Assembly (NCBI GenBank): GCA_965197645.1
Contig: OZ240219.1
Location: forward strand, 384,001-448,000
Length of the DNA stretch: 64,000 nt
Reading direction: 5' to 3'
Source: Dehalococcoidia bacterium
Lineage (GTDB): Bacteria; Chloroflexota; Dehalococcoidia; Plut-88900
This document shows positions 1-64,000 of this stretch, piece after piece (positions within the stretch are counted from its first letter, which is position 1; each line of letters begins with the position of its first letter). Under the pieces are notes generated by a model that worked only from the letters and a program-made list of their open reading frames with translations, was not told where the DNA came from and ran no database searches. Position numbers and translations under genes: made by a program.

Positions 1-14
1 CTGTTTGAATACTC

Positions 15-962
15 CTACAACAACGGCCTCACCTGATCAGCGAACCGCTCCAGATGCTCCAGAATGTCGGCCTCGGGCTCCAGGTTGTAACCGAGCATCA
101 GACGCCGGACACCCACCTCCTCGAAGGCGTTGATATCGTCGGCTATCTGCCGGGCAGTCCCGGTGAAGGGTCGGTGTTTCCCGTTGGACAGTTGCTGAGC
201 TTGCCCCAGGCTGTATACAGGCATGACATAAGCGACATCGATCTCGGAAGGGTCCCGACCCACCTCCTCAGCGTGGTGGTGAATGCGAGAGAGGTAGTCG
301 CTGAACTGGGCCGTTGTTTCCACCATGTGTCGAGGGTTGTTGCCTATGGGGAACCATCCCTCCGCCAGCCGGCCCGTTCGGCGGAGCGCCGGTGGGCTTT
401 CGCCGCCTATCCAGATGGGTGGATGGGGCTTCTGCACCGGTTTGGGCAGGAAGGTGATGTCGGAGAAATTGGAGTACTTTCCCTGAAATGTAGGTGTATC
501 GCTGGTCCAGAGCTCTTTGAAGGCCAGGATATACTCGTCGCTGGCGGCGCCCCGCTCTTCGAAAGGCGGCGCACCGATAGCCTCGAACTCCTCTCGCATC
601 CATCCTACCCCGCACCCTACGATGAGACGCCCTTGCGACAGCACATCTATCGTTGCCAGCATCTTCGCTGTGGGGACCGGGTTCCGGTGAGGCAGCACCA
701 TCACCGAGGTCAGCAGCCATGCCTTGGAGGTGTGCGCGGCCACGAAGCCCATCATAGTCAGCATCTCCAGGCATTCCTCCCCCCAAATGTACTGACCGGC
801 CTCGCCGTAAGGGTACCGGGACCGGATGCTGTTCGGCATGACGATGTGATCGCTGACGCTGATTATCTCGAACCCCAACTCCTCGCCCTTGCGGGCCTGC
901 CTGGCTATGCCTTCGGGGTTGGCCAGCGGCCCACCGGTGCCAATATCGAATCCGAACTCCAT
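15..962 (-). CDS. LLM class (probably F420-dependent, Rv2161c-like) oxidoreductase
   Basis: SDHIVMP, GCGVGWMREEFEAIG and PKPVQKPHPPIWIGGES motifs; start moved to ATG 962, which follows a GGAGG RBS. Confidence 0.9.
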   Translation of the reverse strand: MEFGFDIGTGGPLANPEGIARQARKGEELGFEIISVSDHIVMPNSIRSRYPYGEAGQYIWGEECLEMLTMMGFVAAHTSKAWLLTSVMVLPHRNPVPTAKMLATIDVLSQGRLIVGCGVGWMREEFEAIGAPPFEERGAASDEYILAFKELWTSDTPTFQGKYSNFSDITFLPKPVQKPHPPIWIGGESPPALRRTGRLAEGWFPIGNNPRHMVETTAQFSDYLSRIHHHAEEVGRDPSEIDVAYVMPVYSLGQAQQLSNGKHRPFTGTARQIADDINAFEEVGVRRLMLGYNLEPEADILEHLERFADQVRPLL

Positions 963-1237
963 TTGCTGTCCTCCTGTTGATGATTGGAACGACAGTATGG
1001 TAACCGGATTCTCAATAAATCTCACCTTGCCCTGGGAACCCGTGAGACTTCACCCGGCCTGAGGTCATCCCCGTAGCCGGCCGATGGAACATCGAGGATA
1101 ATCAGCCCTTCTGGACGAGCGCCAGCTTCTGCTTCGATACATTCATCTGGTATTCTACGTATCCCCGGCTCGCAGTCCCTTGACGATTGCTTGTGCCGGT
1201 AGCGGGGGCCATTCATCCAGATCAAGGAGGGACGGAC

Positions 1238-1990
1238 ATGACGGAAAGTTACGACGGCAAAGTGGTTCTGGTCACAGGAGGAAGCTCGGGAATAGGGCGT
1301 GCTACCAGCGTGGTCTTCGCTCGGGAAGGAGCGAAAGTGGCCATAGCGGACGTGAACCGCCCAGGCACAGAAGAGACAGCCCGCATGATAGAGGCCGCCG
1401 GCGGAGAAGCCACCGTGTTCGAGGTGGATGTCAGCAAAGCCGACCAGGTGAGATCGTTGATAGACGATATCGTGCGGATTTACGGACAGCTGGACTGCGC
1501 CTTCAACAACGCAGGAATAGCCGGAGAGATGGGAAGCACCGTAGACTATGCCGAAGAGGACTGGGACCGGGTGATAGACGTCAACCTGAAAAGCGTATGG
1601 CTCTGCATGAAATACGAGATACCTCAGATGGAGAAGCAGGGTGGCGGGTCTATCGTGAACACCGCCTCCATTAACGGTCTCACCGGGTACCCCGAATCCA
1701 TCGCTTATGTTGCTTCCAAGCACGGAGTCGTCGGAGTCACCAAGGTCGCAGCCCTGGAGTACGCCACTGCCGGCATCCGGGTTAACGCCGTCTGCCCAGG
1801 CTACATCCAGACCCCAATGAATAAAGATGCCCCGGCCGAGTACAAGGAAAGCATGCTTTCCCTGACACCCTTTGGACGCTTCGGAGAACCGGAGGACATA
1901 GCCGAAGCGGTGGTGTGGCTGGGCTCCGATGCAGCATCCTTCGTCACAGGCCATACCATGGCCGTCGACGGCGGCTACATGGCCCAATAG
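1238..1990 (+). CDS. short-chain dehydrogenase/reductase
   Basis: TGGSSGIG, NNAG and YVASK motifs; AAGGAGG RBS before ATG 1238. Confidence 0.93.
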   Translation: MTESYDGKVVLVTGGSSGIGRATSVVFAREGAKVAIADVNRPGTEETARMIEAAGGEATVFEVDVSKADQVRSLIDDIVRIYGQLDCAFNNAGIAGEMGSTVDYAEEDWDRVIDVNLKSVWLCMKYEIPQMEKQGGGSIVNTASINGLTGYPESIAYVASKHGVVGVTKVAALEYATAGIRVNAVCPGYIQTPMNKDAPAEYKESMLSLTPFGRFGEPEDIAEAVVWLGSDAASFVTGHTMAVDGGYMAQ

Positions 1991-2189
1991 CTTGATCAAG
2001 GTCGGTTACCGTTGGCCGGTTGCCTCAAGGTAGACCTATTCGAATATCCTTGGGGTACTTTCGAGAGAAGGCAGGCGGGCTAGTATTGCCATACCGTTGG
2101 CTGAAAGATTATCATGCCATGGCCGCTGTTTAGTTGTGTGCAAAGAAGCTTGGAAGATCGTCTGAGCACTTGAAAAAGGGGGAGCAGCT

Positions 2190-3284
2190 ATGAAGACCCG
2201 AGGAGCGGTCTTATACGACTTCAACAGCCCGATGGTAGTCGAGGATCTGGAGTTGGACCCACCCGGGCCCGGCGAGGTCCTGGTCGCGATGAGCGGAAGC
2301 GGCGTTTGTCACAGCGATTACCGGGTAATAAAGGGCGAGTGGAAAGAGATGCTCGGCTCAGGCTCCTTCCCGACCGTGCTGGGCCACGAGGGAGCCGCTG
2401 TTGTGCAGGAGGTGGGAGAGGGAGTGACGTCGGTCAAGCCCGGCGATCACGCCATCCTGTCCTTCCATCCCAACTGTGGAAAGTGCTACTACTGCGTCAA
2501 GGGCTTCTCCAATCTATGCGAGGACATTCAATCCTCCGATCCGGGCCGGATGCACAAGGGTTCTGAACCGATATACACCTTTGCCGGTCTGGCCACCTTT
2601 GCAGCGCACAATGTGGTCTCCGAGGCCGCCGTCATCCCGATTCCCGATGACGTACCTCTCGATAAGGCGTGCTTGGTCGGCTGTGGCGTTACCACGGGCG
2701 TCGGAGCCGCCATCAACACCGTCCAGGTGGGAGCAGGCGATGCAGTCGTCGTTTTCGGCACCGGCGGTGTTGGCCTCAACGTGATCCAGGGCGCGGCAAT
2801 CTCAGGCGCCGATCCCCTCATTGCCGTCGACGTCCTCCAGAACAAGCTGGAGTTCGCCAAGGAGTTCGGCGCCACCCACACTATCAACGCCCGCGAGGAG
2901 GACCCGATCGAGGCCATCAAAGCCCTCACCCAGGGTAGGGGCGCCCAGTACGCCTTCGAGGCCATCGGCAACACCGAGGTAGCCGTCCAGGCCCTGGCCT
3001 CCGTCTGCAAAGGCGGTACTGCCGTCATCGTTGGTCAGGCCCCCTTCAATGACGAAATCTCCTTCCCGGCTCACATGCTTTGGGAAGAGGCCAGCATAGT
3101 GGGGTCCTACTACGGCTCCTCCAGAATGCGACTCTTCATGCCTCGCCTCATCGATATGTACATGACCGGCAAGCTCAAGCTGGACGAGCTGGTCACCAGG
3201 ACCTTTCCGCTGGACCAGATCAACGAGGCCTTCGAAGTCCTGGAGAAGGGCGAAGTGGCCCGCAGCGTCATCCGCTACGACTAG
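2190..3284 (+). CDS. Zn-dependent alcohol dehydrogenase (class III-like MDR)
   Basis: CHSD, GHE, structural-Zn CGKCYYC..C, GTGGVG. Confidence 0.93.
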   Translation: MKTRGAVLYDFNSPMVVEDLELDPPGPGEVLVAMSGSGVCHSDYRVIKGEWKEMLGSGSFPTVLGHEGAAVVQEVGEGVTSVKPGDHAILSFHPNCGKCYYCVKGFSNLCEDIQSSDPGRMHKGSEPIYTFAGLATFAAHNVVSEAAVIPIPDDVPLDKACLVGCGVTTGVGAAINTVQVGAGDAVVVFGTGGVGLNVIQGAAISGADPLIAVDVLQNKLEFAKEFGATHTINAREEDPIEAIKALTQGRGAQYAFEAIGNTEVAVQALASVCKGGTAVIVGQAPFNDEISFPAHMLWEEASIVGSYYGSSRMRLFMPRLIDMYMTGKLKLDELVTRTFPLDQINEAFEVLEKGEVARSVIRYD

Positions 3285-3354
3285 CCCTCGAACGGCTTCA
3301 TTCAGCGAGAACGCCCTTCCGGTTGGCACAAGCACGGTGCTGACAAACGCTCTC

Positions 3355-3486
3355 GCGGCCATCCCCCCGCCCCATTCCCGGCCGGGAATGGGGCCGAAAT
3401 AGAGATTGTCTCTGAGGGACACCCTCAGACTCCCGACCCCCAGCAGGCAGTCTCAGAAGAATTTGATTCGCCCCTCTGCACACGCC
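3355..3486. repeat. intergenic palindromic repeat, family A, copy 1
   Basis: catccccc..GAGGGACACCCTCAGACTCCCG..CGCCCCTCTGCACAC shared with 9328-9440 and 16851-16904. Confidence 0.75.
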
Positions 3487-3502
3487 ATTTTTCAACAGCC
3501 TG

Positions 3503-4483
3503 TTAGATGTTTGGAAACATCTCAGTGAGCCGCGCCGGGTCTCGGGTTGTGCTCAGCGCCAGCATAAGCTTTACCTGGGCCTTGGATGCCCGCAGACTCC
3601 CTCCCGGCAGCACCCCCATATCGAAGAGCTGGTCTATTCCGCCGTCCTCGCTCGCGTACGTCCCGACGCCCAGCGATCCTCCATAGGACCGGGTGACCAG
3701 GACTATCGTTACACCCTTCTCTCCGGCCCTGCCGATGGCGGGCACCATCCCCGGCGGAACGCAGCCCGGAGCGAACCCTACCAGAACGATGCCGTCGGAA
3801 AACTCCGCTGCGGCATCCAGCAGCTTCCCATCGTCACCCTCGACGGCCGGGACTATCGACACCCGGGCGTTGATTCGGTCGACGGGAATGTGCTCCTTGA
3901 CGATAGGGCGTCGAAACATGGTTGCCTGGTAGTTCCTGACGACCCCCACGGGGCCGTACTCCAACGAGCGAAAGGTCGCCAGGTCAACCGAGTTGGTCTT
4001 GACCACGTCTCGGGGGTCGTGAAGCTCGCCGTTGGCGCAGATGAGGACTCCCCAGCCTCGGGTCTGGTCGGACACCGCAGCGATGGCCGAGTCCAGTATG
4101 TTGCCCGGGCCATCGGCGCTGGGGTGTGAATGGACCCGCATCGCCCCGGTAACTACCACCGGTATCTCTTCCTTGAGAAGCAGGTGCAGCATGTAGGCGC
4201 ACTCGGGGAGGGTAGCAGTGCCCATCGTCAGGACGATCCCATCGGTCTCACCGGCGCCGGCCACTCTCTGGCACTCTTTAGCGAAGGCAAGGAAGTCCTC
4301 CGGAGACAGAGTGTTGCTGGCCACGTTGGCCAGCTGTAGCACCTCTACCCGAGCGATCTCCGCCAGCTGGGGCACGGCCTGCACCAGGTCCTCACCCGTA
4401 ACGGCAGCCACCGCTCCGCCCTGGGCTTCGTCCCACCTGTAGGCGATGGTGCCCCCGGTTGCGATGATCTTCAACCTCTTCAT
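3503..4483 (-). CDS. L-asparaginase/glutaminase family protein
   Basis: ATGGTIA, PVVVTGAMR, DGPGNI; the HGTDT motif reads MGTAT; start at ATG 4483. Confidence 0.87.
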   Translation of the reverse strand: MKRLKIIATGGTIAYRWDEAQGGAVAAVTGEDLVQAVPQLAEIARVEVLQLANVASNTLSPEDFLAFAKECQRVAGAGETDGIVLTMGTATLPECAYMLHLLLKEEIPVVVTGAMRVHSHPSADGPGNILDSAIAAVSDQTRGWGVLICANGELHDPRDVVKTNSVDLATFRSLEYGPVGVVRNYQATMFRRPIVKEHIPVDRINARVSIVPAVEGDDGKLLDAAAEFSDGIVLVGFAPGCVPPGMVPAIGRAGEKGVTIVLVTRSYGGSLGVGTYASEDGGIDQLFDMGVLPGGSLRASKAQVKLMLALSTTRDPARLTEMFPNI

Positions 4484-4597
4484 ATACCCAACTTTCCGGC
4501 TCTGGTGGAGGAGTTCACCGGGCCCATGCCATGGTACATCGGCCAAGTATTGACGTACAGGAAAGGGCTAGGGTCTGGTCACACTCCCGCCCTCCAA

Positions 4598-4776
4598 TGT
4601 CATTCCGAAACGGAGCGCAGCGTAGTGAGGAATCTATAGCCTATGTCCCCAGTCCGACGTGCCCAGGAGGGCTTATCGACTCATACATACAATCCCGCGA
4701 TTATGGGGCCAGCCGACGGAATCGGACCGCGACTCCCAACAACCCCCTTAGATTCCTCACTGCGTTCGGAATGACA
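4598..4776. repeat. inverted-repeat-bounded REP/MITE-like element, family B
   Basis: TGTCATTCCGAA..GCAG..GTGAGGAATCTA (4598-4636) is complementary to TAGATTCCTCACTGCGTTCGGAATGACA (4749-4776). Confidence 0.75.
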
Positions 4777-5019
4777 TCCAAGCTGTATAGGTTGCATGGT
4801 CTAAATGTAAACAGGCCCTAGTCACCGCTGCCGATACCACGGCAATCTGCCCCAGCCCATCCAGTGTCCTCCTCATCCGCACCACTTCTGGCCTATGAAA
4901 GGTAAGCTGCCCCAGCGTTGATAATACAATACGGGACTGGTAGATTAACCTATGTACACCCACTCTCCAGACTCGTTTAGCAGGACCACCTAGTCGGACG
5001 GACCGTAGGAGTTAGCAAC

Positions 5020-6171
5020 ATGTCCAGAAATGGATTCCATATAGTCGATAGCGACCTGCACGTAATGGAGCCCCACGACCTCTACGAGAAGTACATGGAC
5101 GCCGAGTATCGAGACCGGGCGCCGGTCTGGAAGGTTCGTCCTGAAAACGGCCAGATGGACTTCGTCGTCCAGGACGGTACCCCGCCCTCGGAGGGGTGGC
5201 GAAAGAAGGAGTGGGTATCCCGCAGAAACCTCGACGACAGCAAAGCGGACGTCTACCAGGATGAGATGGCCCATGGCTACACGCCGGAGCTGACCTTGAA
5301 GGCCATGGACCGGGAGGGAATCGACATGGCGATACTGTTTCGCACTTCGGCCCAGATGGCCATCCAGGTCGATGGTCAGGACCCCAATTTCACCTTCGCC
5401 GTGTGTCGCGCCTTCAATGACTGGCTGAAGGACTTTGCGAGTATCGACACGGAACGGCTCAGGGGATCGGCCATATTGGCGCTGAACGATGTATCGCTGG
5501 CGGCCCGGGAGGCCGTTCGCAGCGTGCAGGACCTGGGCATGACTGCGGTCACCTTGCTGCCCACCGCCGTCGATGAGAGGATGCCCCACGATACGGAATG
5601 CGATCCGCTCTGGTCCACCCTCCAGGACATGGACGTGGCTCTGACCTTCCACGATACCTCGTCCGGGTTCTCCGCCAGGAATCCCGGCAACTGGCTCAGG
5701 GAGCACCCCAACAACCTGGTCCTGGTCCATACTTTCTCCTTCCCGATGACCCTGATGCTGGCTCTCGGTTGCATGACCACCGGAGGGGTACTCCAGAGAT
5801 TTCCACGCCTGAGGGTGGCCTTCCTCGAAGGGAACTGCTCGTGGGTGCCATGGCTGCTGTACCGGCTGGACGAGCAGTGGGAGATATACGGCGAAAGCCA
5901 GGATGTCCAGCTGGACCTCCGACCCAGTGAGTACTTCAAGAGGCAGTGCTACGTTTCCACCGAGACCGATGGTGAGCTCCTGTACCAGGTGGTCGAGGAG
6001 GTGGGTGACGACAACGTGGTCCTTTCCACCGACTACCCCCACACCGATTCCAGCTATCCCCACGCCGTGGAGAGCTTCCTCAAATACGACAAGGTTTCCG
6101 ACGAATCGAAGCGCAAGATCCTGTGGGATAACTGCGCCCGTCTGTACAACCTGACGAAGGTTCCCGCTTGA
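5020..6171 (+). CDS. amidohydrolase family (Amidohydro_2) protein
   Basis: DSDLHVMEP, FPRLRVAFLEG, STDYPHTD. Confidence 0.9.
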   Translation: MSRNGFHIVDSDLHVMEPHDLYEKYMDAEYRDRAPVWKVRPENGQMDFVVQDGTPPSEGWRKKEWVSRRNLDDSKADVYQDEMAHGYTPELTLKAMDREGIDMAILFRTSAQMAIQVDGQDPNFTFAVCRAFNDWLKDFASIDTERLRGSAILALNDVSLAAREAVRSVQDLGMTAVTLLPTAVDERMPHDTECDPLWSTLQDMDVALTFHDTSSGFSARNPGNWLREHPNNLVLVHTFSFPMTLMLALGCMTTGGVLQRFPRLRVAFLEGNCSWVPWLLYRLDEQWEIYGESQDVQLDLRPSEYFKRQCYVSTETDGELLYQVVEEVGDDNVVLSTDYPHTDSSYPHAVESFLKYDKVSDESKRKILWDNCARLYNLTKVPA

Positions 6172-6229
6172 TCTCGATCTTCGTGCCTGCTATGACAACA
6201 GCAGCGAGCACGCCGGCCCGGAGGACTCC

Positions 6230-7378
6230 ATGAAGAACGGACTCAAGGTGTTCGATGCGGACATGCACGTGATGGAGGGGCTGAAGTTCGTGGAGCACAT
6301 GGACCCCGAGTACCGAGACCGGGGCCCCAAGCCGCTGGACGGCGTTTCCGATTTCGGTTGGACAGCCCTGGAAGGCAAGGAGCTTTTCGGCCCATCCCAC
6401 ATTTTCAAACCAGAGAACGCCAAAGCCAGCGTAGACCTGGCCAGCGACTCCTACGTCGAAGCCACGGGCAAGTACCGGGAGGCCCTGGCCGATAGCTTCG
6501 GGCCGGGGTCACAGATGCAGGCGTTGGAGCGGGAGGGCATAGACGTAGGGGTGATGTACCCGTCGTCCACCATCCTCGCCTTTCCCTCGCCCAGGACAAA
6601 CGGTCTCGACCCCAAGCTCTCGGCGGCCATATGCCGGGGCTACAACGACTGGCTCTCCGATTTTTGCAGCCATGACGCCGGCCGATTGAAGGCAGTAGCT
6701 GCGGTCCCTATTCACGACGTGGAGGAATCGGTAATCGAGATCCGGCGCGCCGCCAGCGAAAAGGGACATATAGCGGCCTTCGTCCGGCCCAACGTAGTCA
6801 ATGGCCGCAACCTGCACGATTCCTACTACGACCCCTTCTACAGCGAGCTGGAGGACCTGGGAATACCTCTTGCCGTTCACGAGGGGACCGCCGGCGGGCC
6901 GCCTGGGGCCGATCAGAGGTTTCACGGCAGCTGGATCATGATGCATATGGCCGCTCATCCCCTGGAGCAGATGTTGGCCTGCGAAAGCATCATCGTGGGA
7001 GGCGTACTGGAGCGGCATCCCAGGTTGCGTGTGGCGTTCCTGGAGTGCGGCTGCAGCTGGCTGGTCTACTGGCTATGGCGGCTGGACGAAGAGCTGGAAG
7101 CCTGGGGTTGGCATGAGACTCCCTGGCTGAAAGCCAAGCCCAGCGAGTACTATCTGAGACAGTGCTTTTCCTCCTTGGAGGGGGATGAGCCCGGCGCTCG
7201 CGCTTACATCGAGATGCATGGCGACGATAACCTGTTGTGGGCCTCCGACTATCCCCATCCCGACGCTTCCTACCCCGATGCTTCCTCGGGATTTCTGGCG
7301 ATAGAGTCCCTATCGACGGAGACGAAGAGGAAGGTGCTGTGGGACAACCCGATGCGGTACTACGGCCCGATGCCATAA
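6230..7378 (+). CDS. amidohydrolase family (Amidohydro_2) protein, tandem paralog
   Basis: DADMHVME, HPRLRVAFLECG, ASDYPHPD; GGAGG RBS. Confidence 0.9.
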   Translation: MKNGLKVFDADMHVMEGLKFVEHMDPEYRDRGPKPLDGVSDFGWTALEGKELFGPSHIFKPENAKASVDLASDSYVEATGKYREALADSFGPGSQMQALEREGIDVGVMYPSSTILAFPSPRTNGLDPKLSAAICRGYNDWLSDFCSHDAGRLKAVAAVPIHDVEESVIEIRRAASEKGHIAAFVRPNVVNGRNLHDSYYDPFYSELEDLGIPLAVHEGTAGGPPGADQRFHGSWIMMHMAAHPLEQMLACESIIVGGVLERHPRLRVAFLECGCSWLVYWLWRLDEELEAWGWHETPWLKAKPSEYYLRQCFSSLEGDEPGARAYIEMHGDDNLLWASDYPHPDASYPDASSGFLAIESLSTETKRKVLWDNPMRYYGPMP

Positions 7379-7554
7379 TACGGGTTACAGGGCGGTCATT
7401 TCTAAGCACAGCATCGCGCCGGGTCCCGTTCGTATTGAAGAGGCCCGGGTACGATAGGCGCCGGTTGTCAGTCCGAGAGGCGTGTGTTAACTTTTTCCTG
7501 TTGTAGGATGGGACTCAGTGCGGCATACTTCGGACGAATGGGAGGAGACGACTC

Positions 7555-9309
7555 ATGAACGGCAGCTACTCGTTGAAGTTCGAGCCCAACATCCCCGTGA
7601 CCATGAGGGACGGCACCGTTACTTACGCCGACGTATTTCGGCCCGATGCGTCAGGCAAGTTCCCGGCGATTCTTCAACGCACCCCGTATGACAAGGGCGC
7701 CGCGATGAGCATTACCAACTCGCCGGTCGATGCTATCAGGGCAGCGATGGAGGGATACGCCGTCGTCATTCAGGACGTGCGCGGCCGGTACACGTCCGAG
7801 GGCGAGTTCTACACCTTCGTCAACGAGATAGATGACGGCTATGACTCGGTTGAGTGGACGGCGAGCCAGCCGTGGTGCAGCGGCAAGGTCGCGATGAACG
7901 GGGTGTCCTACGTCGGCGCCACCCAGTGGCTGGCCGCAAAGGCCAAGCCGCCTTCGCTGGCGGCGATAGCCCCCGGTGTCACCGGTTCCAACTATCAGGA
8001 GGGGTGGGCCTGGCAGGGCGGCGCCTTCGAGCTGGGCTTCAACCTGTCATGGACCATCGGATCCCTGGTCGCGGCCAACTGGGACAATCTGTCAAAACGG
8101 CTGCCCCTGTCTCCGGAGGGACTGGATAAGGTAATGGACGCGGCGGACAATCTGACGGTGGGACTCAACCATCTCCCGCTGCGGGACCTCCCCGATTTCA
8201 AGGGTGACCTCGCCCCCTACTACTACGACTGGCTGGCACACCCGGAGTACGATAGCTACTGGCAAGACGTCAGCATCGAGGAGGCGCACCCGGAGATAAC
8301 GGTCCCCGCCTACAACTTCGGCGGTTGGTACGATATCTTCCTGGGAGGAACAATCCGAAACTTCAGCCGCATGCGGGAAATGGGTGCGACCGAGGACGCT
8401 AGGCGCGGCCAGAAGCTGGTCATAGGACCCTGGGTACACGATGGCGCTCCGGGCAACATTTCGGGAGCGTTCAACTTCGGCACAGGCGCTTCGGCCCTGA
8501 CCCTCGACCTGCAAGGGGACATACTGCGGTACTACGATTACTGGCTCAAGGGCGAGGACAACGGGGTGATGGGCGAAAAGCCGGTCCGTATCTTCGTCAT
8601 GGGCGACAACGTCTGGAGGTACGAGGATGAGTGGCCCCTCAGCCGCGCCAACGAAGTAAGGTACTATCTGCACAGCGGAGGCAAAGCCAACACCCTGAAC
8701 GGCGATGGGTCTCTCTCGCCGGAGTCTCCGGGAAGCGAATCGCCCGACGTCTACGTGTACAACCCGATAGACCCTGCGCGCACGCAAGGAGGCGGCCTCT
8801 GCTGCGATGCATGGTTCATGGCCTCGGGCGCCTTCGACCAGAGGGCCATCGAGGCTAGGCCGGATGTCCTGGTCTACTCGACGCCTCCCATGGACCAGGA
8901 CACCGAGGTGACAGGGCCGATAACGGTAACCCTGTACTCTTCGACCTCGGCCCCGGACACCGACTTCACCGCAAAGCTGGTTGACGTAGGACCGTGCGGC
9001 TTCGCCCGCAATCTGACCGATGGGATCATACGCGCCAGGTACAGGCAGCCCCGCCAGCCGGCCAGTCTGATAGAGCCGGGCCAAGTCTACGAGTACACCA
9101 TAGACCTGTGGGCCACCAGCAATGTGTTCAAGAAGGACCACCAGATACGGCTGGAGGTCTCCAGCAGCAACTTCCCCCGGTTTGATCGCAACACCAACAC
9201 GGGTGAAGAGATCGGCGCCGATAGCGGGTTCGTTTCGGCGCTTCAGACGGTGTACCACACCTCGGAGTATCCCTCTCACGTGACGCTGCCCATCGTCCCG
9301 AAGGACTGA
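7555..9309 (+). CDS. CocE/NonD family serine hydrolase
   Basis: RTPYDK, QDVRGRY, GVSYVG nucleophile elbow, GGWYD, GPWVH, SSNFPRFDRN. Confidence 0.93.
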   Translation: MNGSYSLKFEPNIPVTMRDGTVTYADVFRPDASGKFPAILQRTPYDKGAAMSITNSPVDAIRAAMEGYAVVIQDVRGRYTSEGEFYTFVNEIDDGYDSVEWTASQPWCSGKVAMNGVSYVGATQWLAAKAKPPSLAAIAPGVTGSNYQEGWAWQGGAFELGFNLSWTIGSLVAANWDNLSKRLPLSPEGLDKVMDAADNLTVGLNHLPLRDLPDFKGDLAPYYYDWLAHPEYDSYWQDVSIEEAHPEITVPAYNFGGWYDIFLGGTIRNFSRMREMGATEDARRGQKLVIGPWVHDGAPGNISGAFNFGTGASALTLDLQGDILRYYDYWLKGEDNGVMGEKPVRIFVMGDNVWRYEDEWPLSRANEVRYYLHSGGKANTLNGDGSLSPESPGSESPDVYVYNPIDPARTQGGGLCCDAWFMASGAFDQRAIEARPDVLVYSTPPMDQDTEVTGPITVTLYSSTSAPDTDFTAKLVDVGPCGFARNLTDGIIRARYRQPRQPASLIEPGQVYEYTIDLWATSNVFKKDHQIRLEVSSSNFPRFDRNTNTGEEIGADSGFVSALQTVYHTSEYPSHVTLPIVPKD

Positions 9310-9327
9310 CGGGGAACATACACTTTC

Positions 9328-9575
9328 GCGACCATCCCCCTGGCCCCCTTCCTGGCCAGGAAGGGGGGATAGATAAAGAAAGTTTCCGAGGGACACCCTC
9401 AGACTCCCGGCAAAGGGGCTTCGCCCCTCTGCACACCCCTTGTCAAATCAACGCGCATCCACAGTTTGCGGGGTGGGATGGCCGCGGCCATAATCCGGAG
9501 GAGCCGAGAGAGTTTCCCTCTGGCAGCGGGGTTAGGGGGTGCCCCCCAAATTTACCAAACGTCCCAGGGCAGGGG
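9328..9575. repeat. composite palindromic repeat, family A, copy 2
   Basis: cccccttcctggccaggaaggggg palindrome plus gagggacaccctcagactcccggcaaagggg..cgcccctctgcacacccc; the right part (9501-9575) resembles 16921-17000. Confidence 0.8.
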
Positions 9576-9581
9576 GGCCGG

Positions 9582-12419
9582 TTATCGCTTGCCCAGCGCC
9601 TCGAGGACGCGGTCCGGTGTGGCCGGGATGTCGTAGACCCGGGCTCCGGTCGCATCGGCTATGGCGTTGACCACGGCAGCGACAATGGGAACGTCGCTCA
9701 TCTCGCCTCCGCCCTTAGCGCCGAAGGGGCCTTTGGAGTATTCGCTACCGACGACGGACACCACGGTGATCTTCTCTGGGGCCTGTCGAGTGGTGGGAAG
9801 CCCGTAGGCCTTGATGGTCCTGGTCTCTCCGGGCACGTACCTTTCGCTCAGGGCCAGGCCCATGCCGAAGACGATGCCGCCTTCGCACTGGCCCTCGAAG
9901 CTCAAGGGGTGAAGGATTTTGCCGGAGTCGGCGGCGTAGAGGACCCTGAGCACTTTGACCTGTCCAGTATCGATGTTCACGTCCGCCTCGACGAGGGTGG
10001 TGCCGAAGGAGAACACATCGCAGTTGGACCCCTGGCCGGTTTCGGGATCGAAAGCCTGCTTGTTAGATTTTTCGCTGTAGGCCTTGGCGTGCTTGAAGGC
10101 GAAAGATCCTTCGTATTTCGTAGGGGCCTTCATCTTCTGAAGATGGCGGAAAATGAGATGGTACGGCAGCCTCTCGCCGGGAGCGCGTTTCGAGTAGGCG
10201 TGGCCGGCCTCGAAAAGGACGTTTTCCGGGGTGTCCTCCAGGATCTCCGACGCCGCTTGCGCCATGGCCGCCTTCAGCTTCTTCGATGCGTCGTGGACTG
10301 CGCCCCCGACCAGGGTAACGGTGCCCTGGGAAGCAGTGATGTGCGGATAGGGGGCGAGGATAGTATCGCCCATGACCATGTCCACCGACTCCAGGGGAAG
10401 CGCCAGCTCCTCGGCGGCGATCTGGGCCATGACCGTGCGGCTCCCCTGGCCCTTCTCCACCGCGCCGACGAACACCTTGATCCTGTCGTTTTCCAGCAGC
10501 TCGACCGCGGCCTTGTACTCGCCGCCCACACCGACAGCCCGCCACCCGCATCCTATGCCCACGCCTCGTTTCCAGGGCATGGCCGGAGGGTCCGACTCGG
10601 CCAGGTCCAGGGCCTGGCGATAGGGCTCTCGCACCGCTTCCAGTGTCGCTTTGACTCCCACGCTCTCCTCCAGGGGCATGCCGGTATGTAAGACGTCGCC
10701 TACCTCGAGGGCGTTGAGAATCCGGAAATCCAGCTTGTCCATGCCCAGCTTCTCGGCCAACAGGTCCATCTGGGTCTCATGGGCCAGGGCCGAGGCTATG
10801 CTGGTTATGCCCCTGATGGGGATGGCCCGGGGACTGTTGGTGCAAGCCTCGTTGGCCTCGATGTAGACGTTGGGCACGCGATAGGGACCGGTGATGAAAT
10901 AGGCGTTGCGGCTCACACAATCGTTGATGGCCTCGCCGGGGTTGTGACTCCAGGCCCCACCATCGACCAGCATGTCGGCTTCCATAGCCACCAGCTTTCC
11001 CTCTCTGGTGGCCCCCGTTCTGCACTTCATCAGAAAGGAGTACCACTTGGACGAGCCCAACAGTGATTCCTCCCGGCTGTACACCAGCCTCACCGGTTTC
11101 CGGGTTTTGACTGCAAGCAGGGCCAGGATGCCGGCGTGAAGGTAGTCCTCTCTCCCGCCGAAATTGCCTCCCATCTCGGGGCAGATGATGCGTATTCTGT
11201 CCCGCTCCATGTTCATCAGTCCGGCCAGGAAGGCGTGGCCCTCGAAGGCCTCGTGGGAGGGGAACTCCAGCAGCAGCCTGCCGTCATCATCCAGGTAGGC
11301 GACGCCCGCCTCCGGCTCCATGTAGAAATGCTCCTGTCGAGGAGTGGTGAAGGTGCTCTCGACGATGACCTCGGCCCGAGCCAGACCTTCCTTTGCATCG
11401 CCGGAGACCACCCTTCGAGCGTGGACTACGTTAGGTTCGGGGGGGTTGATGAGAGGAGTGGTTGGGTCTCCGGCCTTGAGGTAGTCCAGAACGGGAGGCA
11501 GTGGATCGTACTCAACGTGGATGCTGTCCAGGGCGGCTTCGGCGGCCTCTTTGGTTGTGGCGGCTACAGCGGCTATGGCCTCGCCGAGAAACCGGACCTT
11601 GTCACGGGGAAAGAGGTAGGTCTGCGGTTTCCCGTTGGGCATCATGGGACTGCCGGGTATATTCTCGGCTGTGACCACCGCCTCGACACCTTCCAGCGCC
11701 TCGGCCTCAGAGGTGTCTATGGAGACGATGCGGGCGTGGTGATAAGGGCTGCGGAGTACCCTGGCATGGAGCATACCCTCCATCTTCAGATCGGCGGCAT
11801 ACCTGGCGGCGCCGGTCACCTTGTCCAGATCGTCTAGCCGGGGAACGCTGGCCCCGACTATCGGGCCGCCGGATACGGGTACGGACCGAACGCCGCCGGC
11901 CCCTCGCATGGCCTTGGCGGCATCCAGGACGGCGTCGATGACTTTGACGTAGCCGGTGCAGCGACAGATGTTGCGGGAAAGCCGTTTGACCACATCTTCC
12001 CTTGCGGGCTCCGGGTTCCGCTCCAACAGGGCCGAGGCCTCCATGATGATGCCCGGAATGCAGAACCCGCACTGGGATGCGCCGAGCTCGATGAAGGCGT
12101 CCTGGAGGGGGTGCAGGTCGCTGTTGTCGAGAGCTTCGGGAGTCGAGTCCTCATGATATCGGGAGGCCAGACCTTCGATAGTGGTGATCTCTTTACCCTG
12201 GGCCCGGCGCACCGGGAGGAGACAGGACATGACCCCCTTGTTGCCAAAGAGGACTATACAGCTCCCGCATTCGCCTCCGTCGCAAGCCTCTTTCGTCCCC
12301 GTGAGGTCCAGGTCGTCCCGCAGCACGTCGAGCAAAGTGCGGTCGGGGACGGTGTTCACCACCCGTCTCTCGCCGTTTACGGTAAGGGCTATGGCTGCTT
12401 TCGCCGGCAACTGCTTTAT
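9582..12419 (-). CDS. molybdopterin-dependent oxidoreductase, xanthine/aldehyde oxidoreductase family, with fused 2Fe-2S domain
   Basis: GTKEACDGGECGSC, QCGFCIPG, NICRCTGY, GQG, GAKGGGE; start uncertain (ATA 12419 or TTG 12410; ORF track gives 12467). Confidence 0.9.
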   Translation of the reverse strand: MKQLPAKAAIALTVNGERRVVNTVPDRTLLDVLRDDLDLTGTKEACDGGECGSCIVLFGNKGVMSCLLPVRRAQGKEITTIEGLASRYHEDSTPEALDNSDLHPLQDAFIELGASQCGFCIPGIIMEASALLERNPEPAREDVVKRLSRNICRCTGYVKVIDAVLDAAKAMRGAGGVRSVPVSGGPIVGASVPRLDDLDKVTGAARYAADLKMEGMLHARVLRSPYHHARIVSIDTSEAEALEGVEAVVTAENIPGSPMMPNGKPQTYLFPRDKVRFLGEAIAAVAATTKEAAEAALDSIHVEYDPLPPVLDYLKAGDPTTPLINPPEPNVVHARRVVSGDAKEGLARAEVIVESTFTTPRQEHFYMEPEAGVAYLDDDGRLLLEFPSHEAFEGHAFLAGLMNMERDRIRIICPEMGGNFGGREDYLHAGILALLAVKTRKPVRLVYSREESLLGSSKWYSFLMKCRTGATREGKLVAMEADMLVDGGAWSHNPGEAINDCVSRNAYFITGPYRVPNVYIEANEACTNSPRAIPIRGITSIASALAHETQMDLLAEKLGMDKLDFRILNALEVGDVLHTGMPLEESVGVKATLEAVREPYRQALDLAESDPPAMPWKRGVGIGCGWRAVGVGGEYKAAVELLENDRIKVFVGAVEKGQGSRTVMAQIAAEELALPLESVDMVMGDTILAPYPHITASQGTVTLVGGAVHDASKKLKAAMAQAASEILEDTPENVLFEAGHAYSKRAPGERLPYHLIFRHLQKMKAPTKYEGSFAFKHAKAYSEKSNKQAFDPETGQGSNCDVFSFGTTLVEADVNIDTGQVKVLRVLYAADSGKILHPLSFEGQCEGGIVFGMGLALSERYVPGETRTIKAYGLPTTRQAPEKITVVSVVGSEYSKGPFGAKGGGEMSDVPIVAAVVNAIADATGARVYDIPATPDRVLEALGKR

Positions 12420-12601
12420 CGAGGTACTTCCGTTTCGTTCGTCAACGTCCCGAAGATGGTAGCACAAAGCGACTTATTTAAGCTTGCCAGGCCCGGGGAA
12501 ACGGGTTCCCCAAGGTGTTACCCTAAGGAACGGCATATTAGAGGCGAGTGGGAACAGCAGGCCCGAATTCAACAAGGCGAGTGAGGATGATGGAGGAAGC
12601 C

Positions 12602-14137
12602 ATGACCAAGGAATACGACATCATAATCATCGGGGGAGGGCACAACGGGCTAGTGGCGGCGGCCTACCTTGCCGACGCGGGACTGGATGTGCTCGTGCTG
12701 GAGAGGCGGGACATCATCGGTGGGGCCTGCGTCACCGAGGAGCTGATACCGGGCTTCCGGTTCTCCACGGCCTCCATGTTCGTGGGCTCGCTCAATCACA
12801 AAGTCATAGAAGACCTGGAGCTCTCCAAGTACGGATTCGAGTGGTACACCACAGATCCCACCGACATCTTCATGTTCCCGAACGAGCGCTGCCTATGTTG
12901 CTGGAAAGATGAGGGGAGGCTGGTGGAGGAGATTTCCAAGTTCTCTAAGAAGGATGCCCAGGCCTACCTGCAGTTTGAACGGGAGTACCAGCAATACGAG
13001 GAGTATCTGACCCCGTTGGAGCTTCGCCCTCCGCCAAGCTTTCCCGAGGTCGCCAGCCGGTTCAAGACCCCCGATGAGCAGGAGCTTTTTCGCACTTTCA
13101 TGCTGGGCAGCATGGCCGAGTTCGTGGAGTCCCGGTTCGAAACGGAAGAAGCTCGGATGCTTGTTGCAGCCCTGGCCACTGTGGGCCATTCCCTCAGCCT
13201 ACGGAGCAAAGGCAACATGCACCCGTACATCAGGGACCACTGGGGTTTCAGCCGGGGTGGGATGGGAGCCATCACGAGGGCAATGGCCGAGTCAGCCCGG
13301 TCGAGAGGGGCCTCCATCAGGGCCAACGCCGAAGTGAAGCATGTGTTGGTGAGAGACGGAAAGGCAGCCGGCGTGGTGCTGGTGGACGGCGAAGAGATTC
13401 GTGCAAAGGCCGTGGCTTCCAACGCCGACCCCAAGAGGACCTTCCTCCACCTGGTCGAGCCCGAACATCTCGAGGAGAAGTTCAGGGACAAGGTGGACAA
13501 CATCCAGATGAAGGGCGATTTCGCCAAGCTCTTCATCGCCCTGGATGGCCGGCCCCAGTGGGAATGCTTCGGAGACGAGGACCCGGGCACGAGGGACCAT
13601 GGCTTCATAACTATCAACCCCTCCATCGAATACAGCGAGAGGGCACTGAGGGACTGCATGGACGGCCACCCATCGCAGGACCCGTTGTTCATGCTGCACC
13701 TCCAGTCCCTCACGGACGACTCACTGGCGCCTCCCGGCAAACACGCTATGACGGTCTATGTTCAATACGCCCCCTACAACCTGAAGGAAGGAAGCTGGGA
13801 AGATAAACGAGACCGGTTCTCCAAAAGGTGCATCGATACCCTGGCCGAGTACAGCCCCAATCTCAAAGACCTGATTGTGGACCACGCTTTCTTCGGGCCT
13901 CGTGACATAGAGGAGCGATTCTACCTCACCGAGAGTACCATGCTGCACGGCGACGTCTTCCCGGACCAGATGTTTGGGAATAGGCCGGTGCCCGGTTGGT
14001 CCCAGTACCGGACACCCCTGCAGAACCTGTATCTCTGCGGCTCGGGCGCTTATCCGGGCGGCGGCGTGACGGGCGTTCCCGGTCACAACGCCTCTCAGGC
14101 CATCATCCAGGACTGGCGAGAGGGAGTCATTGGCTGA
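12602..14137 (+). CDS. phytoene desaturase-like FAD-dependent oxidoreductase
   Basis: IIGGGHNGL dinucleotide fold, GGMGAI, LYLCGSGAYPGGGVTGVPGHNA; GGAGG RBS. Confidence 0.9.
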   Translation: MTKEYDIIIIGGGHNGLVAAAYLADAGLDVLVLERRDIIGGACVTEELIPGFRFSTASMFVGSLNHKVIEDLELSKYGFEWYTTDPTDIFMFPNERCLCCWKDEGRLVEEISKFSKKDAQAYLQFEREYQQYEEYLTPLELRPPPSFPEVASRFKTPDEQELFRTFMLGSMAEFVESRFETEEARMLVAALATVGHSLSLRSKGNMHPYIRDHWGFSRGGMGAITRAMAESARSRGASIRANAEVKHVLVRDGKAAGVVLVDGEEIRAKAVASNADPKRTFLHLVEPEHLEEKFRDKVDNIQMKGDFAKLFIALDGRPQWECFGDEDPGTRDHGFITINPSIEYSERALRDCMDGHPSQDPLFMLHLQSLTDDSLAPPGKHAMTVYVQYAPYNLKEGSWEDKRDRFSKRCIDTLAEYSPNLKDLIVDHAFFGPRDIEERFYLTESTMLHGDVFPDQMFGNRPVPGWSQYRTPLQNLYLCGSGAYPGGGVTGVPGHNASQAIIQDWREGVIG

Positions 14138-14188
14138 CGTGTCCAACCGTCTGACAAAGCCCATCTCAAACAAGGGGAGAACGGCGCC

Positions 14189-15418
14189 ATAACAGAACCG
14201 CCCAAGATAGAACGCCCCTCCAGGTACCGATGGGCGGTGCTCCTGTTTTGGCTGGCCCCCCACGTGTGGGGCTATGTAATGATGGGGAGCCTAGGGTTCC
14301 TTCTCCCCAGCATGAGAAAGGAGCTGGGACTCAGCCCTCTTCAGGAGGGGTTTCTGGGAGCTGCCCCTCCGGTTGCCAATATCCTACTGGCAATACCCTT
14401 CGGCTGGCTTCTATCCAGTTTCAAACCGAAGCTTCTCAGCTCCTTCAGCTTCTTCGCCATGGCCGGTCTCGTCTTCTTCCAGGGCTGGGCGCCGGTATAC
14501 CTACTGCTGCTGTTGGGCCGCTTCCTGTACGGCGTCGCCTCCATCTCTCGAGAGCCGGCCCGGGTGCTTTTGATACGGCAATGGATACCACCAAGGGAGA
14601 TAGTGATAGCCAACGCCCTGGCCAACTTCCTGTGGGGCATTGTGGGACTGGGTTTCATTCTCATACCGGTGGTTCTGGGGCTGCTCGACGACAACTGGCG
14701 GCATACCATGTACGTGTTCGGAATAGTGTCGATAGCAGTAGCTCTGACGTGGCAGATTTTCGGCAAGGAGAGGCGGACCGCGGAATTCGAAGAGCAGATG
14801 CAAGGGCAGGAGACCACTCCTCTCGCCACGATGTTCCAGCACCGGGAGCTCTGGATGGTGTCCTTCGGCATGCTGGGCGTAGGCGTGAATTTCTCCGCTT
14901 TCCAGACCTTCTGGCCCAGCTTGATGCTGGACCAACACGGACTGTCGTTGACCGCCTCCGCCGTCGCTATGTCCGTAGGTGGGGCATTCTCCGCATTCGT
15001 CGGCCTGGGGGTGGGCCTGGTAGCCAGCAGGGTTGGCAAGAAGAGACAGATCCTGGTCCTATCCGGGCTTATCCTAACCGGCACAACGATGAGCCTGCTG
15101 TGGATCAGCAACTACCCCTTACTGATGGTGCTCTTCCTGGTCCAGAGTGTCGGCTTCTCCTTCTTCCCCATAGCCATGACCATCCCCTACGAGCTGCCGG
15201 GCATCAGGCCTCGAGAGGTGGCCGTTGCGTCCAGCATCCTCTACACGATGCTGTGGATAGGTACGTTCATAGGACCGGTGCTGGCCGGAGCCCTCACCGT
15301 CGAGGAATCCCCGGAAGCCTTGCGATTCGCGCTTCTGGTCACCAGCTGTGGCGCCTTCCTCATGACCGTGTCGGGCTTTCTGCTGCCGAGGAAGTGGGAC
15401 CGGCCCCCGGGGATCTGA
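14189..15418 (+). CDS. MFS transporter
   Basis: About 12 hydrophobic segments and GRFLYG; the frame is open upstream of GTG 14237 to ATA 14189 (…RYRWAVL…) after AAGGGGAG. Confidence 0.85.
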   Translation: MTEPPKIERPSRYRWAVLLFWLAPHVWGYVMMGSLGFLLPSMRKELGLSPLQEGFLGAAPPVANILLAIPFGWLLSSFKPKLLSSFSFFAMAGLVFFQGWAPVYLLLLLGRFLYGVASISREPARVLLIRQWIPPREIVIANALANFLWGIVGLGFILIPVVLGLLDDNWRHTMYVFGIVSIAVALTWQIFGKERRTAEFEEQMQGQETTPLATMFQHRELWMVSFGMLGVGVNFSAFQTFWPSLMLDQHGLSLTASAVAMSVGGAFSAFVGLGVGLVASRVGKKRQILVLSGLILTGTTMSLLWISNYPLLMVLFLVQSVGFSFFPIAMTIPYELPGIRPREVAVASSILYTMLWIGTFIGPVLAGALTVEESPEALRFALLVTSCGAFLMTVSGFLLPRKWDRPPGI

Positions 15419-15557
15419 GACCCGAGCCCGCTTGATCGGCTTCCATTCCCAGTCTCCACCATCGAACGCTGGAGAGCATCGGGAGGTCTGTCCGGCTTTG
15501 TAGCGGTAGTCGACGCTAGGAGAGATGCGAGATGGCTTTGTGGCTGGCACGCGTTCG

Positions 15558-15585
15558 TTGACGGTACCGACGGGTGATGTACAAT
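15558..15585 (+). promoter_or_regulatory. putative sigma70-type promoter
   Basis: TTGACG-16 nt-TACAAT upstream of the ADH gene. Confidence 0.5.
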
Positions 15586-15677
15586 GGCCCTCTCGGAGGA
15601 AACCATCTTCACCTGCGGCCGGAACGGCCGTATGTGAGTAATCCAGTCAGGATCTAGTAGGCAGAAGGAGGTCCGCC

Positions 15678-16763
15678 ATGAAGGCAGTGGTGATGAGGGA
15701 ACCCTACGTACCGGTAGAGGTCGAGGACGTGGAAGTGGGCACGCCCGGGCCTCGTGAGGTCCTGATCCGTACCGGTGCGGCAGGTGTGTGTCACAGCGAT
15801 CTACACTACGTCGATGGACTGTACACCACCGAACTGCCGACGATCCTCGGCCACGAGTCTGCCGGGACCGTCGAGGAGGTTGGTGAGCTGGTCACCTACT
15901 TTCAGCCCGGCGACCGGGCCATAACTTGTCTTTCAGTATTCTGCGGGACCTGCGACAAATGCCTGACGGGCAACATGGCCCTGTGCCGGAGGATCGGTCT
16001 TGATCGCAGGCCCGATGAGCCGCCCCGCCTCCACAAAGGCGATGAGCTGATATATCAGTACGCCAATCTGTCCTCCTTTGCCGAGTACATGCTGGTGCAC
16101 GAAAACGCTGCGGTGAAGGTGGATGACGACGTTCCCATCGAGGTACAAGCCCTGATCGGATGTGGGGTGACCACCGGCGTGGGAGCGGCGCTCAACACGG
16201 CCCAGGTGGAGCCGGGCAGCACCGTCGCCGTCATAGGGTGCGGGGGCGTGGGCTTGAGCGCGGTGAACGGTGCATACATCGCAGGTGCGGCCCGGGTAAT
16301 CGCCATAGATGCCGTGGAGGACAAGCTGGCCCTTGCCCAGAAGGTAGGGGCCACCGATGTCATCGACGCCTCGGGCGGTGGAGTCGTAGAGAAGGTGATG
16401 AACTTGACCGGAGGCATGGGCGTCGATTACTCCTTCGAGGCGATTGGAAAGAAAGAGACTGCGGAGCAGGCCTTCAATATGCTGGACAAGGGCGGCGCCG
16501 CTACCATCATCGGCATGATACCCGAGGGCACCGAGATCCACATCGATGGACCGTCGATCCTGGCCGGAAAGAAGATCCAGGGGAGCAGCATGGGGTCCAA
16601 CAGGTTCCGGGTGGATATGCCCCGGTACATGGAGCTCTACCGACAGGGCAGGCTGAAGTTGGACGAGATCATCTCCAAGCGAATCAGGATCGAGGACATC
16701 AACGAGGCCTTTGAGGACATGCGAGACGCTCACACAGCTCGCAGCGTCATCATGTTCGACTAA
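15678..16763 (+). CDS. Zn-dependent alcohol dehydrogenase (MDR), paralog of 2190-3284
   Basis: CHSD, GHE, CGTCDKC..C, GCGGVG; AAGGAGG RBS. Confidence 0.93.
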   Translation: MKAVVMREPYVPVEVEDVEVGTPGPREVLIRTGAAGVCHSDLHYVDGLYTTELPTILGHESAGTVEEVGELVTYFQPGDRAITCLSVFCGTCDKCLTGNMALCRRIGLDRRPDEPPRLHKGDELIYQYANLSSFAEYMLVHENAAVKVDDDVPIEVQALIGCGVTTGVGAALNTAQVEPGSTVAVIGCGGVGLSAVNGAYIAGAARVIAIDAVEDKLALAQKVGATDVIDASGGGVVEKVMNLTGGMGVDYSFEAIGKKETAEQAFNMLDKGGAATIIGMIPEGTEIHIDGPSILAGKKIQGSSMGSNRFRVDMPRYMELYRQGRLKLDEIISKRIRIEDINEAFEDMRDAHTARSVIMFD

Positions 16764-16785
16764 CGGGCCGCATTTCCGACCTGGC

Positions 16786-17005
16786 TAGATTGCCACGCCC
16801 CGACTTCGTCGGGTCTCGCAATGACGAGGCCGTCGTTGCGAGCGACCGGCGAGGGAGAAACACCTCAGACTGCCGGCAAGGGGCGTCGCCCCTCTGCAGA
16901 CCCCACGTACCTTGACCAGGGAGTCCAGAGGGCTTCCCTCTGGCCGGGGGTTTGGGGGACGTTCCCCCAAGTCCACAATCGTCTCAGGGTGGGTGGGAGG
17001 GAAAA
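16786..17005. repeat. composite repeat: family B-like half plus family A copy 3
   Basis: agattgccacg..ctcgcaatgac, then gaggga..cctcagactgccggcaagggg..cgcccctctgca, then an inverted diverged copy. Confidence 0.7.
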
Positions 17006-17041
17006 CCAACCACTTGGGCCGGGTGGGGTTGCACACCCGGA

Positions 17042-18370
17042 TTAGACCGGGAGTTCCGATCGATCCTTGACGGTAGGCCCATCGACCGGCTGGGTCAGCA
17101 TCCGCACCGCAGCCCTCAGCAGATCGATTCGCCAGGCCTGCTCATGCTCTGAGGTCAGCTTCGGGTCGCCCAGTGGATGATGGAATCTCCCCTCGGTTCT
17201 GAAAATCCGGTTGGCGCCGACCCTCTCGGCGATGCTGACGAGGGCGGTGATAAGCACCACGGGGATACCGGCCCGTTCGATCTCCTTGGCTAACGTAGCG
17301 CCGCTACGGGTTCCCGTGCCTCAGGTGGCGGTTAGAATCGCCGCCCGGACGTCCCGTGCCTTCATGTCCTCGGCCATTTCGCGCCCGATCCGGGTCATCG
17401 TCTTGATGTTGGCCATGTTCCCGGTGGTGACGTAGTAGTGGTCGGATAGCCGGCTGATGACGCCTGTTTTCTCCAGGAACCGAGCGGCATCGAGAGGCAC
17501 GGTACGATCGGGTGCATCGTTGGTGCCGCTGGTGTCACAGCCGCCGTGCCACGCCTCGTAGTCGCCCCGCCTTAGACTGTTGAGACCCTTGATCGGATAC
17601 TTGAGCCACTTGGACGCGTTCCAGGTCTCCAGCCTGTCGGGGTTGCCTGAAGGCACGAGACCTGACTCGGTGACCAGGGCCACAAGGCTGCGGCTGAGGT
17701 CTGCTATCTCAGGCGCCGGGGGTACGTTGTCGAAATCGGGAATTGGCAGCTCTGTGCGGTACGAACGTCCATCAAGCTTCGCCAGCAGCATGTTCGCGGC
17801 CCGCTCGGCGGCGCCCTGCTTCACCCTTACGTTTCGCCGGACGCCCCGGGGGAGGTACCCCTCGTCATCGGCCGGTCCGATCTCAACACCGCGGCCGAGT
17901 TTAACGACGAAGTCGGCCAGCCTGGGTAGAGCGTCGTTCATCGATGCTGCCGTCGGGCTGGTGGGCAGGATGTAGACGTCCTCACGGAACAGCTCGACGC
18001 CCGGGTTATTGACGTTCATCGCCGTCACCGCGGGCTTGCCTCGTTGCTGCAAGGCTTGAGCAATCGCTCCGCAGGCCGTGCCATAACGACCCGAGTTGAA
18101 GGCGGGTCCGGCCGCCAGCACGTCGGCAGGATGAGAGTCGGCCAGGGCTATGAGTCGACTTGTCGCCTCATCCTGGTTCTCGATGAAGTAGTTGTCGCCG
18201 CAGACCAGCGTCCCGGTGATAGTGGCCCGGTCGGCAAGATGCTTGGCCAGGCCGACGCCGGGCCCGACGGGGCCGGGACGGTACTGGGGAGGAGCGTCCG
18301 CATGGTCCTCGCCTCCTATGCCGCCGAAGAACTGGTTTACGTAGTGGATAACGGTGATTTCGTGATTCAT
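17042..18370 (-). CDS. grdB: glycine/betaine/sarcosine reductase component B, selenoprotein subunit (GrdB-like); Sec at UGA 17321-17323; 442 aa
   Basis: HYVNQFFGGIGGE, GPAFNSGRYG; homology continues in frame through the TGA: LTAT-U-GTGTRSGATLAKEIERAGIPVV..VGANRI..HPLGDP. Confidence 0.92.
17288..17320 (-). promoter_or_regulatory. putative bacterial SECIS hairpin
   Basis: CGUAGC-GGC-GCUACG stem-loop with a G-starting loop 18 nt downstream of the UGA. Confidence 0.65.
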
Positions 18371-18385
18371 GCTAAATTCCCAGCG

Positions 18386-19678
18386 CTAGAAATCCCTGGC
18401 GGTAAAGCCGTTGGTCTGCATCATCCAGAAGCCGGCGTACATCTCGTGGGCGCTGAGGGTGAGACTGCCAGACGCCCGGAGGCGGTGGCCCCACTCCTCG
18501 TTGGAGCTGAAGACCAGCTCCTCGCCTCCAACCACCCGCTTCATCCCGGGCACGGTGAACTGCCTGTCGGCGCCTCCGCCGGAGACTATCGCATCGGCTT
18601 CGCTAGCGTAATCCACAATCGGCCAGTCCCTCCCTTCGATACCACCCAGCTCATGCACCATCTGGACGGTCTGCACCCCCGAGCTCTCCAGTGCCTTAAC
18701 GCTCTGCATGAAGTCCACCCAGGTATTGCCGGTGCCCTCCAGAGTCATCACCGCGCCCTTGACATCCAGCATTCTGGCGACGTTTGCGACCATGTAGCCG
18801 TTCCTCTCCTTGAGCTCATGGTCGTCGTGGTGTCCACGGCATAGTATCACCCCTGCGAAGTCCAGGTCTCGGCCGTGGCGGCTGTACAGGTCCCGGATCA
18901 CGGGATGGTTCAGGCGTAGCCACGTTGGGACCTTCATCATGTTCCGGTAGTTGCCGCTGACCACGGCGCCGTCGAAGTACTCGTTGGGGTGCAGTACCGT
19001 GGGCGCCAGCGAGGCTACCGGCTGGCCGTACAGAAAGGTCTGCACCAGAAACCCCTGCTGCTGCACCTGGTCGACGTAGGCCACCCTGGGCAGGACCGGG
19101 TCTACGTCACCAAGCTCGAACTGCTCAATCTCATCGGGGTCCGTTGCGCTGGTGGCGACCTCGGCAAGGTGCTGTGAGACGCGAAGGCTGCCCATGCGAA
19201 TGGCGTTCTCGAACTCCTCGTTGGTGGCACCACGGCGAGGGGTAAACACCAGGGCGAGGTTATGGGTGTCGGAGCAAGCGGAGAGCTCGGCGCCCGGTCC
19301 GCTCATATCTATGATGCCCTCATTGAACTCCAGGATCCCGCTGGTCGGTTCGGGGAGCCGGGCCGATTGCAACACCGCCAGTCCCTTTAGTCGACGGGTC
19401 ACACCGGCGCCTACGGTGCGGGCGGGCCCCAGAAAGCCGGGGAAGGCGACGGTATCCTCGGTAGCCTTGATGCGGGGCTCGATGGCGTCCAGGACGTGGA
19501 TGATGCGGGTCTCTTCCCCCGGCGAGGCCAGCTCTATCCGAACATCCGATACGGAGTCGTCGTACCTGGCGATCCGGGACACCTCTTCCCGGTCGATGAT
19601 GAGGGCGCCGTTGACCAGGCGGGTCTCGGGACCGAACTGAAGAGCATCGACAGAATAGCTTTCAAGCCGCAGCTTCAA
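18386..19678 (-). CDS. glycine/betaine/sarcosine reductase component B, alpha/beta subunit (GrdE/GrdI-like)
   Basis: DAIEPRIK, EGIIDMSGPGA, PTVLHPNEYFDGAVVSGN, NHPVIRDLYSRHG, EGTGN; adjacent to grdB. Confidence 0.9.
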   Translation of the reverse strand: MKLRLESYSVDALQFGPETRLVNGALIIDREEVSRIARYDDSVSDVRIELASPGEETRIIHVLDAIEPRIKATEDTVAFPGFLGPARTVGAGVTRRLKGLAVLQSARLPEPTSGILEFNEGIIDMSGPGAELSACSDTHNLALVFTPRRGATNEEFENAIRMGSLRVSQHLAEVATSATDPDEIEQFELGDVDPVLPRVAYVDQVQQQGFLVQTFLYGQPVASLAPTVLHPNEYFDGAVVSGNYRNMMKVPTWLRLNHPVIRDLYSRHGRDLDFAGVILCRGHHDDHELKERNGYMVANVARMLDVKGAVMTLEGTGNTWVDFMQSVKALESSGVQTVQMVHELGGIEGRDWPIVDYASEADAIVSGGGADRQFTVPGMKRVVGGEELVFSSNEEWGHRLRASGSLTLSAHEMYAGFWMMQTNGFTARDF

Positions 19679-19714
19679 GCCGCTCCTCCCGTTGGTGTCA
19701 TGACTGCTCCACGG

Positions 19715-20464
19715 CTACAGAGCGGTAAAGCCGCCATCGATGACCAGCTCCGAGCCCGTCACGTAGGACGACTCATCGGACGCCAGGAAGAGGATGGCGT
19801 TGGCCACCTCCTCGGGTGTGCCAAACCGTTTCATCGGCACGGCATCGATGTACTTCTGATGGTAACGGGGATTCGCCTTTATCGGGTCCATCATGGGAGC
19901 GTCTATCGGGCCTGGATGCACCGAGTTGGCTCGAATACCGTTCCGGGCATACTGTACGGCCGTCGACTTGGTCAGGTTTCGCACGGCGGCTTTGGAGGCG
20001 CCGTAAGCAGAGCCGGTGGCCGAGCCCAGGATGCCGCCGACCGACGAGAGGTTGACGATGGACCCGGCGCCCGCCTCGATCATCTCCGGAACGACGTACT
20101 TGGTGCCGAGGAACACCCCCTTGGCGTTCACCTCCATGATGCGGTCCCAGTCCTCGCTGCTGGTATCCGCCACACGGTCCCGCTTGATGATTCCGGCGTT
20201 GTTCACCAGCACATCCAGCTTGCCGAAGCGGTCGAGTGTCGTGCGCACCGCCGCTTGCCAGTCCTCTTCGCTGGTGACGTCCAGCTTGAAGAAGGTGACC
20301 TGGCCGCCGGACTCGGCGATCTCCTCGGCCAGCTGCTGCCCTTCCGTCTCCAGCACGTCGCCGATGGCGAGGCTGGCTCCTTCCCTGGCGAAGAGCTTGG
20401 CCTCGGCCGCGCCGATACCCCTGGCGCCACCGGCAATCAGGGCCACTTTGCCTTCGAGTCTCAT
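19715..20464 (-). CDS. short-chain dehydrogenase/reductase
   Basis: GGARGIG, NNAG, YGASK; GGAGG RBS before ATG 20464. Confidence 0.93.
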   Translation of the reverse strand: MRLEGKVALIAGGARGIGAAEAKLFAREGASLAIGDVLETEGQQLAEEIAESGGQVTFFKLDVTSEEDWQAAVRTTLDRFGKLDVLVNNAGIIKRDRVADTSSEDWDRIMEVNAKGVFLGTKYVVPEMIEAGAGSIVNLSSVGGILGSATGSAYGASKAAVRNLTKSTAVQYARNGIRANSVHPGPIDAPMMDPIKANPRYHQKYIDAVPMKRFGTPEEVANAILFLASDESSYVTGSELVIDGGFTAL

Positions 20465-20474
20465 GGCGTGCCTC

Positions 20475-21638
20475 CTAGTCCTCCTTGAGAGCGGGGATGA
20501 CCTCACTGCCAAGTAGCTCGATGGAACGCATGGTCGCCCGGTGGGACATGGCGCCGCACTGGGCCTCCAGCATCAGAGAGCCGATGCCGAGCTGGCGCTT
20601 GATGTGCAACAGCTTCTCCGTGACGGTGTCGGGCGTCCCCACGATGATGCGGTAATCGTCCTGAAGCTCCTGGTAGCTCATCTTCTGCAGCGGTACGGTC
20701 TTACCACCCGTGCTCTTGGCCGAGTTTATCACCGCGCTCTTCCTGCCGGCCCTGCTCAGATATCCGGGTGGAGCGAAGTACTCCCGCGGGCCGAGCAACG
20801 GTCCCCGCATTCGCCACATGATGTGCCTACCCTCCTCTTGGGCCTTCTCCTCGGTGTCGTTGACGTGACAACAGACCATGAAGGCGAATTTTTCCGGGCC
20901 TGCCTCGATACCCTCTTCGGCGGCATAGTTGCGATAGAGGTCAAACAGGCCCTGGGCAGTCTCCAGCGACGTCAGGAAGGCGGCGTAGGTGTAGCCCCGG
21001 CGAGCGGACCACTCAACCGTCTCGGGACTGCCCGTGCCCGGCGTCCAGATGGGCGGGTGGGGCTTCTGCAAGGGCAGCACCCAGGGGTTGACCACGCGGA
21101 AATCGAAGTGGTCACCCTCCCATCGAAAGGGTCCGGGGGTAGTCCAGGTTTTGACCATCAGGTCGTGCGCCTCTTCGAACCGCTCCCGGTTATGTACGGG
21201 ATTGGTGTTGGTGGCCCAGCTTTCGACTCCCAGGCCCCGCACGATGCCCGAGATCAATCGGCCCCCCGAGATAAGGTCCACCATCGCTATCTCTTCCGCC
21301 AGGCGCACCGGATTGTCCGTCGTCGAGATCAGGTTGCCCAGTATCAGGATCTTCGCCCGGGTGGTCATCCGCGCCAGGATGCCGGCGATCACGTTCACCC
21401 CGACGTTCATGCAGGAGCAGCTGTTGTGGTGCTCGTTGATCATCAGACCATCGAAACCCACCTCGGCGGCGTACTGGTACTCGTCCAGGTAGCGCTGGAA
21501 CAGGCCCTGAGCCGTTGGGGCATCAAAGTAAGTGTTGGGGAAGGTCAGGCGCATGGAGGGATAGTTGTCGGCTTCCGACTCGTCGAACTCGGCGTAGGGC
21601 ATTTCGCTGAACCAGTAGACGTCCATACCGGTCTCCAT
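20475..21638 (-). CDS. LLM class flavin-dependent oxidoreductase/monooxygenase
   Basis: GFDGLMINEHH, NPVRLAEEIAMVD, PLQKPHPPIW. Confidence 0.9.
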   Translation of the reverse strand: METGMDVYWFSEMPYAEFDESEADNYPSMRLTFPNTYFDAPTAQGLFQRYLDEYQYAAEVGFDGLMINEHHNSCSCMNVGVNVIAGILARMTTRAKILILGNLISTTDNPVRLAEEIAMVDLISGGRLISGIVRGLGVESWATNTNPVHNRERFEEAHDLMVKTWTTPGPFRWEGDHFDFRVVNPWVLPLQKPHPPIWTPGTGSPETVEWSARRGYTYAAFLTSLETAQGLFDLYRNYAAEEGIEAGPEKFAFMVCCHVNDTEEKAQEEGRHIMWRMRGPLLGPREYFAPPGYLSRAGRKSAVINSAKSTGGKTVPLQKMSYQELQDDYRIIVGTPDTVTEKLLHIKRQLGIGSLMLEAQCGAMSHRATMRSIELLGSEVIPALKED

Positions 21639-21651
21639 TCAGTAAGTGCGA

Positions 21652-22437
21652 TCAGTCCAGAAAGCCCAATACCGTACGAACGAACTCGTCCGGCTTCTCG
21701 ATCTGGGGTGAATGGCCGCAGTTCTCGATGATCGATAGCCTGGCGCCGGGGATGGACCGCTGGTACAGCTCTCCGCAGTTCAGAGGCACAATACGGTCCT
21801 CTCGACCCCAGACGATGAGGCTGGGCACGTCGACCCGTTGCAGAAGGCCGGGGAGCCGGGGATCGTGCATGTAAGGCTTCCAGCAGAGGCGCACGGCCAT
21901 CTCCCGGTTTGACTCCTGGGTCTGCTTCTCCTCATCGGTCAGGGTGCGTTCGTACAGCTCGCTCCACTCCGGGACCTGGCCGGGATCGAAGAAACCGAGC
22001 TGAGCAACCTGTTGGGGGGTAATGAGAAAGACGTCGGCGATTTCCCCCTCCGTGGGTTTGATACCCACGGCGCCCACCAGCACCAGCCGCTCGAGATTAT
22101 GGGGGCACATAACCGCCATCTCGGCTGCTATCCACCCGCCCATGGAGAAGCCCATAAGCCGGACCCTGTCCAGATTCAGCCGGTCCAGAAACCAGAGGTA
22201 GAAGCAGGCCATATCGGGAATGGTCTCGAGCCACGGGGGTCTTTGAGATCGATCATAGCCTGGGTGAGAGGGGACATAGAGGGTGAATCTCTGGGCGAGG
22301 GCCTCGTTGTACTTGCGCCATCCCCGGTGTCCTCCTGCGCCGTGGAGGACCAGCAGGGGCTCTCCGACGCCGCCCTTCATGAAGTGGACCTCGGAGCCAC
22401 CGATGTTGACCTGTTCTTCGCGCCACTCTACCGTCAT
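21652..22437 (-). CDS. alpha/beta hydrolase
   Basis: LHGAGG, GFSMGG nucleophile, WGRED, CGHSPQIE. Confidence 0.9.
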   Translation of the reverse strand: MTVEWREEQVNIGGSEVHFMKGGVGEPLLVLHGAGGHRGWRKYNEALAQRFTLYVPSHPGYDRSQRPPWLETIPDMACFYLWFLDRLNLDRVRLMGFSMGGWIAAEMAVMCPHNLERLVLVGAVGIKPTEGEIADVFLITPQQVAQLGFFDPGQVPEWSELYERTLTDEEKQTQESNREMAVRLCWKPYMHDPRLPGLLQRVDVPSLIVWGREDRIVPLNCGELYQRSIPGARLSIIENCGHSPQIEKPDEFVRTVLGFLD

Positions 22438-22459
22438 TATCCGTCTCTTTCCCATCGCC

Positions 22460-22587
22460 CTCGGGGCATCTCTTCTCAGTCGATGCCAAGGTCGCCATCG
22501 GCCAGGCCGGTCTTGGATACGCCGATACCCCCGGCACTACCGGCTATCAAGGCTACTTTCCCTTCGGGTCTCATGGCAAGCTTCCTA
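22460..22587 (-). pseudogene. decayed copy of the LLM stop codon and SDR 5' end
   Basis: 22521-22587 aligns with 20411-20477; reads MRPEGKVALIAGSAGGIGVSKTGLADGDLGID*. Confidence 0.8.
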
Positions 22588-22863
22588 GCGCTTGTTGGGA
22601 TCGGGGATTACGTCTTTTCCCAGCAGGCCATCCGATAGCATTCTATCAATTCGGTGAAGGGGTACATCGACCATGATGTTGTCGGTCATGCCGTTGTTGG
22701 CCAGTCTGGTATGGAGATACTCGGTCTCCTCCTGGCTAACGACCCCGTCCGAGATCACGCCCCTGGCAAGCCTAATCAAAGTGTCCATTTGCCAGTTGTT
22801 GATGCGGGACGAGGAACGGACCAATCCGGCAAGCTCCTCATCACAATAATAGACGGCTATCAT
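22585..22863 (-). CDS. hypothetical protein; probably a truncated N-terminus of a TerB-like/BRCT-associated protein
   Basis: DTLIRLARGVISDGVVSQEETEYL..RIDRMLSDG pattern (recalled similarity, not searched). Confidence 0.5.
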   Translation of the reverse strand: MIAVYYCDEELAGLVRSSSRINNWQMDTLIRLARGVISDGVVSQEETEYLHTRLANNGMTDNIMVDVPLHRIDRMLSDGLLGKDVIPDPNKR

Positions 22864-22883
22864 TACATCTGTTCTCTTGCTGC

Positions 22884-23828
22884 CTACGGTCCTGGCGGAT
22901 CCAGGGGTATTCCGTACATCGAGTCCGGCTTCAGCCTCGCCGCCTCCGACCCGGGTAGAGGTCGGGACGTCCTGGGCGTTCTGGACGTTCTGGGTGTCTT
23001 AGGCGGCAGGACCGGACCGAGCATGGGTGGAAGAGGCCCCTTGATGCGCCTCAGCAGGTAGGCTGTGAGGAACGCCCCGATGGCCGGCACCCCGACGGCT
23101 ATCAGGATGCTGAACATTATGAAGCCCATCTCCAGCCATTGCCGCAGGAAAAAGACGATGTCGTAACCAGGATAGAACCATAGCCACCTCATCACGGTCA
23201 ATATCCCGAACAGCAAGGCGATCGTCTTCCACGGTATCCGGTCGGTCTCCTTCATTCGCACGGCGCCCCAGACGACCACCAGTGTCCCGCAAAGGCTGAG
23301 AACGTCTAGGATGATGGCCCACTCCATATTTCCAAATCTCAACCACAGCAATGAATAAGGATAGTGCCAGCTTGGGCCTGTGACCAGTGCGAGAAACGGT
23401 AGTATCCGGCTGTAGTGCCGTCCCGTGTAGGTGGCGGCAAAGAAAAACATCCCGAGAAAGTTCATTGCTACCAGAATCCACCATATTGTTGAATAAATGT
23501 CGGACCCCAGTGACTCCGAACGTGAAACGTACCTGACGTTTTGCGCAGCAGACAGCGCCAGTAGGTAGAGATCGTAAGCGACGAAGTAAGCGAGGAACCT
23601 CTGCCGTACCTTGACCAGCACGGCTAGCAACACGATAGATGGGACAGCCATCTCCAGGTTCAGCACCAGCGTGAACAGCGCACTATTGGTCCAAAACCAG
23701 CGTACTGGCCAAAACCATGTCTTTGCATCAAAGACGAAAGAGACCAGGAGAGGCACGGCGAGCACTGTCACCACAGGCCAGAGGTACTTCCTACGCCTCC
23801 TGACGATGAGTTGCATCCGTCTCATCAT
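22884..23828 (-). CDS. hypothetical multi-pass membrane protein with Pro/Arg-rich tail
   Basis: Many hydrophobic segments; AGGAG RBS; AT-richer than the flanking operon. Confidence 0.7.
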   Translation of the reverse strand: MMRRMQLIVRRRRKYLWPVVTVLAVPLLVSFVFDAKTWFWPVRWFWTNSALFTLVLNLEMAVPSIVLLAVLVKVRQRFLAYFVAYDLYLLALSAAQNVRYVSRSESLGSDIYSTIWWILVAMNFLGMFFFAATYTGRHYSRILPFLALVTGPSWHYPYSLLWLRFGNMEWAIILDVLSLCGTLVVVWGAVRMKETDRIPWKTIALLFGILTVMRWLWFYPGYDIVFFLRQWLEMGFIMFSILIAVGVPAIGAFLTAYLLRRIKGPLPPMLGPVLPPKTPRTSRTPRTSRPLPGSEAARLKPDSMYGIPLDPPGP

Positions 23829-23886
23829 TCTCCTACCTTAGAGCCGTAGTCTTGCCGGGATGCTCCTCTCGACCCTCGTGAAGGGA

Positions 23887-24285
23887 ACCAGCAGGGGCTC
23901 CCCAACCCCACCCTTCATCTTCCTCTCCCTTCCTACTCTTCCTCCTCGTTGGAGGACGAGCCGGACTGCCTGGAGTCGATGTTGACTTGATCTTCTCTCC
24001 ACTGTACCGCCATTATCCGTCTCTTTCCGATCGAATTCGGGGCATCTCTTCTCAGTCGATGCCAAGGTCGCCATCGGCCAGGCTGGTCTTGGATACGCCG
24101 ATACCCCTGGCGCCACCGGCTATCAGGGCCACTTTCCCTTTGAGTATCATGGCGTCCTCCTAGTCCTCCTTGAGAGCGGGAATGACCTCACTGCCCAGCA
24201 GCTCGATGGAACGCATATTCGCCTGGTGGGACATTCGCCGCGCTGGGTCTCCAGCATCAGGGAACCGATACCAAGCCGGCGCTTG
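23887..24285 (-). pseudogene. decayed duplicate of LLM 3' end, SDR 5' end and hydrolase 5' end
   Basis: 24097-24285 aligns with 20411-20600; 23887-24160 aligns with 22349-22587 apart from a pyrimidine-rich insertion. Confidence 0.85.
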
Positions 24286-24455
24286 TGGGTGACGGGGTCT
24301 CGGCCCAGGTCAATGGCGAGCTGCTCGAGGCGTCCGGGGGATCTGCGTGTAATGGTAGTCATGAGGAGATTACATGCGATTCTCCCCATCAGCTATGAGA
24401 TCAGCGCACCATAGCCGCTTTCCTTCCACCCCACCCACTCCCAGGCATCGGACTA

Positions 24456-25139
24456 CTATTCCTCCCCGGATGTGAGGATTTCGAGGATTTCCGTGTGCCC
24501 TCGCCATGCCGCTTCGCTGACTGCCGTATTACCATCCGGGTCAGCCGCCAGTGGGTCAGCTCCGGCCTTGATCAATGCCCTGACGACATCTTCATGACCC
24601 CGCCATGCCGCCTCAATCAATATCGGGCTATCGTCAGCATCAAGAGCGTTGGGGTTGGCCCCTGCATCTAGGAGGATTTGTACGATCTCCGCATCCCCCC
24701 GCCACACAGCCTCATAGATGACCGGGTTCCCATCTGAGTTACGGCCGTTAACGTCCGCGCCCGCGGCGACCAATGCCCTCACTGCATCAGCATTTCCTCT
24801 CCAAACGGGCTCGTTCAGAATCGCGTCTCCCTCAGCGTCCGTAGCATCCGATATCGAAGTCCGTGTGGCCGTCAGGTCCGGGGACGGTGTGGCCGTCAGG
24901 TCCGGGGACGGTGTGGGCGTCAGGTCTGGGGACGGTGTGGACGTCGGGTCTGGGATCGGTGTGGACGTCAGGTCTGGAGACGGCTCCGGAATAGACGTGG
25001 GTGTGGGGTCGGAGGGGAGAGCTAGGGGCACCGTCGGTTCGGAGTCGGATATGGTTAACACCACCACCACCACTAAGGCCGCTATGAGGCCAAGAAACAG
25101 GGACAGCGTGACTGCGATAACAGGTTTCGATAAGTTCAT
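24456..25139 (-). CDS. membrane-anchored ankyrin-repeat protein
   Basis: N-terminal TM helix, Pro/Thr linker, four repeats of (E)AAWRG(H/N)xEIVxxLLxAGADxN. Confidence 0.88.
   Translation of the reverse strand: MNLSKPVIAVTLSLFLGLIAALVVVVVLTISDSEPTVPLALPSDPTPTSIPEPSPDLTSTPIPDPTSTPSPDLTPTPSPDLTATPSPDLTATRTSISDATDAEGDAILNEPVWRGNADAVRALVAAGADVNGRNSDGNPVIYEAVWRGDAEIVQILLDAGANPNALDADDSPILIEAAWRGHEDVVRALIKAGADPLAADPDGNTAVSEAAWRGHTEILEILTSGEE
24863..24982. repeat. five tandem 24-bp repeats encoding PSPDLT(A/P/S)T
   Basis: gtgtggccgtcaggtccggggacg units start at 24863, 24887, 24911, 24935 and 24959. Confidence 0.9.
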
Positions 25140-25324
25140 TTGATGGTCTCTTTCACCGGCTTGCCAGCCGGAACACTCAGAATGGGACTGACCGCCTCCT
25201 GGAGCGTCGCGTAGTTTATGCCCCTAGTCCCTCCATTGCAACTGCGCGTGTATAATGGGGGCATGGTGACCCTGAGCGCACCCAAGGTCTTGCGCAGTTT
25301 CTCGTATCGTTCATCGTCAGCCAT
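25136..25324 (-). CDS. hypothetical small protein or gene fragment
   Basis: AAGGAG RBS before ATG; stop overlaps the ankyrin gene start; no recognisable family. Confidence 0.35.
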   Translation of the reverse strand: MADDERYEKLRKTLGALRVTMPPLYTRSCNGGTRGINYATLQEAVSPILSVPAGKPVKETIK

Positions 25325-25345
25325 CTTCTTCTCCTTGCAGTGTGC

Positions 25346-25600
25346 CTACTTTCCGTACATAGCTCGGAATTCGTAGGAGTCTATCTTTAACAGAACAGCT
25401 ACGAGCATGTTGTTGCGCTGACCCTGGCTCGTGATGCTCACAACAACATAACCAGGAGAACGATTTAACATCTCTTCTAGTAGCTCTGCGTCTCTACTTT
25501 CTGCGGAGAACATACCTGTATCGTGAGCCTGTACGACCTTCCAAGTTGGAGGTTCACCCGGTCGTCCAGGCGGTCTAGGCGGATCCCGATACAGTGCCAT
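25346..25600 (-). CDS. hypothetical protein, 84 aa
   Basis: AAAGGAG RBS; AT-richer sequence. Confidence 0.55.
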   Translation of the reverse strand: MALYRDPPRPPGRPGEPPTWKVVQAHDTGMFSAESRDAELLEEMLNRSPGYVVVSITSQGQRNNMLVAVLLKIDSYEFRAMYGK

Positions 25601-25628
25601 CTCTTACTCCTTTCAAATCGTCTCTGGC

Positions 25629-25745
25629 GAGGATCAGCGGGGGCTCTCCAACCCCGCCCTTCATGAAGTGGACCTCAGAGCCTCCGATGTCCACCTGTTG
25701 TTCGCTCCACTCTACCGTCATTGCTCGTCTCTCTCCGGTCGCTCC
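25629..25745 (-). pseudogene. third copy of the alpha/beta hydrolase 5' end
   Basis: MTVEWSEQQVDIGGSEVHFMKGGVGEPPLIL vs MTVEWREEQVNIGGSEVHFMKGGVGEPLLVL. Confidence 0.85.
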
Positions 25746-25857
25746 GGGCCATCCCCATCCGGTCGTCTCCGGGCCCACCATTGTATCAACCTCTATCAAA
25801 CGGGCCATCCCCCTTGGAACCGGGGCTTATAATGGGGCAGTATCCGTCCCACCAACC

Positions 25858-27390
25858 ATGAGCAATCTAGACATACAGGCCAGCTGGTCTTACCACAACA
25901 GCACCAAGCACTCATACGAGAGCCTGCGAGCCCAGGCCCACCACCTGGACTGGCCCAACCAGCCTGTGCCCTTCAAGATCTACAAATCGCTGGATGGGAT
26001 GCCCCTGGGCCTGGAGATGGAGTTCACCAACGTCCCCGCGCTGGAGGTGATCTCCTCCCCACCCATGTCTCCCGAGAAGGAATCCGTGCCCGATCTGGCG
26101 ACCCTTGCCCAGCTCCTTCACCTTTCGGCGGGCATAACCAAGCGCAAGGACTACGGCAACGAGATGCAGGTCTTCTTCAGAGCGGCGGCGTGCACCGGCG
26201 CCCTCTATCACATCGATCTCTACCTCGTCTGTCGCGACCTGCCGGGGCTGGAGGCCGGGGTCTACCACTTTGCCCCCAACGATTTCTCGTTGCGTAGGCT
26301 CCGGGAGGGCAACTACCTGCCTCTGCTGGCCCGGGCCGCCGGAGACGAGACCTCTTTGATGGGGGCCCCGGCGGTGATCGTGTGCGCCGATACGTACTGG
26401 CGCAACTCGTGGAAGTACCGGGCGAGGGCCTATCGCCACACCTTTTGGGACAGCGGGACGCTGCTAGCCAACCTTCTGGCCGTAGCGTCGGCCCACCGTA
26501 TGCCCGCCAGGGTCATATCGAGTTTTGTCGATGAGACGGTAAACCGGTTGCTGGGCCTCGATGGAAAGCTTGAGGCTGCTCAGGTCCTGGTGCCCATCGG
26601 GTCGACGACGCCCATCGAACCCGCAGATACGGACCCCCTGGACCAGCTGGAGTACGAGATTGAACCGCTGTCCAACAGCGAGGTGGAGTACCCCGCCATC
26701 TACGAGATGCACTCGGCCTCGTCCCTCCATACCGGGGAAGAGGTGGCCGAGTTGCAGGGGAAGCGTTTGGAGCTTCCCGTAGACAACCCGGTGGGCCCTC
26801 TGTACCCGCTCCATGACGAGTCGGTGGAGGGCCGGGGCATAGAAGAGACGATCGTTCACCGAGGCTCCACCAGGCGATTCGCTCGTGACAGCATCACCCT
26901 CGACCAGCTTTCCGCGATTCTAAGCACCGCGGCCGAGCCGGTGGACGCCGACCTTCTGCAACCCTACGGCGCTACGATGAACCATCTGTACCTGATAGTA
27001 AACGCCGTCGAAGGTCTGGACAGCGGCGCCTATCTCTATCATCGGGACCGGAGGGCGCTGGAGCTGCTAAGGAAGGGCGACTTCAGGGACAGGGCGGGCT
27101 ACCTGGGGCTGGAGCAGGAGATACCGGCGGATGCCAGCGTCGACGTGTTCTTTTTGGCCGATCTGGACTCGGCACTGGCGATGTATGGCAATCGGGGCTA
27201 TCGCATGGCCCAGCTGGAGGCGGGAGTCCTGGGGGGCAGGCTGTACCTGGCGGCCTATGCTCAACGGCTGGGAGCAAGCGGCCTCACCTTCTACGACGAC
27301 GAGGTGATAGAGTTCTTCTCACCTCGTGCCGAAGGTATGAGCGTCATGTTCCTCGTCGCCCTCGGCAAATCGGTGCGGCGAAAAGAGTAA
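25858..27390 (+). CDS. SagB/ThcOx family tandem nitroreductase-fold dehydrogenase
   Basis: RAAACTGALY, WKYRARAYRH..WDSG, RGSTRRF, RGYRMAQLEAG; start at ATG 25858. Confidence 0.88.
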   Translation: MSNLDIQASWSYHNSTKHSYESLRAQAHHLDWPNQPVPFKIYKSLDGMPLGLEMEFTNVPALEVISSPPMSPEKESVPDLATLAQLLHLSAGITKRKDYGNEMQVFFRAAACTGALYHIDLYLVCRDLPGLEAGVYHFAPNDFSLRRLREGNYLPLLARAAGDETSLMGAPAVIVCADTYWRNSWKYRARAYRHTFWDSGTLLANLLAVASAHRMPARVISSFVDETVNRLLGLDGKLEAAQVLVPIGSTTPIEPADTDPLDQLEYEIEPLSNSEVEYPAIYEMHSASSLHTGEEVAELQGKRLELPVDNPVGPLYPLHDESVEGRGIEETIVHRGSTRRFARDSITLDQLSAILSTAAEPVDADLLQPYGATMNHLYLIVNAVEGLDSGAYLYHRDRRALELLRKGDFRDRAGYLGLEQEIPADASVDVFFLADLDSALAMYGNRGYRMAQLEAGVLGGRLYLAAYAQRLGASGLTFYDDEVIEFFSPRAEGMSVMFLVALGKSVRRKE

Positions 27391-27647
27391 CCGGACCGGC
27401 TAACCTGCAACGGCGGCCTCTGTACGCAAGAGCGAAATGGAGTACCCCCCGTTGGTATCCTGACGTTGTTGCCTAAGGAGACCACTACTGCCGGTTAGGT
27501 GGTCAAACATGGCGTCAAATAAGCCGCCACAGTATTGACCTGACAAACCTCATTTGGTATCTTGCACGCATGTATTAGCTCCTGATTCTGCGTCAATGAA
27601 TGTACCATATATGTGGCCAAGTAGTGAGTCAATGAGAGGCAGCGACG

Positions 27648-28856
27648 TTGGATGCCAAGAGATTTTGGGATGAGTTTCACTTTGACTATCGACTTGAGCA
27701 AAAAAGAATCTATGAATCTTTGATAACTATAGAGGCTCATAGGCAGACTGCTCAAAATCTTATCCTCGCACCTGAATGGCGTCGACAGCTAGACCGACTG
27801 AACAGGGTACGAGCAGTCCACGGCACAACTGCGCTCGAGGGGAATCCTTTGTCGGAGGCAGAGGCTTCTTATCAAATTGATGTTGTGGATCAGGAAAGTG
27901 ACATGCCGGTAGAGCGCGTAACTAGAGAGCAGCAACAAATCCGGAATGCAGCCAATGCTCAAGATTGGGTAAAGGACCGGTTCACCGCTGACCAACCACC
28001 TGTCCGCCTAAACGATATCCTCACGATGCATAGAATGATTACCAAAGGTTCGGATGAGAACAATAACATCCCCGGTAGACTTCGCTCACAGTCAGTAACA
28101 GTGGGCTCTCCAAACATGGGCGGCGTACATGTTGGAGCTCCTCATGACACTCTGGCTGACCTTATGGAAGAGTTTGTCAGGTTTGTGAACTCGAACCAAT
28201 TCCGTAGCGAACATCCGGTGGTACGAGCACTGCTGGCACACTTCTTCTTGGTGACTATTCATCCGTTTGGCGATGGCAATGGAAGGGTGTCCAGGCTACT
28301 CGAGGCTGGAGTCCTCTTTCAGAACGGATACAACGTCCACGGGTTTTATGGCCTTTCAAACTTTTTTTACAGCAGTGGAGATCAATACAAGACCTTGCTT
28401 CAACAAACCCGCCGGACCCAACCATTTGACGTTACTTCATTCGTGACATTCGGAATAAAGGGATTCGTCGAGGAACTGGAAGGCATAAACAATTTCATCA
28501 AGACAAAAATCAATCGTGTAATGTACCGGCAAATGCTGGTGGCGGCTCTAGGCGAGAAGGTCAGCGAACGCCGCCGAAAGTTAAACGCCAGGGAATACCA
28601 ACTGTTGATCTATCTGTTGAGTGAGACTGAGCCGATAGACCCGTTTTCTGAACAACCGTCCCGTCGAATAGAGTTAGATGAGCTAGTCAACTCTTCGTAT
28701 GTAAGCGGTGCTTATCGCAATGTAACCCGACGAACCTTTATGAGAGAACTTCTTAGATTGCGTGAGATGGAATTTATCAAGGTAGATACTAGTGAGCCGA
28801 ACCGATTCATCATCGAGATCGACTTCGAGGCAATCGCCAAACATCAAATGTATTGA
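27648..28856 (+). CDS. Fic family protein (class II)
   Basis: HPFGDGNGRVSR motif and TTALEGN inhibitory motif; AT-richer; TTGACC-17 nt-TATCTT upstream. Confidence 0.9.
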   Translation: MDAKRFWDEFHFDYRLEQKRIYESLITIEAHRQTAQNLILAPEWRRQLDRLNRVRAVHGTTALEGNPLSEAEASYQIDVVDQESDMPVERVTREQQQIRNAANAQDWVKDRFTADQPPVRLNDILTMHRMITKGSDENNNIPGRLRSQSVTVGSPNMGGVHVGAPHDTLADLMEEFVRFVNSNQFRSEHPVVRALLAHFFLVTIHPFGDGNGRVSRLLEAGVLFQNGYNVHGFYGLSNFFYSSGDQYKTLLQQTRRTQPFDVTSFVTFGIKGFVEELEGINNFIKTKINRVMYRQMLVAALGEKVSERRRKLNAREYQLLIYLLSETEPIDPFSEQPSRRIELDELVNSSYVSGAYRNVTRRTFMRELLRLREMEFIKVDTSEPNRFIIEIDFEAIAKHQMY

Positions 28857-28943
28857 ACTCCTCCCCGTTTTCCTCCTGCCATTCCTCTTTTACCTGCAGC
28901 CTCTCAACCGAGTTTCGCACTTGGCTCAACGTAAGACCTTCGA

Positions 28944-28973
28944 TTGACATTTGCTTCTGCCCGCATGTACAAT
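28944..28973 (+). promoter_or_regulatory. putative sigma70-type promoter
   Basis: TTGACA-18 nt-TACAAT upstream of the thiolase gene. Confidence 0.55.
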
Positions 28974-29084
28974 ACCGCCGCTTGTTAGCCGTTTCCCGAT
29001 AGCCTCGCTTTTGAAGCTCTCGGCGCGGCGCAGGAGGTGGGGACTCTCCCCTTTACCACACGCAATCATCTCAAGGAGGTAACC

Positions 29085-30230
29085 ATGGCAGATCTCTCGC
29101 GAAAAGCTGCCATCGTCGGTGTCGATGAATCCGACGAAATCGGAACCGTTCCCAACAAGTCCCGGCTGCAGCACGCCGCCGAGGCCTCTTTCAACGCCCT
29201 CGATGACGCCGGTCTGACCCTCAAGGACATCGACGCCATCTTCATCGCAGGTCCATCTCCCTACGTGATGGCCGAGTACCTGGGCTTCACCCCCAAGTTT
29301 ACCGATGGGACCCAGGTGGGCGGCTCGTCCTTCGTCATCCACGTGGGCCACGCCCTGGCAGCCATCAACGCCGGCTGGATAGAAACGGCCCTCATAATCC
29401 ACGGCGAGGCAGGCAGGAGCAGCAGGGCCTACGGCGAGGCGGACCACAACATGCCCGCGGCCCAGTACGAAGAGCCCTACGGCTTCGTGATCGAGCCTCA
29501 CGCCTACGGCCTGGCCTGCTCCCGCTACATGCACGAGTTCGGTGTCGAGCGGACCCAGAACGCTCTCGCCGAGATTGCCGTATCCACCCGCAAGTGGGCT
29601 CAGCTCAACCCCAAAGCCGTGATGAAAGACGATATGACCCTGGAGGACTATCACAACTCTCGCATAATCTCCTGGCCCTTCCACCTCTTCGACTGCTGCC
29701 TCGTGACCGATGGCGGCGGCGCCACCGTGATAGCATCAGCCGACGTGGCCCGAAACACCAAGAAGAAGCCCGTGTGGATACTGGGCACTGCGGAAGGCCA
29801 CGACCACGGCGAAGGTATCGGGCAGCAGGCAGACCTGCTCTCGACCGTCGCACGGGAGACCGGCCCCAGGGCCCTCTCCATGGCGGGCGTGACCCACGAC
29901 GACATCGACGTAGCCATGATCTACGACTCCTTCACCTACACCACCCTCGTAACCCTGGAGAGCCTGGGGTTCTGCGGAAGGGGCGAAGGTCCCGACTTCG
30001 TCGCCAACCAGCGTACGGCGCCGGGCGGCGAGTTCGCCCTCAACACCAACGGCGGCGGCCTCTCCTACTGCCACACAGGCATGTACGGGATGTTTCTACT
30101 GCTGGAGGCTGCTCGACAGCTCAGGGGCGAATGCGGTGACAGGCAGGTGCCCGATGCCAAGCTTTCCCTGGTTAACGGAACGGGAGGCACTCTCTCCTCC
30201 TGTGGCACCCTGATACTGGGCTCTGACTAA
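29085..30230 (+). CDS. SCP2/Ltp2-type thiolase-like protein (probable aldolase; acylation Cys absent)
   Basis: DCCLVTDGG, IYDSFT, LNTNGGGLSYCH; QVGGSS at the acylation-Cys position; AAGGAGG RBS. Confidence 0.88.
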   Translation: MADLSRKAAIVGVDESDEIGTVPNKSRLQHAAEASFNALDDAGLTLKDIDAIFIAGPSPYVMAEYLGFTPKFTDGTQVGGSSFVIHVGHALAAINAGWIETALIIHGEAGRSSRAYGEADHNMPAAQYEEPYGFVIEPHAYGLACSRYMHEFGVERTQNALAEIAVSTRKWAQLNPKAVMKDDMTLEDYHNSRIISWPFHLFDCCLVTDGGGATVIASADVARNTKKKPVWILGTAEGHDHGEGIGQQADLLSTVARETGPRALSMAGVTHDDIDVAMIYDSFTYTTLVTLESLGFCGRGEGPDFVANQRTAPGGEFALNTNGGGLSYCHTGMYGMFLLLEAARQLRGECGDRQVPDAKLSLVNGTGGTLSSCGTLILGSD

Positions 30231-30264
30231 CTGAAACCGGAGAGAACTTCGAGAGGAGATTAAC

Positions 30265-30675
30265 ATGGCAGACTACGATCTTCCCCTTCCCGTAGCCCAA
30301 CCCGAGTCCGACTACTACTGGGAGAAGGCCAAGGCCCACGAGCTCTGGCTGCGAAAGTGCAACGCCTGCAACAAGGCCTACTTCTATCCCAGGGACTTCT
30401 GCCCTACCTGCCAAAGCAAGGACGTGACCTGGATACAGAGTAGCGGCAAGGGCACGCTATACGCCTTTTCCATCGTGCACCGCTCTCCGCCGCCATTCCG
30501 GGCGGTTTGTCCCTACGTCATCGCTCTGGTAGAGGTCGAAGACGGCGCTCGCATCCCGACCAACATCGTCATCGAAGACCCGACCCCGGAGAACCTCTCC
30601 GTGGGCATGGCCCTCGAGGTCACTTTCGACGACGTAACCGAAGAGGTAACCCTACCCAAGTTCAAGCCCGCCTAG
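30265..30675 (+). CDS. DUF35 Zn-ribbon/OB-fold protein
   Basis: CNAC..PRDFCPTC, GKGTLYAFS, LPKFKP; typical thiolase partner. Confidence 0.92.
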   Translation: MADYDLPLPVAQPESDYYWEKAKAHELWLRKCNACNKAYFYPRDFCPTCQSKDVTWIQSSGKGTLYAFSIVHRSPPPFRAVCPYVIALVEVEDGARIPTNIVIEDPTPENLSVGMALEVTFDDVTEEVTLPKFKPA

Positions 30676-30694
30676 CTGCTTCGGAAAGCGGACC

Positions 30695-30730
30695 AAAAAA
30701 GGGGCGTCCACTCGCGAGTGGACGCCCCTT
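30695..30730. terminator. intrinsic terminator, probably bidirectional
   Basis: aaggggcgtccac-tcgcga-gtggacgcccctt with an A6 tract, between convergent genes. Confidence 0.85.
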
Positions 30731-30750
30731 ATCTATTGGCCGGACTATCG

Positions 30751-31449
30751 CTAGTTGGATGAAAAGCGGTTTTTGGGCAGCTCCTCGATCGAGGAATCGT
30801 CCGAGTCTGCTTTCTCTTTGGCCTCTAGGAAGAGCCGCAAGGCCAGGTTCTCAGCCTCCAGCAGCTTGAGCTCCTCCGTTATCCTATCCGCCACCGACAA
30901 CGTCTCCAGCAGCATCTGCTTCCGCCGCATATCCGTCTTGATGATGGATGCAATCTTGTAAGACAGCTTCTCCGGATCGTTCAGAGGTTTGACCGGCCTG
31001 GGCTTTGCCCCGGCCAGCTTGGCATAGAGACCTACGTAAGTATCGAAGTGGCCGTTGAGCCGGATCGTCAGCCGGTCCAGGTCCTCCACCTGCTCCTCCT
31101 GCGGAGCCAGCCACTCGACGGTACCGACCAGGTAGGGCAGATCATGATTCAGCTCAAGGATCCTGAACCGCTTCTCCCCTATCGTGGCGATGTTCATTCG
31201 TCCGTCCGGCTGGGACACGACGTCGGTTATGCGGGCTAAAGTACCTACGTCATAGGGAACGGCGGCCTCGCCCACCTCTCGGCCGGACCTGATGAGCACA
31301 ACCCCGAAGCACCTCTCGCCTTCCAGGCATCGCCTCATCATCAGCCTGTACCGCTCTTCGAAGATGTGGAGCGGCAAAGTCATTCCCGGGAACAGTACCG
31401 TCCCCAGAGGGAACAGGGGCATCTCCTGAGGTTCGATGTTTCCCATCAC
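30751..31449 (-). CDS. LON peptidase substrate-binding domain protein
   Basis: PLFPLGTVLFPGMTLPLHIFEERYRLM. Confidence 0.92.
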   Translation of the reverse strand: MMGNIEPQEMPLFPLGTVLFPGMTLPLHIFEERYRLMMRRCLEGERCFGVVLIRSGREVGEAAVPYDVGTLARITDVVSQPDGRMNIATIGEKRFRILELNHDLPYLVGTVEWLAPQEEQVEDLDRLTIRLNGHFDTYVGLYAKLAGAKPRPVKPLNDPEKLSYKIASIIKTDMRRKQMLLETLSVADRITEELKLLEAENLALRLFLEAKEKADSDDSSIEELPKNRFSSN

Positions 31450-31455
31450 AAAGCC

Positions 31456-31929
31456 TTATGAAGAGGAAGCGGGGGCCGGTTGTCCCGACTGGCTGGCCAC
31501 CAGCCTCTCCTCTATCAAACGAAAGTCCGACTCAGTCAGCAGGTGCACGTTACCCTGAAAGGCCAGGTGCCAGTGTTCGGCGGGCCACCTCTTCGGGTAC
31601 TCCATCTCCGGCACCACAGATTTCGCGTCCACGAACTGGGGCGGGGCCAGGATGACGTCCGGCTTGATCTCGACCCGGAAGGGGTAGTCCTCACCCTTTT
31701 TCTTACCGCTCCATATCGGGTTGTGGTCTTCGAAGTACTCCGAGGTTATGGTCGCCGTGCCCCCGAACTGCTGAATCCCCGTCAGGTAGTAAACTATCCG
31801 GTCGCCGGGGGCCATCTTCTCGGCCTTCTTGCGATGCCGGCTCTTCATTCCCTGGATCGAAAACTCCAGGTTTCTGGACACCTCGAAGTTGTCCGCCGAG
31901 CTTACCAACATCCAGTAGTTTGTACTCAT
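31456..31929 (-). CDS. EVE domain protein
   Basis: NYWMLV, MAPGDRIVYY, LTESDFRLI. Confidence 0.85.
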   Translation of the reverse strand: MSTNYWMLVSSADNFEVSRNLEFSIQGMKSRHRKKAEKMAPGDRIVYYLTGIQQFGGTATITSEYFEDHNPIWSGKKKGEDYPFRVEIKPDVILAPPQFVDAKSVVPEMEYPKRWPAEHWHLAFQGNVHLLTESDFRLIEERLVASQSGQPAPASSS

Positions 31930-31947
31930 ATAGCCGTTCGGTCCTCC

Positions 31948-32988
31948 CTAGCCTCCGATGTGATACATCTCCACCTTCTTGCCGGGCATATCCGAGCTCG
32001 TCGCCCGTTCCTCCGAGTACCGATCGATCCTATTGCTCCAGATGCCGACGATGATCTTGACAAGGTCGTCATCGGAAGCGCCGGCCCTCAGATGTTCACG
32101 CAGGTCACGCCCTTCCGAGGCGAACAGGCAGGTGTACACCTTCCCTTCGGCCGACAGCCGTGATCTGGTACAGTCGCCACAGAAGGGTTGGCTGACCGAC
32201 GCAATGACGCCTATCTCCCCAGCGCCGTCCCGGTAGCGGTACCGATTGGCCACCTCGCCGAAGTATTCGGGGTCCACCCGCTCCAGGGGCATCTCGGCAT
32301 CGATCATATCGACGATCTCGGCGGCCGTGACCACCTGCTCCGATTCCCACTGGTTCAGGTTGCCTACGTCCATGAACTCGATGAACCTCAATATGTGGCC
32401 CATCCCCTTCACATGGCGGGAAAGGTCTACTATGGTGTGGTCGTTGACGCCCTTCTGCACCACCACGTTGATCTTGACCGGCGATAGCCCAACTTCCGCT
32501 GCCGTTTCGATTCCCTCCAACACCTTCTTCGTGCCGAAGCCCCGGCCGTTCATCTTCCCGAAGATATCGTCGTCCAGGGTGTGCAGGCTCACCGTGATTC
32601 GCTTAAGGCCGGCGTCCTTGAGGGCCTGGGCCTGCTGGGCCAGAAGATAGCCGTTGGTGGTCAGCGCCAGGTCCTCCAGCCCCTCGATCTTCGCCAGTTG
32701 GGCCACCAAGACGCTTAGATCGGCCCTCAACAACGGCTCGCCGCCGGTCAACCGTATCTTGCGGACGCCGAGCCTTACGAACAGTCCTGCCAGCCGCGAT
32801 ATCTCCTCGAAGGTGAGTATCTCGTCTTTGGGCAGGAACTCGTACCTCTCGCCGTATATCTCGGCCGGCATGCAGAAGGGACATCGAAAGTTGCACCGAT
32901 CGGTGACGGATATTCGGAGGTCCCTCAGCGGTCTCCCGAACACGTCCAAGAGGGTGGGTGAACTGCTCTGGAGGATGGCGTCGTCCAT
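31948..32988 (-). CDS. moaA: GTP 3',8-cyclase
   Basis: DLRISVTDRCNFRCPFCMP, FCGDCTRSRL..YTCLF, C-terminal IGG. Confidence 0.97.
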   Translation of the reverse strand: MDDAILQSSSPTLLDVFGRPLRDLRISVTDRCNFRCPFCMPAEIYGERYEFLPKDEILTFEEISRLAGLFVRLGVRKIRLTGGEPLLRADLSVLVAQLAKIEGLEDLALTTNGYLLAQQAQALKDAGLKRITVSLHTLDDDIFGKMNGRGFGTKKVLEGIETAAEVGLSPVKINVVVQKGVNDHTIVDLSRHVKGMGHILRFIEFMDVGNLNQWESEQVVTAAEIVDMIDAEMPLERVDPEYFGEVANRYRYRDGAGEIGVIASVSQPFCGDCTRSRLSAEGKVYTCLFASEGRDLREHLRAGASDDDLVKIIVGIWSNRIDRYSEERATSSDMPGKKVEMYHIGG

Positions 32989-33121
32989 GACTGGTTGTGC
33001 AACGATGTCGCCTGAAGCTACTATTTTACATCCGCACGCCTGGAAAGTACAGATAAACGCAGCCGGCCCCCCCGATTACCCAGCCGGACCCTTTGTATAA
33101 TAGCCACCGGAGGCATCTTTC

Positions 33122-34303
33122 TTGTCCCGTAACCATCTTTCCGAACTCATCATAGACCTTATCAAACGAGAGGGTCCGATTACCTTCGCTCGGTTCATGG
33201 AGATGGCGCTCTACCACGTCCCGCTCGGATACTACGCTTCATCCAAACAACGGATAGGCCCCGAGGGCGATTTCTATACCAGCCCCCTGGCTCACCCCGC
33301 CTTCGGGGCACTCGTAGCGGTCCAGCTGGAGCAGATGTGGGAGGCCCTGGACGCCCCGGCCAGGTTCGTAGTCATCGAGATGGGGTCCGGCAAGGGAGTC
33401 CTGGCCAGAGACATCATAGACTACTCGACCAACCTCTCTCCCGAGTTCTCCAATGCCCTCGACTACGTCACCCTGGACAGAATGGATCCCGATCCTCCTC
33501 CTGATCGGCGCAACATCACAGGTTGCATCCTTTCCAATGAGCTCCTCGACGCCATGCCCGTCCACCGCGTGATACAACGGAACGGCCGTCTCACCGAGAT
33601 GTACGTGGAAGTGCAGAACGATGATCTGGCGGAGCTCCACGGCGAGCCTTCTACACCCAGGCTCCAACAACGCCTGGACACCCTCGGGGTATCCCTGGTC
33701 GATGGCCAGGAGGCCGAGATCAACCTGGTCCTGGAGGACTGGCTCCGTGACATATCGGCGACGTTGGGCCGGGGTTATGCAATGACCTTCGACTACGGAT
33801 ATGCCGCCTCAGAGCTTTACTCACCCAAGCGGCGGAAGGGCACCCTGATGTGCCACTACAAGCATACTACGAACGACCGTCCTCTTGCCCGGGTGGGCGA
33901 GCAGGACATTACCGCCCACGTAGACCTGACCTCCCTTATGTCCCTGGGAGAGAGATACGGGCTCCGGCATTGCGGCGCCATCAGTCAGGCCCGGTTCCTG
34001 GGCAACCTCGGCATGGGAAGCATGCTCAAAGGGCTTCACTCTATGGCCCTTTCGCCGGGCGACCACCAGGCCAACCAGCTCGGCATGCGCAACCTGGTAG
34101 ATGGCGAGGGGCTAGGACGATTTCAGGTGGTCGTCCAGGACAAGGGCGACGTCTCGTCAAGCCTCCGCGGTCTAGACCCGGAAGGTGTCTCTCCGGTGGA
34201 GGCGCTGGACCTGCCCACGCCCCTCCTCACCGACCGCCACATCAATCTGCTGGCCGGCCGTTATCCCCACCAGGCCTGGTCACCACCCGACTGGGACGAC
34301 TAG
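33122..34303 (+). CDS. SAM-dependent methyltransferase, MidA/NDUFAF7 family
   Basis: FARFMEMALY, GDFYTSP, EMGSGKG, NELLDAMP, DYG, QDITAHVD. Confidence 0.92.
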   Translation: MSRNHLSELIIDLIKREGPITFARFMEMALYHVPLGYYASSKQRIGPEGDFYTSPLAHPAFGALVAVQLEQMWEALDAPARFVVIEMGSGKGVLARDIIDYSTNLSPEFSNALDYVTLDRMDPDPPPDRRNITGCILSNELLDAMPVHRVIQRNGRLTEMYVEVQNDDLAELHGEPSTPRLQQRLDTLGVSLVDGQEAEINLVLEDWLRDISATLGRGYAMTFDYGYAASELYSPKRRKGTLMCHYKHTTNDRPLARVGEQDITAHVDLTSLMSLGERYGLRHCGAISQARFLGNLGMGSMLKGLHSMALSPGDHQANQLGMRNLVDGEGLGRFQVVVQDKGDVSSSLRGLDPEGVSPVEALDLPTPLLTDRHINLLAGRYPHQAWSPPDWDD

Positions 34304-34743
34304 TTCTCCAGCACCGCTTCGACGCTGAGCTCCACGTTCCCCTTCAGCGCCCCCGAGATAGGACAACCGTCTTTGGCCCCCTCGGCCGCCTTGGCGAACC
34401 CTTCCTGGTCGAGACCGGGCACCCGACCCGTGACGGTCAGCGCGCTCGAGGCCACCTTCCATCCCGCCTCCACCTTGTCAAAGGTCACCGTGGCGCTGAC
34501 CTCCAGCCTCTCCGGAGGAGTCCCACCTCTACCCAACCCCGCGGACAGTGCCATGCAGAAGCAGCTGGCGTGCGCCGAAGCCACCAGCTCTTCCGGGCTG
34601 GTCCGCCCATCCGATGATTCGGTGCGGGAGGCCCAGGTCACCGGCAACTCGTTGAAGGCCTGGCTGGTGCTGGCCGTTACGACCCCGCTGCCAGAAAGTA
34701 GGTCTCCTTCCCATACTGCTTTCGCTTCTCGTTTTGCGGCCAT
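34300..34743 (-). CDS. osmC: OsmC family peroxiredoxin
   Basis: TSPEELVASAHASCFCMAL, CPISGAL. Confidence 0.92.
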   Translation of the reverse strand: MAAKREAKAVWEGDLLSGSGVVTASTSQAFNELPVTWASRTESSDGRTSPEELVASAHASCFCMALSAGLGRGGTPPERLEVSATVTFDKVEAGWKVASSALTVTGRVPGLDQEGFAKAAEGAKDGCPISGALKGNVELSVEAVLEN

Positions 34744-34783
34744 TCGAATTCTCCTGTTCTATTCAGATATGAGTCCTTGAATG

Positions 34784-35527
34784 CTATCTCGCCACCCCTA
34801 CCAGTAGATACATAGGATCGCCTCTGTCACTCACGGGGTAGTCCCACTTCTCAAAATCGAACCCCGAAATCTCCATCAGGCGCTGCCACGTCTCCACTGG
34901 GAACAGCCCCGTAGTGTGATGGTCCTGCTCGATCCGCAGGCTGCCGCCTTCATCGAGCACAAAGAAGTACACCGTTTCGATGGTAGTATCCTTCGGGTCC
35001 GGGTCGTATGCGTACTCGATCAGGGTCAGGCTGCGACCGTCGACTTGGTTGGTGCTGTGGTCGACGTAGTGGTCTCTGTAGGTCTCCGAGTACCAGTCGG
35101 GAGCGGTAACGAAAACGCCACCGGGTTCCAGGTGGGCCTGGGCCGTGGCGAACGCCGCCAGCAGATCGTCCTCGTTCAGCATGTAGCAAATAGCGTCGTG
35201 GATCAGCACCGCATCGAACTTCCGGTCCAGCCTAAACGTACGCATGTCCCCAACGTGGTGCTCGACCCCAGGGTTGAGCTTCCGAGAGTGCTCCAGCATC
35301 TCCTCGGAGAGGTCGACAGCCGTGGCCTGGAAATCATCGACGAGGTGAGATAGGTTATGGCCGCCCCCCACCCCCAGCTCCAAAATCTTATGCCTGCCCA
35401 GACCCAGTTTCGCCCGCAACACCTTCCGCCAGTGGACGGCCTCGTCGGCGTAGTCTTCGGGAGGGCTTACCAGGGGCCACAGGTGGGCCAGGTCTGTGTA
35501 CATCCTATCCTGCTGCTCGGCCGGCAT
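34784..35527 (-). CDS. class I SAM-dependent methyltransferase
   Basis: LELGVGGG, VDLSEEML, GDMR, HLEPGG. Confidence 0.9.
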   Translation of the reverse strand: MPAEQQDRMYTDLAHLWPLVSPPEDYADEAVHWRKVLRAKLGLGRHKILELGVGGGHNLSHLVDDFQATAVDLSEEMLEHSRKLNPGVEHHVGDMRTFRLDRKFDAVLIHDAICYMLNEDDLLAAFATAQAHLEPGGVFVTAPDWYSETYRDHYVDHSTNQVDGRSLTLIEYAYDPDPKDTTIETVYFFVLDEGGSLRIEQDHHTTGLFPVETWQRLMEISGFDFEKWDYPVSDRGDPMYLLVGVAR

Positions 35528-35545
35528 CAGAGTCCCTTGACCGCC

Positions 35546-36931
35546 CTATGCTCCTCGAGGGATGAACTTGCCGTCTCCCGCCTGGCCCAGGAATCCTTTC
35601 TCCTGGACCACCGTCACCTTGCCTCTCAGCAGCACCTGCTCCACCCTGCCTGTGACCTCTCGTCCCTCGTAGGGCGTATAGTCCAGGCCCATGTGCTGGT
35701 TGCTCTGGCTGATGACATGCTTCCTCTTCGGATCGAAGATCACGAGGTCGGCGTCGCTGCCCACTGCCACAGTACCCTTCTTTGGATAGAGCCCAAACAG
35801 CTTGGCCGGCGACGTCGAAAGCAGGTCCACCATCCGATTGATGCTGATCCTACCTTGGCCCACCCCACCATCGTGGACAAGGTGCAACCGGCTCTCGATG
35901 CTGGGCAGTCCGTTGGGAATCTTGGAGAAGTCGTCCCGCCCCTCGTGCTTGCTGCCGGGCCCTTCGAAGCAGTAGGTGTTGTGATCGGTGGAGATCACGT
36001 CCAGGTCGCCGGTGGCGAGGCCGCTCCACAGCCGGTCTTCGTTACCCTTTGGTCGCAGCGGGGGAGAGCACACGTACTTCGCCCCCTCGAAGCCGGGACG
36101 GTCGTACTCCTCCTCCGAGAGGAACAGGTACTGGGGGCAGGTCTCGGCATAGACCGGCACACCCCGTTCCCGCGCATCTCGCACCGCTTCCAATGCATCT
36201 CCCGCGGAGAGGTGCACTATGTAGACCGGCGTACCGGCCAGCTCCGATAGAAATATCGCCCGGCGCGTTGCTTCGGCCTCTGCGCTCATGGGCCTGGTCG
36301 TAGCGTGATACTTGGGTGCAGTGAGGCCGGCGTCCAGCGCCTGCTTCACCAGCACGTCGATCACCTCACCGTTTTCGGCATGCAAACAGACCCTGCCGCC
36401 ATTTTCCCTGGACTGGAGCAGCGCCCGGAATATGGTGCCATCGTCAACCATGAGCGCCCCGGGGTAGGCCATGAACAGCTTGAAGCTGGACACCCCTTCG
36501 TCGACTACCCGGTCCATCTCCTTGACCCGGGATTCCGGCAGATCGGTAACTATCATGTGGAAAGCATAGTCTATGGCCGAGTTGCCCTCCGTCATCCCGT
36601 GCCATTCCTCCAGGCCCTGCCGGAGGTGTCCGCCCCGGCTCTGGGCCGAGAAATCGATGACCGTAGTGGTGCCTCCCCAAGCAGCGCCGATGGTGCAGTT
36701 TCTGAACTTCTCCGACGGACCGTTGGGATCGTCGGGAAAGGCAAGGTGAGTATGAGCGTCGACGCCCCCGGGCAGCACGTACCGGTCCTTGGCATCGATG
36801 ACTTGGGCGCCCTCGATGGGAAGGTCCAGCCCGATGGCCGTTATCACTTCGCCGCGAATGCCAACATCGGCCACCGTCGTATCCGACGCCGTCACCACCG
36901 TGCCGTCCCTGATTACCGTATCGAACTGCAT
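35546..36931 (-). CDS. hydA: dihydropyrimidinase/hydantoinase
   Basis: PGGVDAHTH, SSFKLFMAY, HAENG, ETCPQYL, STDH, IPNGLP. Confidence 0.93.
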   Translation of the reverse strand: MQFDTVIRDGTVVTASDTTVADVGIRGEVITAIGLDLPIEGAQVIDAKDRYVLPGGVDAHTHLAFPDDPNGPSEKFRNCTIGAAWGGTTTVIDFSAQSRGGHLRQGLEEWHGMTEGNSAIDYAFHMIVTDLPESRVKEMDRVVDEGVSSFKLFMAYPGALMVDDGTIFRALLQSRENGGRVCLHAENGEVIDVLVKQALDAGLTAPKYHATTRPMSAEAEATRRAIFLSELAGTPVYIVHLSAGDALEAVRDARERGVPVYAETCPQYLFLSEEEYDRPGFEGAKYVCSPPLRPKGNEDRLWSGLATGDLDVISTDHNTYCFEGPGSKHEGRDDFSKIPNGLPSIESRLHLVHDGGVGQGRISINRMVDLLSTSPAKLFGLYPKKGTVAVGSDADLVIFDPKRKHVISQSNQHMGLDYTPYEGREVTGRVEQVLLRGKVTVVQEKGFLGQAGDGKFIPRGA

Positions 36932-36988
36932 GCTGCTGCCCTCAATCGCGATCGGCAACTTGGAGAAGAGAGGCTAGTATCTAACCAG

Positions 36989-37792
36989 CTAGAACCCGGC
37001 GATATCCTCGCCGCCGTCGACACCGATCACGGTGCCGGTGATCCAGTGAGAATCTCCCGTGACCAGAGTCGCGATCGCGGCCGCCACGTCGTCCGGAGTA
37101 GTCATCCTGCCGCTGGGGTTGCTTTGTGATGCTGTGTCGATCAGCTCCTCGTGGCCCGGTATCTTCCTCAGCGCCGGGGTGTCGGTTATCCCCGCCCGAA
37201 CGGCGTTAACTGTGATCCCTTTGGACGCCAGCTCCATAGCCAGCTGCCGTATGTGGGACTCCAGCGCTGCCTTGGCCGCCGATACCGCCCCGTAGTTGGG
37301 CACCACCCGCTGCGATCCTGCACTGGTCATGGCGTATATCCGGCCACCTTCGCCCATCAGCCCTCGATACGACAGGTCCTGTACCCAGTAGACCAGGCTG
37401 TTGGCCATCACGTCCAGGGTCATCTCAATCTGCGCCTGACTTATAGAGTCTTTGGCTTCGGGAGCGACGTAGGGCTTCAGCGTTCCGAAGGCCAGGGAGT
37501 GGACCAGCACCTTGACCGTGCCGGGCGTCTCGCTGAACCTGGCCTCGACCCTGTCCAACACCTCGGCCCGATTGTCGGCGCCGGCGGCATTGGTGTTGAA
37601 GAACTCGGCATCCCGCCCCTGGGCCTTGATCTGCTCCGACAGCTTCTCAACGTTGCCGAGGGTCGACCTTCGGTCCAGGTGCACACCGAATATGTTCAAC
37701 CCGGCCTCGGCCAGCTTCCGAGCACAGGCCGCCCCGAAGCCACTGGAGGCTCCCAGTACTAATGCCCATTGCTCTACTTTTTCTGGGCCCAC
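36989..37792 (-). CDS. enoyl-ACP reductase-like SDR (FabL-like)
   Basis: LGASSGFG and YGAVSAAK (Yx6K spacing). Confidence 0.8.
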   Translation of the reverse strand: MGPEKVEQWALVLGASSGFGAACARKLAEAGLNIFGVHLDRRSTLGNVEKLSEQIKAQGRDAEFFNTNAAGADNRAEVLDRVEARFSETPGTVKVLVHSLAFGTLKPYVAPEAKDSISQAQIEMTLDVMANSLVYWVQDLSYRGLMGEGGRIYAMTSAGSQRVVPNYGAVSAAKAALESHIRQLAMELASKGITVNAVRAGITDTPALRKIPGHEELIDTASQSNPSGRMTTPDDVAAAIATLVTGDSHWITGTVIGVDGGEDIAGF

Positions 37793-37811
37793 TGATCTAC
37801 CTTTGCGGGAC

Positions 37812-38183
37812 TCAAGCTTCGCTGCCTCGCCTTCTCTGGATCTCCACGGCCGCAGATGAAAGAATGCTGCCCTTTATGGAGACCTCCGGTTTGCTGACCT
37901 TCACCTTCACCTCATCAACGGGACACGCGCCCAGTATCCGATCGCATATCTGCTGGGCCACCGCCTCGATGAGGTCGAACTGCTCATCCTCAACCACCGA
38001 TTTCACGAGCCGGTACACGTCGCCATAGTCTACGGTGTCCTGGAGATCGTCGGAGCGGCCGGCTGGCGCCAGGTCTGCGGACAACTCCACGTCGACCACG
38101 AACCGCTGGCCCCTGGTCTTCTCCTCTAGGCTGACGCCGTGGTAGCCGTAGAAGACCATCCCCTCCAGAACTATCCTATCCAG
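37812..38183 (-). CDS. folB: dihydroneopterin aldolase
   Basis: DRIVLEGMVFYGYHGV..GQRFVVD..DTVDY..KP; probable CTG start at 38183 after GGAGG. Confidence 0.93.
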   Translation of the reverse strand: MDRIVLEGMVFYGYHGVSLEEKTRGQRFVVDVELSADLAPAGRSDDLQDTVDYGDVYRLVKSVVEDEQFDLIEAVAQQICDRILGACPVDEVKVKVSKPEVSIKGSILSSAAVEIQRRRGSEA

Positions 38184-38197
38184 GGGTTCGGCCTCCG

Positions 38198-38767
38198 TTA
38201 GCCTGCGCTTCCGTCCAGGCCCAGGTCCGAAGCAACCCCCTTCAGCGCCTCGATCACCTCTGCGACGTGATCATCCAACTCGACTCCGAGCTGCTCCGAA
38301 CCGTTGTAGATATCCTCCCTGATCACCCCTCTGGCGAAGGACTTGTCCTTCAGCTTCTTCTTCACCGATTTCACCTTGACGTCCTTGATGTCCTTGTTCG
38401 GCCGTACCAGAGCGGTCGCCGTAACCAGCCCCACCAGTTCGTCGCAGGCGAAGATCGCCTTGTCCATGGGAGTCTTCCGATCCAGACCCAGGTAGTCCGC
38501 GTGGCACTGGATAGCGTAGATGATCTCCTCGGGATATCCCTTTTCCCTCAGGATTTTCGATCCCTCGACGGGGTGCTTATCGGCGGTGGGGTGCACCTCG
38601 TAGTCGAAGTCGTGTAGAAGCCCGACAATGCCCCACGTCTCCTCGTCTCCATCGTACTTGCGGGCGTAGGCACGCATAGCGGCCTCCACCCCCAGCCCGT
38701 GCTTTCTCAGGTTTTCGCTCTTGGTGTACTCGTGCAGAAGGGCCAGCGCCTCTTCTCGGGTCTTCAT
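38198..38767 (-). CDS. HD/HDIG domain hydrolase
   Basis: LRKH..VEAAM, GLLHDFDYE, ACDELVG. Confidence 0.9.
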   Translation of the reverse strand: MKTREEALALLHEYTKSENLRKHGLGVEAAMRAYARKYDGDEETWGIVGLLHDFDYEVHPTADKHPVEGSKILREKGYPEEIIYAIQCHADYLGLDRKTPMDKAIFACDELVGLVTATALVRPNKDIKDVKVKSVKKKLKDKSFARGVIREDIYNGSEQLGVELDDHVAEVIEALKGVASDLGLDGSAG

Positions 38768-38798
38768 TTCTGCTTCCTCCCTACGACGAGGCGCGATA

Positions 38799-39260
38799 CT
38801 ACAGCCCCTGTGCCGCCTCGATCAGCCCTTGGGTATCTGGGATCCCCCGCTCGTACACTTCGCTCAGGCGCACCACGCCCTCTTTATCGATGAGGAAGCA
38901 GGCGCGTTTGCTGTACCCATCGCCGGTCATGATCCCGAACTTCTCGGCCACGTCTCCCTTGGGGTGGAAATCGGCCAGCAAGGGGAACCATAGCTCTCCC
39001 AGGGTCAGCGAGTAGACCTTGTGGCTGAAGATGCTGTCTATGCTCACACCCAGCACCTGGGTGTTGGCCTCCGAGAACCCCCTTCGGGCGGCTCTGAGGG
39101 AGGCCAGCTCGTTGGTTCAGCCACTGGTAAAGTCGAGGATGTAGAAGGCCAGCAGCACGTTCTTATCGCCGCGATACTGGCTCAGGGTGACCTTTTCGCC
39201 GATGGTTGAATCCAGGGTGAAGTCCGGGGCTTCATGCCCTACCTCTATCTGATTAGCCAT
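38799..39260 (-). CDS. peroxiredoxin (AhpC/TSA, AhpE-like) selenoprotein; Sec at UGA 39117-39119; 153 aa
   Basis: APDFTL..LAFYILDFTSG-U-TNELASL..VLGVSID..FPLLADF..RACFLIDKEG, continuous in one frame. Confidence 0.9.
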
Positions 39261-39410
39261 AACGTTCCTTTCTATCGACGGGGCGTTTGAAACAGATCGA
39301 CTCGGGGGATGGGTACGACGGGAATGATATAACAAAATCCGCAGCCTGTCTGCGTGTGGGACGGTGGCCGGCGCGGGGTGTGAAGGTACTATGCCGAAAC
39401 GGTCGTCGGG

Positions 39411-40556
39411 CTATCCGCGTTCCTCGATGGGCACGTACTCCAGGTCCATGGGCCCCGTGTACTGGGCCAACGGCCTGATCAGGATGTTCCGCTCCAACTG
39501 CTCCACCACCTGCAGAGTCCAGCCCGGTATGCGGCCCAGACCGAACAGGGGAATGAACAGGTCGTCGGGGATTCCCAGGAGATGATAGATCGATCCGGCG
39601 TAGAAATCGACGTTCACGAAGATGCCGTGCTTCCGATACGGCGCCATCGCCTCTTCCACGTTGGTGAGGATCTGGTACCACTTGGGCTGGCCTCTCTTCT
39701 CTCCCAGCGTCCGGGACCGCTCCTTCAGGTGCCGCGCCCTGGGGTCTTCGGCCTTGTACACCCGGTGCCCGAACCCCATGATCCGGCCGCCGTTATCGAT
39801 CCTGTTCCTCACGTAGGATTCGGCGTTTTCCGGTGTGCCGATCTCCTCGGTCATAGTCTGCGCTGCCTCGGCCGCTCCGCCGTGGGCCGGCCCCTTCAGC
39901 ACCGCTATGCCGGTGACCACCGCCGAGTGGAGATCGGATGCGGTGCCGGCGCATACCCTGGCCCCGAAGGCCGAAGCGTTGGTTCCGTGCTCCGCGTGGA
40001 GGATAAAGTCCACGTCCAACAGCTTCGCCTCCTCTTCCGTGGGGACCTTATCGAAGAGCATGCGAAGGAAGTCGGCGGCGTGACCCAAGCTCTCGTCCGG
40101 CTCCACCGGGTCCAGTCCCTCCCTGATCCGGTAGTGGGCGGCCACGATGGTGGATGCCTGGGACGTGAGCCGTATCCCTTTTCGTATCGTCGCTTCGGTG
40201 GAGTTGTCCCCCACTTCGGGGTCGAACGCCGAGAGCGCCGAAACGCCGGTCCTCATGACGTCCATCGGGTGTGCGTTCTGGACTGATCGAATAACGTCGT
40301 AGACCGCACCGGGGATAGTTCTGCTAGATTTCAGCTCCCGATCCAGCTCGTCCAGCTGACTGCGAGTGGGGAGGTCTCCATACAGCAACAGGTAGACGGT
40401 CTCTTCGAAATTAGAGTTTTCGGCCAGGTCGTGGATGTTGTAGCCCCGGTACAGGAGCTTTCCTATCTCCCCGTCAATAAAGGAGGCGGCGCTTCTATCG
40501 AAGTAGACACCCTTCAGCCCGCGATTAAGCTTGATCTCTTTCTTGGAGTCAGCCAT
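39411..40556 (-). CDS. citrate (or 2-methylcitrate) synthase
   Basis: LLYRGY, HAEHGTNAS, GPAHGGA, MGFGHRVYKAEDPRA, NVDFY. Confidence 0.95.
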   Translation of the reverse strand: MADSKKEIKLNRGLKGVYFDRSAASFIDGEIGKLLYRGYNIHDLAENSNFEETVYLLLYGDLPTRSQLDELDRELKSSRTIPGAVYDVIRSVQNAHPMDVMRTGVSALSAFDPEVGDNSTEATIRKGIRLTSQASTIVAAHYRIREGLDPVEPDESLGHAADFLRMLFDKVPTEEEAKLLDVDFILHAEHGTNASAFGARVCAGTASDLHSAVVTGIAVLKGPAHGGAAEAAQTMTEEIGTPENAESYVRNRIDNGGRIMGFGHRVYKAEDPRARHLKERSRTLGEKRGQPKWYQILTNVEEAMAPYRKHGIFVNVDFYAGSIYHLLGIPDDLFIPLFGLGRIPGWTLQVVEQLERNILIRPLAQYTGPMDLEYVPIEERG

Positions 40557-41095
40557 AACCAACCTCCGACATAGACTTTAACGGCGTGACGTTCGATGCA
40601 GCGGTGCGAGGACTGGTAAGCTCCGCTAAGGCATCAGTGCATGTGCCCTTTCGGTCATCTCGATAATGAGGGAAGGATTCCACCTGTCGTATATGTTATA
40701 ACGGGCCTTGGAGCCGCTACTCTCGATAAACGCGTAAGGGGTGGTTGAAGATTCCTCCATGTCGGACTTTAGCACCGCCCTATATGGGTGTCAAGAACGG
40801 CGCCAATTAAGTTGACTTTGGCTATGTAAATGGGTTACTCTGTGTTGCCCGTAGACGAGTTAGGCCTTGGTGGAATATGCTCGTACAAGGTCGGGGCGCA
40901 TACCTCGACTGAGGATATCAAAGGCGATTGAAGAAAGGGTTGACAGAGGTCGCAGACCGTAACTGCAGGCTGCGTTCCCAGGTTTTTGGGCACCCAGGCC
41001 GGTTTCCCTTTTCGTTCGTAACCCCACTTCCCTTCGAGTTCACTTCCGTACCCTTGAATAGTAGCTAGCACTCTATACGCTTCTGGAGGAAACAG

Positions 41096-42811
41096 GTGGA
41101 AACCCGAGACTTTGTGGTGAGGTTTGCAGGCGAAGGTGGCCAGGGCGTGGTAACCGCCGCTGAGGGTTTGGCCCAGGCTGCGGCCCAGGTGGGCTATCAC
41201 GTTCTCACCTATGCCACCTTCCCCTCCCAGATCAGGGGAGGCCCAACCTGGACCCAGACCCGCCTGTCCCCAGAACCTGTCCTCAGTTCCGGCGACTATC
41301 TGAACGTCCTGGTGGCCTTCAACGAAGAGGCCTATAAGACCCACCTGGTGGACGTGGCCGAAGAAGGCGTCATCATCTACAACTCCGGGGACTTCCAACT
41401 GGAGTCCGACGGTCGCAGCTTCGGAATCCCCATCGAGGACATGGCCAAGTCTACCGGCAACGCCCGGGCGGCAAACTTCGTCGTCATCGGAGCCCTGGCC
41501 CACCTGGTGGACATGCCCCACGAGTACCTAGTCGATTTCGTTACCAAGCGGTTCACCCGCGGTCGTCCCAACGATCAGGAGATCATCGAGTCCAACATCA
41601 AGGCATTGCTCCTCGGCAGGGAGGGGGCCGCCGAAAGCGGCTTCAGCCTCAATCGTTTGGCTCCAGCCAACAAGCCGGAAGGCGAGCAGATCCTCCTCAA
41701 CGGCAACACAGCCATCAGCCTGGGCGCCATGACCGCCGGTCTGGACTTCTACACCGGATACCCCATTTCGCCGGCTACGACTATCCTCGTATTCATGGAG
41801 CGCAATCTCACCGGCGAAGGCAAATTCGCCTACCAAGCCAGCTCGGAGATCGAATCGATCAACGCCATCGTGGGGTCCGGCTATGCGGGCGGCAAGGCTA
41901 TGACCGCCACCGCCGGCCCGGGGTTCACCCTGATGGGAGAGGGCCTGGGCCTGGCCTGGATGGCCGAGATTCCCTGCGTAATCACCGACGTCCAGCGCGG
42001 AGGCCCGGCCACCGGCCTGCCCACCAAGACCGAGCAGTCCGACCTTCTGACCGCCCTTACCCCCGGTCACGGCGACATGAGGCTTCCGATCATCGCCCCC
42101 GGCAGCACCGAGCAGTGCTTCTACGCTGCTATACAGGCCTTCAACTGGGCCGAGAGATACCAAGGGCCCGTGATTCTCATGACCGAAATGGCCCTGGCCG
42201 AGCGTAACCAGAACATCCCCAAGCCGGACCTCCCCAAGCTGAACATCGAGAACCGGGACGTTTATCGAGGGGATAACGGATACCTCCGCTACGAGGACAA
42301 CAAGCTCTCGCCGATGCCTATTCCCAACGGGCCCGGACCCTACGTGGCCAACGCCAGCGAGCACGATCCCTTTGGCGACACCACACACCGGCCCGACCGT
42401 CACATCCAGATGACCGAGCGGCGCTTCGGCAAGCTGAAGCTGCTCGAAGAGGACGACTACGAGGTAGAGCACTCTGACGAACCGGTAGCCGTTGTTCCCT
42501 GGGGCGGCTCTCGAGGCCCGACCAGAGAGGCATACCTGACACTCATAGAGGCCGGTGACGTTGTAGGCTGGTACTTCACCATGTACCTGAACCCACTCCC
42601 GCCCCGGTTGCTGGAGGAGCTCAGGCAGAAAGAGTTGGTGATCGTCCCCGAGCTGAACTACCTGGGCCAATTTTCCAGCGTCCTCCGCTCTCAGGGCGTC
42701 AACGCAGAATCTATCACCCAGTACACTGGACTCCCCTTCAAGGTCGAAACCCTGGTGCAAAGGATAGGCGAAAGGGTTCGAGCCCACGAAGAAAGGAAAG
42801 CCCGAGTATGA
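41096..42811 (+). CDS. korA: 2-oxoacid:ferredoxin oxidoreductase alpha subunit
   Basis: AGEGGQGV, YPISPAT, TAGPG, QRGGPATGLPTKTEQSD. Confidence 0.92.
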   Translation: METRDFVVRFAGEGGQGVVTAAEGLAQAAAQVGYHVLTYATFPSQIRGGPTWTQTRLSPEPVLSSGDYLNVLVAFNEEAYKTHLVDVAEEGVIIYNSGDFQLESDGRSFGIPIEDMAKSTGNARAANFVVIGALAHLVDMPHEYLVDFVTKRFTRGRPNDQEIIESNIKALLLGREGAAESGFSLNRLAPANKPEGEQILLNGNTAISLGAMTAGLDFYTGYPISPATTILVFMERNLTGEGKFAYQASSEIESINAIVGSGYAGGKAMTATAGPGFTLMGEGLGLAWMAEIPCVITDVQRGGPATGLPTKTEQSDLLTALTPGHGDMRLPIIAPGSTEQCFYAAIQAFNWAERYQGPVILMTEMALAERNQNIPKPDLPKLNIENRDVYRGDNGYLRYEDNKLSPMPIPNGPGPYVANASEHDPFGDTTHRPDRHIQMTERRFGKLKLLEEDDYEVEHSDEPVAVVPWGGSRGPTREAYLTLIEAGDVVGWYFTMYLNPLPPRLLEELRQKELVIVPELNYLGQFSSVLRSQGVNAESITQYTGLPFKVETLVQRIGERVRAHEERKARV

Positions 42812-43701
42812 CTACCGCAAAGGCCAAGGGCAAAGACAAGATCAAGAACCCGGAATACGACTTCAAGTGGTGTCCCGGATGCGGCGACTTTGGTGTGCGC
42901 CGCGCCGTGGAGATGGCCATGGGGGATTGGCGGATCCGCACCGAGAACCCCATCGAGAACACGGTGATCGTCGCCGGCATCGGGTGCTCCGGCAACCTGG
43001 TGCATCTGGTAGAGGGTGACCAGCCCTTCGGAATCCACGGGGTGCATGGGAGAACGTTGCCGCTGGCCTTCGGCGTCAAGATGACCCAGCCCGATCTCAA
43101 CGTGCTGATAGTTGCCGGTGACGGCGACTTTCTCAGCATCGGTGGCGAGCACATCGCTCCCCAGGCCCAGAGAAACCTGGACGTTTGCGCCGTGATCATG
43201 GACAACGGTGTCTACGGCTTGACCAAGGGGCAGAGCTCCCCCACTACGGAACTGGGCGTAAAGACCACCAGCACACCCTACGGCAAGATCGAAGGCTCAG
43301 TGAATCCGCTGGACCTCTATCTCACCTCAGATGTCTCCTTCATCGCCTCCGGATTCTCCGGCAAACCCAAGGACCTGGCCCAACTCATCGGAGAGGGAAT
43401 GGAGCACCCCGGGTTCTCCATCGTTCACGTCCAGTCCCCTTGCACCGAGTACAACGACACCTACGAGCTGCTGAAGGGCAATCCCAAAAAGGGCGTCCAG
43501 GGCGCTCTCCATCCCCTGCCCGACGACTATGACCCCTCGGACCGCAGGGCCGCCTATGATGCCATCCACAGCGATGGCATTCCCATCGGGGTCGTGTACA
43601 AGGACCCCGACTCGGTTCCGATGCAGGAGAGGCAGGAGAAAATGATCGAGCCGGTGAAGCAGAGAACCGTGGAACAGCTCATAGATAGCATTACCATCTA
43701 G
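42808..43701 (+). CDS. korB: 2-oxoacid:ferredoxin oxidoreductase beta subunit
   Basis: WCPGCGD, GIGCS, HGR, GDGD..NGVYGLTKGQ TPP motif. Confidence 0.93.
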   Translation: MTTAKAKGKDKIKNPEYDFKWCPGCGDFGVRRAVEMAMGDWRIRTENPIENTVIVAGIGCSGNLVHLVEGDQPFGIHGVHGRTLPLAFGVKMTQPDLNVLIVAGDGDFLSIGGEHIAPQAQRNLDVCAVIMDNGVYGLTKGQSSPTTELGVKTTSTPYGKIEGSVNPLDLYLTSDVSFIASGFSGKPKDLAQLIGEGMEHPGFSIVHVQSPCTEYNDTYELLKGNPKKGVQGALHPLPDDYDPSDRRAAYDAIHSDGIPIGVVYKDPDSVPMQERQEKMIEPVKQRTVEQLIDSITI

Positions 43702-43738
43702 CTCCCCACATACCAACGTCTACCGGAAGGGCCGCACC

Positions 43739-44494
43739 ATGCGGCCCTTCGTCTTTCGGCAAATGAACGAGATACAGCTCCCGCCAGGTCTGCCTTTTCG
43801 ACCGGCCCACCTGACCGATCTCGGCACGGTGGAGTACGAAAGTGCGCTGGACCTCCAGACGTCCCTCAGAGACCGTCGCATCGCGGGGAACGTACCGGAT
43901 ACCCTCGTGCTGCTGGAACATCCGCCCACCATCACCATCGGTCGCTCAGGCGATACCTCCAACATCCTGGTCTCGGAGAGCCGGCTTGCTCGCCTGGGGG
44001 TGCGGCTTCTCAACACCAACCGCGGCGGCGACGTCACCTACCACGGTCCCGGCCAGATAGTCGGTTACACCATCATGGACCTCCGGCCCTATGGCATGAA
44101 TCTCAGGGCACACCTGAGGCGGTTGGAGGAGGTTATCATTCGGGCGCTTGAACCCTTCGGAATAATCGCAGGAAGAAACGCCTATTACACCGGGGTCTGG
44201 GTTGACGGCAAGAAGATAGCATCGATAGGCCTGCACGTAAGGCGATGGGTAACCATGCACGGCTTCGCCCTGAACGTGGACCCCAACCTGGACCATTTCT
44301 CCCTGATACACCCGTGCGGCATCCCCGGCAGGCCAATGACCTCCCTAGCCCGGCTCCTAGGCCGTCCCGTGGACTCGGAAACCGTTCGAGCCAAGCTGAC
44401 GAGCGCCTTCGCCCAGGTCTTCCGTCTCACCGTTGCCACTGCACCGGACTCCGGACTCACGTCTGCTCAAATCCCGACAGCCTCCGCCGTTTGA
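43739..44494 (+). CDS. lipB: lipoyl(octanoyl) transferase
   Basis: LEHPP, RGGDVTYHGPGQ, KIASIG, HGFALN, PCG. Confidence 0.95.
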   Translation: MRPFVFRQMNEIQLPPGLPFRPAHLTDLGTVEYESALDLQTSLRDRRIAGNVPDTLVLLEHPPTITIGRSGDTSNILVSESRLARLGVRLLNTNRGGDVTYHGPGQIVGYTIMDLRPYGMNLRAHLRRLEEVIIRALEPFGIIAGRNAYYTGVWVDGKKIASIGLHVRRWVTMHGFALNVDPNLDHFSLIHPCGIPGRPMTSLARLLGRPVDSETVRAKLTSAFAQVFRLTVATAPDSGLTSAQIPTASAV

Positions 44495-44560
44495 CTTGGT
44501 ATTGCTATTGTGTAATATTATGCTTGTATAGAAACAGCCCCCTCCCAATCTTCTTCAGCC

Positions 44561-45175
44561 GTGCAGCAAACAAGACGCCAAATACTGGACTGTATCAAGC
44601 TCGGTGGGTCGATGAGCATCGAGCAGCTTGGCGATGAGCTCGGCGTCATGCCCGTCACCGTACGGGCCCATGTCAACGTTCTGGAGCGAGACCAGCTCCT
44701 GCGGGGAGTCGAGCATAGGACCGGCCGGGCCGGCAGGCCGAGTAGGGTCTACTCCCTCACCGAGAAGTCCCAAGAGCTGTTTCCCAATAGCTACGACAAT
44801 CTGGCCACCCATATCCTGGACAGCGTCCGCGAGCTCCACGGTGACGAGAGCGCAGCTCGGCTCATAGATAAGGTCGGCCAGGACATGGCCGACGCCCACT
44901 CGGACGAGCTAGAGAACAAGCCCCTGAGCGACAAGGTAGAGACCGCGGCGAAGATCCTGAACGACAATGGGTGCCTGGCTACTTGGGAGAAGATAGACGA
45001 GAAATACGTGCTAACCGCCCACAACTGTCCTTATCTCCACGTGGCTGAGCACACCCCCGACATCTGTCATATGGAGGTAGCCTTTCTGGAAAAGGCGTTG
45101 CAAACTCGGGTCAGGCTGGACGATTCCCTGCCGGCCGGCAGCCCCCACTGCACCTTCGTGATCGAGGCCCAATGA
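44561..45175 (+). CDS. SufR-like HTH transcriptional regulator (COG2345-like)
   Basis: N-terminal wHTH, GRP..YSLT..ELFP, HNCPY..C..C; TTGACT upstream. Confidence 0.82.
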   Translation: MQQTRRQILDCIKLGGSMSIEQLGDELGVMPVTVRAHVNVLERDQLLRGVEHRTGRAGRPSRVYSLTEKSQELFPNSYDNLATHILDSVRELHGDESAARLIDKVGQDMADAHSDELENKPLSDKVETAAKILNDNGCLATWEKIDEKYVLTAHNCPYLHVAEHTPDICHMEVAFLEKALQTRVRLDDSLPAGSPHCTFVIEAQ

Positions 45176-45278
45176 TCGCAAACTCTCTTCGACAACGACG
45201 CGATGGTCCAGCCCCTTTCAAAAGGGGTTTTTCTTAGGGCGTACTTCATCGAAATAGCTAGCATTCGAAAGGCACGAC

Positions 45279-45587
45279 ATGGCAGAGTTCGTAACCATTG
45301 CTCAGACTACCGAAATAGCCGAAGGCGAGATGGTACAGGTTGAGTTGGGCGACTCAATCATAGCCGTGGCCAATGTCGACGGCGCATTCCACGCATTCGA
45401 CGCTGAATGCCCCCACGCCGGCGGCCCCTTGGACGAGGGCGAGCTGGAAGGAGAGACGGTAGTTTGCCCCTGGCACGGCGGCGAGTTCGATGTGAAAACC
45501 GGAGAGGTGCTGGCGCCTCCCCCTATGGAAGCGCTCACCACCTTCGAGGTACGGGTGGACGGCACCAACATCCAGATCGCCCAGTAG
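45279..45587 (+). CDS. Rieske 2Fe-2S ferredoxin
   Basis: CPH..CPWH. Confidence 0.93.
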   Translation: MAEFVTIAQTTEIAEGEMVQVELGDSIIAVANVDGAFHAFDAECPHAGGPLDEGELEGETVVCPWHGGEFDVKTGEVLAPPPMEALTTFEVRVDGTNIQIAQ

Positions 45588-45748
45588 TTCTCTCCAAGAA
45601 GCTAGCCCCTTCGCAGCGCACTAAGATGCTTTCCAGCTGACCCGGAACTGCGTTAGGTTTCGGCACCCCGGGGCACCCCATTCTGAAGCGGCTGCATCCC
45701 ACCCGCCACGGATTGCATCCGATGGCTCCTCACCTTCCAAGGTATACA

Positions 45749-45800
45749 GCCAGGAAGGGTGCCAGGGGGATGTACGAAAGGGCTTTTTGGACACCCTGCT
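45749..45800. repeat. partial family A repeat, inverted
   Basis: gccaggaagggtgccagggggatg is nearly the reverse complement of 9333-9356. Confidence 0.55.
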
Positions 45801-45819
45801 AAGCCCCCGTTCCTTCCCG

Positions 45820-47187
45820 CTACCCAAGCAGGGGCAGCAGCAGGGCCACCAGGCCCAGGAAGCACAGGAACCCGAACACGTCGGTTATTGTGGTAACGAA
45901 GACGACGGACGCCAGCGCCGGGTCCACCCTCAGCAGCTTCAGGCCCATGGGCATCGCTACTCCGCTCAGCCCCGCCACCATCATGTTGCCCACCATGGCC
46001 AGACCCAGGGCCAGGCCGATGATCAGGCTCCCTTTCCACATCAGGGCCAGCACGCCGGCCACCAACCCCAGAATCGCACCGTTGATCAGCCCCAGCAGGA
46101 CCTCTTTGATCAGCGCCTTCTTCATCGATGCGAACTCGATCTCGCCCAGGGCTAGGCCCCGTATCATGATGGTAAGGGTCTGAGTTCCCCCCACCCCTCC
46201 TTGTCCTGCGATTACAGGAAGAAAGGCGGCGACCACGGCCAGCTGGGCAATGGTAGATTCAAACAGGCTTATGACGCCGGCGGCCAGCCCCACCGTAGCC
46301 AGGTTCAACGTCAGCCAGGGCAGCCGGTTCTGCACCGAAGCCCTCACAGAAGCCACCAGGTACTCCGGCTCGGATAACCCCACCATGTGGTACATATCCT
46401 CAGTGGCCTCCTCTTCCACAACCCCAACCACATCCTCCAGCCTGATGGTCCCCAGTAGCCGAGTCTCTCCGTCTACGACCGGTAGGGTAGAGATATCGTA
46501 GCGCTCCATAATGCGAGCGCACTCCTCCTGGTCTCTCCCCGCCTGTACGTAGATGACATCCGGATCGGCAAGGTCCCTCAGCTTAGCGTCGGGCTCGGCC
46601 AGGACCACGTCACTCAGCGCCACCACCCCTCTCAGACGGTTCCATAGATTGGTCACAAATATCCAGTTGGTCGTCCGCGGCTCCGGCCCCGATTTCCTGA
46701 GCCAGCTCAACGCCTCCGCCGCCGTGGTCTGCTCTTTGAGGGCCACGAACTCGGGGGTCATGATCCCGCCGGCCGTGTCGCCGGCGTGCTCCAGCAGAGG
46801 AGCGACGACGTCCGATTCGGCCATCCCCTCCAGGATCTCCACGCCTCTTTCCGCGGGCATCGCCCGAAGGATGTCGGCTGCTACGGTAGCGTCCGCCTGG
46901 TCCAACCACAGTGAAAGGGTTATCGCATCGGTGTTGGTGACGAGCTCCACGGCCTGGTCGCTGTCCAGGTGATTGAGAATCTCGCCGGCGGTCTCATAGT
47001 CCAGCTGAGAGAAGAGAAGGCGCTGCATTTCGGGGTCCAGAGAGGATATCACCGCGGCCTTGTCCGGACCCCGCATGTCATCGAAGGCGGCCAAAGCCTT
47101 CATCACCTCATCGTTATCGAGGTGAACTCTTATCCGCTCTGTCGCCTCAACGGCGACGCCTAGTATTTCCCGCCTACTGTCTTGCAT
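45820..47187 (-). CDS. mgtE: magnesium transporter
   Basis: TAGGIMTPEF, CBS pair, EEEATED, RLPWL, DPALAS, TTITDVFG. Confidence 0.95.
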   Translation of the reverse strand: MQDSRREILGVAVEATERIRVHLDNDEVMKALAAFDDMRGPDKAAVISSLDPEMQRLLFSQLDYETAGEILNHLDSDQAVELVTNTDAITLSLWLDQADATVAADILRAMPAERGVEILEGMAESDVVAPLLEHAGDTAGGIMTPEFVALKEQTTAAEALSWLRKSGPEPRTTNWIFVTNLWNRLRGVVALSDVVLAEPDAKLRDLADPDVIYVQAGRDQEECARIMERYDISTLPVVDGETRLLGTIRLEDVVGVVEEEATEDMYHMVGLSEPEYLVASVRASVQNRLPWLTLNLATVGLAAGVISLFESTIAQLAVVAAFLPVIAGQGGVGGTQTLTIMIRGLALGEIEFASMKKALIKEVLLGLINGAILGLVAGVLALMWKGSLIIGLALGLAMVGNMMVAGLSGVAMPMGLKLLRVDPALASVVFVTTITDVFGFLCFLGLVALLLPLLG

Positions 47188-47203
47188 GTCGGTTAGACGA
47201 CAC

Positions 47204-47394
47204 AAAAAAGAGAGCAGCGGGGACAGCAGTCCGCCATCTACTCTCCAATTGGTCGGTTCTTCTCGTCCGTTGAAGGGCCGATTTTGATTATCGGCGCTTC
47301 CCGGACTGTAGCAATCTAGTTAACTTCGATAGACAACCCCTTCGTTATTTAGTGATCGTTAAGGGATTCTGGCACACGACGCCCATGGAGTCAA
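47204..47394 (-). promoter_or_regulatory. mgtE promoter and structured leader ending in an intrinsic terminator
   Basis: TTGACT-17 nt-CAGAAT (47394-47366); hairpin 47265-47306; hairpin plus U6 at 47204-47245, just before the start codon. Confidence 0.65.
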
Positions 47395-47627
47395 TGGGCA
47401 TCCGCCGTCTCCCTCTCCGTACGCGTTTTCGGCAACGCGGCCCCGGTGCGCTCCTCCAGCTTGGCTATCAGGCCGGGGCCGTTAGCCAGGGAGGTCGTGT
47501 CCAAATCGATTATGTGCCCACACTGCAGGCACTGAAGGTAGCCCCCGAACCGGTCTCGGTCCCTGGACATAGTGCCCCTGCATCTGGGACATGCGTTACG
47601 TCTCAATTCTCCCCAAGACATTGCCAT
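47391..47627 (-). CDS. small Zn-ribbon protein
   Basis: CPRC..CLQC; AAGAGGTG RBS. Confidence 0.7.
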   Translation of the reverse strand: MAMSWGELRRNACPRCRGTMSRDRDRFGGYLQCLQCGHIIDLDTTSLANGPGLIAKLEERTGAALPKTRTERETADAH

Positions 47628-48117
47628 TCACCTCTTTTCGTGAGTATCAAATCTCCGTGCCGGCCAGTCCTATTCGATGTCGTCTCGGATTGTCTCCTAT
47701 ACGATTCACCAGGTAGTTAGTACGCCGTAACAGGGGATTGTACCTCATAATCTTCCTTATGTCTAGTATCGATTCGCCCTTGTTCCCTTTTGCAATCCCG
47801 TTTCACCTCTTCAAAAGGGGAATCATATCTATAACGAACAAATGAACGAAAAGTCACTCTCTTCTTGACGTGTGGTTGCGATGAAAATGGGTATCCACAT
47901 CCTCGGCGTCCTTGGAATCCAGAGAAAGCGGGAGTGCCGGCGGGGAAGTGCAAAGCCTATGTTCATCCCCTTATCCGGCCTTGCTAAGGCCGTAGAGATT
48001 CTGAAAGGAGCTAAGCGGGGTGAGGAGTCCAGAGCATCCGTCGCCCACCGAACCGGGTCTCTTTTCTGATAAACTCTACCCCGCCGTACTGTGAAGTCAC
48101 TGAGAAAGGAGACGCCG

Positions 48118-48447
48118 ATGTCACAACAGGAGATTCTACTGGTCACGTCGGACGAGGTGCCGGGAAGGAAGGTGGTCGAGGTGCTGGGACTCGTAAAGGG
48201 CACCTCGGTGAGAGCTCGTAACGTGGGACGCGATATCCAAGCCGGCCTACGCTCTCTCGTAGGTGGGCGTATCGGGGTCTACGTGGAGCTGTTGACCCAG
48301 AGCCGGGAAGAGGCGGAGTCGGAGATGGTGGAGGCGGCCCGGGTGATGGGGGCCAACGCCATCGTCGCCTTGCGGATGGCCACTTCTCAGGTTATGGGCG
48401 ATGCCGCCGAGGTGCTCTCTTATGGGACAGCCGTTAGGTTGGAGTAG
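48118..48447 (+). CDS. YbjQ/UPF0145 family protein
   Basis: GLVKG..RDIQAGLRSLVGG..Y..R..A..GANAIV..YGTAV. Confidence 0.92.
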   Translation: MSQQEILLVTSDEVPGRKVVEVLGLVKGTSVRARNVGRDIQAGLRSLVGGRIGVYVELLTQSREEAESEMVEAARVMGANAIVALRMATSQVMGDAAEVLSYGTAVRLE

Positions 48448-48479
48448 CACTGGCTGCTCAAACTACCGTCCGGCCGGGT

Positions 48480-49247
48480 TCAAATCCAGCTTGCGCCCCT
48501 CTGGTATCCGCCGTGGATGTGCAACGCGGTGCCTGAAACCCATCGAGACGCCGGGCTAACCAGGTACCTCACCGCTTCGCCTATGTCCGTCGGCATGCCG
48601 ATACCCAGCGGGTAGTCGAACGAGGCTCTCACCCACTGCTCGGCACTGAATCCGAAGTCCCGGGACGCGATCAGCCCCGGCATTATGGCGTTGACCCTCA
48701 CCCCTTTGTGGGCCACCTGTGCCGATAGCGCCATCGTAAGCCCCAGCACACCTGCCTTGCTGGCGTTGTAGGCCGGCGAAGTCCCCTCATCGCCTATCCG
48801 AGCCGATTGAGAGCTGATGTTGACTATGCATCCGCTGCCCGCCTTGAGCATCGGTTGAAGGGCGGCTCGACAACAGTAGAACACCCCGCTCAGGTTGACG
48901 GCTATCACACGCTCCCACTCCTCGTCGGGAAGGGTGGCCACGTTGCCCCGCGGCGCATCGATGCCGGCGTTGTTCACCAGGATGTCCAGCCTGCCGTACT
49001 CCTTCATCGCCAGTTCCACCAGCGCCTCATCGTCCTGTGGAGAACTGGTGTCCATGATGGTGCTCACCGACTCTCCACCCTCGGACCTGATGGCCTCCAC
49101 CGTCACCGACGAGTCCTGCAAGTCCCCGATCACGATCTTGGCGCCGGCCCGGGCCAGTACCAGAGCGATCCCCTGACCGACCCCCTGTCCTGCGCCCGTC
49201 ACTATCGCTACCTGATCATCGAGCCTTGTGGTGTCAGCCATTTTCAC
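48480..49247 (-). CDS. short-chain dehydrogenase/reductase
   Basis: TGAGQGVG, NNAG, YNASK. Confidence 0.9.
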   Translation of the reverse strand: MKMADTTRLDDQVAIVTGAGQGVGQGIALVLARAGAKIVIGDLQDSSVTVEAIRSEGGESVSTIMDTSSPQDDEALVELAMKEYGRLDILVNNAGIDAPRGNVATLPDEEWERVIAVNLSGVFYCCRAALQPMLKAGSGCIVNISSQSARIGDEGTSPAYNASKAGVLGLTMALSAQVAHKGVRVNAIMPGLIASRDFGFSAEQWVRASFDYPLGIGMPTDIGEAVRYLVSPASRWVSGTALHIHGGYQRGASWI

Positions 49248-50520
49248 CGTCCTCCTTGTCAGCCGATATCCTCACGTTCGCCAGCTCCTCCGCCGGTTGA
49301 TCGGCTATCGCACCGCTCTCCTTCAACTGGTCATACTCGGTGTCGCTCTTCCCAAGCAGATCTGCGAAGACCGGCCTGTTATGCTCGGCGAAGCGAGGGG
49401 CTGGCTTTGCCGTGCCGGACGGAGTCCGGGAGAACTTTATCGGCAGGCCGAAGTGGGAGAACGTCCCGGCATCGGGGAAGTCAACCTTCTCCCAGAAGCC
49501 TCGGGCATCGAACTGCGGGTCCTCGAACAGCTCGTCGGCGAGCAGCACGGCGCCCGCCGGCACCCCCTCTTGCTGCAGCATCTCCTGGGCCTCGTAGTGG
49601 TCCAGTCCTGTCGTCCATTCACCGATGATCGCGTCCAACTCGTCCTGGTTTCGCGAGCGGCCGAGGGCATGTTCAAACCGGGGGTCTCGCGCCAGGTCCG
49701 GCCTGCTCATCGCCTTGCACAACCCTCGCCATGCTCTCTCCGAGTCCACCGCAATGGCTATCCACCTGTCCGTCCCTCGGCTGGGGTACACTCCCTGGGG
49801 CGCACGAGAGATATGTCTATTGCCCAACCGGCTCCGCACCCGGCCGTTCATCGAATAGTCCATCAAGTTGTCCCCCAGCAAGGTCAGGTACCCTTCCTGG
49901 TGGGACAGGTTCAGATAGCATCCCTCACCGGTCCGGTTCCGATTCTGGAGTGCGGCCAGGACGGCGTAGTCGGCCTGGAGGCCCGCGGCCGGATCGGTAA
50001 ACGCGCCCGAAGAGCGCATGGGTGGCCCGTCTTCGTAGCCCGTCAGGTAGGTCAGTCCGGTTACCCCTTCCAGCGCCTCCCCAAAGCAAACGTAGTCCCG
50101 ATACGGGCCGCTCCCTCCGAAGCTGGGCATGCTCACCATGATGATATCGGGCCTAGCCTTCCGGATGGTATCGTACTCCAAGCCCAGGTTCCCCATGACC
50201 CGGGCGCTGAAGTTCTCCATCACCACGTCCCCGATGGATATCAGCTCCAGGCACAGCTCCCTGCCCTGGGGATGTTGAAGGTCTATGGATATCGCCTGCT
50301 TGTTCCTGTTTGCCATGTGAAAGTAGGAGCCCCGGTTATAAGGTCTCTCTCCCGGCTCACCGTCCGGCGGGATCATGTATCGGACCGCATCGATGTACAG
50401 CGACGATTCAACCCTGATCACCTCGGCGCCCATACCCGCTAGGAGTTGAGTGGCGAAGGGGCCGGCCCAGTAGCGGGTCAGATCGATTATCCTGAGGCCT
50501 TCCAGCGGCAACGACGACAT
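49234..50520 (-). CDS. CaiB/BaiF class III CoA transferase (catalytic Asp present)
   Basis: DLTRYWAGP, NRNK, ENF, AFTDPAAG; start at ATG 50520. Confidence 0.92.
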   Translation of the reverse strand: MSSLPLEGLRIIDLTRYWAGPFATQLLAGMGAEVIRVESSLYIDAVRYMIPPDGEPGERPYNRGSYFHMANRNKQAISIDLQHPQGRELCLELISIGDVVMENFSARVMGNLGLEYDTIRKARPDIIMVSMPSFGGSGPYRDYVCFGEALEGVTGLTYLTGYEDGPPMRSSGAFTDPAAGLQADYAVLAALQNRNRTGEGCYLNLSHQEGYLTLLGDNLMDYSMNGRVRSRLGNRHISRAPQGVYPSRGTDRWIAIAVDSERAWRGLCKAMSRPDLARDPRFEHALGRSRNQDELDAIIGEWTTGLDHYEAQEMLQQEGVPAGAVLLADELFEDPQFDARGFWEKVDFPDAGTFSHFGLPIKFSRTPSGTAKPAPRFAEHNRPVFADLLGKSDTEYDQLKESGAIADQPAEELANVRISADKEDGENG

Positions 50521-50522
50521 GT

Positions 50523-51728
50523 CTATATCACTCCCATGGCCCCCAGCCGGGCTACCTCGTGGCTCGAATACCCCAGCACGCCGTAGTACAGCCCGTGGTT
50601 GTCCTGGCCCAGCATGGGCGCCGCCGTTGGTCCATCCGGGCGTGCGCCCACACTGAAAGCCGGCCCGGGATAGCTCAGAGGGCCCGTTAGAGGGTGGTCC
50701 AGGCTGGTAAAGAACTCCCGCTCCGCCAGGTGCGGGTCTTCCAGCAGGCGCTTGGAGGTCATCACCTTGGCCGACGGTATCCTCAACAGCTGGCACAGAT
50801 CGAACGCCTCGTCCGAGGTATTCTCTGCGAAAAAGGCACCGATGGCGTTCCACAGGAACTCCTTGGCATCTTCGTCCGTCTCTCTTGGATTGTTGAACCT
50901 CGGGTCCTCGATGATCTCTGGATGGCCGATCATCTCACATAGCGAAGTCCACTGCTGCTGGGTGAGGACGGCAATGATCATGTGGCCTTCTTTGCAATCG
51001 TACAGGTCGCAAAGGGGCGTGGGAGGACTGAGTGTGGAGCCGGTTCGCCCTCGTACCACCCCTTGATAGGTGTACAGGATGGCCGTGGTCTCCAGGAAGG
51101 TGGCCACCACCTCCATTATCGAGATGTCCAGATGTTGTCCCAGGCCGTTCATATCCCGCCACTGCAGGGCCGCCAGTATGCCTATAGCTCCCACCAACCC
51201 CGACTTGTATTGAGGCAGGAAACCGCCCGACTGTATCGGCTCCCGCTCAGGAAAACCGGTGGGGAACATGAGGCCGCTGATGGCGTTCTGGATTAGCTCG
51301 TTGGCCCGGTGCTTTCTGTAGGGTCCCGTCTGCCCGAACTGGGTTATCGAGGCCATCACCAACTTGGGGTTTATCCCCGAGAGCTCTTCGTAGGACAACC
51401 CCAGCTCACCCAGCTGCCCAGGATCGTAGCCCTCCACCACCACATCTACGTCCCTGACCAGCTCCTTCAAGATTCCGGCCCCGGCGGGCGTGTTGATGTT
51501 GAGCGTAACGCTCTTCTTGCTGGAGTTGAGGTACAGGAAGAGGCCGCTGCCCTCCCGGTGAGGCATGTCCTTGTAGAAAGGGGCCTGGGCCCTGGCCGAG
51601 TCTCCGCTTCCGGGAGGCTCTATCTTGTAGACCTCCGCTCCAAGCTGGGCGAGAAGCTTGCCACAGAAGGGCCCTGCGATGGCATCGCTCAGGTCCAGCA
51701 CCTTCAGGTGGCTCAACCAACCGGCCAT
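50523..51728 (-). CDS. CaiB/BaiF class III CoA transferase (catalytic Asp apparently replaced by Gln)
   Basis: IAGPFCGKLLA, YLNSSKKS, FGQTGPY, FLPQYKSG. Confidence 0.9.
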   Translation of the reverse strand: MAGWLSHLKVLDLSDAIAGPFCGKLLAQLGAEVYKIEPPGSGDSARAQAPFYKDMPHREGSGLFLYLNSSKKSVTLNINTPAGAGILKELVRDVDVVVEGYDPGQLGELGLSYEELSGINPKLVMASITQFGQTGPYRKHRANELIQNAISGLMFPTGFPEREPIQSGGFLPQYKSGLVGAIGILAALQWRDMNGLGQHLDISIMEVVATFLETTAILYTYQGVVRGRTGSTLSPPTPLCDLYDCKEGHMIIAVLTQQQWTSLCEMIGHPEIIEDPRFNNPRETDEDAKEFLWNAIGAFFAENTSDEAFDLCQLLRIPSAKVMTSKRLLEDPHLAEREFFTSLDHPLTGPLSYPGPAFSVGARPDGPTAAPMLGQDNHGLYYGVLGYSSHEVARLGAMGVI

Positions 51729-51753
51729 CTAGGCCCCCCGCAGGTGAAAGAAA

Positions 51754-52758
51754 TTAGTCTTCCAGCTCAACTTCGTCGAACAGGTAGGGGCCCAGGAAGC
51801 TCATCAGGCCACTGGCGGCCAGCATGACCGTGAGCATGCCGGGGTCCCACTGAGGGGCCACCTCGCACAGGTCCAGGGCCTTGAGCTCTTTGTAGCCCTT
51901 CAGGGTGCGCATCAGCTGAAGGAACTCCGCGTTGGTTATGCCCGTCGGCTCGGGGATTCCCGTGCCCGGCGAGTAGGACACCCCGACCACGTCGATATCC
52001 ACGCTCACGTAGACGGCGTCCACGCTGTCCGCGGCAACCTCCATCGCCTTCTTGAGCACCGTTTCGATTCCGTCGGACCGGATGTCGGCCGCGGTGTGCA
52101 TCTTCAAGCCGTGCTTCCTGCGCAACCGTACCTGGTCCGCTTGCAGCCATTTGTTCAGCCCGACCCAAGCCATGTTGTTGTAGGAGATGTGGGGGTTCTC
52201 GCTGATGCGGCGCACACAGGTGCCGTGGTTGAACTTGCCGCCGAAGTCATCATAGAAGTCGGAGTGGCTATCGATGTGGATGTAGCCTATCCTGGCCCCT
52301 TCCTTCCGCTCCATGAACCCCTTGACGAACCCTTCGAATGAGGGATAGGCCACGTAGTGGTCGCCACCCAGGACCACGGGAAATCCACCCCGCTTCACTA
52401 TCTCGACCATCCCGTCCACTACGCCGGCGGTGGTCCGCTCCAGGTTGATGGGATCGATGTTGAAGTCTCCGAAATCGCCCAGCAGAGGCTTATCCTTGAG
52501 CCGCAACCCCTTCTCCGTATCGACGTCGTAGGCCGCTTTGTCCGGCGATAAGTCGTACCAGTGCCGCATGGACATGGACCACTCTCGGATCGCCCGAGGC
52601 CCGAACCTCGCCCCCTGCCGAGCGGTAACGATGGCGTTATCTATGGGCACGCCGGCCAGCACCGCCATCCCCTCTTCGACATCCTCCACCTCCACAGCGG
52701 GTGACCTGAAGAAAGAGACCAACCCTCCGTAATAGGGCATCGGTCCTCGCTGGTACAT
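51754..52758 (-). CDS. agmatinase/ureohydrolase family protein
   Basis: GARFGPRAIR, GGDH, DSHSD, DIDV, EVAP. Confidence 0.9.
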   Translation of the reverse strand: MYQRGPMPYYGGLVSFFRSPAVEVEDVEEGMAVLAGVPIDNAIVTARQGARFGPRAIREWSMSMRHWYDLSPDKAAYDVDTEKGLRLKDKPLLGDFGDFNIDPINLERTTAGVVDGMVEIVKRGGFPVVLGGDHYVAYPSFEGFVKGFMERKEGARIGYIHIDSHSDFYDDFGGKFNHGTCVRRISENPHISYNNMAWVGLNKWLQADQVRLRRKHGLKMHTAADIRSDGIETVLKKAMEVAADSVDAVYVSVDIDVVGVSYSPGTGIPEPTGITNAEFLQLMRTLKGYKELKALDLCEVAPQWDPGMLTVMLAASGLMSFLGPYLFDEVELED

Positions 52759-52819
52759 GATTGTCCTCCGTCCGGTGTCAGTGGGCCGCCCGGCCTTACC
52801 GTGAATGGGCTGCAGGGTC

Positions 52820-54154
52820 TTACAGGGGCATGTTGTCTAGCGATGTCTCAACGGCGTCTATATAGGCGTCGAGATCCTCCTGGGTCATCACCGTCGAGAG
52901 GCAGCTCAAACCCCTGCCAGCGTAGACGATGCCGTGGCCAAGCATCTCGTGGGTGAACTTGTTGAACACCGACTGGTCTGGCCCGGCATTGACGAAGGAC
53001 CGGAAGTCGGCAAACTCCTTGTCGGTGAGGTGCAACCAGAACATGGAGCCTTTGCCCGTAACCTGGGCCGGAATCTCCCTCTTGGTGATGATCTCGTTCA
53101 GCCGTCCCCTCATCTGGTCGCCCATCTCTCCCAGCCTGTCGAAGGCCTGGGGTGTCATCATCTTCATCGTCTCCAGCCCGGCCACCATAGTGATCGGATT
53201 GGCGTTGAAGGTGCCACCGTGGTGCACCTGGTGTCCGCGCCGGTGATCGAAGACCTCCATGACCTCGTCGCTGCCGCCGATGGCGCCGACGGGGAACCCT
53301 CCGCCGATGATTTTGGCCAGCGCGGTAATGTCCGGCTTGATGCCGTACTCGGCGCAGGCGCCATTATAGGATGCTCGGAAGCTGATCACCTCGTCGGCGA
53401 CCAGCAATATGCCGAGGTTGCTGGTGATCTCTCTGAGTCCTTCCAGGAAGCCGGGCGCCGGTTCGGTCCAGCCCAGGGCCGCTGGGAAGGGGTCTATAAC
53501 CACTGCTGCCAGCTCGTCCTTGTGCCTATCGATGATCTCGGTGCAGACCTTGAGATTGTTCCACGGCATCACGATAACGTCCGATGCCACGTTGGGGGAT
53601 ACGCTGGGTTCGATAACGCTGGCGGGCAGGTCCGGGTCACCCCAGTTGTCCGGCGCTGGGCCTTCCGATACCTGCGCGTAGTCGTAGGTGCCGTGGTAGG
53701 CCCCCTCTATCTTGGCGATCTTGGAGCGGCCGGTGAAGGCCCTGGCCGCCTTGATGGACATCATCACCGCTTCGCTGCCCGAGTTGCAGAACCGCAGCTT
53801 GTCGATATAGTCCACTCGGTCGGTGAGAAGCTGGGCCAGTTCCAGCTCCGGCTCAGTGGGCATGGCGAAGGCGGTGCCCTTCTCCAGCTGCTTGGTCACT
53901 GCCTCGACAACCGCCGGGTGAGAGTGGCCGTGTATGAGGGAGGTCATGTTGTTGATGTAGTCGACCCGCTCCTCACCCTCTACGTCGATGATACGGGACC
54001 CTTTGCCGCTGCTGACGTAGATCGGGTACGGCTCCATAGCTATCGAGTGCCTGCTATTGCCACCGGGCAGGACGCTCAACCCCTGTTCGTACAGCTGTTT
54101 GGAACGGGAGGTTTCCGACCTATAGGCGATGGTCTCCTTGGAAGAACCGGACAT
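52820..54154 (-). CDS. class III PLP aminotransferase (GSA aminomutase-like)
   Basis: NSGSEA, YHG, DEVISFR, AKIIGGGFPVGA, GTFNAN; GGAGG RBS before ATG 54154. Confidence 0.9.
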   Translation of the reverse strand: MSGSSKETIAYRSETSRSKQLYEQGLSVLPGGNSRHSIAMEPYPIYVSSGKGSRIIDVEGEERVDYINNMTSLIHGHSHPAVVEAVTKQLEKGTAFAMPTEPELELAQLLTDRVDYIDKLRFCNSGSEAVMMSIKAARAFTGRSKIAKIEGAYHGTYDYAQVSEGPAPDNWGDPDLPASVIEPSVSPNVASDVIVMPWNNLKVCTEIIDRHKDELAAVVIDPFPAALGWTEPAPGFLEGLREITSNLGILLVADEVISFRASYNGACAEYGIKPDITALAKIIGGGFPVGAIGGSDEVMEVFDHRRGHQVHHGGTFNANPITMVAGLETMKMMTPQAFDRLGEMGDQMRGRLNEIITKREIPAQVTGKGSMFWLHLTDKEFADFRSFVNAGPDQSVFNKFTHEMLGHGIVYAGRGLSCLSTVMTQEDLDAYIDAVETSLDNMPL

Positions 54155-54488
54155 GGGACTTACCTCCTGCGGCGTGCGCCTAAAATAGAGGAGCCTGGAA
54201 GCGGGTGAAGAATAGCAACTCCCCGGCGGCAACGTCAAGCACAGCAGAGCTGGGGTAGTACATGTTTTGCAATTGTGGATTTTCGCCAACGCGAACGTGG
54301 ATGTTGGTTTCACCAACGCTTTACAGCCTGATGTAATCGTATCGTTACGATGGGATGCGCGATGGCCTTCCGAGCCTCGCCAAGTCCCATTGCTTACGTT
54401 TGCTTTTTCCTCATACAATCAACTAGCATAAGGAAGGCGTCCCCGAACTGATAATGTGGGGCTCTGCTTTCATCAAGGGAAAAGGCTG

Positions 54489-54782
54489 ATGGTATCAAAG
54501 TTTACAAAGGCGGAACGACAAGCGCTAAAAGAAGTGGGTACCGCCGCCGATGTAAGTCAACGCATCCATGCGTACACGGAGGCTGTCAACCGGCTATCAT
54601 CGAGGCATGAAGAACTGGTTGCACAGTATCCTGGGCATTGGGTGGCGTTATATAACGGTAACGAGATTTGCACTGGAGAATCCCTGGCCGAACTCCTCCG
54701 GCAATGTGACGAACAAGAGGTCGACAGAGACGCAATCGTGATACGATTTCTCGACACTGACAACCAAGTACTCATCCTGTAG
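54489..54782 (+). CDS. DUF5678-like small protein
   Basis: ELVAQYPGHWVALYNG..SLAELL and C-terminal LIL; AT-richer islet. Confidence 0.7.
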   Translation: MVSKFTKAERQALKEVGTAADVSQRIHAYTEAVNRLSSRHEELVAQYPGHWVALYNGNEICTGESLAELLRQCDEQEVDRDAIVIRFLDTDNQVLIL

Positions 54783-54787
54783 TTGTC

Positions 54788-55215
54788 GTGATAATTGGGA
54801 GTTTCGACAAAGGAAGCCCTTTAATCGAAGGGCTTCTTGTATTTCCGGAACTTGCTGTCGAAGGTTCCCTATCGTTCCTCTTCGACACCGGCGCCGATGA
54901 GACGTGCATTATGCCGGCGGATGGACATCGGCTCGGTATTGATTACAACCAGCTTACCGGGAAGCCAGTTAGCATTCGAGGAGTGAGTGGCCGTATCACT
55001 TCAGTAATGCAACGAGCACTTCTCTTCTTCACTGAGGATACTGGGAAGGTGGAGTGTATCGACTCGACATCAATGTTATGCCTGATCTAGCTGAGTTGCA
55101 CGGATTACATTCTTTGTTGGGACAGGATGTTCTTTCCCATTGGCGCACTGTTCATGACCCGACGAGAAAACGGTTGCAAGCCACAGTATTGTCAGCTGAC
55201 CTAACTCTTCCGTAG
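54788..55215 (+). pseudogene. retropepsin-like aspartyl protease with a -1 frameshift near 55050
   Basis: FLFDTGA..IRGVSG in the first frame; SLLGQDVL..ADLTLP* in the shifted frame (stop ends at 55215). Confidence 0.75.
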
Positions 55216-55319
55216 CGGTAACCGTTCAACAGAATCCTCGACCAGCCTACACTTCTGCACCGGGTACCGCTGACAGGCATCGGAACCGGTAATGTCGGAG
55301 AGGAAGTTAGAGGCTGGCC

Positions 55320-56237
55320 CTACCTGAAGAAGGGCAGCACCTCTTGGGCAAACCGCTCCAGCTGGGGCATCGTTTCCTCCCGTGTGGCCGCCGGGCTTAT
55401 CACAAAATGCTCCACCCCTATCGAGACGAACCTGTTCAGCGTATCGATACAGTCCTGCACGGCGCCTAGCGCACAGCTGAAATCGGGCTCCAGGATTGGT
55501 GACCCGAGCCGTCGTACCAGGGCATCGTTGCCCTTATCGAGAGCGGTTTCGGAGCTGGAGTCGAACCGAAAGTAGACGTGTATTCCCATCTTGATATCCG
55601 AGGCGCTCCTTCCATACTCCTCGGCGTAATGGCGTATTTTGGCCGCGGCCGCTTCGTAACGGGTCGGGGTGATGCCGGCCGGCAGAAAGCCGTTGCCCCA
55701 GCGCGCCGTCCGGCGCAGGGCGGCATCCACGTCTCCGCCGACCCAGATGGGAGGATGAGGCCGCTGGACAGGCTGCGGGTCTATCACGATATCCTCGAAG
55801 CTATAAAAATGTCCCCGATGACTGGCGGGTCGATCCGTCCACAGCTTGATGAGTACCTCCAGCATCTCTTCAGTCCGGGCGCCCCGCTCTCTCGGGTCCA
55901 CCCCCGATGCCTCAAACATCTTGCTCGGGCCCCCGGTGGCTATCCCTAGCACGATGCGGCCGTTAGACAGGAAGTCCAGCGTGGCCACGTGTTTTGCCAG
56001 CATAGCCGGACTGTAGAGCGGTGCCAGGAGCGCACACGTGCCCAGGGTTACCCGTTCCGTCGCTTGGGCGAAGGCCCCCAGGGTCGTGAGGCAGTCTAGG
56101 GCCGGTTCCGGCGTCACCGGCGTTTCAGGGACCCAGATGGAGTCGAAGTCCAGTCCCTCCACCATCTCGGCGAACCCTCTCACGCCGACGAGATTGTGCA
56201 TGCGGGTGTAGTTGGGTCCGAACTTGACTCGGGGCAC
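55320..56237 (-). CDS. LLM class flavin/F420-dependent oxidoreductase
   Basis: FDSIWVPE, LAKHVATLDFLSNGR, PQPVQRPHPPIWVGG. Confidence 0.9.
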   Translation of the reverse strand: MPRVKFGPNYTRMHNLVGVRGFAEMVEGLDFDSIWVPETPVTPEPALDCLTTLGAFAQATERVTLGTCALLAPLYSPAMLAKHVATLDFLSNGRIVLGIATGGPSKMFEASGVDPRERGARTEEMLEVLIKLWTDRPASHRGHFYSFEDIVIDPQPVQRPHPPIWVGGDVDAALRRTARWGNGFLPAGITPTRYEAAAAKIRHYAEEYGRSASDIKMGIHVYFRFDSSSETALDKGNDALVRRLGSPILEPDFSCALGAVQDCIDTLNRFVSIGVEHFVISPAATREETMPQLERFAQEVLPFFR

Positions 56238-56240
56238 GGA

Positions 56241-57362
56241 TTACATCCCATGCACAGGGAAAACGGTGCTTTTCAGCTCTTCGACGCTGTTTCGAGCGAA
56301 CTCCCAGACCGTTTCCTTGACCTTCTCCTCGAGGGCTCGGCCCTGGGCATCCCGAAGAGCATCCAGCCTGTAGCTCTCCCGGTAGGCGGCCGGAATCTCG
56401 TCGGGCAACTCTTGCTCCGTCATTACCCCGTAGGCCAGCGTCCAGCAACGAGCGACGGCCCCCTCGTCGTATCCCCCACCGCCCAACGCCAGCCACCTGG
56501 GGCAGAGCTCACCCAGTTTCGATATGGCCTCTGTGTAGGCCGCGCTGGTTAGATTGAGATGGGCCAGCGGGTCCGAGTAATGGGTATCGATTCCCAGCTG
56601 GGTAACCAGCACGTCGGGACCAAAACTTTCGATGAGGGGTGGGACTATCTCGCCGAAGGCCCACAGGTAGACCTCGTCGTCGGAGTAGGGGGCCAGCGGC
56701 AGGTTGACCGAGTATCCTTTCCCATCTCCCGTCCCGGTCTCGTCCACGCCGCCGGTCCCCGGGAACAGGAATCTGCCCGATTCGTGCACCGAGACGGTGA
56801 GAACGGCATCTGTGTCGTAGAAGCCGTTCTGCACGCCGTCGCCGTGATGGGTGTCTATGTCCACGTAAGCTACCTTCAGCCCCTCCTCGACCATCCGCTT
56901 GATGGCGATAGCTGCGTCGTTGAACACGCAGAACCCCGAGGCGTAGCCAGGCGCGGCATGATGCAACCCTCCCGTCGAGTTGAAGGCCACGTCCACTTCA
57001 CCTCCGAGCAACATCTCCGTCGCCAGCAACGAGCCTCCGGCCACGAGAGCCGCCGCCTCGAACATCCCCTGATAGGTGGGATTGTCGCCATGGTCGTTGA
57101 AGTTACAAGTGACCGGATCAACCAGAGCGTCGCCCCGGCTGAACGCCTTGACCGCGGACACGTAGTCCGGGGTGTGGAAGGTCAGAAGTTCGTTGTCGGT
57201 GGCCGGTCTAGGTTTGACAAGTCGAGAGTTCTCCGGCTCGAAGGCGCCGTAGGAGTCCAGCAGCTCGTAGGTGTACCTCAACCTGCTAGGAACGAAGGGG
57301 TGTCCCTCTCGGAGCACGTGACGGGACATCACGTCTTCGTAGATATAGGCCCCGCGCCTCAT
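56241..57362 (-). CDS. acuC: AcuC/histone-deacetylase-like protein
   Basis: GGLHHA, ASGFCVFND, DIDTHHGDG, LFPGTG, DPL, GGGGY. Confidence 0.9.
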   Translation of the reverse strand: MRRGAYIYEDVMSRHVLREGHPFVPSRLRYTYELLDSYGAFEPENSRLVKPRPATDNELLTFHTPDYVSAVKAFSRGDALVDPVTCNFNDHGDNPTYQGMFEAAALVAGGSLLATEMLLGGEVDVAFNSTGGLHHAAPGYASGFCVFNDAAIAIKRMVEEGLKVAYVDIDTHHGDGVQNGFYDTDAVLTVSVHESGRFLFPGTGGVDETGTGDGKGYSVNLPLAPYSDDEVYLWAFGEIVPPLIESFGPDVLVTQLGIDTHYSDPLAHLNLTSAAYTEAISKLGELCPRWLALGGGGYDEGAVARCWTLAYGVMTEQELPDEIPAAYRESYRLDALRDAQGRALEEKVKETVWEFARNSVEELKSTVFPVHGM

Positions 57363-57865
57363 GTCAGGCCGACTCTTTCCCGGCCCACCAGATCCATCTT
57401 CTCCTTCATTTGTTGCCAGTGGGTGCCTTTCCAGTAGACCTTTCGACAGGAGGGACACCGAGAAAAGGCCGGCTGTGTGTTATACACGTGATGCGGGACC
57501 ACGCCGTACACCTCTTCCTTCTTCACCGGTTCCAGCGCTTCGTTACATTCGATACAGCGGGAGAACGGTCGAGCCTGGGAGTCCAGGTCCAACGCGTCCA
57601 CCACCTGGCCAAGCTGATCCAGAACGTTGCCCTCCTCGATCAGTACCGTCTTCAGCTATCCCGTGACGACCGCTCGGCGTTCCAGGATCCCTGCATCCCT
57701 GGTGAGCAGTACCCTTCGGTCCCGAAGGCCGATCCTGACCAGCTCGTCGTCATCGGCGGAGTTATCGTACAGGGCATCGTAGCCCAAAGCCCGGAGCCAT
57801 TTCGCCAGCGCCCCCACGTTAACGTCCACCACGAACCTGGGCTCGACGGGACACTCTCGGGTCAA
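57359..57865 (-). pseudogene. Mut7-C RNase domain protein interrupted by an in-frame TAG at 57656-57658
   Basis: FVVDVNVGALAKWLRALGYD..LLTRD..TG*LKTVLIE..SRCIECN..CPSCRKVYWKGTHW in a single frame. Confidence 0.85.
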
Positions 57866-58626
57866 AGCTCTATTTCCAGTCCTTCGTGGGCCACCGATAC
57901 ATCAGCCTCCAGCCGCTGGGCCACCTCGCTTACCTGCGTTCGGACTTCATCTTCGTGGCGGGGGTTTACGTGCACGGCCAGCACCTTGGGCAGATACCCG
58001 TTGACTTCCCGGAACCGGGTGAGCACCGACTCAAGCGCTCTGGGCGTCATATGACCGTGTTCCTCCGCCATCGATGACTCCCGGTTGGCGTAGCTCACTT
58101 CTATTAGCAGCAGCGCCGGCTGTATATGGGGCCAGGCCGATGAGCATCCGGGGCCCGTGTCACCGGTGTAGAAGACCGCTTTGCCCTCGCCGTTCTTCAC
58201 CTGGTAGCCCACCGTGGGCGGGCCGTGGGGGACCGGAAGGGCCAGCACCTGGTATCCCTGAATCTCGGTGGTCTGCCCGGCCTCCACGGGCTTGAACCTC
58301 AGCGACGGCGTATCCGATGGGTCGTCGATGAACCGGGGGTACAGCGTTCCCGTCAACAGGTTGTCCGAGAGGCTGTCCAGGACCTCGCTGGTGGAGTAGA
58401 CGTCCGTCGTTTTAGCGTCGGTGTTCATCCCCAGGGTAAGCAGGTCCCGCACGTGATCGAAGTGGTGGTGGGTGATCAGAACGGCTTCCACCGCCTCCTG
58501 TTCGGCAATGGTGAGGGTCGAACTGATGCTCCCTGCATCGATGGCAATGGCCCCGTCCACCAAGAACGAGGTCAGCCGGGCATCTCTACTCTCCAGCTGG
58601 TGTGCCCCGAGGACTCTTACTCTCAT
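57862..58626 (-). CDS. MBL-fold metallo-hydrolase (class II cNMP phosphodiesterase-like)
   Basis: DAGS, THHHFDH, YTGDT, HMTP. Confidence 0.88.
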   Translation of the reverse strand: MRVRVLGAHQLESRDARLTSFLVDGAIAIDAGSISSTLTIAEQEAVEAVLITHHHFDHVRDLLTLGMNTDAKTTDVYSTSEVLDSLSDNLLTGTLYPRFIDDPSDTPSLRFKPVEAGQTTEIQGYQVLALPVPHGPPTVGYQVKNGEGKAVFYTGDTGPGCSSAWPHIQPALLLIEVSYANRESSMAEEHGHMTPRALESVLTRFREVNGYLPKVLAVHVNPRHEDEVRTQVSEVAQRLEADVSVAHEGLEIEL

Positions 58627-58719
58627 CGGCTGGCCTCCGGATACGGATTCAGCAATTCGTGGAAGTACGCACTATAGATACCGGGAAGGAGTCCAATTCT
58701 AGCACACTGCGTTTGGGCC

Positions 58720-61011
58720 CTATGCCTTCAGCAGTGCCCTCAGAAGGAGCCTCGCCCCCTCCTTGTCCAGCGGCTCGTTGTTGTTGCCGCACTTGGGGGA
58801 TTGGACACAGCTGGGGCAGCCGTCCTCGCAGGGGCACCCTTCCAGGGTATCCAGGGTCACCCTCCAAAGCTGCTCCATCAGCTCGTACCCCTTCTCGGCG
58901 ATGCCGATGCCTCCCGGATGCCCGTCGTAGATGAAGACCTGGGGTCGCCCCGTGTCGGGGTGCATCGGGGTGGACAGACCGCCGATGTCGTTGCGATCAC
59001 AAAGGGCAAACATCGGCAGTATCCCGATGGCCGTATGCTCGGCGGCGTGGAGAGACCCGGAAAAGTCCAGCCTCTCACTTCGCATATCGACCTTGATTCC
59101 CTCGGGAATATCGAACCACAGGGCCATCGTATCGAAGACCCTGGGTGGCAGGTCCAGCATCTCCTCGCTGATCATCTCCTCGGTCAGCTGGGCCTTTCGC
59201 CGGTATCCGGTTACCTGGTTGGACACCTCGACCCGACCGAAGTAGGCGGTCACACTCCCCGCCGATCGCTTCTCCTTCACCTTCGTTATGCGGATATCGG
59301 TCAGGTCCATCGCCTGGGTGTAGTAGTTCACCTTGGTGGGAACGGCCTGGGCCACCCGGGCCTCTATGTCCAGCTCGGTGATCAGGTACGGCTCGCCCTG
59401 GTGGAGGTAGACGGCGCCCGGGTGTATCTGAAAGAAGGCGGTGGACTCCTCGATGGTCTCCAGCACGGCGCCCGTGTCCTCCAGGACTATTACGTAGTTG
59501 TCCGATGAGGCGGAGCGTATGCTGACCTCTTCCGCCGGATATGTCACCTCGGTCGATAGATACCACTTGCCTCTGTTGGACTTGACCAGTCGCCGTTCCT
59601 CCAACCCTTGAAGTTGTTCGATGGAGCCCTCGCCAAAGAGCTGCTCGTCCCAGGAGGTCAACGGCCACTCGTAGGCGGCACACAGGAGGTGCGGCGCCAG
59701 GATGTAGGGGTTAGCCGGCGATATGAGGGTGTGCTCCTGGGGCTTCTCGAAGAAGTCCCTGGGATGCCTCATGTAGTACTGGTCGAGCGGGTTGTCCAAC
59801 CCGATGAGAAAGCTGAGAGACCTGTACTCCCGGCGTCCGCTCCGGCCGGCTTGCTGCCATGCGCTGGCTATGCTTCCGGGATAGCCGGTGAGGATGGTTG
59901 CATCCAGGTCTCCGATGTCTATGCCCAACTCCAGCGCGTTGGTGGCGCAGACCCCCAGAAGTTCGCCCTCGAACAGCCCCTTTTCGATTCGGCGGCGTTC
60001 CTCGGCCAGGTATCCGGCCCGGTAGGGCATTATTCGTTGCGTCAGATACGGCTCGGTGGACTGGAGCTGATTTCGAGCGTACATGTAGATCAGTTCCGCC
60101 ATCCTGCGGCTCCGGGCGAAGGTGAGGGTGCGAATATCCCGCCGCACCAGGTTGGTAAAGAGGGTCGCGGCCTCCGTGTTAGCGCTCTTCCGCGCGCTCC
60201 GCGCCTCGTCTACGAAGGGCGGATTCCAGAACACGAACTCCTTTTCTCCACTGGGAGAACCGTCCCTAGCCACCACCTGGAAAGGTTGGCCGGTCAGCGC
60301 CTCCGCGTGTTGCTCAGGATTGGCGATGGTGGCGGAGCTGAGCACGAACCGGGGCGACGAGCCGTGCAGCCTGCACAGCCTGACCAACCTTCGCACGATG
60401 TTTGCTACGTGGGACCCGAAAACTCCCCGGTAGACGTGGGCCTCATCAATGACCACGAACTCCAACCTTCTGAGGAACTTGGTCCACGATTTATGGTTGG
60501 GCAGTATCCCCATGTGGAGCATGTCTGGATTGGTGATCAGGACATGGGCCGACCGGCGAACCCATCCCCGCTCTTCATAGGGCGTGTCTCCGTCATAGGT
60601 CGCTGTGTTGATTCCAGCAAGAGCAGGCTCCGACCCGATCAGATTCTTCAACGCTCTCCACTGGTCCTGGGCCAGCGCCTTGGTGGGAAACAGGTAGATC
60701 GCCCGGGCGCCCGGTGTTGCCAGCAGCGCGTCCAGGACCGAGGCGTTGTAGACCAGGCTCTTGCCGCTGGCCGCCGGTGTCACCATCATCACATTGTTGC
60801 CGGCCTTCAAGGCGTCGACGGCCTGGGCCTGATGGGTATACAGGGGCAACAGTCCCGACCTTTCCAAGGCCCGGGTCAGCGCGGGATGGAATCTGGGCCG
60901 CGAATCGCCGTACTCAGGCGACTTGGGAGGAATCTTTTCCAGATGGACTATCTGGTTTTCGTACTCGGGATGAGCGCGTATGCCCTCGATTACTCCTGAT
61001 CCATCTATCAT
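58720..61011 (-). CDS. DEAH-box helicase with DUF1998 (YprA/MrfA/Hrq1-like)
   Basis: ASGKS, TNPDMLH, DEAHVYRGVFGSH, SAT, QQAGRSGR, CPCEDGCPSCVQSPKC. Confidence 0.95.
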   Translation of the reverse strand: MIDGSGVIEGIRAHPEYENQIVHLEKIPPKSPEYGDSRPRFHPALTRALERSGLLPLYTHQAQAVDALKAGNNVMMVTPAASGKSLVYNASVLDALLATPGARAIYLFPTKALAQDQWRALKNLIGSEPALAGINTATYDGDTPYEERGWVRRSAHVLITNPDMLHMGILPNHKSWTKFLRRLEFVVIDEAHVYRGVFGSHVANIVRRLVRLCRLHGSSPRFVLSSATIANPEQHAEALTGQPFQVVARDGSPSGEKEFVFWNPPFVDEARSARKSANTEAATLFTNLVRRDIRTLTFARSRRMAELIYMYARNQLQSTEPYLTQRIMPYRAGYLAEERRRIEKGLFEGELLGVCATNALELGIDIGDLDATILTGYPGSIASAWQQAGRSGRREYRSLSFLIGLDNPLDQYYMRHPRDFFEKPQEHTLISPANPYILAPHLLCAAYEWPLTSWDEQLFGEGSIEQLQGLEERRLVKSNRGKWYLSTEVTYPAEEVSIRSASSDNYVIVLEDTGAVLETIEESTAFFQIHPGAVYLHQGEPYLITELDIEARVAQAVPTKVNYYTQAMDLTDIRITKVKEKRSAGSVTAYFGRVEVSNQVTGYRRKAQLTEEMISEEMLDLPPRVFDTMALWFDIPEGIKVDMRSERLDFSGSLHAAEHTAIGILPMFALCDRNDIGGLSTPMHPDTGRPQVFIYDGHPGGIGIAEKGYELMEQLWRVTLDTLEGCPCEDGCPSCVQSPKCGNNNEPLDKEGARLLLRALLKA

Positions 61012-61313
61012 AGAGCGTCCATAATCTCGATCTCGTAGTCCACCAGCTCGGCGTCTCCCCTGCTGTATCCGATGAAGTTGACTACCTCAGACATCATCTC
61101 GTTGACGTGCGAGGCATCGTTGCCGACACAGGAGAAACCCACCGTGGCCAGCTGCCACAGCTCCTGGTCTTCCACCTCGGCTATCGAGATGTTGAACTTG
61201 TTCGACGCCCGAGAGGTGAGCGATTTGAGCACCCTTCGCTTACCCTTGAGAGACTCGTTCTCGGGGATCCTGAGCTGGACCCTACAGACGCCTACTTTCA
61301 TGTTTCCAGCCAT
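61008..61313 (-). CDS. DUF503 (YlxP) family protein
   Basis: SLKGKRRVLKSL..FNISIAEV..WQ. Confidence 0.92.
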   Translation of the reverse strand: MAGNMKVGVCRVQLRIPENESLKGKRRVLKSLTSRASNKFNISIAEVEDQELWQLATVGFSCVGNDASHVNEMMSEVVNFIGYSRGDAELVDYEIEIMDAL

Positions 61314-61352
61314 CCGGGGAGTGTGCTTGCCATTATAGAGCGATGGGACGCC

Positions 61353-62621
61353 CTATAGTACTATGAAGGTGACCCCCAGCACCGTCACAGTCACCCCAAG
61401 CATCGTCTTCCAGGTCAGCCGCTCTTTGAGGAATACCGGAGATAGTAGAGCGATCCACAGCAGCGATGTATTCCCCAAAGCGAAGGACACCGCCAACCCC
61501 GCCTTGTCTAGGGCTATCAGCAGCAGCAGGCTGCCCAGACCGAAGGAGAAGAACCCGTTGACTATCGTCACCAGGAACGTTTTACCGTCCGGCCTGATCA
61601 CGCTCTCAAGGGGTCCTCTTGCCGCGGGCTGGGACGCAGTCGACGGGCCGGCAAGGGTCAGCTCTATCCGGCGAGACATGGGCCAGCGCCCGACTCCCGT
61701 CGCCGTGGCCACCGCGGCGAGACCGCCCAGCATAGACTGAAAGTGGATACCTGCCGGGGTCTCCATGTAGAGATATGTTCCCCTGCCGTTCGGCTCCGCT
61801 CCGCCGTCGTAGACGGCCACGTTGGCGTCGTTTAGCTCGTCTTTCAGGCTCTCGATCTGTCGGTCGTCGACGGGTCCGCGCACCAGCACCCGGGTCCGCC
61901 CATCCTGCTTTGAGGGGACGGCTGCTTTGGGTGCTTGCGGACCGTCATCGGCCTGCTTTTCATCGGCTCCGGCCGGCAACCGAAGAAACTTTCCGACGCC
62001 CGCCGCATTCAGGACGCCCAGAAAGATGAAGATGCCGGTCATGCGGGCGGCATTGGCCGTGAATACGTCCACCTTTTCAATCGCTATCGTCTGAATGGTA
62101 AAGCCGCCCACCCAGAAACTGGTTACGAATACAAGGAATATCATCCCCTTGACACCCAGCCACGTCGCCTGGGTCAACTCGGTTTCCTTGCGTTGGGAGA
62201 AGCTCAGGGTGTAGATGCCGGTCAGGACTACCGCTATCCCGACGAGGGTCAGGGCGGACAGGTCTTCGTTCAGGATGAAAAGCCCTGAGATCACCGAGAG
62301 AATCGCTGTTATACCGCTGGAAAGGGGCGCCGCCTTGTTTACGTCCACATACCCGAGGAAGAACAGGTAGAGAGTGAAGCCTATACCGGCCGACGTCAGC
62401 CCCCCGATTATGCTGAGAATCAGGTAGGTGACGTCGACATCTGGCAGGTCCAGGAACTTACCCGATATCAACCACACGATAATGCTGAAGATCGCTCCTC
62501 CGAGCGTGGCCAACGACGCTTGGGTCAACGGCTTCAACCGCCTCGTCAGCGATTTGTCCACCAGCGACGAAAACGCGTGGGTAACCGATGAACCTAAGCC
62601 GGCCAGCTCGCCTGTCGGCAC
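61353..62621 (-). CDS. DMT/EamA family transporter with a large soluble insertion
   Basis: Two EamA-like halves (FILNEDLS.., FLKERLT..). Confidence 0.8.
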   Translation of the reverse strand: MPTGELAGLGSSVTHAFSSLVDKSLTRRLKPLTQASLATLGGAIFSIIVWLISGKFLDLPDVDVTYLILSIIGGLTSAGIGFTLYLFFLGYVDVNKAAPLSSGITAILSVISGLFILNEDLSALTLVGIAVVLTGIYTLSFSQRKETELTQATWLGVKGMIFLVFVTSFWVGGFTIQTIAIEKVDVFTANAARMTGIFIFLGVLNAAGVGKFLRLPAGADEKQADDGPQAPKAAVPSKQDGRTRVLVRGPVDDRQIESLKDELNDANVAVYDGGAEPNGRGTYLYMETPAGIHFQSMLGGLAAVATATGVGRWPMSRRIELTLAGPSTASQPAARGPLESVIRPDGKTFLVTIVNGFFSFGLGSLLLLIALDKAGLAVSFALGNTSLLWIALLSPVFLKERLTWKTMLGVTVTVLGVTFIVL

Positions 62622-62712
62622 CTTCTGCCCTCTGCTACTGAATTACATGTCATGCTGATGCTGCAATGGCCACAAAAAATACCACGCCCCACTCTTGAAG
62701 ACAACGATTCTA

Positions 62713-62758
62713 TTGACGGTTTACCCCAGCAATAATACAATTGTGCCAGATAGCACAA
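62713..62758 (+). promoter_or_regulatory. rex promoter with an overlapping Rex operator
   Basis: TTGACG-17 nt-TACAAT (62713-62741), then palindrome TTGTGC-CAGATA-GCACAA (62741-62758). Confidence 0.75.
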
Positions 62759-62854
62759 TTGGTTTCCTTTGCCCGCCGGCGGAATCGTGGCGAGGTGGGG
62801 GTCCAACTCTTCTCGTGGTGCTTCTAGACTCTTCTAGACGAGAGGTGCCTACCG

Positions 62855-63475
62855 ATGGCAGAGGCCATCCCCGAAGTAGTGATTCTGAGGTTGCCCCTCT
62901 ATGTCAGAGCACTGGCTCAGCTTAGCTCGTCGGGCATAGAGGTGGTCAGCTCCCACGCCTTGGGGGATAAGCTCTTGATCACCCCTGCTCAGATCAGAAA
63001 AGACCTGAGCTACTTCGGCCGGTTCGGTAAGCAGGGACGGGGCTACAGCGTCCCCTACCTTTTGTCCGAGCTGAGATCGATCATGGGACTGGACCAGGAA
63101 TGGAACGCCGCCCTGGTGGGGGTGGGCCGGTTGGGACGGGCCATCATCACCTATCCCGGCTTCCCAAGAGAGGGCTTTCACGTAGTTGAGGTCTTCGACA
63201 TAGCCGACGAGCTGGTGGGTACAACCGTCGAAGGACGGACCGTCCGAGGCATGGCGGACATGGACAACATAATCAAAGAGCGGGACATCCACATCGGCAT
63301 AGTAGCCGTCCCGGAGAACCATGCCCAGCGAGTGCTGGACCAGCTGGTGAGTAGTGGCGTGCAGGGGATCCTGAACTATGCTCCCATCTCGCCCCAGGTG
63401 CCCGAAGGGGTATGGGTAAGAAACGTGGACCCTGTACTGGCCCTCCAGACCCTCACCTTCCACCTCAAGGTCTAA
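62855..63475 (+). CDS. rex: redox-sensing transcriptional repressor Rex
   Basis: RLPLYVR, QIRKDLSYFGRFGKQGRGY, GVGRLG, ILNYAP. Confidence 0.97.
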   Translation: MAEAIPEVVILRLPLYVRALAQLSSSGIEVVSSHALGDKLLITPAQIRKDLSYFGRFGKQGRGYSVPYLLSELRSIMGLDQEWNAALVGVGRLGRAIITYPGFPREGFHVVEVFDIADELVGTTVEGRTVRGMADMDNIIKERDIHIGIVAVPENHAQRVLDQLVSSGVQGILNYAPISPQVPEGVWVRNVDPVLALQTLTFHLKV

Positions 63476-63502
63476 CCTGCCTATCCCGGCTCAATAGAGC
63501 GC

Positions 63503-63551
63503 AAAAGCAACGCCGCTCCCGGTCAACCAGACCTGAGTGAGCGGCGTTTTT
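63503..63551. terminator. bidirectional terminator between rex and atpC
   Basis: AACGCCGCTC..GAGCGGCGTT with T and A tracts. Confidence 0.7.
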
Positions 63552-63571
63552 CTACCTGTATGTACGTAAGA

Positions 63572-64000
63572 TCAGGGCTCGGTCCGAGGCTGGCCTGGAC
63601 CACCTCTGCGTCCTCGCCTGCCCGCCACCTTTATGCGCATCCTGGACCGCCGCAACGAGGCCAGCGCCACGGCCAAGTCCTTATCAGTCGAGGCCGTCTT
63701 GACCCTCTCTTCGGCCCGCTTCATTGCCGTTTCGGCCCGCTCCATGTCGATATCGTCGGCCCGTTCCGCGGCGTCGGCCAGAATGGTTAGCTTGTTCTGA
63801 AACACCTCGAGAAAACCGCCGCTAATGGCCATGGCGGTCTCGTCGTTGTCTTTCTTGATCCGTAGCTCGCCGGGCTGGAGAGCGGTGAGCAACGGGGCAT
63901 GCCGGGGCAATATGCCCAGCTCACCCATGATGCCGGGCGCCACGACCATGTCCACTTCGTCGGAGTAGACTATCCGTTCCGCCGTGACTATCTCCAGTTG
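63572..64000 (-). CDS. atpC: F0F1 ATP synthase epsilon subunit (5' end outside the window)
   Basis: LEIVTAER, GELGILPRHAPL, GGFLEV, LADAAE. Confidence 0.96.
   Translation of the reverse strand, partial: QLEIVTAERIVYSDEVDMVVAPGIMGELGILPRHAPLLTALQPGELRIKKDNDETAMAISGGFLEVFQNKLTILADAAERADDIDMERAETAMKRAEERVKTASTDKDLAVALASLRRSRMRIKVAGRRGRRGGPGQPRTEP

Follow-up and report, generated by a model that had tools for sequence, protein, structure and literature searches.

A predicted selenoprotein B homologue with a cysteine-free active loop in Dehalococcoidia, probably served in trans by GrdA and GrdC

Introduction

The locus described here raises the question of what a GrdB-like selenoprotein does when it lacks the cysteines regarded as a mark of its family and lies beside genes for a hydrolase and two oxidoreductases instead of its usual partners. 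The motif UxxCxxC after the selenocysteine (Sec), which the literature treats as a requirement, is credited to Wagner et al. 1999 by both PMC6778437 and PMC13188914. The text of PMC6778437, a genome paper, gives UxxCxxC as the motif of GrdB, GrdF and GrdH, and takes its absence from a GrdB as the sign of a 'likely pseudogene'. Three kinds of answer are weighed below: a decaying copy, an enzyme recruited or repurposed for a pathway with its neighbours, and a working protein B that relies on GrdA and GrdC encoded elsewhere in the genome.

Results

In the window, by which we mean the whole 64,000-nucleotide stretch of DNA that was analysed, ORF calling found five genes close together on the minus strand, each named by Pfam: an alpha/beta hydrolase (21652..22455; PF00561, 105.7 bits), a luciferase-like monooxygenase or LLM (20475..21638; PF00296, 132.1 bits), an SDR oxidoreductase (19715..20512; PF13561, 259.6 bits), a GrdE/GrdI-like alpha subunit of protein B of 430 amino acids (18386..19678; PF09338, 373.6 bits), and a GrdB-like selenoprotein B of 442 amino acids with Sec at codon 350 (17042..18370; PF07355, 418.7 bits). 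Hydrolase and LLM are 13 nt apart, LLM and SDR overlap by 38 nt, and gaps of 36 nt and 15 nt separate SDR from GrdE and GrdE from GrdB. Neither the GrdB-like nor the GrdE-like protein has a sequence match in the PDB (E<=0.01).

The GrdB-like gene was called as two ORFs (17321–18370 and 17042–17260) split at an in-frame TGA (17321..17323, minus strand). Reading this TGA as U yields a single 442-residue protein with the loop AILTATUGTGTRSGATLAKE, and several observations support the read-through: firstly, the protein belongs to the selenoprotein B family by PF07355 (cut-off 22) and by TIGR01918 (450.3 bits, cut-off 65.45, residues 7–434), and the NCBIfam selenoprotein B models run across the TGA up to residue 434; secondly, the TGA occupies the identical column at 13/13 ortholog loci, whose GrdB-like proteins are 42–74% identical to this one, and is also present in both other GrdB paralogs of the genome; thirdly, the conserved UGA is followed by a putative SECIS element (17283..17320, minus strand; Rfam SECIS_4). 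Its hairpin, CGUAGC-GGC-GCUACG (17294–17308, minus strand), lies immediately 3' of the TGA and is kept in all 14 aligned homologues, two of which carry a compensatory UA-to-CG double change. The SECIS_4 match to the window copy is full-length (22.9 bits, E 0.0062). It stays below the gathering score of 38, as do those to three other copies (L006, 31.5 bits; L029, 29.7; L012, 27.1), and in 4/4 copies scanned the match begins exactly after the UGA. A single-sequence fold was not better than shuffles (z 1.06). Finally, dN/dS over the 92 codons 3' of the TGA is ~0.08–0.18, as compared to 0.07–0.14 on the 5' side, in four pairwise comparisons in which dS is saturated; the SECIS element together with purifying selection beyond the TGA argues for read-through.

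The genome also encodes a complete bacterial Sec-decoding set, namely selA (547.7 bits), selB (346.8 bits), selD (379.7 bits, itself carrying a TGA) and tRNA-Sec(UCA), a check that the initial annotation had called for. Its description of five minus-strand genes, a TGA, a hairpin and the loop ATUGTGTRSGA was likewise confirmed by ORF calling, Pfam and the conservation of the SECIS hairpin. Together, these data support, at the level of sequence, a genuine and conserved selenoprotein B homologue whose UGA is read as Sec.

The GrdB-like loop itself, UGTGTRS from the Sec onwards, has no UxxCxxC. Such an absence, together with the 'likely pseudogene' precedent of PMC6778437 and the lack of this paralog in the sister genus (five genomes), could point to a decaying or non-functional copy. 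This explanation is very improbable, because TGA, SECIS and reading frame are kept in 13/13 orthologs, dN/dS is low (~0.1) on either side of the TGA, an intact partner gene is adjacent, and the same loop (TUGTGTRSGA) occurs in all three GrdB paralogs of the genome, including the one beside grdC-grdA. The absence from the sister genus does mark the paralog as accessory.

The cysteine-free loop extends well beyond this genome, occurring in 20 rows of a 92-row family tree. An 88-row sample holds 58 UxxCxxC rows and 16 UxxGxxS rows; the latter form one side of a branch with an SH-aLRT of 80, bearing out the expectation that UxxG homologues would group on a GrdB tree, and within this tree the orthogroup of the window copy (n=14) has a branch support of 100. 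The contrasts in other motifs that had been read from the single sequence hold on the same alignment: the orthogroup carries HGGCD in 13/14, TESG in 12/14 and TGNMA in 11/14 rows, and among the 58 UxxCxxC rows STUGTCTRCGA is found in 49, HGGYD in 47, TSGG in 49, TGTGT in 44 and VGNGT in 5. Published motifs of GrdB and GrdF, as given in PMC9751293, also fail in the window copy; in a comparison by eye on the translation, three blocks differ, reading GPAFNSGRYG, WHGGCDT...RTVPLD and TTGNMANI.

Two simple accounts of the loop were tried and rejected. A single origin of cysteine-free loops is contradicted by a UxxSxxS pair that nests within a UxxSxxC group (SH-aLRT 98), and Cys278 of the HGGCD motif is not a general substitute thiol, being absent from 7/20 cysteine-free rows. 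Cys278 could in principle replace the missing thiols in the window orthogroup alone. The cysteine-free loop is a trait of a Dehalococcoidia-centred group (marine Chloroflexi) and not special to this copy. Since Sec, SECIS and purifying selection are kept without either cysteine, the cysteines would not be essential to the enzyme class, and the data are consistent with both being dispensable in this lineage. In the literature on GrdB and UxxCxxC, on glycine or betaine reductase in SAR202/Dehalococcoidia, and on GrdH/GrdI (article texts), we found no description of such a cysteine-free Dehalococcoidia group.

The GrdE-like gene adjoins GrdB as the adjacent alpha subunit (PF09338) at all 13 ortholog loci. 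Canonical GrdE is a pro-protein, cleaved at SGN|C to form a pyruvoyl group; the cleavage cysteine is Cys242 in C. difficile GrdE, as described in PMC9908766. In the alignment, the GrdE-like protein has SGNY in place of this site, and a tyrosine occupies the column of the cleavage cysteine in 13/13 GrdE-like rows of the orthogroup. By its sequence, the GrdE-like subunit would not be a pro-protein and would have no pyruvoyl site.

No grdA, grdC, grdD or thioredoxin gene was found among the 11 window ORFs scanned (~12.5–25.1 kb), so the description of the locus as an orphan holds inside the window. It fails for the genome as a whole: a grdA with a TGA (C1:259381-259821; 206.7 bits; a CFVU motif of the CxxU type) and a grdC (NF040746, 658.7 bits; cut-off 450) lie ~141 kb from the GrdB-like locus, each the only copy in the genome, and one of the three GrdB paralogs stands with them in the row grdE-grdE-grdB-grdC-grdA. 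Orphan loci of this kind are common, with a GrdA match within the flanks of only 25/94 family loci.

Across 151 sampled Dehalococcoidia genomes, GrdB was found in 18, and GrdA and GrdC, single-copy in every case, in the same 19 genomes, which include all 18. Orthologs of this copy occur in 11 genomes, each of which has a single grdA (with TGA) and a single grdC; in 10 of these genomes grdA is not part of the ortholog locus analysed, and in at least two it is on another contig. The remaining link is physical: at ortholog locus L029, whose GrdB and GrdE are 65% and 74% identical to the window copies and whose loop reads UGTGTRSG, the genes run contiguously in the order grdE-grdB-grdC-grdA (grdC, 559 bits).

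The third gene whose presence had been asked about, grdD, gave no NF040747 match in the genome itself (completeness 94%) or in the 151 genomes of the class, and acetate kinase was not found. The textbook end of the pathway, from acetyl phosphate to ATP, is therefore not in place, and without a grdD an 'ordinary' glycine reductase is likewise not established. On the side of the electron donor (thioredoxin or thioredoxin reductase), a Pyr_redox ORF lies 3' of grdA and matched no NCBIfam model at E<=1e-10. A haem-copper oxidase was found in the genome.

These results bear directly on the initial proposal of a repurposed, GrdA-independent enzyme that would cleave C–N or C–S bonds with selenium in an oxidative route and resolve its selenoether without local cysteines or proteins A and C. 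The cysteine-free loop, the scanned ORFs of the window, the haem-copper oxidase and the orthogroup-specific Cys278 (13/14 rows), in principle a new resolving thiol, could all be accommodated by such an enzyme. We nevertheless consider it improbable, given that grdA and grdC are in this genome and accompany GrdB in 18/18 Dehalococcoidia and 11/11 ortholog-bearing genomes, that the L029 ortholog is physically linked to grdC-grdA, that Cys278 is missing from 7/20 cysteine-free rows, and that the synteny from which the oxidative setting was read is not conserved.

This last point emerged from comparing the neighbourhoods from both sides. At the 13 ortholog loci of the GrdE-like/GrdB-like pair (GrdEB), no hydrolase or SDR was found (E<=1e-10, at least half length), and an LLM occurs only at L022, where it is 27% identical. 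Conversely, orthologs of the window LLM (80 loci, 64–75% identity) have GrdE or GrdB at 0/80 loci, an SDR near 1/80 (33% identity), and the hydrolase ortholog upstream on the same strand at 72/80. In six assemblies that hold both LLM and GrdEB orthologs, the two lie on different contigs or >600 kb apart. An enrichment of LLMs near GrdEB, suggested by unrelated LLMs in L014, L016 and L022, was rejected, as these are not orthologs of the window LLM and, with 70 LLM matches spread over a genome of 3.2 Mb, chance adjacency is common. The expectation of conserved LLM/SDR/hydrolase synteny was thus not borne out, and the 'oxidative catabolic route' had been drawn solely from the adjacent LLM. From gene neighbourhoods, we conclude that hydrolase and LLM are a separate conserved module whose link to GrdEB is a local accident.

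An alternative is a lineage-specific recruitment, in which hydrolase-LLM, SDR and GrdEB would be co-transcribed and serve one pathway. As an example of the chemistry, the SDR would oxidize an alcohol to a ketone, the LLM would insert oxygen in a Baeyer-Villiger-type reaction, the hydrolase would cleave the resulting ester, and a substituted acetate so released would be cleaved reductively by protein B with GrdA/GrdC. Tight spacing on a single strand (gaps of 13, −38, 36 and 15 nt) makes co-transcription with SDR, LLM and hydrolase possible in this genome. A weak consensus scan, uninformative for promoters of this phylum, found no sigma-70-like site in 16500–24500 and hence none within the block; a weak terminator-like hairpin (17006..17022, minus strand) follows only grdB, 20 nt 3' of its stop, in a scan with 4 such sites observed and 5.2 expected in shuffles. 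The unrelated LLMs of L014, L016 and L022 would also fit. Against this stand the 0/80 and 0/13 counts, the separation of the orthologs in six assemblies and the many LLM matches of the genome, and we regard recruitment as unlikely, if less so than independence from GrdA. The hairpin at 17006..17022 sits within a repeated element.

The GrdB-like protein falls below the cut-offs of all equivalog models compared: 413.6 against 602.2 for GrdB (TIGR01917), 447.1 against 800 for GrdF, and 419.2 against 775 for GrdH (NF040795). The GrdE-like protein scores 292.8 against 780 for GrdG and 128.1 against 675 for FarE (NF053623). The GrdF and GrdG scores refer to the sarcosine reductase models NF040794 and NF040793; as a control for these, locus L039 reached 810.3. 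No GrdH above cut-off was found among 20 scanned loci of an 80-locus sample. Of the other components of a glycine-reductase-type complex, GrdA (CxxU) and GrdC are encoded in the genome, and GrdD was not found.

With GrdB/GrdE and GrdF/GrdG of Clostridia, the window pair shares PF07355, PF09338, the position of Sec, a SECIS directly after the UGA and the alpha-beta gene order; it differs in lacking the cleavage cysteine and the loop cysteines and in its sub-threshold scores. Betaine reductase GrdH/GrdI resembles it in an alpha subunit that is unprocessed and has no pyruvoyl group (stated for grdI in PMC10838667) and, by the reading favored below, in a substrate with a ready leaving group and in sharing GrdA and GrdC; GrdH has UxxCxxC according to PMC6778437, unlike the UxxGxxS of the window copy. 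The pair also resembles the fluoroacetate reductase FarB/FarE of Cloacibacillus porcorum, a likeness drawn from published description. According to PMC10838667, that enzyme is a GrdB/GrdE-type protein B: no conserved CxxC follows the Sec of FarB, its alpha subunit is no pro-protein, and the far operon is without grdA and is thought to supply shared proteins A and C. The GrdE-like protein is not a member of FarE by its score, the two come from different phyla, and neither a radical-SAM (farC) nor an MFS antiporter (farA) gene was found among the 11 window ORFs scanned.

Discussion

We favor, with a probability of about 0.68, the explanation that GrdEB is a substrate-specific protein B paralog, one of three in a glycine-reductase-type selenoenzyme system, that acts in trans with GrdA and GrdC on a substrate other than glycine, and that hydrolase-LLM and SDR are merely adjacent. 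Protein B would bind a substrate of the type X-CH2-COO-, Sec350 would attack the alpha-carbon and expel X, and the carboxymethyl-selenoether would be handed to the shared GrdA and the acetyl group then to GrdC. GrdA as the recipient is suggested by co-occurrence and by one linked ortholog. A GrdE-like subunit without the pyruvoyl-forming cysteine, together with alanine for the serine of 'STUG', makes Schiff-base activation of a primary amine unlikely. A ready leaving group, for instance a quaternary ammonium like that of betaine or a comparable group, would then be a more likely X than glycine's amino group; the 'betaine-like' character is drawn from the published statement on GrdI.

More tentatively, and with less than even odds, oxidase-bearing SAR202-type Dehalococcoidia may hold a stripped-down system, with one GrdA and GrdC, no GrdD or acetate kinase, and several cysteine-free, pyruvoyl-less protein B paralogs, that serves reductive C–X cleavage and not ATP-yielding Stickland fermentation. 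Such a system might convert betaines or other alpha-substituted acetates to acetyl units, perhaps passed to CoA, with the window copy and its orthogroup-specific Cys278 as one substrate-specific member.

Because gene callers cut these proteins at the TGA (89/99 database relatives are 347–351 amino acids long), the family is under-annotated in marine metagenomes. Two groups of Dehalococcoidia keep Sec, SECIS and purifying selection without the loop cysteines, and some of their copies adjoin grdC-grdA. If the wider reading is true, the abundant bacteria of the SAR202 type would process osmolyte-like compounds by a reductive route that depends on selenium and differs in its construction from the clostridial one.

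A read-through selenoprotein B gene closes a five-gene block

Five minus-strand ORFs run head to tail across 17042–22455, and Pfam and NCBIfam matches identify them as a hydrolase (21652–22455), an LLM oxidoreductase (20475–21638), an SDR (19715–20512), a GrdE-like protein (18386–19678) and a GrdB-like protein, the last of which is split under translation table 11 into 17321–18370 and 17042–17260. Reading the TGA at 17321–17323 as selenocysteine (Sec, U) yields a single GrdB of 442 residues with the loop ATUGTGTRSGA. The alignment of the NCBIfam selenoprotein-B models spans this codon and reaches residue 434, and purifying constraint on the codons 3' of the TGA equals that on the 5' codons. 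A 12-nt spacer separates the TGA from a downstream hairpin that is present in all 14 aligned homologues, two of which carry a compensatory UA-to-CG change; the fold energy of the single window sequence is no better than that of shuffles. Matches to Rfam SECIS_4 begin at the first base 3' of the TGA and score 22.9 bits in the window and 27.1–31.5 bits in three relatives, all four below the gathering score of 38. The block, the read-through, the loop and the hairpin described in the initial annotation were thus all borne out, as were its contrasts of GrdB motifs: the window gene encodes a real selenoprotein B paralog within a known family.

The surrounding sequence holds several other features. 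The spacer between grdB and a convergent alcohol dehydrogenase gene (16785–17041) contains two short repeated elements (~16785–16854 and ~16915–17025); BLAST gives 179 matches genome-wide, and a related genome (G083) likewise has numerous copies. Upstream of the block, ORFs 22585–22863 and 22884–23828 matched no Pfam or NCBIfam family, and an ankyrin-repeat protein is encoded at 24456–25139 (-).

The genome encodes Sec machinery, GrdA and GrdC

The source genome (G000) is a single contig of 3.21 Mb, of which the window covers C1:384001–448000; its closest named relatives are Dehalococcoidia MAGs, some labelled SAR202. A search for Sec machinery recovered selA, selB and selD above cut-offs, together with a tRNA-Sec(UCA); selD (G000:C1:941844–942767) itself contains an in-frame TGA. 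A second tRNA-Sec-like gene (L007:5074–5163 (+), G000:C1:2853074–2853163) scores 50.8 bits against Rfam RF01852 (gathering score 47), has the anticodon loop CUUAAAA with UAA in place of UCA, received no ARAGORN call and sits between an IS1595 transposase ORF and a further grdE/grdB pair, paralog C. It is reminiscent of the 'allo-tRNAs' (Mukai et al. 2017). Two short PrdB-like ORFs (L009:5824–6600 (+) and L010:7500–8286 (-), at ~2775.8 kb and ~2793.5 kb of G000:C1) score 96.6 and 112.8 bits against TIGR04483, below its cut-off of 300; both stop at a TGA that, read as Sec (VPAUP...), leaves the frame open for ~100 codons further, making them candidate further selenoproteins.

The GrdB-like protein had been proposed to be an orphan, repurposed enzyme with a Cys-free loop. 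Orphan status does not fit the genome, which encodes one grdA (259381–259821) that has an in-frame TGA as well as a CxxU motif and is immediately preceded by grdC (658.7 bits; cut-off 450). Both lie in a row that reads MFS, then two grdE-like genes, grdB, grdC, grdA, Pyr_redox and amidohydrolase. The loop T-U-GTGTRSGA is common to all three full-length GrdB copies of the genome, and because the grdB beside grdC-grdA has it too, the Cys-free loop is no mark of an orphan, repurposed copy. The genome contains six GrdE-like ORFs, including a tandem pair without a nearby GrdB (L008:5591–8264 (-), G000:C1:529.6–532.3 kb) that has four genes for family III CoA-transferases on its flanks.

Of the grdACD set, only grdD lacked a match: GrdD (NF040747) was not found in G000, which is 94% complete, nor in any of 151 genomes of the class, 19 of them with grdA and grdC. 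Since acetate kinase likewise had no match in G000, the clostridial ending, in which acetyl phosphate yields ATP, is not evident; a haem-copper oxidase subunit I (COX1) is encoded (538.4 bits).

Selenoprotein B modules are commonly distant from grdA

GrdA and GrdC occur together in 19 of the 151 sampled Dehalococcoidia genomes, among them all 18 with GrdB; the nineteenth has a completeness of 69%. GrdA and GrdC each occur in one copy per genome, and GrdB has one to six matches. A grdA with a TGA is encoded in every one of the 11 genomes in which the window copy has an ortholog; it lies outside the fetched ortholog locus in 10 and on another contig in at least two. Across the family, a GrdA match falls inside the fetched flanks, which vary in length, at only 25 of 94 loci, so B-modules distant from grdA are the common case. 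At one locus (L029), a window ortholog (GrdB 65% and GrdE-like 74% identical, loop UGTGTRSG) immediately precedes grdC (559 bits) and grdA. On this indirect evidence, the window selenoprotein B most likely acts in trans with GrdA and GrdC. One related genome carries a second GrdA-like match (G153:C4:872344–872784) with in-frame TAG and TAA and no TGA, which may be a pseudogene.

The hydrolase, LLM and SDR genes are not conserved partners of GrdEB

The initial annotation had also placed the GrdB in an operon with the LLM oxidoreductase, a claim that does not hold. Neither this hydrolase nor this SDR was found at the 13 GrdEB ortholog loci, and an LLM was present at one, with 27% identity; G000 has 70 LLM matches. 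Conversely, none of 80 loci with LLM orthologs (L110–L189; 64–75% identity) contained GrdE or GrdB, while at 72 an ortholog of the hydrolase lies upstream in the same orientation and one had a distant SDR. In six assemblies with both orthologs, these are separated by more than 600 kb or are on different contigs. These reciprocal tests indicate that the 'operon' brings together, in this lineage, an SDR and two modules, hydrolase-LLM and GrdE-GrdB, each conserved independently of the other; the five genes may be co-transcribed in this genome. The hydrolase-LLM pair (20475–22455) is a two-gene module widely kept in Dehalococcoidia/SAR202 MAGs, and we would guess that it encodes an ester-forming monooxygenase and its esterase. 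Five genomes of the sister genus contained no GrdB of the window type; the sister-genus GrdB that adjoins an ortholog of the window alcohol dehydrogenase belongs to the paralog-C type.

Loop cysteines were completely lost at least twice

A first scan recovered 13 near-full GrdB orthologs (42–74% identity) from MAGs of Dehalococcoidia and from a single Methylomirabilota MAG. The TGA is retained throughout, and the loop is UG[TS]GTRSGA in 12 and UGSCTRSGA in one. A profile scan added 80 GrdB-family loci from many phyla. We built a tree of 88 rows (quick LG+G4 search, midpoint root), leaving out frameshifted, masked or truncated sequences (L038, L056, L059, L072), partial rows (L025, L071) and contigs identical to others (L014, L015 and L018, to L027, L026 and L028, respectively). 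From the Sec position onward, the loop is UxxCxxC in 58 rows, UxxGxxS in 16, UxxGxxC in six, UxxSxxC in five, and UxxCxxS, UxxDxxC and CxxSxxC in one each. As the suggested grouping of UxxG homologues would have it, one branch separates all 16 UxxGxxS rows (SH-aLRT 80); the window orthogroup of 14 rows has support of 100. Loss of the first cysteine only is scattered among Deltaproteobacteria, Nitrospinota, Bacillota and others. Four further Dehalococcoidia GrdB genes were added after this tree: the loop is UGTGTRSG in the sister genus and UGTSTRSG, likewise Cys-free, in another family (f6/g8), where it adjoins grdC-grdA. The latter type is nested within the UxxSxxC group (SH-aLRT 98), implying at least two complete losses of the loop cysteines.

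The GrdE-like partner lacks the pyruvoyl-forming cysteine

Canonical GrdE-like partners read SGN|C-VA[AP]CDK, in which the cysteine, Cys242 in C. difficile, becomes the pyruvoyl group (PMC9908766). The window GrdE-like protein reads SGNY-R-NMMK. Tyrosine occupies the cleavage-cysteine column in all 13 GrdE-like rows of the orthogroup, and none of the six GrdE-like ORFs of G000 has cysteine there. In GrdB, the serine of 'STUG', a possible carbonyl site proposed in PMC10838667, is replaced by alanine in 12 of the 14 orthogroup rows.

The window protein did not match the published GrdB and GrdF motifs (PMC9751293) and scored below every NCBIfam equivalog cut-off. We calibrated these cut-offs on 20 sampled GrdB sequences, eight with a variant loop: UxxCxxC sequences were able to reach the GrdB or GrdF cut-offs (L033, L058, L103, L091, L046, L068, L094 and L039 exceeded that of TIGR01917, and L039 that of GrdF, at 810.3), whereas none of the eight variant-loop sequences reached any. 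The closest published case is FarB/FarE, although the window proteins fall outside FarBE: the GrdE-like protein scored 128.1 against the FarE model, whose cut-off is 675. On these grounds, glycine is probably not the substrate, and we infer one with a ready leaving group. The window GrdB group is an undescribed, Cys-free, non-pyruvoyl group of Dehalococcoidia.

Follow-up and report, generated by a model that had tools for sequence, protein, structure and literature searches.

Integron cassette arrays, as well as clusters of attC sites that have no integrase, place promoterless-looking, co-oriented and unrelated small genes behind one upstream region. The attC site itself is an imperfect inverted repeat of 50–150 nt found at the 3' end of each cassette. 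Integrative elements that rebuild the end of their target gene are also known, for example SXT at prfC, and e14 or phage 21 at icd. A further kind of DNA insertion, insertion with long target duplication (ILTD), is known yet unexplained, and work by Nobusato and colleagues from 2000 (Gene 259:99) is reportedly one of its sources. According to Furuta et al. (2010, PMC2853133), the target duplications of ILTD are long and variable, other mobile elements play no part, and a start or stop codon often falls within the repeats. Tandem duplications have in addition been reported (PMC6614815, PMC11111574) to switch on horizontally transferred genes through fusion with a promoter of the host.

The locus analyzed here lies in a 64-kb window (the whole stretch of DNA under study). 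Upstream of an intact operon encoding a hydrolase, a luciferase-like monooxygenase (LLM) and an SDR, three diverged junction copies, J1, J2 and J3 (80–90% identity), alternate with two low-GC cargo blocks that are unrelated to each other (Table 1). Like an integron array, the locus stacks several co-oriented, unrelated and promoterless-looking small genes behind one upstream region, but it has neither IntI nor attC-like repeats at the cargo ends, and its boundaries are copies of host gene ends, one of them inside an ORF. As with the promoter-fusing duplications, duplicated host 5' regions lie directly upstream of foreign genes; there, however, it is the foreign gene that is duplicated, whereas the cargo blocks here are unrelated to each other. 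The features in common with ILTD are small gene blocks of GC below that of the host and without mobility genes, direct repeats that are long, vary in length, include a translation start and occur nowhere else in the genome, and a target gene that survives. Unlike ILTD as described, a single nucleotide position carries two stacked inserts, the second duplicated target would contain the scar of the first event, that scar holds a rearranged piece from 2 kb downstream (LLM 3' and SDR 5'), and the cargo consists of orphan, ankyrin and membrane genes rather than restriction-modification genes. The array is best read as the scar of a few illegitimate-recombination events, all at one hot spot within the hydrolase gene's first 93 coding nt, and not as a dedicated cassette system.

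Table 1. Features of the locus (positions within the window)
Feature	Position	Strand	Basis or content
SagB-like (nitroreductase-fold) gene, divergent	25858..27390	+	Pfam Nitroreductase, NCBIfam TIGR03605 SagB
Native divergent intergenic region (P)	25754..25857	.	sequence; presumed operon promoter region
J1	25629..25753	-	displaced hydrolase upstream 33 nt and first 31 codons
Cargo A, ~1.3 kb, GC 0.57	24320..25628	-	84-aa ORF, 62-aa ORF, ankyrin gene
84-aa ORF	25346-25600	-	no Pfam family
62-aa ORF	25136-25324	-	no Pfam family; doubtful gene
Ankyrin-repeat lipoprotein-like gene	24456-25139	-	Pfam Ank families
J2, composite junction copy	23887..24319	-	LLM 3', SDR 5', filler, hydrolase upstream and 5' remnants
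J2 LLM 3' remnant	robust 24160-24285, possibly to ~24335	-	
J2 SDR 5' remnant with 24-nt deletion	24062-24150	-	
J2 15-nt filler	24047-24061	-	
J2 hydrolase upstream and 5' remnant with 58-nt scrambled patch	23887-24046	-	
Cargo B, 1.26 kb, GC 0.56	22627..23886	-	membrane protein and most of 92-aa ORF
314-aa multi-pass membrane protein	22884-23828	-	
92-aa ORF	22585-22863	-	phrog_3989, E 2e-7; weak TerB-like lead
J3, fused to intact operon	22345..22626	-	LLM tail, SDR 5', filler, hydrolase 5'
J3 LLM tail	22585-22626	-	now C-terminus and stop of 92-aa ORF
J3 SDR 5' remnant	22486-22574	-	
J3 filler	22471-22485	-	
J3 hydrolase upstream and first 31 codons	22345-22470	-	
Perfect inverted repeat in hydrolase gene	22329..22350	.	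7-bp stem, 8-nt loop
Intact hydrolase-LLM-SDR operon	19715..22455	-	
Alpha/beta hydrolase	21652-22437 (ORF to 22455)	-	Pfam Abhydrolase_1
Luciferase-like monooxygenase (LLM)	20475-21638	-	Pfam Bac_luciferase
SDR	19715-20467 (ORF to 20512)	-	Pfam adh_short_C2

Junction repeats and break points

The SagB-like gene is the native upstream border of the locus. Its ORF comprises 598 residues, of which alignments to relatives cover ~513, and its start is most likely the ATG at 25858 rather than at 25594. J1 remains joined to the native intergenic region, for which a promoter role is presumed; a sigma-70 scan of 25754..25857 found no site.

Searching positions 19601-26000 against the whole genome with blastn recovered all of the repeats in the array outlined by a preliminary description, at or beside their proposed positions and far beyond chance. 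J1 (25629-25753) matches 22345-22470 (84.9% over 126 nt, E 4.6e-32) and J2 (23977-24201) matches J3 (22401-22626; 84.5% over 226 nt, E 1.2e-64), while the intact LLM/SDR junction is matched both by J2 (24096-24285 to 20410-20601; 89.6% over 192 nt, E 1e-65) and by J3 (22520-22614 to 20410-20504; 80% over 95 nt, E 2.6e-16). The genome-wide comparison, which had been proposed as a check, returned local copies only and none elsewhere in the 3.21-Mb genome. The direct repeats (126 nt for J1/J3, 226-282 nt for J2/J3) thus exceed 30 bp and are otherwise unique, as is characteristic of ILTD.

The two displaced hydrolase remnants do break at nearly the same codon, as had been claimed: J1 homology stops at 25629 (equivalent to 22345) and J2 homology at 23887 (equivalent to 22349), so that the two ends differ by 4 nt and lie 93 nt (31 codons) downstream of the MTVEW start codon. 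No homology to the hydrolase continues beyond the break, where the observed score was reached by 417 of 500 shuffles for J2 and 50 of 500 for J1, and the sequences following J1 and J2 match each other no better than shuffles. Behind the scrambled patch of J2, 32 nt of the hydrolase 5' end (23887-23918) persist as an island; the same segment is common to all three copies at 88% and belongs to the gene rather than being junction-specific. The hairpin at 22329-22350 overlaps the end point of J1 and J2 homology. Across the genome, 0.8% of positions have such a hairpin starting within a 12-nt window and 2.4% within a 36-nt window; the coincidence with the break (about 1–2% by chance) is weak.

The SDR remnants of J2 and J3 also have the common deletion and linker attributed to them, that is, an in-frame loss of 24 nt and the 15-nt filler before the hydrolase upstream region, and this novel joint (SDR 5' remnant, filler, hydrolase upstream) is present in both copies. 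At least 126 nt of LLM are kept in J2 vs 42 nt in J3. Private changes number 3 in J2 and 26 in J3 within the LLM-tail/SDR part, and 22 in J2, 12 in J1 and 5 in J3 within the hydrolase part; the cores of J2 and J3 are identical at 66 of 68 positions. Such mosaic identity indicates exchange of sequence among the junction copies by homologous recombination or gene conversion. Comparison of the right-hand cargo joints revealed nothing in common, and the only short repeat, the 7-nt CTGCTGG on both sides of cargo B, is part of host-derived segments.

Cargo genes and search for mobility functions

Cargo A and cargo B have nothing in common. Both are compositionally foreign, in keeping with the AT-richness first noticed, with a GC of 0.50-0.60 for the cargo ORFs vs 0.62 for the operon, and a GC3 of 0.47-0.71 vs 0.77-0.83. 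All cargo ORFs are on the minus strand, and purine runs resembling an RBS lie ahead of the 84-aa, 62-aa and membrane ORFs, again as described. No homolog of the 84-aa ORF was found by homolog search. The 62-aa ORF had been counted with the cargo but is probably not a gene: in the ~98% identical strain X4, every one of its 5 listed changes is protein-altering, and one introduces a stop at codon 8. The ankyrin gene has a homolog (73% aa identity) at an unrelated locus of genome G006. The membrane protein, with no match in Pfam, NCBIfam or PHROG, has two close homologs (89% and 83%) and only 4 matching clusters in 1.84 billion representatives, and viral and genome-collection searches identified no relatives of cargo B. 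The 92-aa ORF is cargo for the most part, as had been proposed, but the right end of cargo B falls within it, and its last 13 codons and stop are borrowed from the LLM tail.

The reported lack of an integrase or transposase extends to all of the 12 + 44 ORFs scanned in the window. No mobility domain was detected in the cargo ORFs by Pfam, PHROGs and NCBIfam scans, and no Phage_integrase domain, which would betray an IntI-type tyrosine recombinase beside the array, in the 56 window ORFs. The 4 tyrosine and 5 large serine recombinases of the genome are all outside the window; the four PF00589 matches are at 1.67, 1.90, 2.95 and 3.11 Mb. Between 22300 and 25900, a search for inverted repeats with a seed of 7 and a distance of up to 150 gave 7 pairs, none at the cargo ends, in agreement with the earlier failure to recognise attC. 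The locus also bears no transposase, terminal inverted repeats or short target duplication that would point to a transposon or insertion sequence, and nowhere in the window is a recombinase within or beside an element with discrete ends.

Assembly, strains and relatives

Misassembly was a concern from the start, and the array is borne out on this point. The genome is a single 3.21-Mb contig without N, the repeats are 80–90% rather than fully identical, and X1 contigs tile the region with 0 differences at an even depth of 7.9-9.6. The short-read contigs of the best holder break at 22478-22490 and 24054-24066, within a 47-nt stretch identical in J2 and J3, so that these contigs alone do not bridge the J2 crossing. 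However, single contigs from two other studies, X4 (20484-23933) and X6 (20414-24041), cross J3 and cargo B into J2, spanning LLM, hydrolase, J3, cargo B and J2 at ~95% identity. Identical cargo in relatives, which had been named as speaking against capture, was found in part: two strains ~5% diverged carry the same cargo B within the same flanks. In run X6, the depth is only 0.3-0.9 over 25180-25847 and one contig departs from the window sequence at 25772; X6 seems to be without the 84-aa/62-aa part of cargo A, and some cargo turnover is possible.

No relative with an empty site was found; 11 family genomes hold only a 42-47% paralogous hydrolase-LLM pair, and the operon is absent from all 9 loci around the SagB-like ortholog (7 genomes). 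The best metagenome relatives are 60-65% identical with a different upstream gene, and the hydrolase-LLM pair is kept in 25 of the 54 metagenome loci of at least 4 kb.

Elsewhere in the same genome, at 523503-525623, repeats of 387 nt (96.4%), which include the ends of two convergent genes, enclose a 1347-nt insert that carries a CAP-domain gene. The flanking genes are adjacent without the insert in 6 of the 6 family loci fetched, which makes this a clear, independent ILTD event. A probable second case is higB/higA, where the 175-nt repeats on either side (95.4%) restore the beginning of a carbonic-anhydrase gene. No stem of at least 6 bp was found at the boundaries of either insert. The genome also has tandem-duplication remnants (for example, 130-nt repeats at 1859445/1860398) and tandem paralog arrays, but a genome-wide scan for local repeats revealed no second array of the present kind.

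Origin of the array

Our tentative preference, held with somewhat less than even confidence, is that two ILTD events occurred serially at one hot spot, with gene conversion among the copies afterwards. Foreign DNA, cargo A and then cargo B, would have entered the hydrolase gene at the same position, and with each entry the adjoining upstream stretch would have been duplicated (126 nt for A, 282 nt for B). The hydrolase would in this way have kept an intact start and stayed functional, with the older displaced copy (J1, later J2) decaying further upstream. Both the LLM-3'/SDR-5' piece and the filler would have arrived with the first event, as a locally templated filler or a tandem-duplication joint, and then been copied within the second target duplication. 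This order would account for the longer LLM remnant of J2, the second target being a sub-segment of J2. Immediately on either side of each cargo block lie direct copies of a single contiguous target segment that spans the hydrolase translation start. This favors ILTD, as do the absence of mobility genes, the foreign composition of the cargo, the CAP-domain and higBA cases, the overlap of break and hairpin, and the mosaic identity. On the other side, the novel joints number five, the same as under tandem amplification; under a simple clock, the private changes in the hydrolase part would fit "A then B" only with intervening gene conversion; and there are the missing empty site and the weakness of the hairpin coincidence.

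A plain tandem duplication of the 2.1-kb unit would leave exactly this LLM-3'/SDR-5' joint, and an ordinary duplication may therefore account for that step at least. The preliminary description had offered a tandemly triplicated unit with replaced interiors, and this is the live rival, though we regard it as rather unlikely. A 2.1-kb unit (hydrolase -33 to SDR codon ~38) would have been duplicated by illegitimate recombination with the 15-nt filler, 24 nt of the SDR remnant lost, the array expanded to three units by unequal homologous exchange, and the two redundant upstream interiors each swapped for foreign DNA, both starting at the fragile hairpin site. The repeated joint with its shared deletion is of the textbook tandem-duplication type, direct repeats broken by unrelated DNA are what other tandem-duplication remnants look like, such remnants and paralog arrays do exist in this genome, and redundant copies would offer a neutral landing place. 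However, when the two cargo blocks were compared with the operon by tblastx, no same-strand similarity to the interior of the hydrolase or LLM gene emerged, and a triplicated unit with two independent 1.3-kb substitutions at one site, their left ends 4 nt apart, requires more separate events than serial insertion, for which insertion with concomitant duplication is independently documented in the genome.

The other earlier proposal, a gene-capture hotspot, stands insofar as a single nucleotide position of the hydrolase gene served as the break on two occasions and homologous recombination exchanges sequence among the copies. A dedicated capture system is unlikely, with no recombinase in the window, no attC-like repeats, repeats that are only local, a cargo end inside an ORF and a 62-aa ORF broken in X4. 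Two small non-autonomous integrative elements could have accreted in tandem through an attachment site in the hydrolase 5' end, each bringing a replacement 5' end and served by a recombinase in trans. The re-use of one site, the intact target end by the newest insert with displaced partial copies beyond, the 32-nt segment retained in all three copies and the tyrosine and large serine recombinases elsewhere in the genome would suit such elements. We consider this very unlikely, however, because no integrase lies in or near the inserts, which are only 1.3 kb long; the duplicated lengths are unequal (126 vs 282 nt); the element-borne copy would have to include the LLM 3' and SDR 5' piece, which is a rearranged part of the operon itself; the cargo lacks discrete ends, the LLM tail being fused to one ORF; and the repeats are absent from the rest of the genome, as are relatives of cargo B from viral and genome collections.

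About as unlikely is a recombinase-independent capture platform guided by homology or the hairpin, in which the junction copies and the hairpin act as anchors that draw in foreign genes time and again behind the operon promoter, and cargo turns over between strains. The break point used twice at the hairpin, the co-oriented cargo behind the native upstream region, the recombination among copies and the X6 depth and contig departure are in its favor, but the array has no more than two units, two strains ~5% diverged show no change in cargo B or its flanks, the copies are decaying (as their identity and the scrambled patch attest) rather than maintained, the 62-aa ORF is broken in a close strain, and the genome-wide scan for local repeats turned up no second array. 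Finally, a repeat-induced misjoin or chimeric contig, to which only the contig breaks in the J2/J3-identical stretch point, is extremely improbable in view of the repeat divergence, the N-free contig, the X1 tiling and the X4 and X6 crossings.

For the organism, the position of all cargo on the same strand, between the native upstream region and the operon, means that the cargo genes are probably co-transcribed with the operon. It is even conceivable, although we give this little credence, that the hairpin at hydrolase codons 30-37 and the duplicated 5' segments constitute a recombinase-free landing pad, where repeated long-duplication insertions would build a co-transcribed accessory stack behind the operon promoter, with units gained or lost between strains by homologous exchange among the copies.

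Organization of the locus

The genome that carries the locus is a single N-free contig of 3.21 Mb with 60.8% GC. Read 5' to 3' on the minus strand, the locus runs from a divergent SagB-like gene and its intergenic region through J1, cargo A, J2, cargo B and the J3-fused operon to GrdB-like and glycine-reductase-like genes, J1 to J3 being copies of the operon's own ends. The preliminary description had read this as operon-junction copies set around unrelated cargo, an anatomy confirmed by local blastn copies, a shared break in the hydrolase gene, and a shared deletion and filler. Whole-genome blastn with 19601-26000 as the query aligned J1 25629-25753 to 22345-22470 (84.9%, 126 nt), J2 23977-24201 to J3 22401-22626 (84.5%, 226 nt), J2 24096-24285 to 20410-20601, the intact junction of the luciferase-like monooxygenase (LLM) and SDR genes (89.6%, 192 nt), and J3 22520-22614 to 20410-20504 (80%, 95 nt). 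The only copies in the genome were at this locus.

The near-identical break codon that had been noticed in the two hydrolase remnants was borne out: they end at positions equivalent to 22345 (J1) and 22349 (J2), 31 codons past the MTVEW start. So were the deletion and linker common to both SDR remnants: each has lost the same 24 nt in frame and is joined by the same 15-nt filler to the upstream region of the hydrolase gene. The hydrolase part of J2 is interrupted by 58 nt of scrambled sequence, with the start region on one side and a conserved island of 32 nt on the other. Past the break we detected no similarity to the hydrolase, and none between cargo A and cargo B.

Coordinates of the features discussed (window positions unless marked as genome)
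Feature	Position	Strand	Content
J1	25629-25753	minus	junction copy
Cargo A	24320-25628	minus	84-aa ORF, 62-aa ORF, ankyrin gene
Ankyrin linker repeats	24839-24982		five 24-nt tandem units (48-nt copies, 24-nt spacing)
J2	23887-24319	minus	junction copy
Conserved island in J2	23887-23918		32 nt
Cargo B	22627-23886	minus	314-aa membrane protein gene, most of 92-aa ORF
J3	22345-22626	minus	junction copy
Intact operon fused to J3	19715-22455	minus	alpha/beta hydrolase (Abhydrolase_1), LLM (Bac_luciferase), SDR (adh_short_C2)
Perfect inverted repeat	22329-22350		7-bp stem, 8-nt loop; contains break point
CTGCTGG	22620-22626, 23887-23893		on both host-derived sides of cargo B
GrdB-like and glycine-reductase-like genes	17321-19678		
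Over-extension of SagB-like ORF	25594-25857		likely start 25858
AT-rich island	27450-28950		GC 0.44-0.51 vs 0.61
Fic-domain gene	27648-28856		402 aa
Dispersed intergenic repeats	3330-3435, 9316-9439, 16776-16828		about 100-150 nt
CAP-domain insert with repeats	genome C1:523503-525623		1347-nt insert, 387-nt repeats
higB/higA insert with repeats	genome C1:2700810-2702058		900-nt pair, 175-nt repeats
Lipoprotein gene with repeats	genome C1:1859445-1860525		271 aa, 130-nt repeats
Membrane-protein paralog	genome 3056743-3057582		35% identity

Two features lie upstream of the array. The 598-aa SagB-like ORF is over-extended: codons 1 to 88 run antisense to J1 and the intergenic region, and relatives align to about 513 residues. 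Between this gene and a thiolase-like gene sits an AT-rich island with a Fic-domain gene, around which no flanking direct repeats were found.

The array in metagenomic assemblies

The region was found in 10 sequencing runs, none of them listed as RNA. The run that covers it best, X1, may be the source sample and is therefore not independent; its contigs span the region at even depth with no differences and break only within 47 nt that J2 and J3 have in common. In runs of two other studies, single contigs connect the LLM gene with J2 by way of the hydrolase, J3 and cargo B, spanning 20484-23933 in X4 (178 differences) and 20414-24041 in X6 (160 differences). These crossings rule against misassembly, and the array is no assembly artefact. 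Cargo A is also covered in X4 (24949-25664, 14 differences). In X6, depth is merely 0.3-0.9 over 25180-25847 and a 1208-nt contig departs from the window sequence at 25772, so that the cargo A side may differ in that strain. A back-joint in X4 from 23995 to 22444, with 18 letters between that resemble a decayed start region, was rejected as evidence of a circle; it most likely reflects ambiguous placement on the deletion-plus-filler core, which is identical in J2 and J3 at 66 of 68 positions.

Cargo genes

The cargo is AT-richer than the operon, as had been proposed, with GC of 0.50-0.60 and GC3 of 0.47-0.71 against 0.62 and 0.77-0.83. The view of its ORFs as genes held only in part. The 62-aa ORF is probably not a gene, because all five changes listed for a ~98% identical strain alter the protein, one of them a stop at codon 8. 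The C-terminal 13 codons and stop of the 92-aa ORF are those of the LLM gene, which places the right border of cargo B inside an ORF. This ORF matched phrog_3989, an uncharacterised phage protein family (E 2e-7), and no longer relative was found; the search gave no homolog of the 84-aa ORF.

A homolog with 73% identity to the ankyrin gene occurs in another genus of the family, where its locus is unrelated. In the window's ankyrin gene, the tandem units encode a linker rich in Pro, Thr, Ser and Asp, and the repeat linker of the homolog is different and longer. The family of the 314-aa membrane protein is tiny (4 clusters in 1.84 billion representatives); the protein has two close homologs (89% and 83%) and a single paralog within the genome, and among 12 genomes of the order it is present only in the window's own. 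The paralog locus was dropped as a candidate target duplication, being a plain position between tandem paralogs.

Scans of genome_contigs (one) and viral_contigs (two) for cargo relatives gave no match, and exact look-up of ten window proteins found one, the window's own record. The five cargo proteins had no tblastn match at E <= 1e-10 in 54 metagenome loci of at least 4 kb (80 loci were kept of 151 confirmed relatives, the other 26 being shorter and outside this result). When cargo B was compared with the operon by tblastx, short opposite-strand matches appeared (summed E 6e-5) whose spacing is not proportional; they are provisionally treated as noise.

Serial insertion or tandem amplification

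The literature on insertion with long target duplication (ILTD) goes back to 2000. According to Furuta et al. (2010; PMC2853133), ILTD comprises gene blocks without other mobile elements, lying between long direct duplications of variable length that often span a start or stop codon, whereby the target gene survives; most of the cases come from species with natural competence, and how ILTD arises is unexplained. The present inserts resemble this class in being flanked by direct copies of a target that spans the hydrolase start, and differ in that two inserts are stacked at one nucleotide.

We favor two serial ILTD events at the hydrolase site. On this reading the duplicated target would have been 282 nt for cargo B, from the LLM tail to hydrolase +93, and 126 nt for cargo A, from hydrolase -33 to +93, with one copy on either side of each block. 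The target of the later event would take in the scar left by the earlier one, which would account for J2 holding at least 126 nt of LLM sequence and J3 only 42 nt. The piece made of the LLM 3' end, SDR 5' end and filler would be either locally templated filler or the tandem-duplication joint of a 2.1-kb unit.

The main alternative is a 2.1-kb unit triplicated in tandem, two interiors of which were later replaced. It gives the same five novel joints as serial insertion, and we consider it the less likely history but a real contender; the same two alternatives are discussed for a similar pattern in PMC3457768. Sequence identity can neither date nor order the events, since exchange has taken place among the junction copies, as their site patterns indicate. 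Across the LLM-tail/SDR part, 26 sites unite J2 and the intact genes against J3, 3 unite J3 and the intact genes against J2, and 5 unite J2 and J3 against the intact genes. Private changes in the hydrolase part number 22 in J2, 12 in J1 and 5 in J3.

The cassette array or capture system suggested in the preliminary description is not supported, and the array is not integron-like or element-driven: no recombinase or transposase domain was found in the 56 window ORFs scanned (in line with the earlier impression of no integrase, transposase or attC), no attC-like inverted repeats occur at the cargo ends, and the J sequences occur only here. The 4 tyrosine and 5 large serine recombinases of the genome all lie outside the window, in which no Rfam family was found anywhere; RNA structure z-scores were -1.59 and -0.26 for the J core and 0.25 for the break. 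ILTD fits the array better than either of these kinds.

Under serial insertion or tandem amplification alike, two breaks no more than 4 nt apart occurred in the hydrolase gene. The hairpin containing the break point is suggestive only as a trigger: a hairpin of this kind is present at 0.8% of genome positions with a 12-nt window and at 2.4% with a 36-nt window, and no stem of at least 6 bp was found at the boundaries of the CAP-domain and higB/higA inserts described below. The heptamer CTGCTGG, located in the hydrolase just ahead of the break and at the start of the J3 LLM tail, may mark microhomology used in rearrangement or be chance; weak LLM similarity seems to continue 15 nt beyond it.

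The genome has ComEC and DprA genes, making DNA uptake possible, and Ku was not found in it, making classical end joining unlikely; both points are permissive only. On the minus strand, no terminator-like site was detected between the blocks save a weak one inside the membrane gene, and co-transcription of cargo and operon from the native upstream region is plausible.

Other insertions in the genome

We scanned the genome for local direct repeats to find further ILTD-like inserts. A clean single event with empty sites is an insert of 54% GC with a CAP-domain gene, whose repeats (96.4%) cover the convergent 3' ends of FAD oxidoreductase and CoA-transferase genes; homologs of these two genes are adjacent without an insert in all six family loci fetched. 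A higB/higA toxin-antitoxin pair directly downstream of an AIPR (abortive-infection) gene is, judged from its flanks, a probable ILTD event: its repeats (95.4%) comprise 26 nt upstream and the first 149 nt of a beta-carbonic-anhydrase gene, rebuilding the start.

Other repeat pairs were of a different nature. The pairs at genome 1072502/1074058 and 2921138/2926290 were dropped as copies of a dispersed family (70-145 copies), to which the pair at 190986/192055, also dropped, probably belongs. A dispersed intergenic repeat family is present at three places in the window and more than 70 others in the genome (71-145 blastn matches per copy). The 130-nt repeats (81.5%) around a lipoprotein gene, which comprise the 3' end of another alpha/beta hydrolase gene, a spacer and an RBS, look like a tandem-duplication remnant; the signal peptide of the lipoprotein resembles that of the next gene.

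Relatives of the locus

Cargo B and its flanks recur in X4 and X6. Family genomes have neither operon nor cargo around the SagB-like ortholog (0 of 9 loci, 7 genomes). The six loci with the best hydrolase-LLM matches, all from a single sister genus, contain just a paralogous pair (42-47%). On its downstream side, the operon seems to be in an old context, since GrdB-like and glycine-reductase-like genes also follow hydrolase-LLM within 2-3 kb in L058 and L067, two more distant metagenome loci. Of the 54 metagenome loci, 19 have a second LLM paralog (44-48%) before the hydrolase and the 59-70% LLM after it.

Implications

Should the array prove to be only the decayed remains of tandem amplification, it would be one of the ordinary scars that genome evolution leaves. 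Two stacked inserts at a hairpin nucleotide, together with one clean event with empty sites, are substrates for asking whether a structured or fragile site triggers ILTD. Classical mobile elements are scarce in this lineage, and the locus shows how accessory genes can pile up before a metabolic operon without a mobile-element enzyme.
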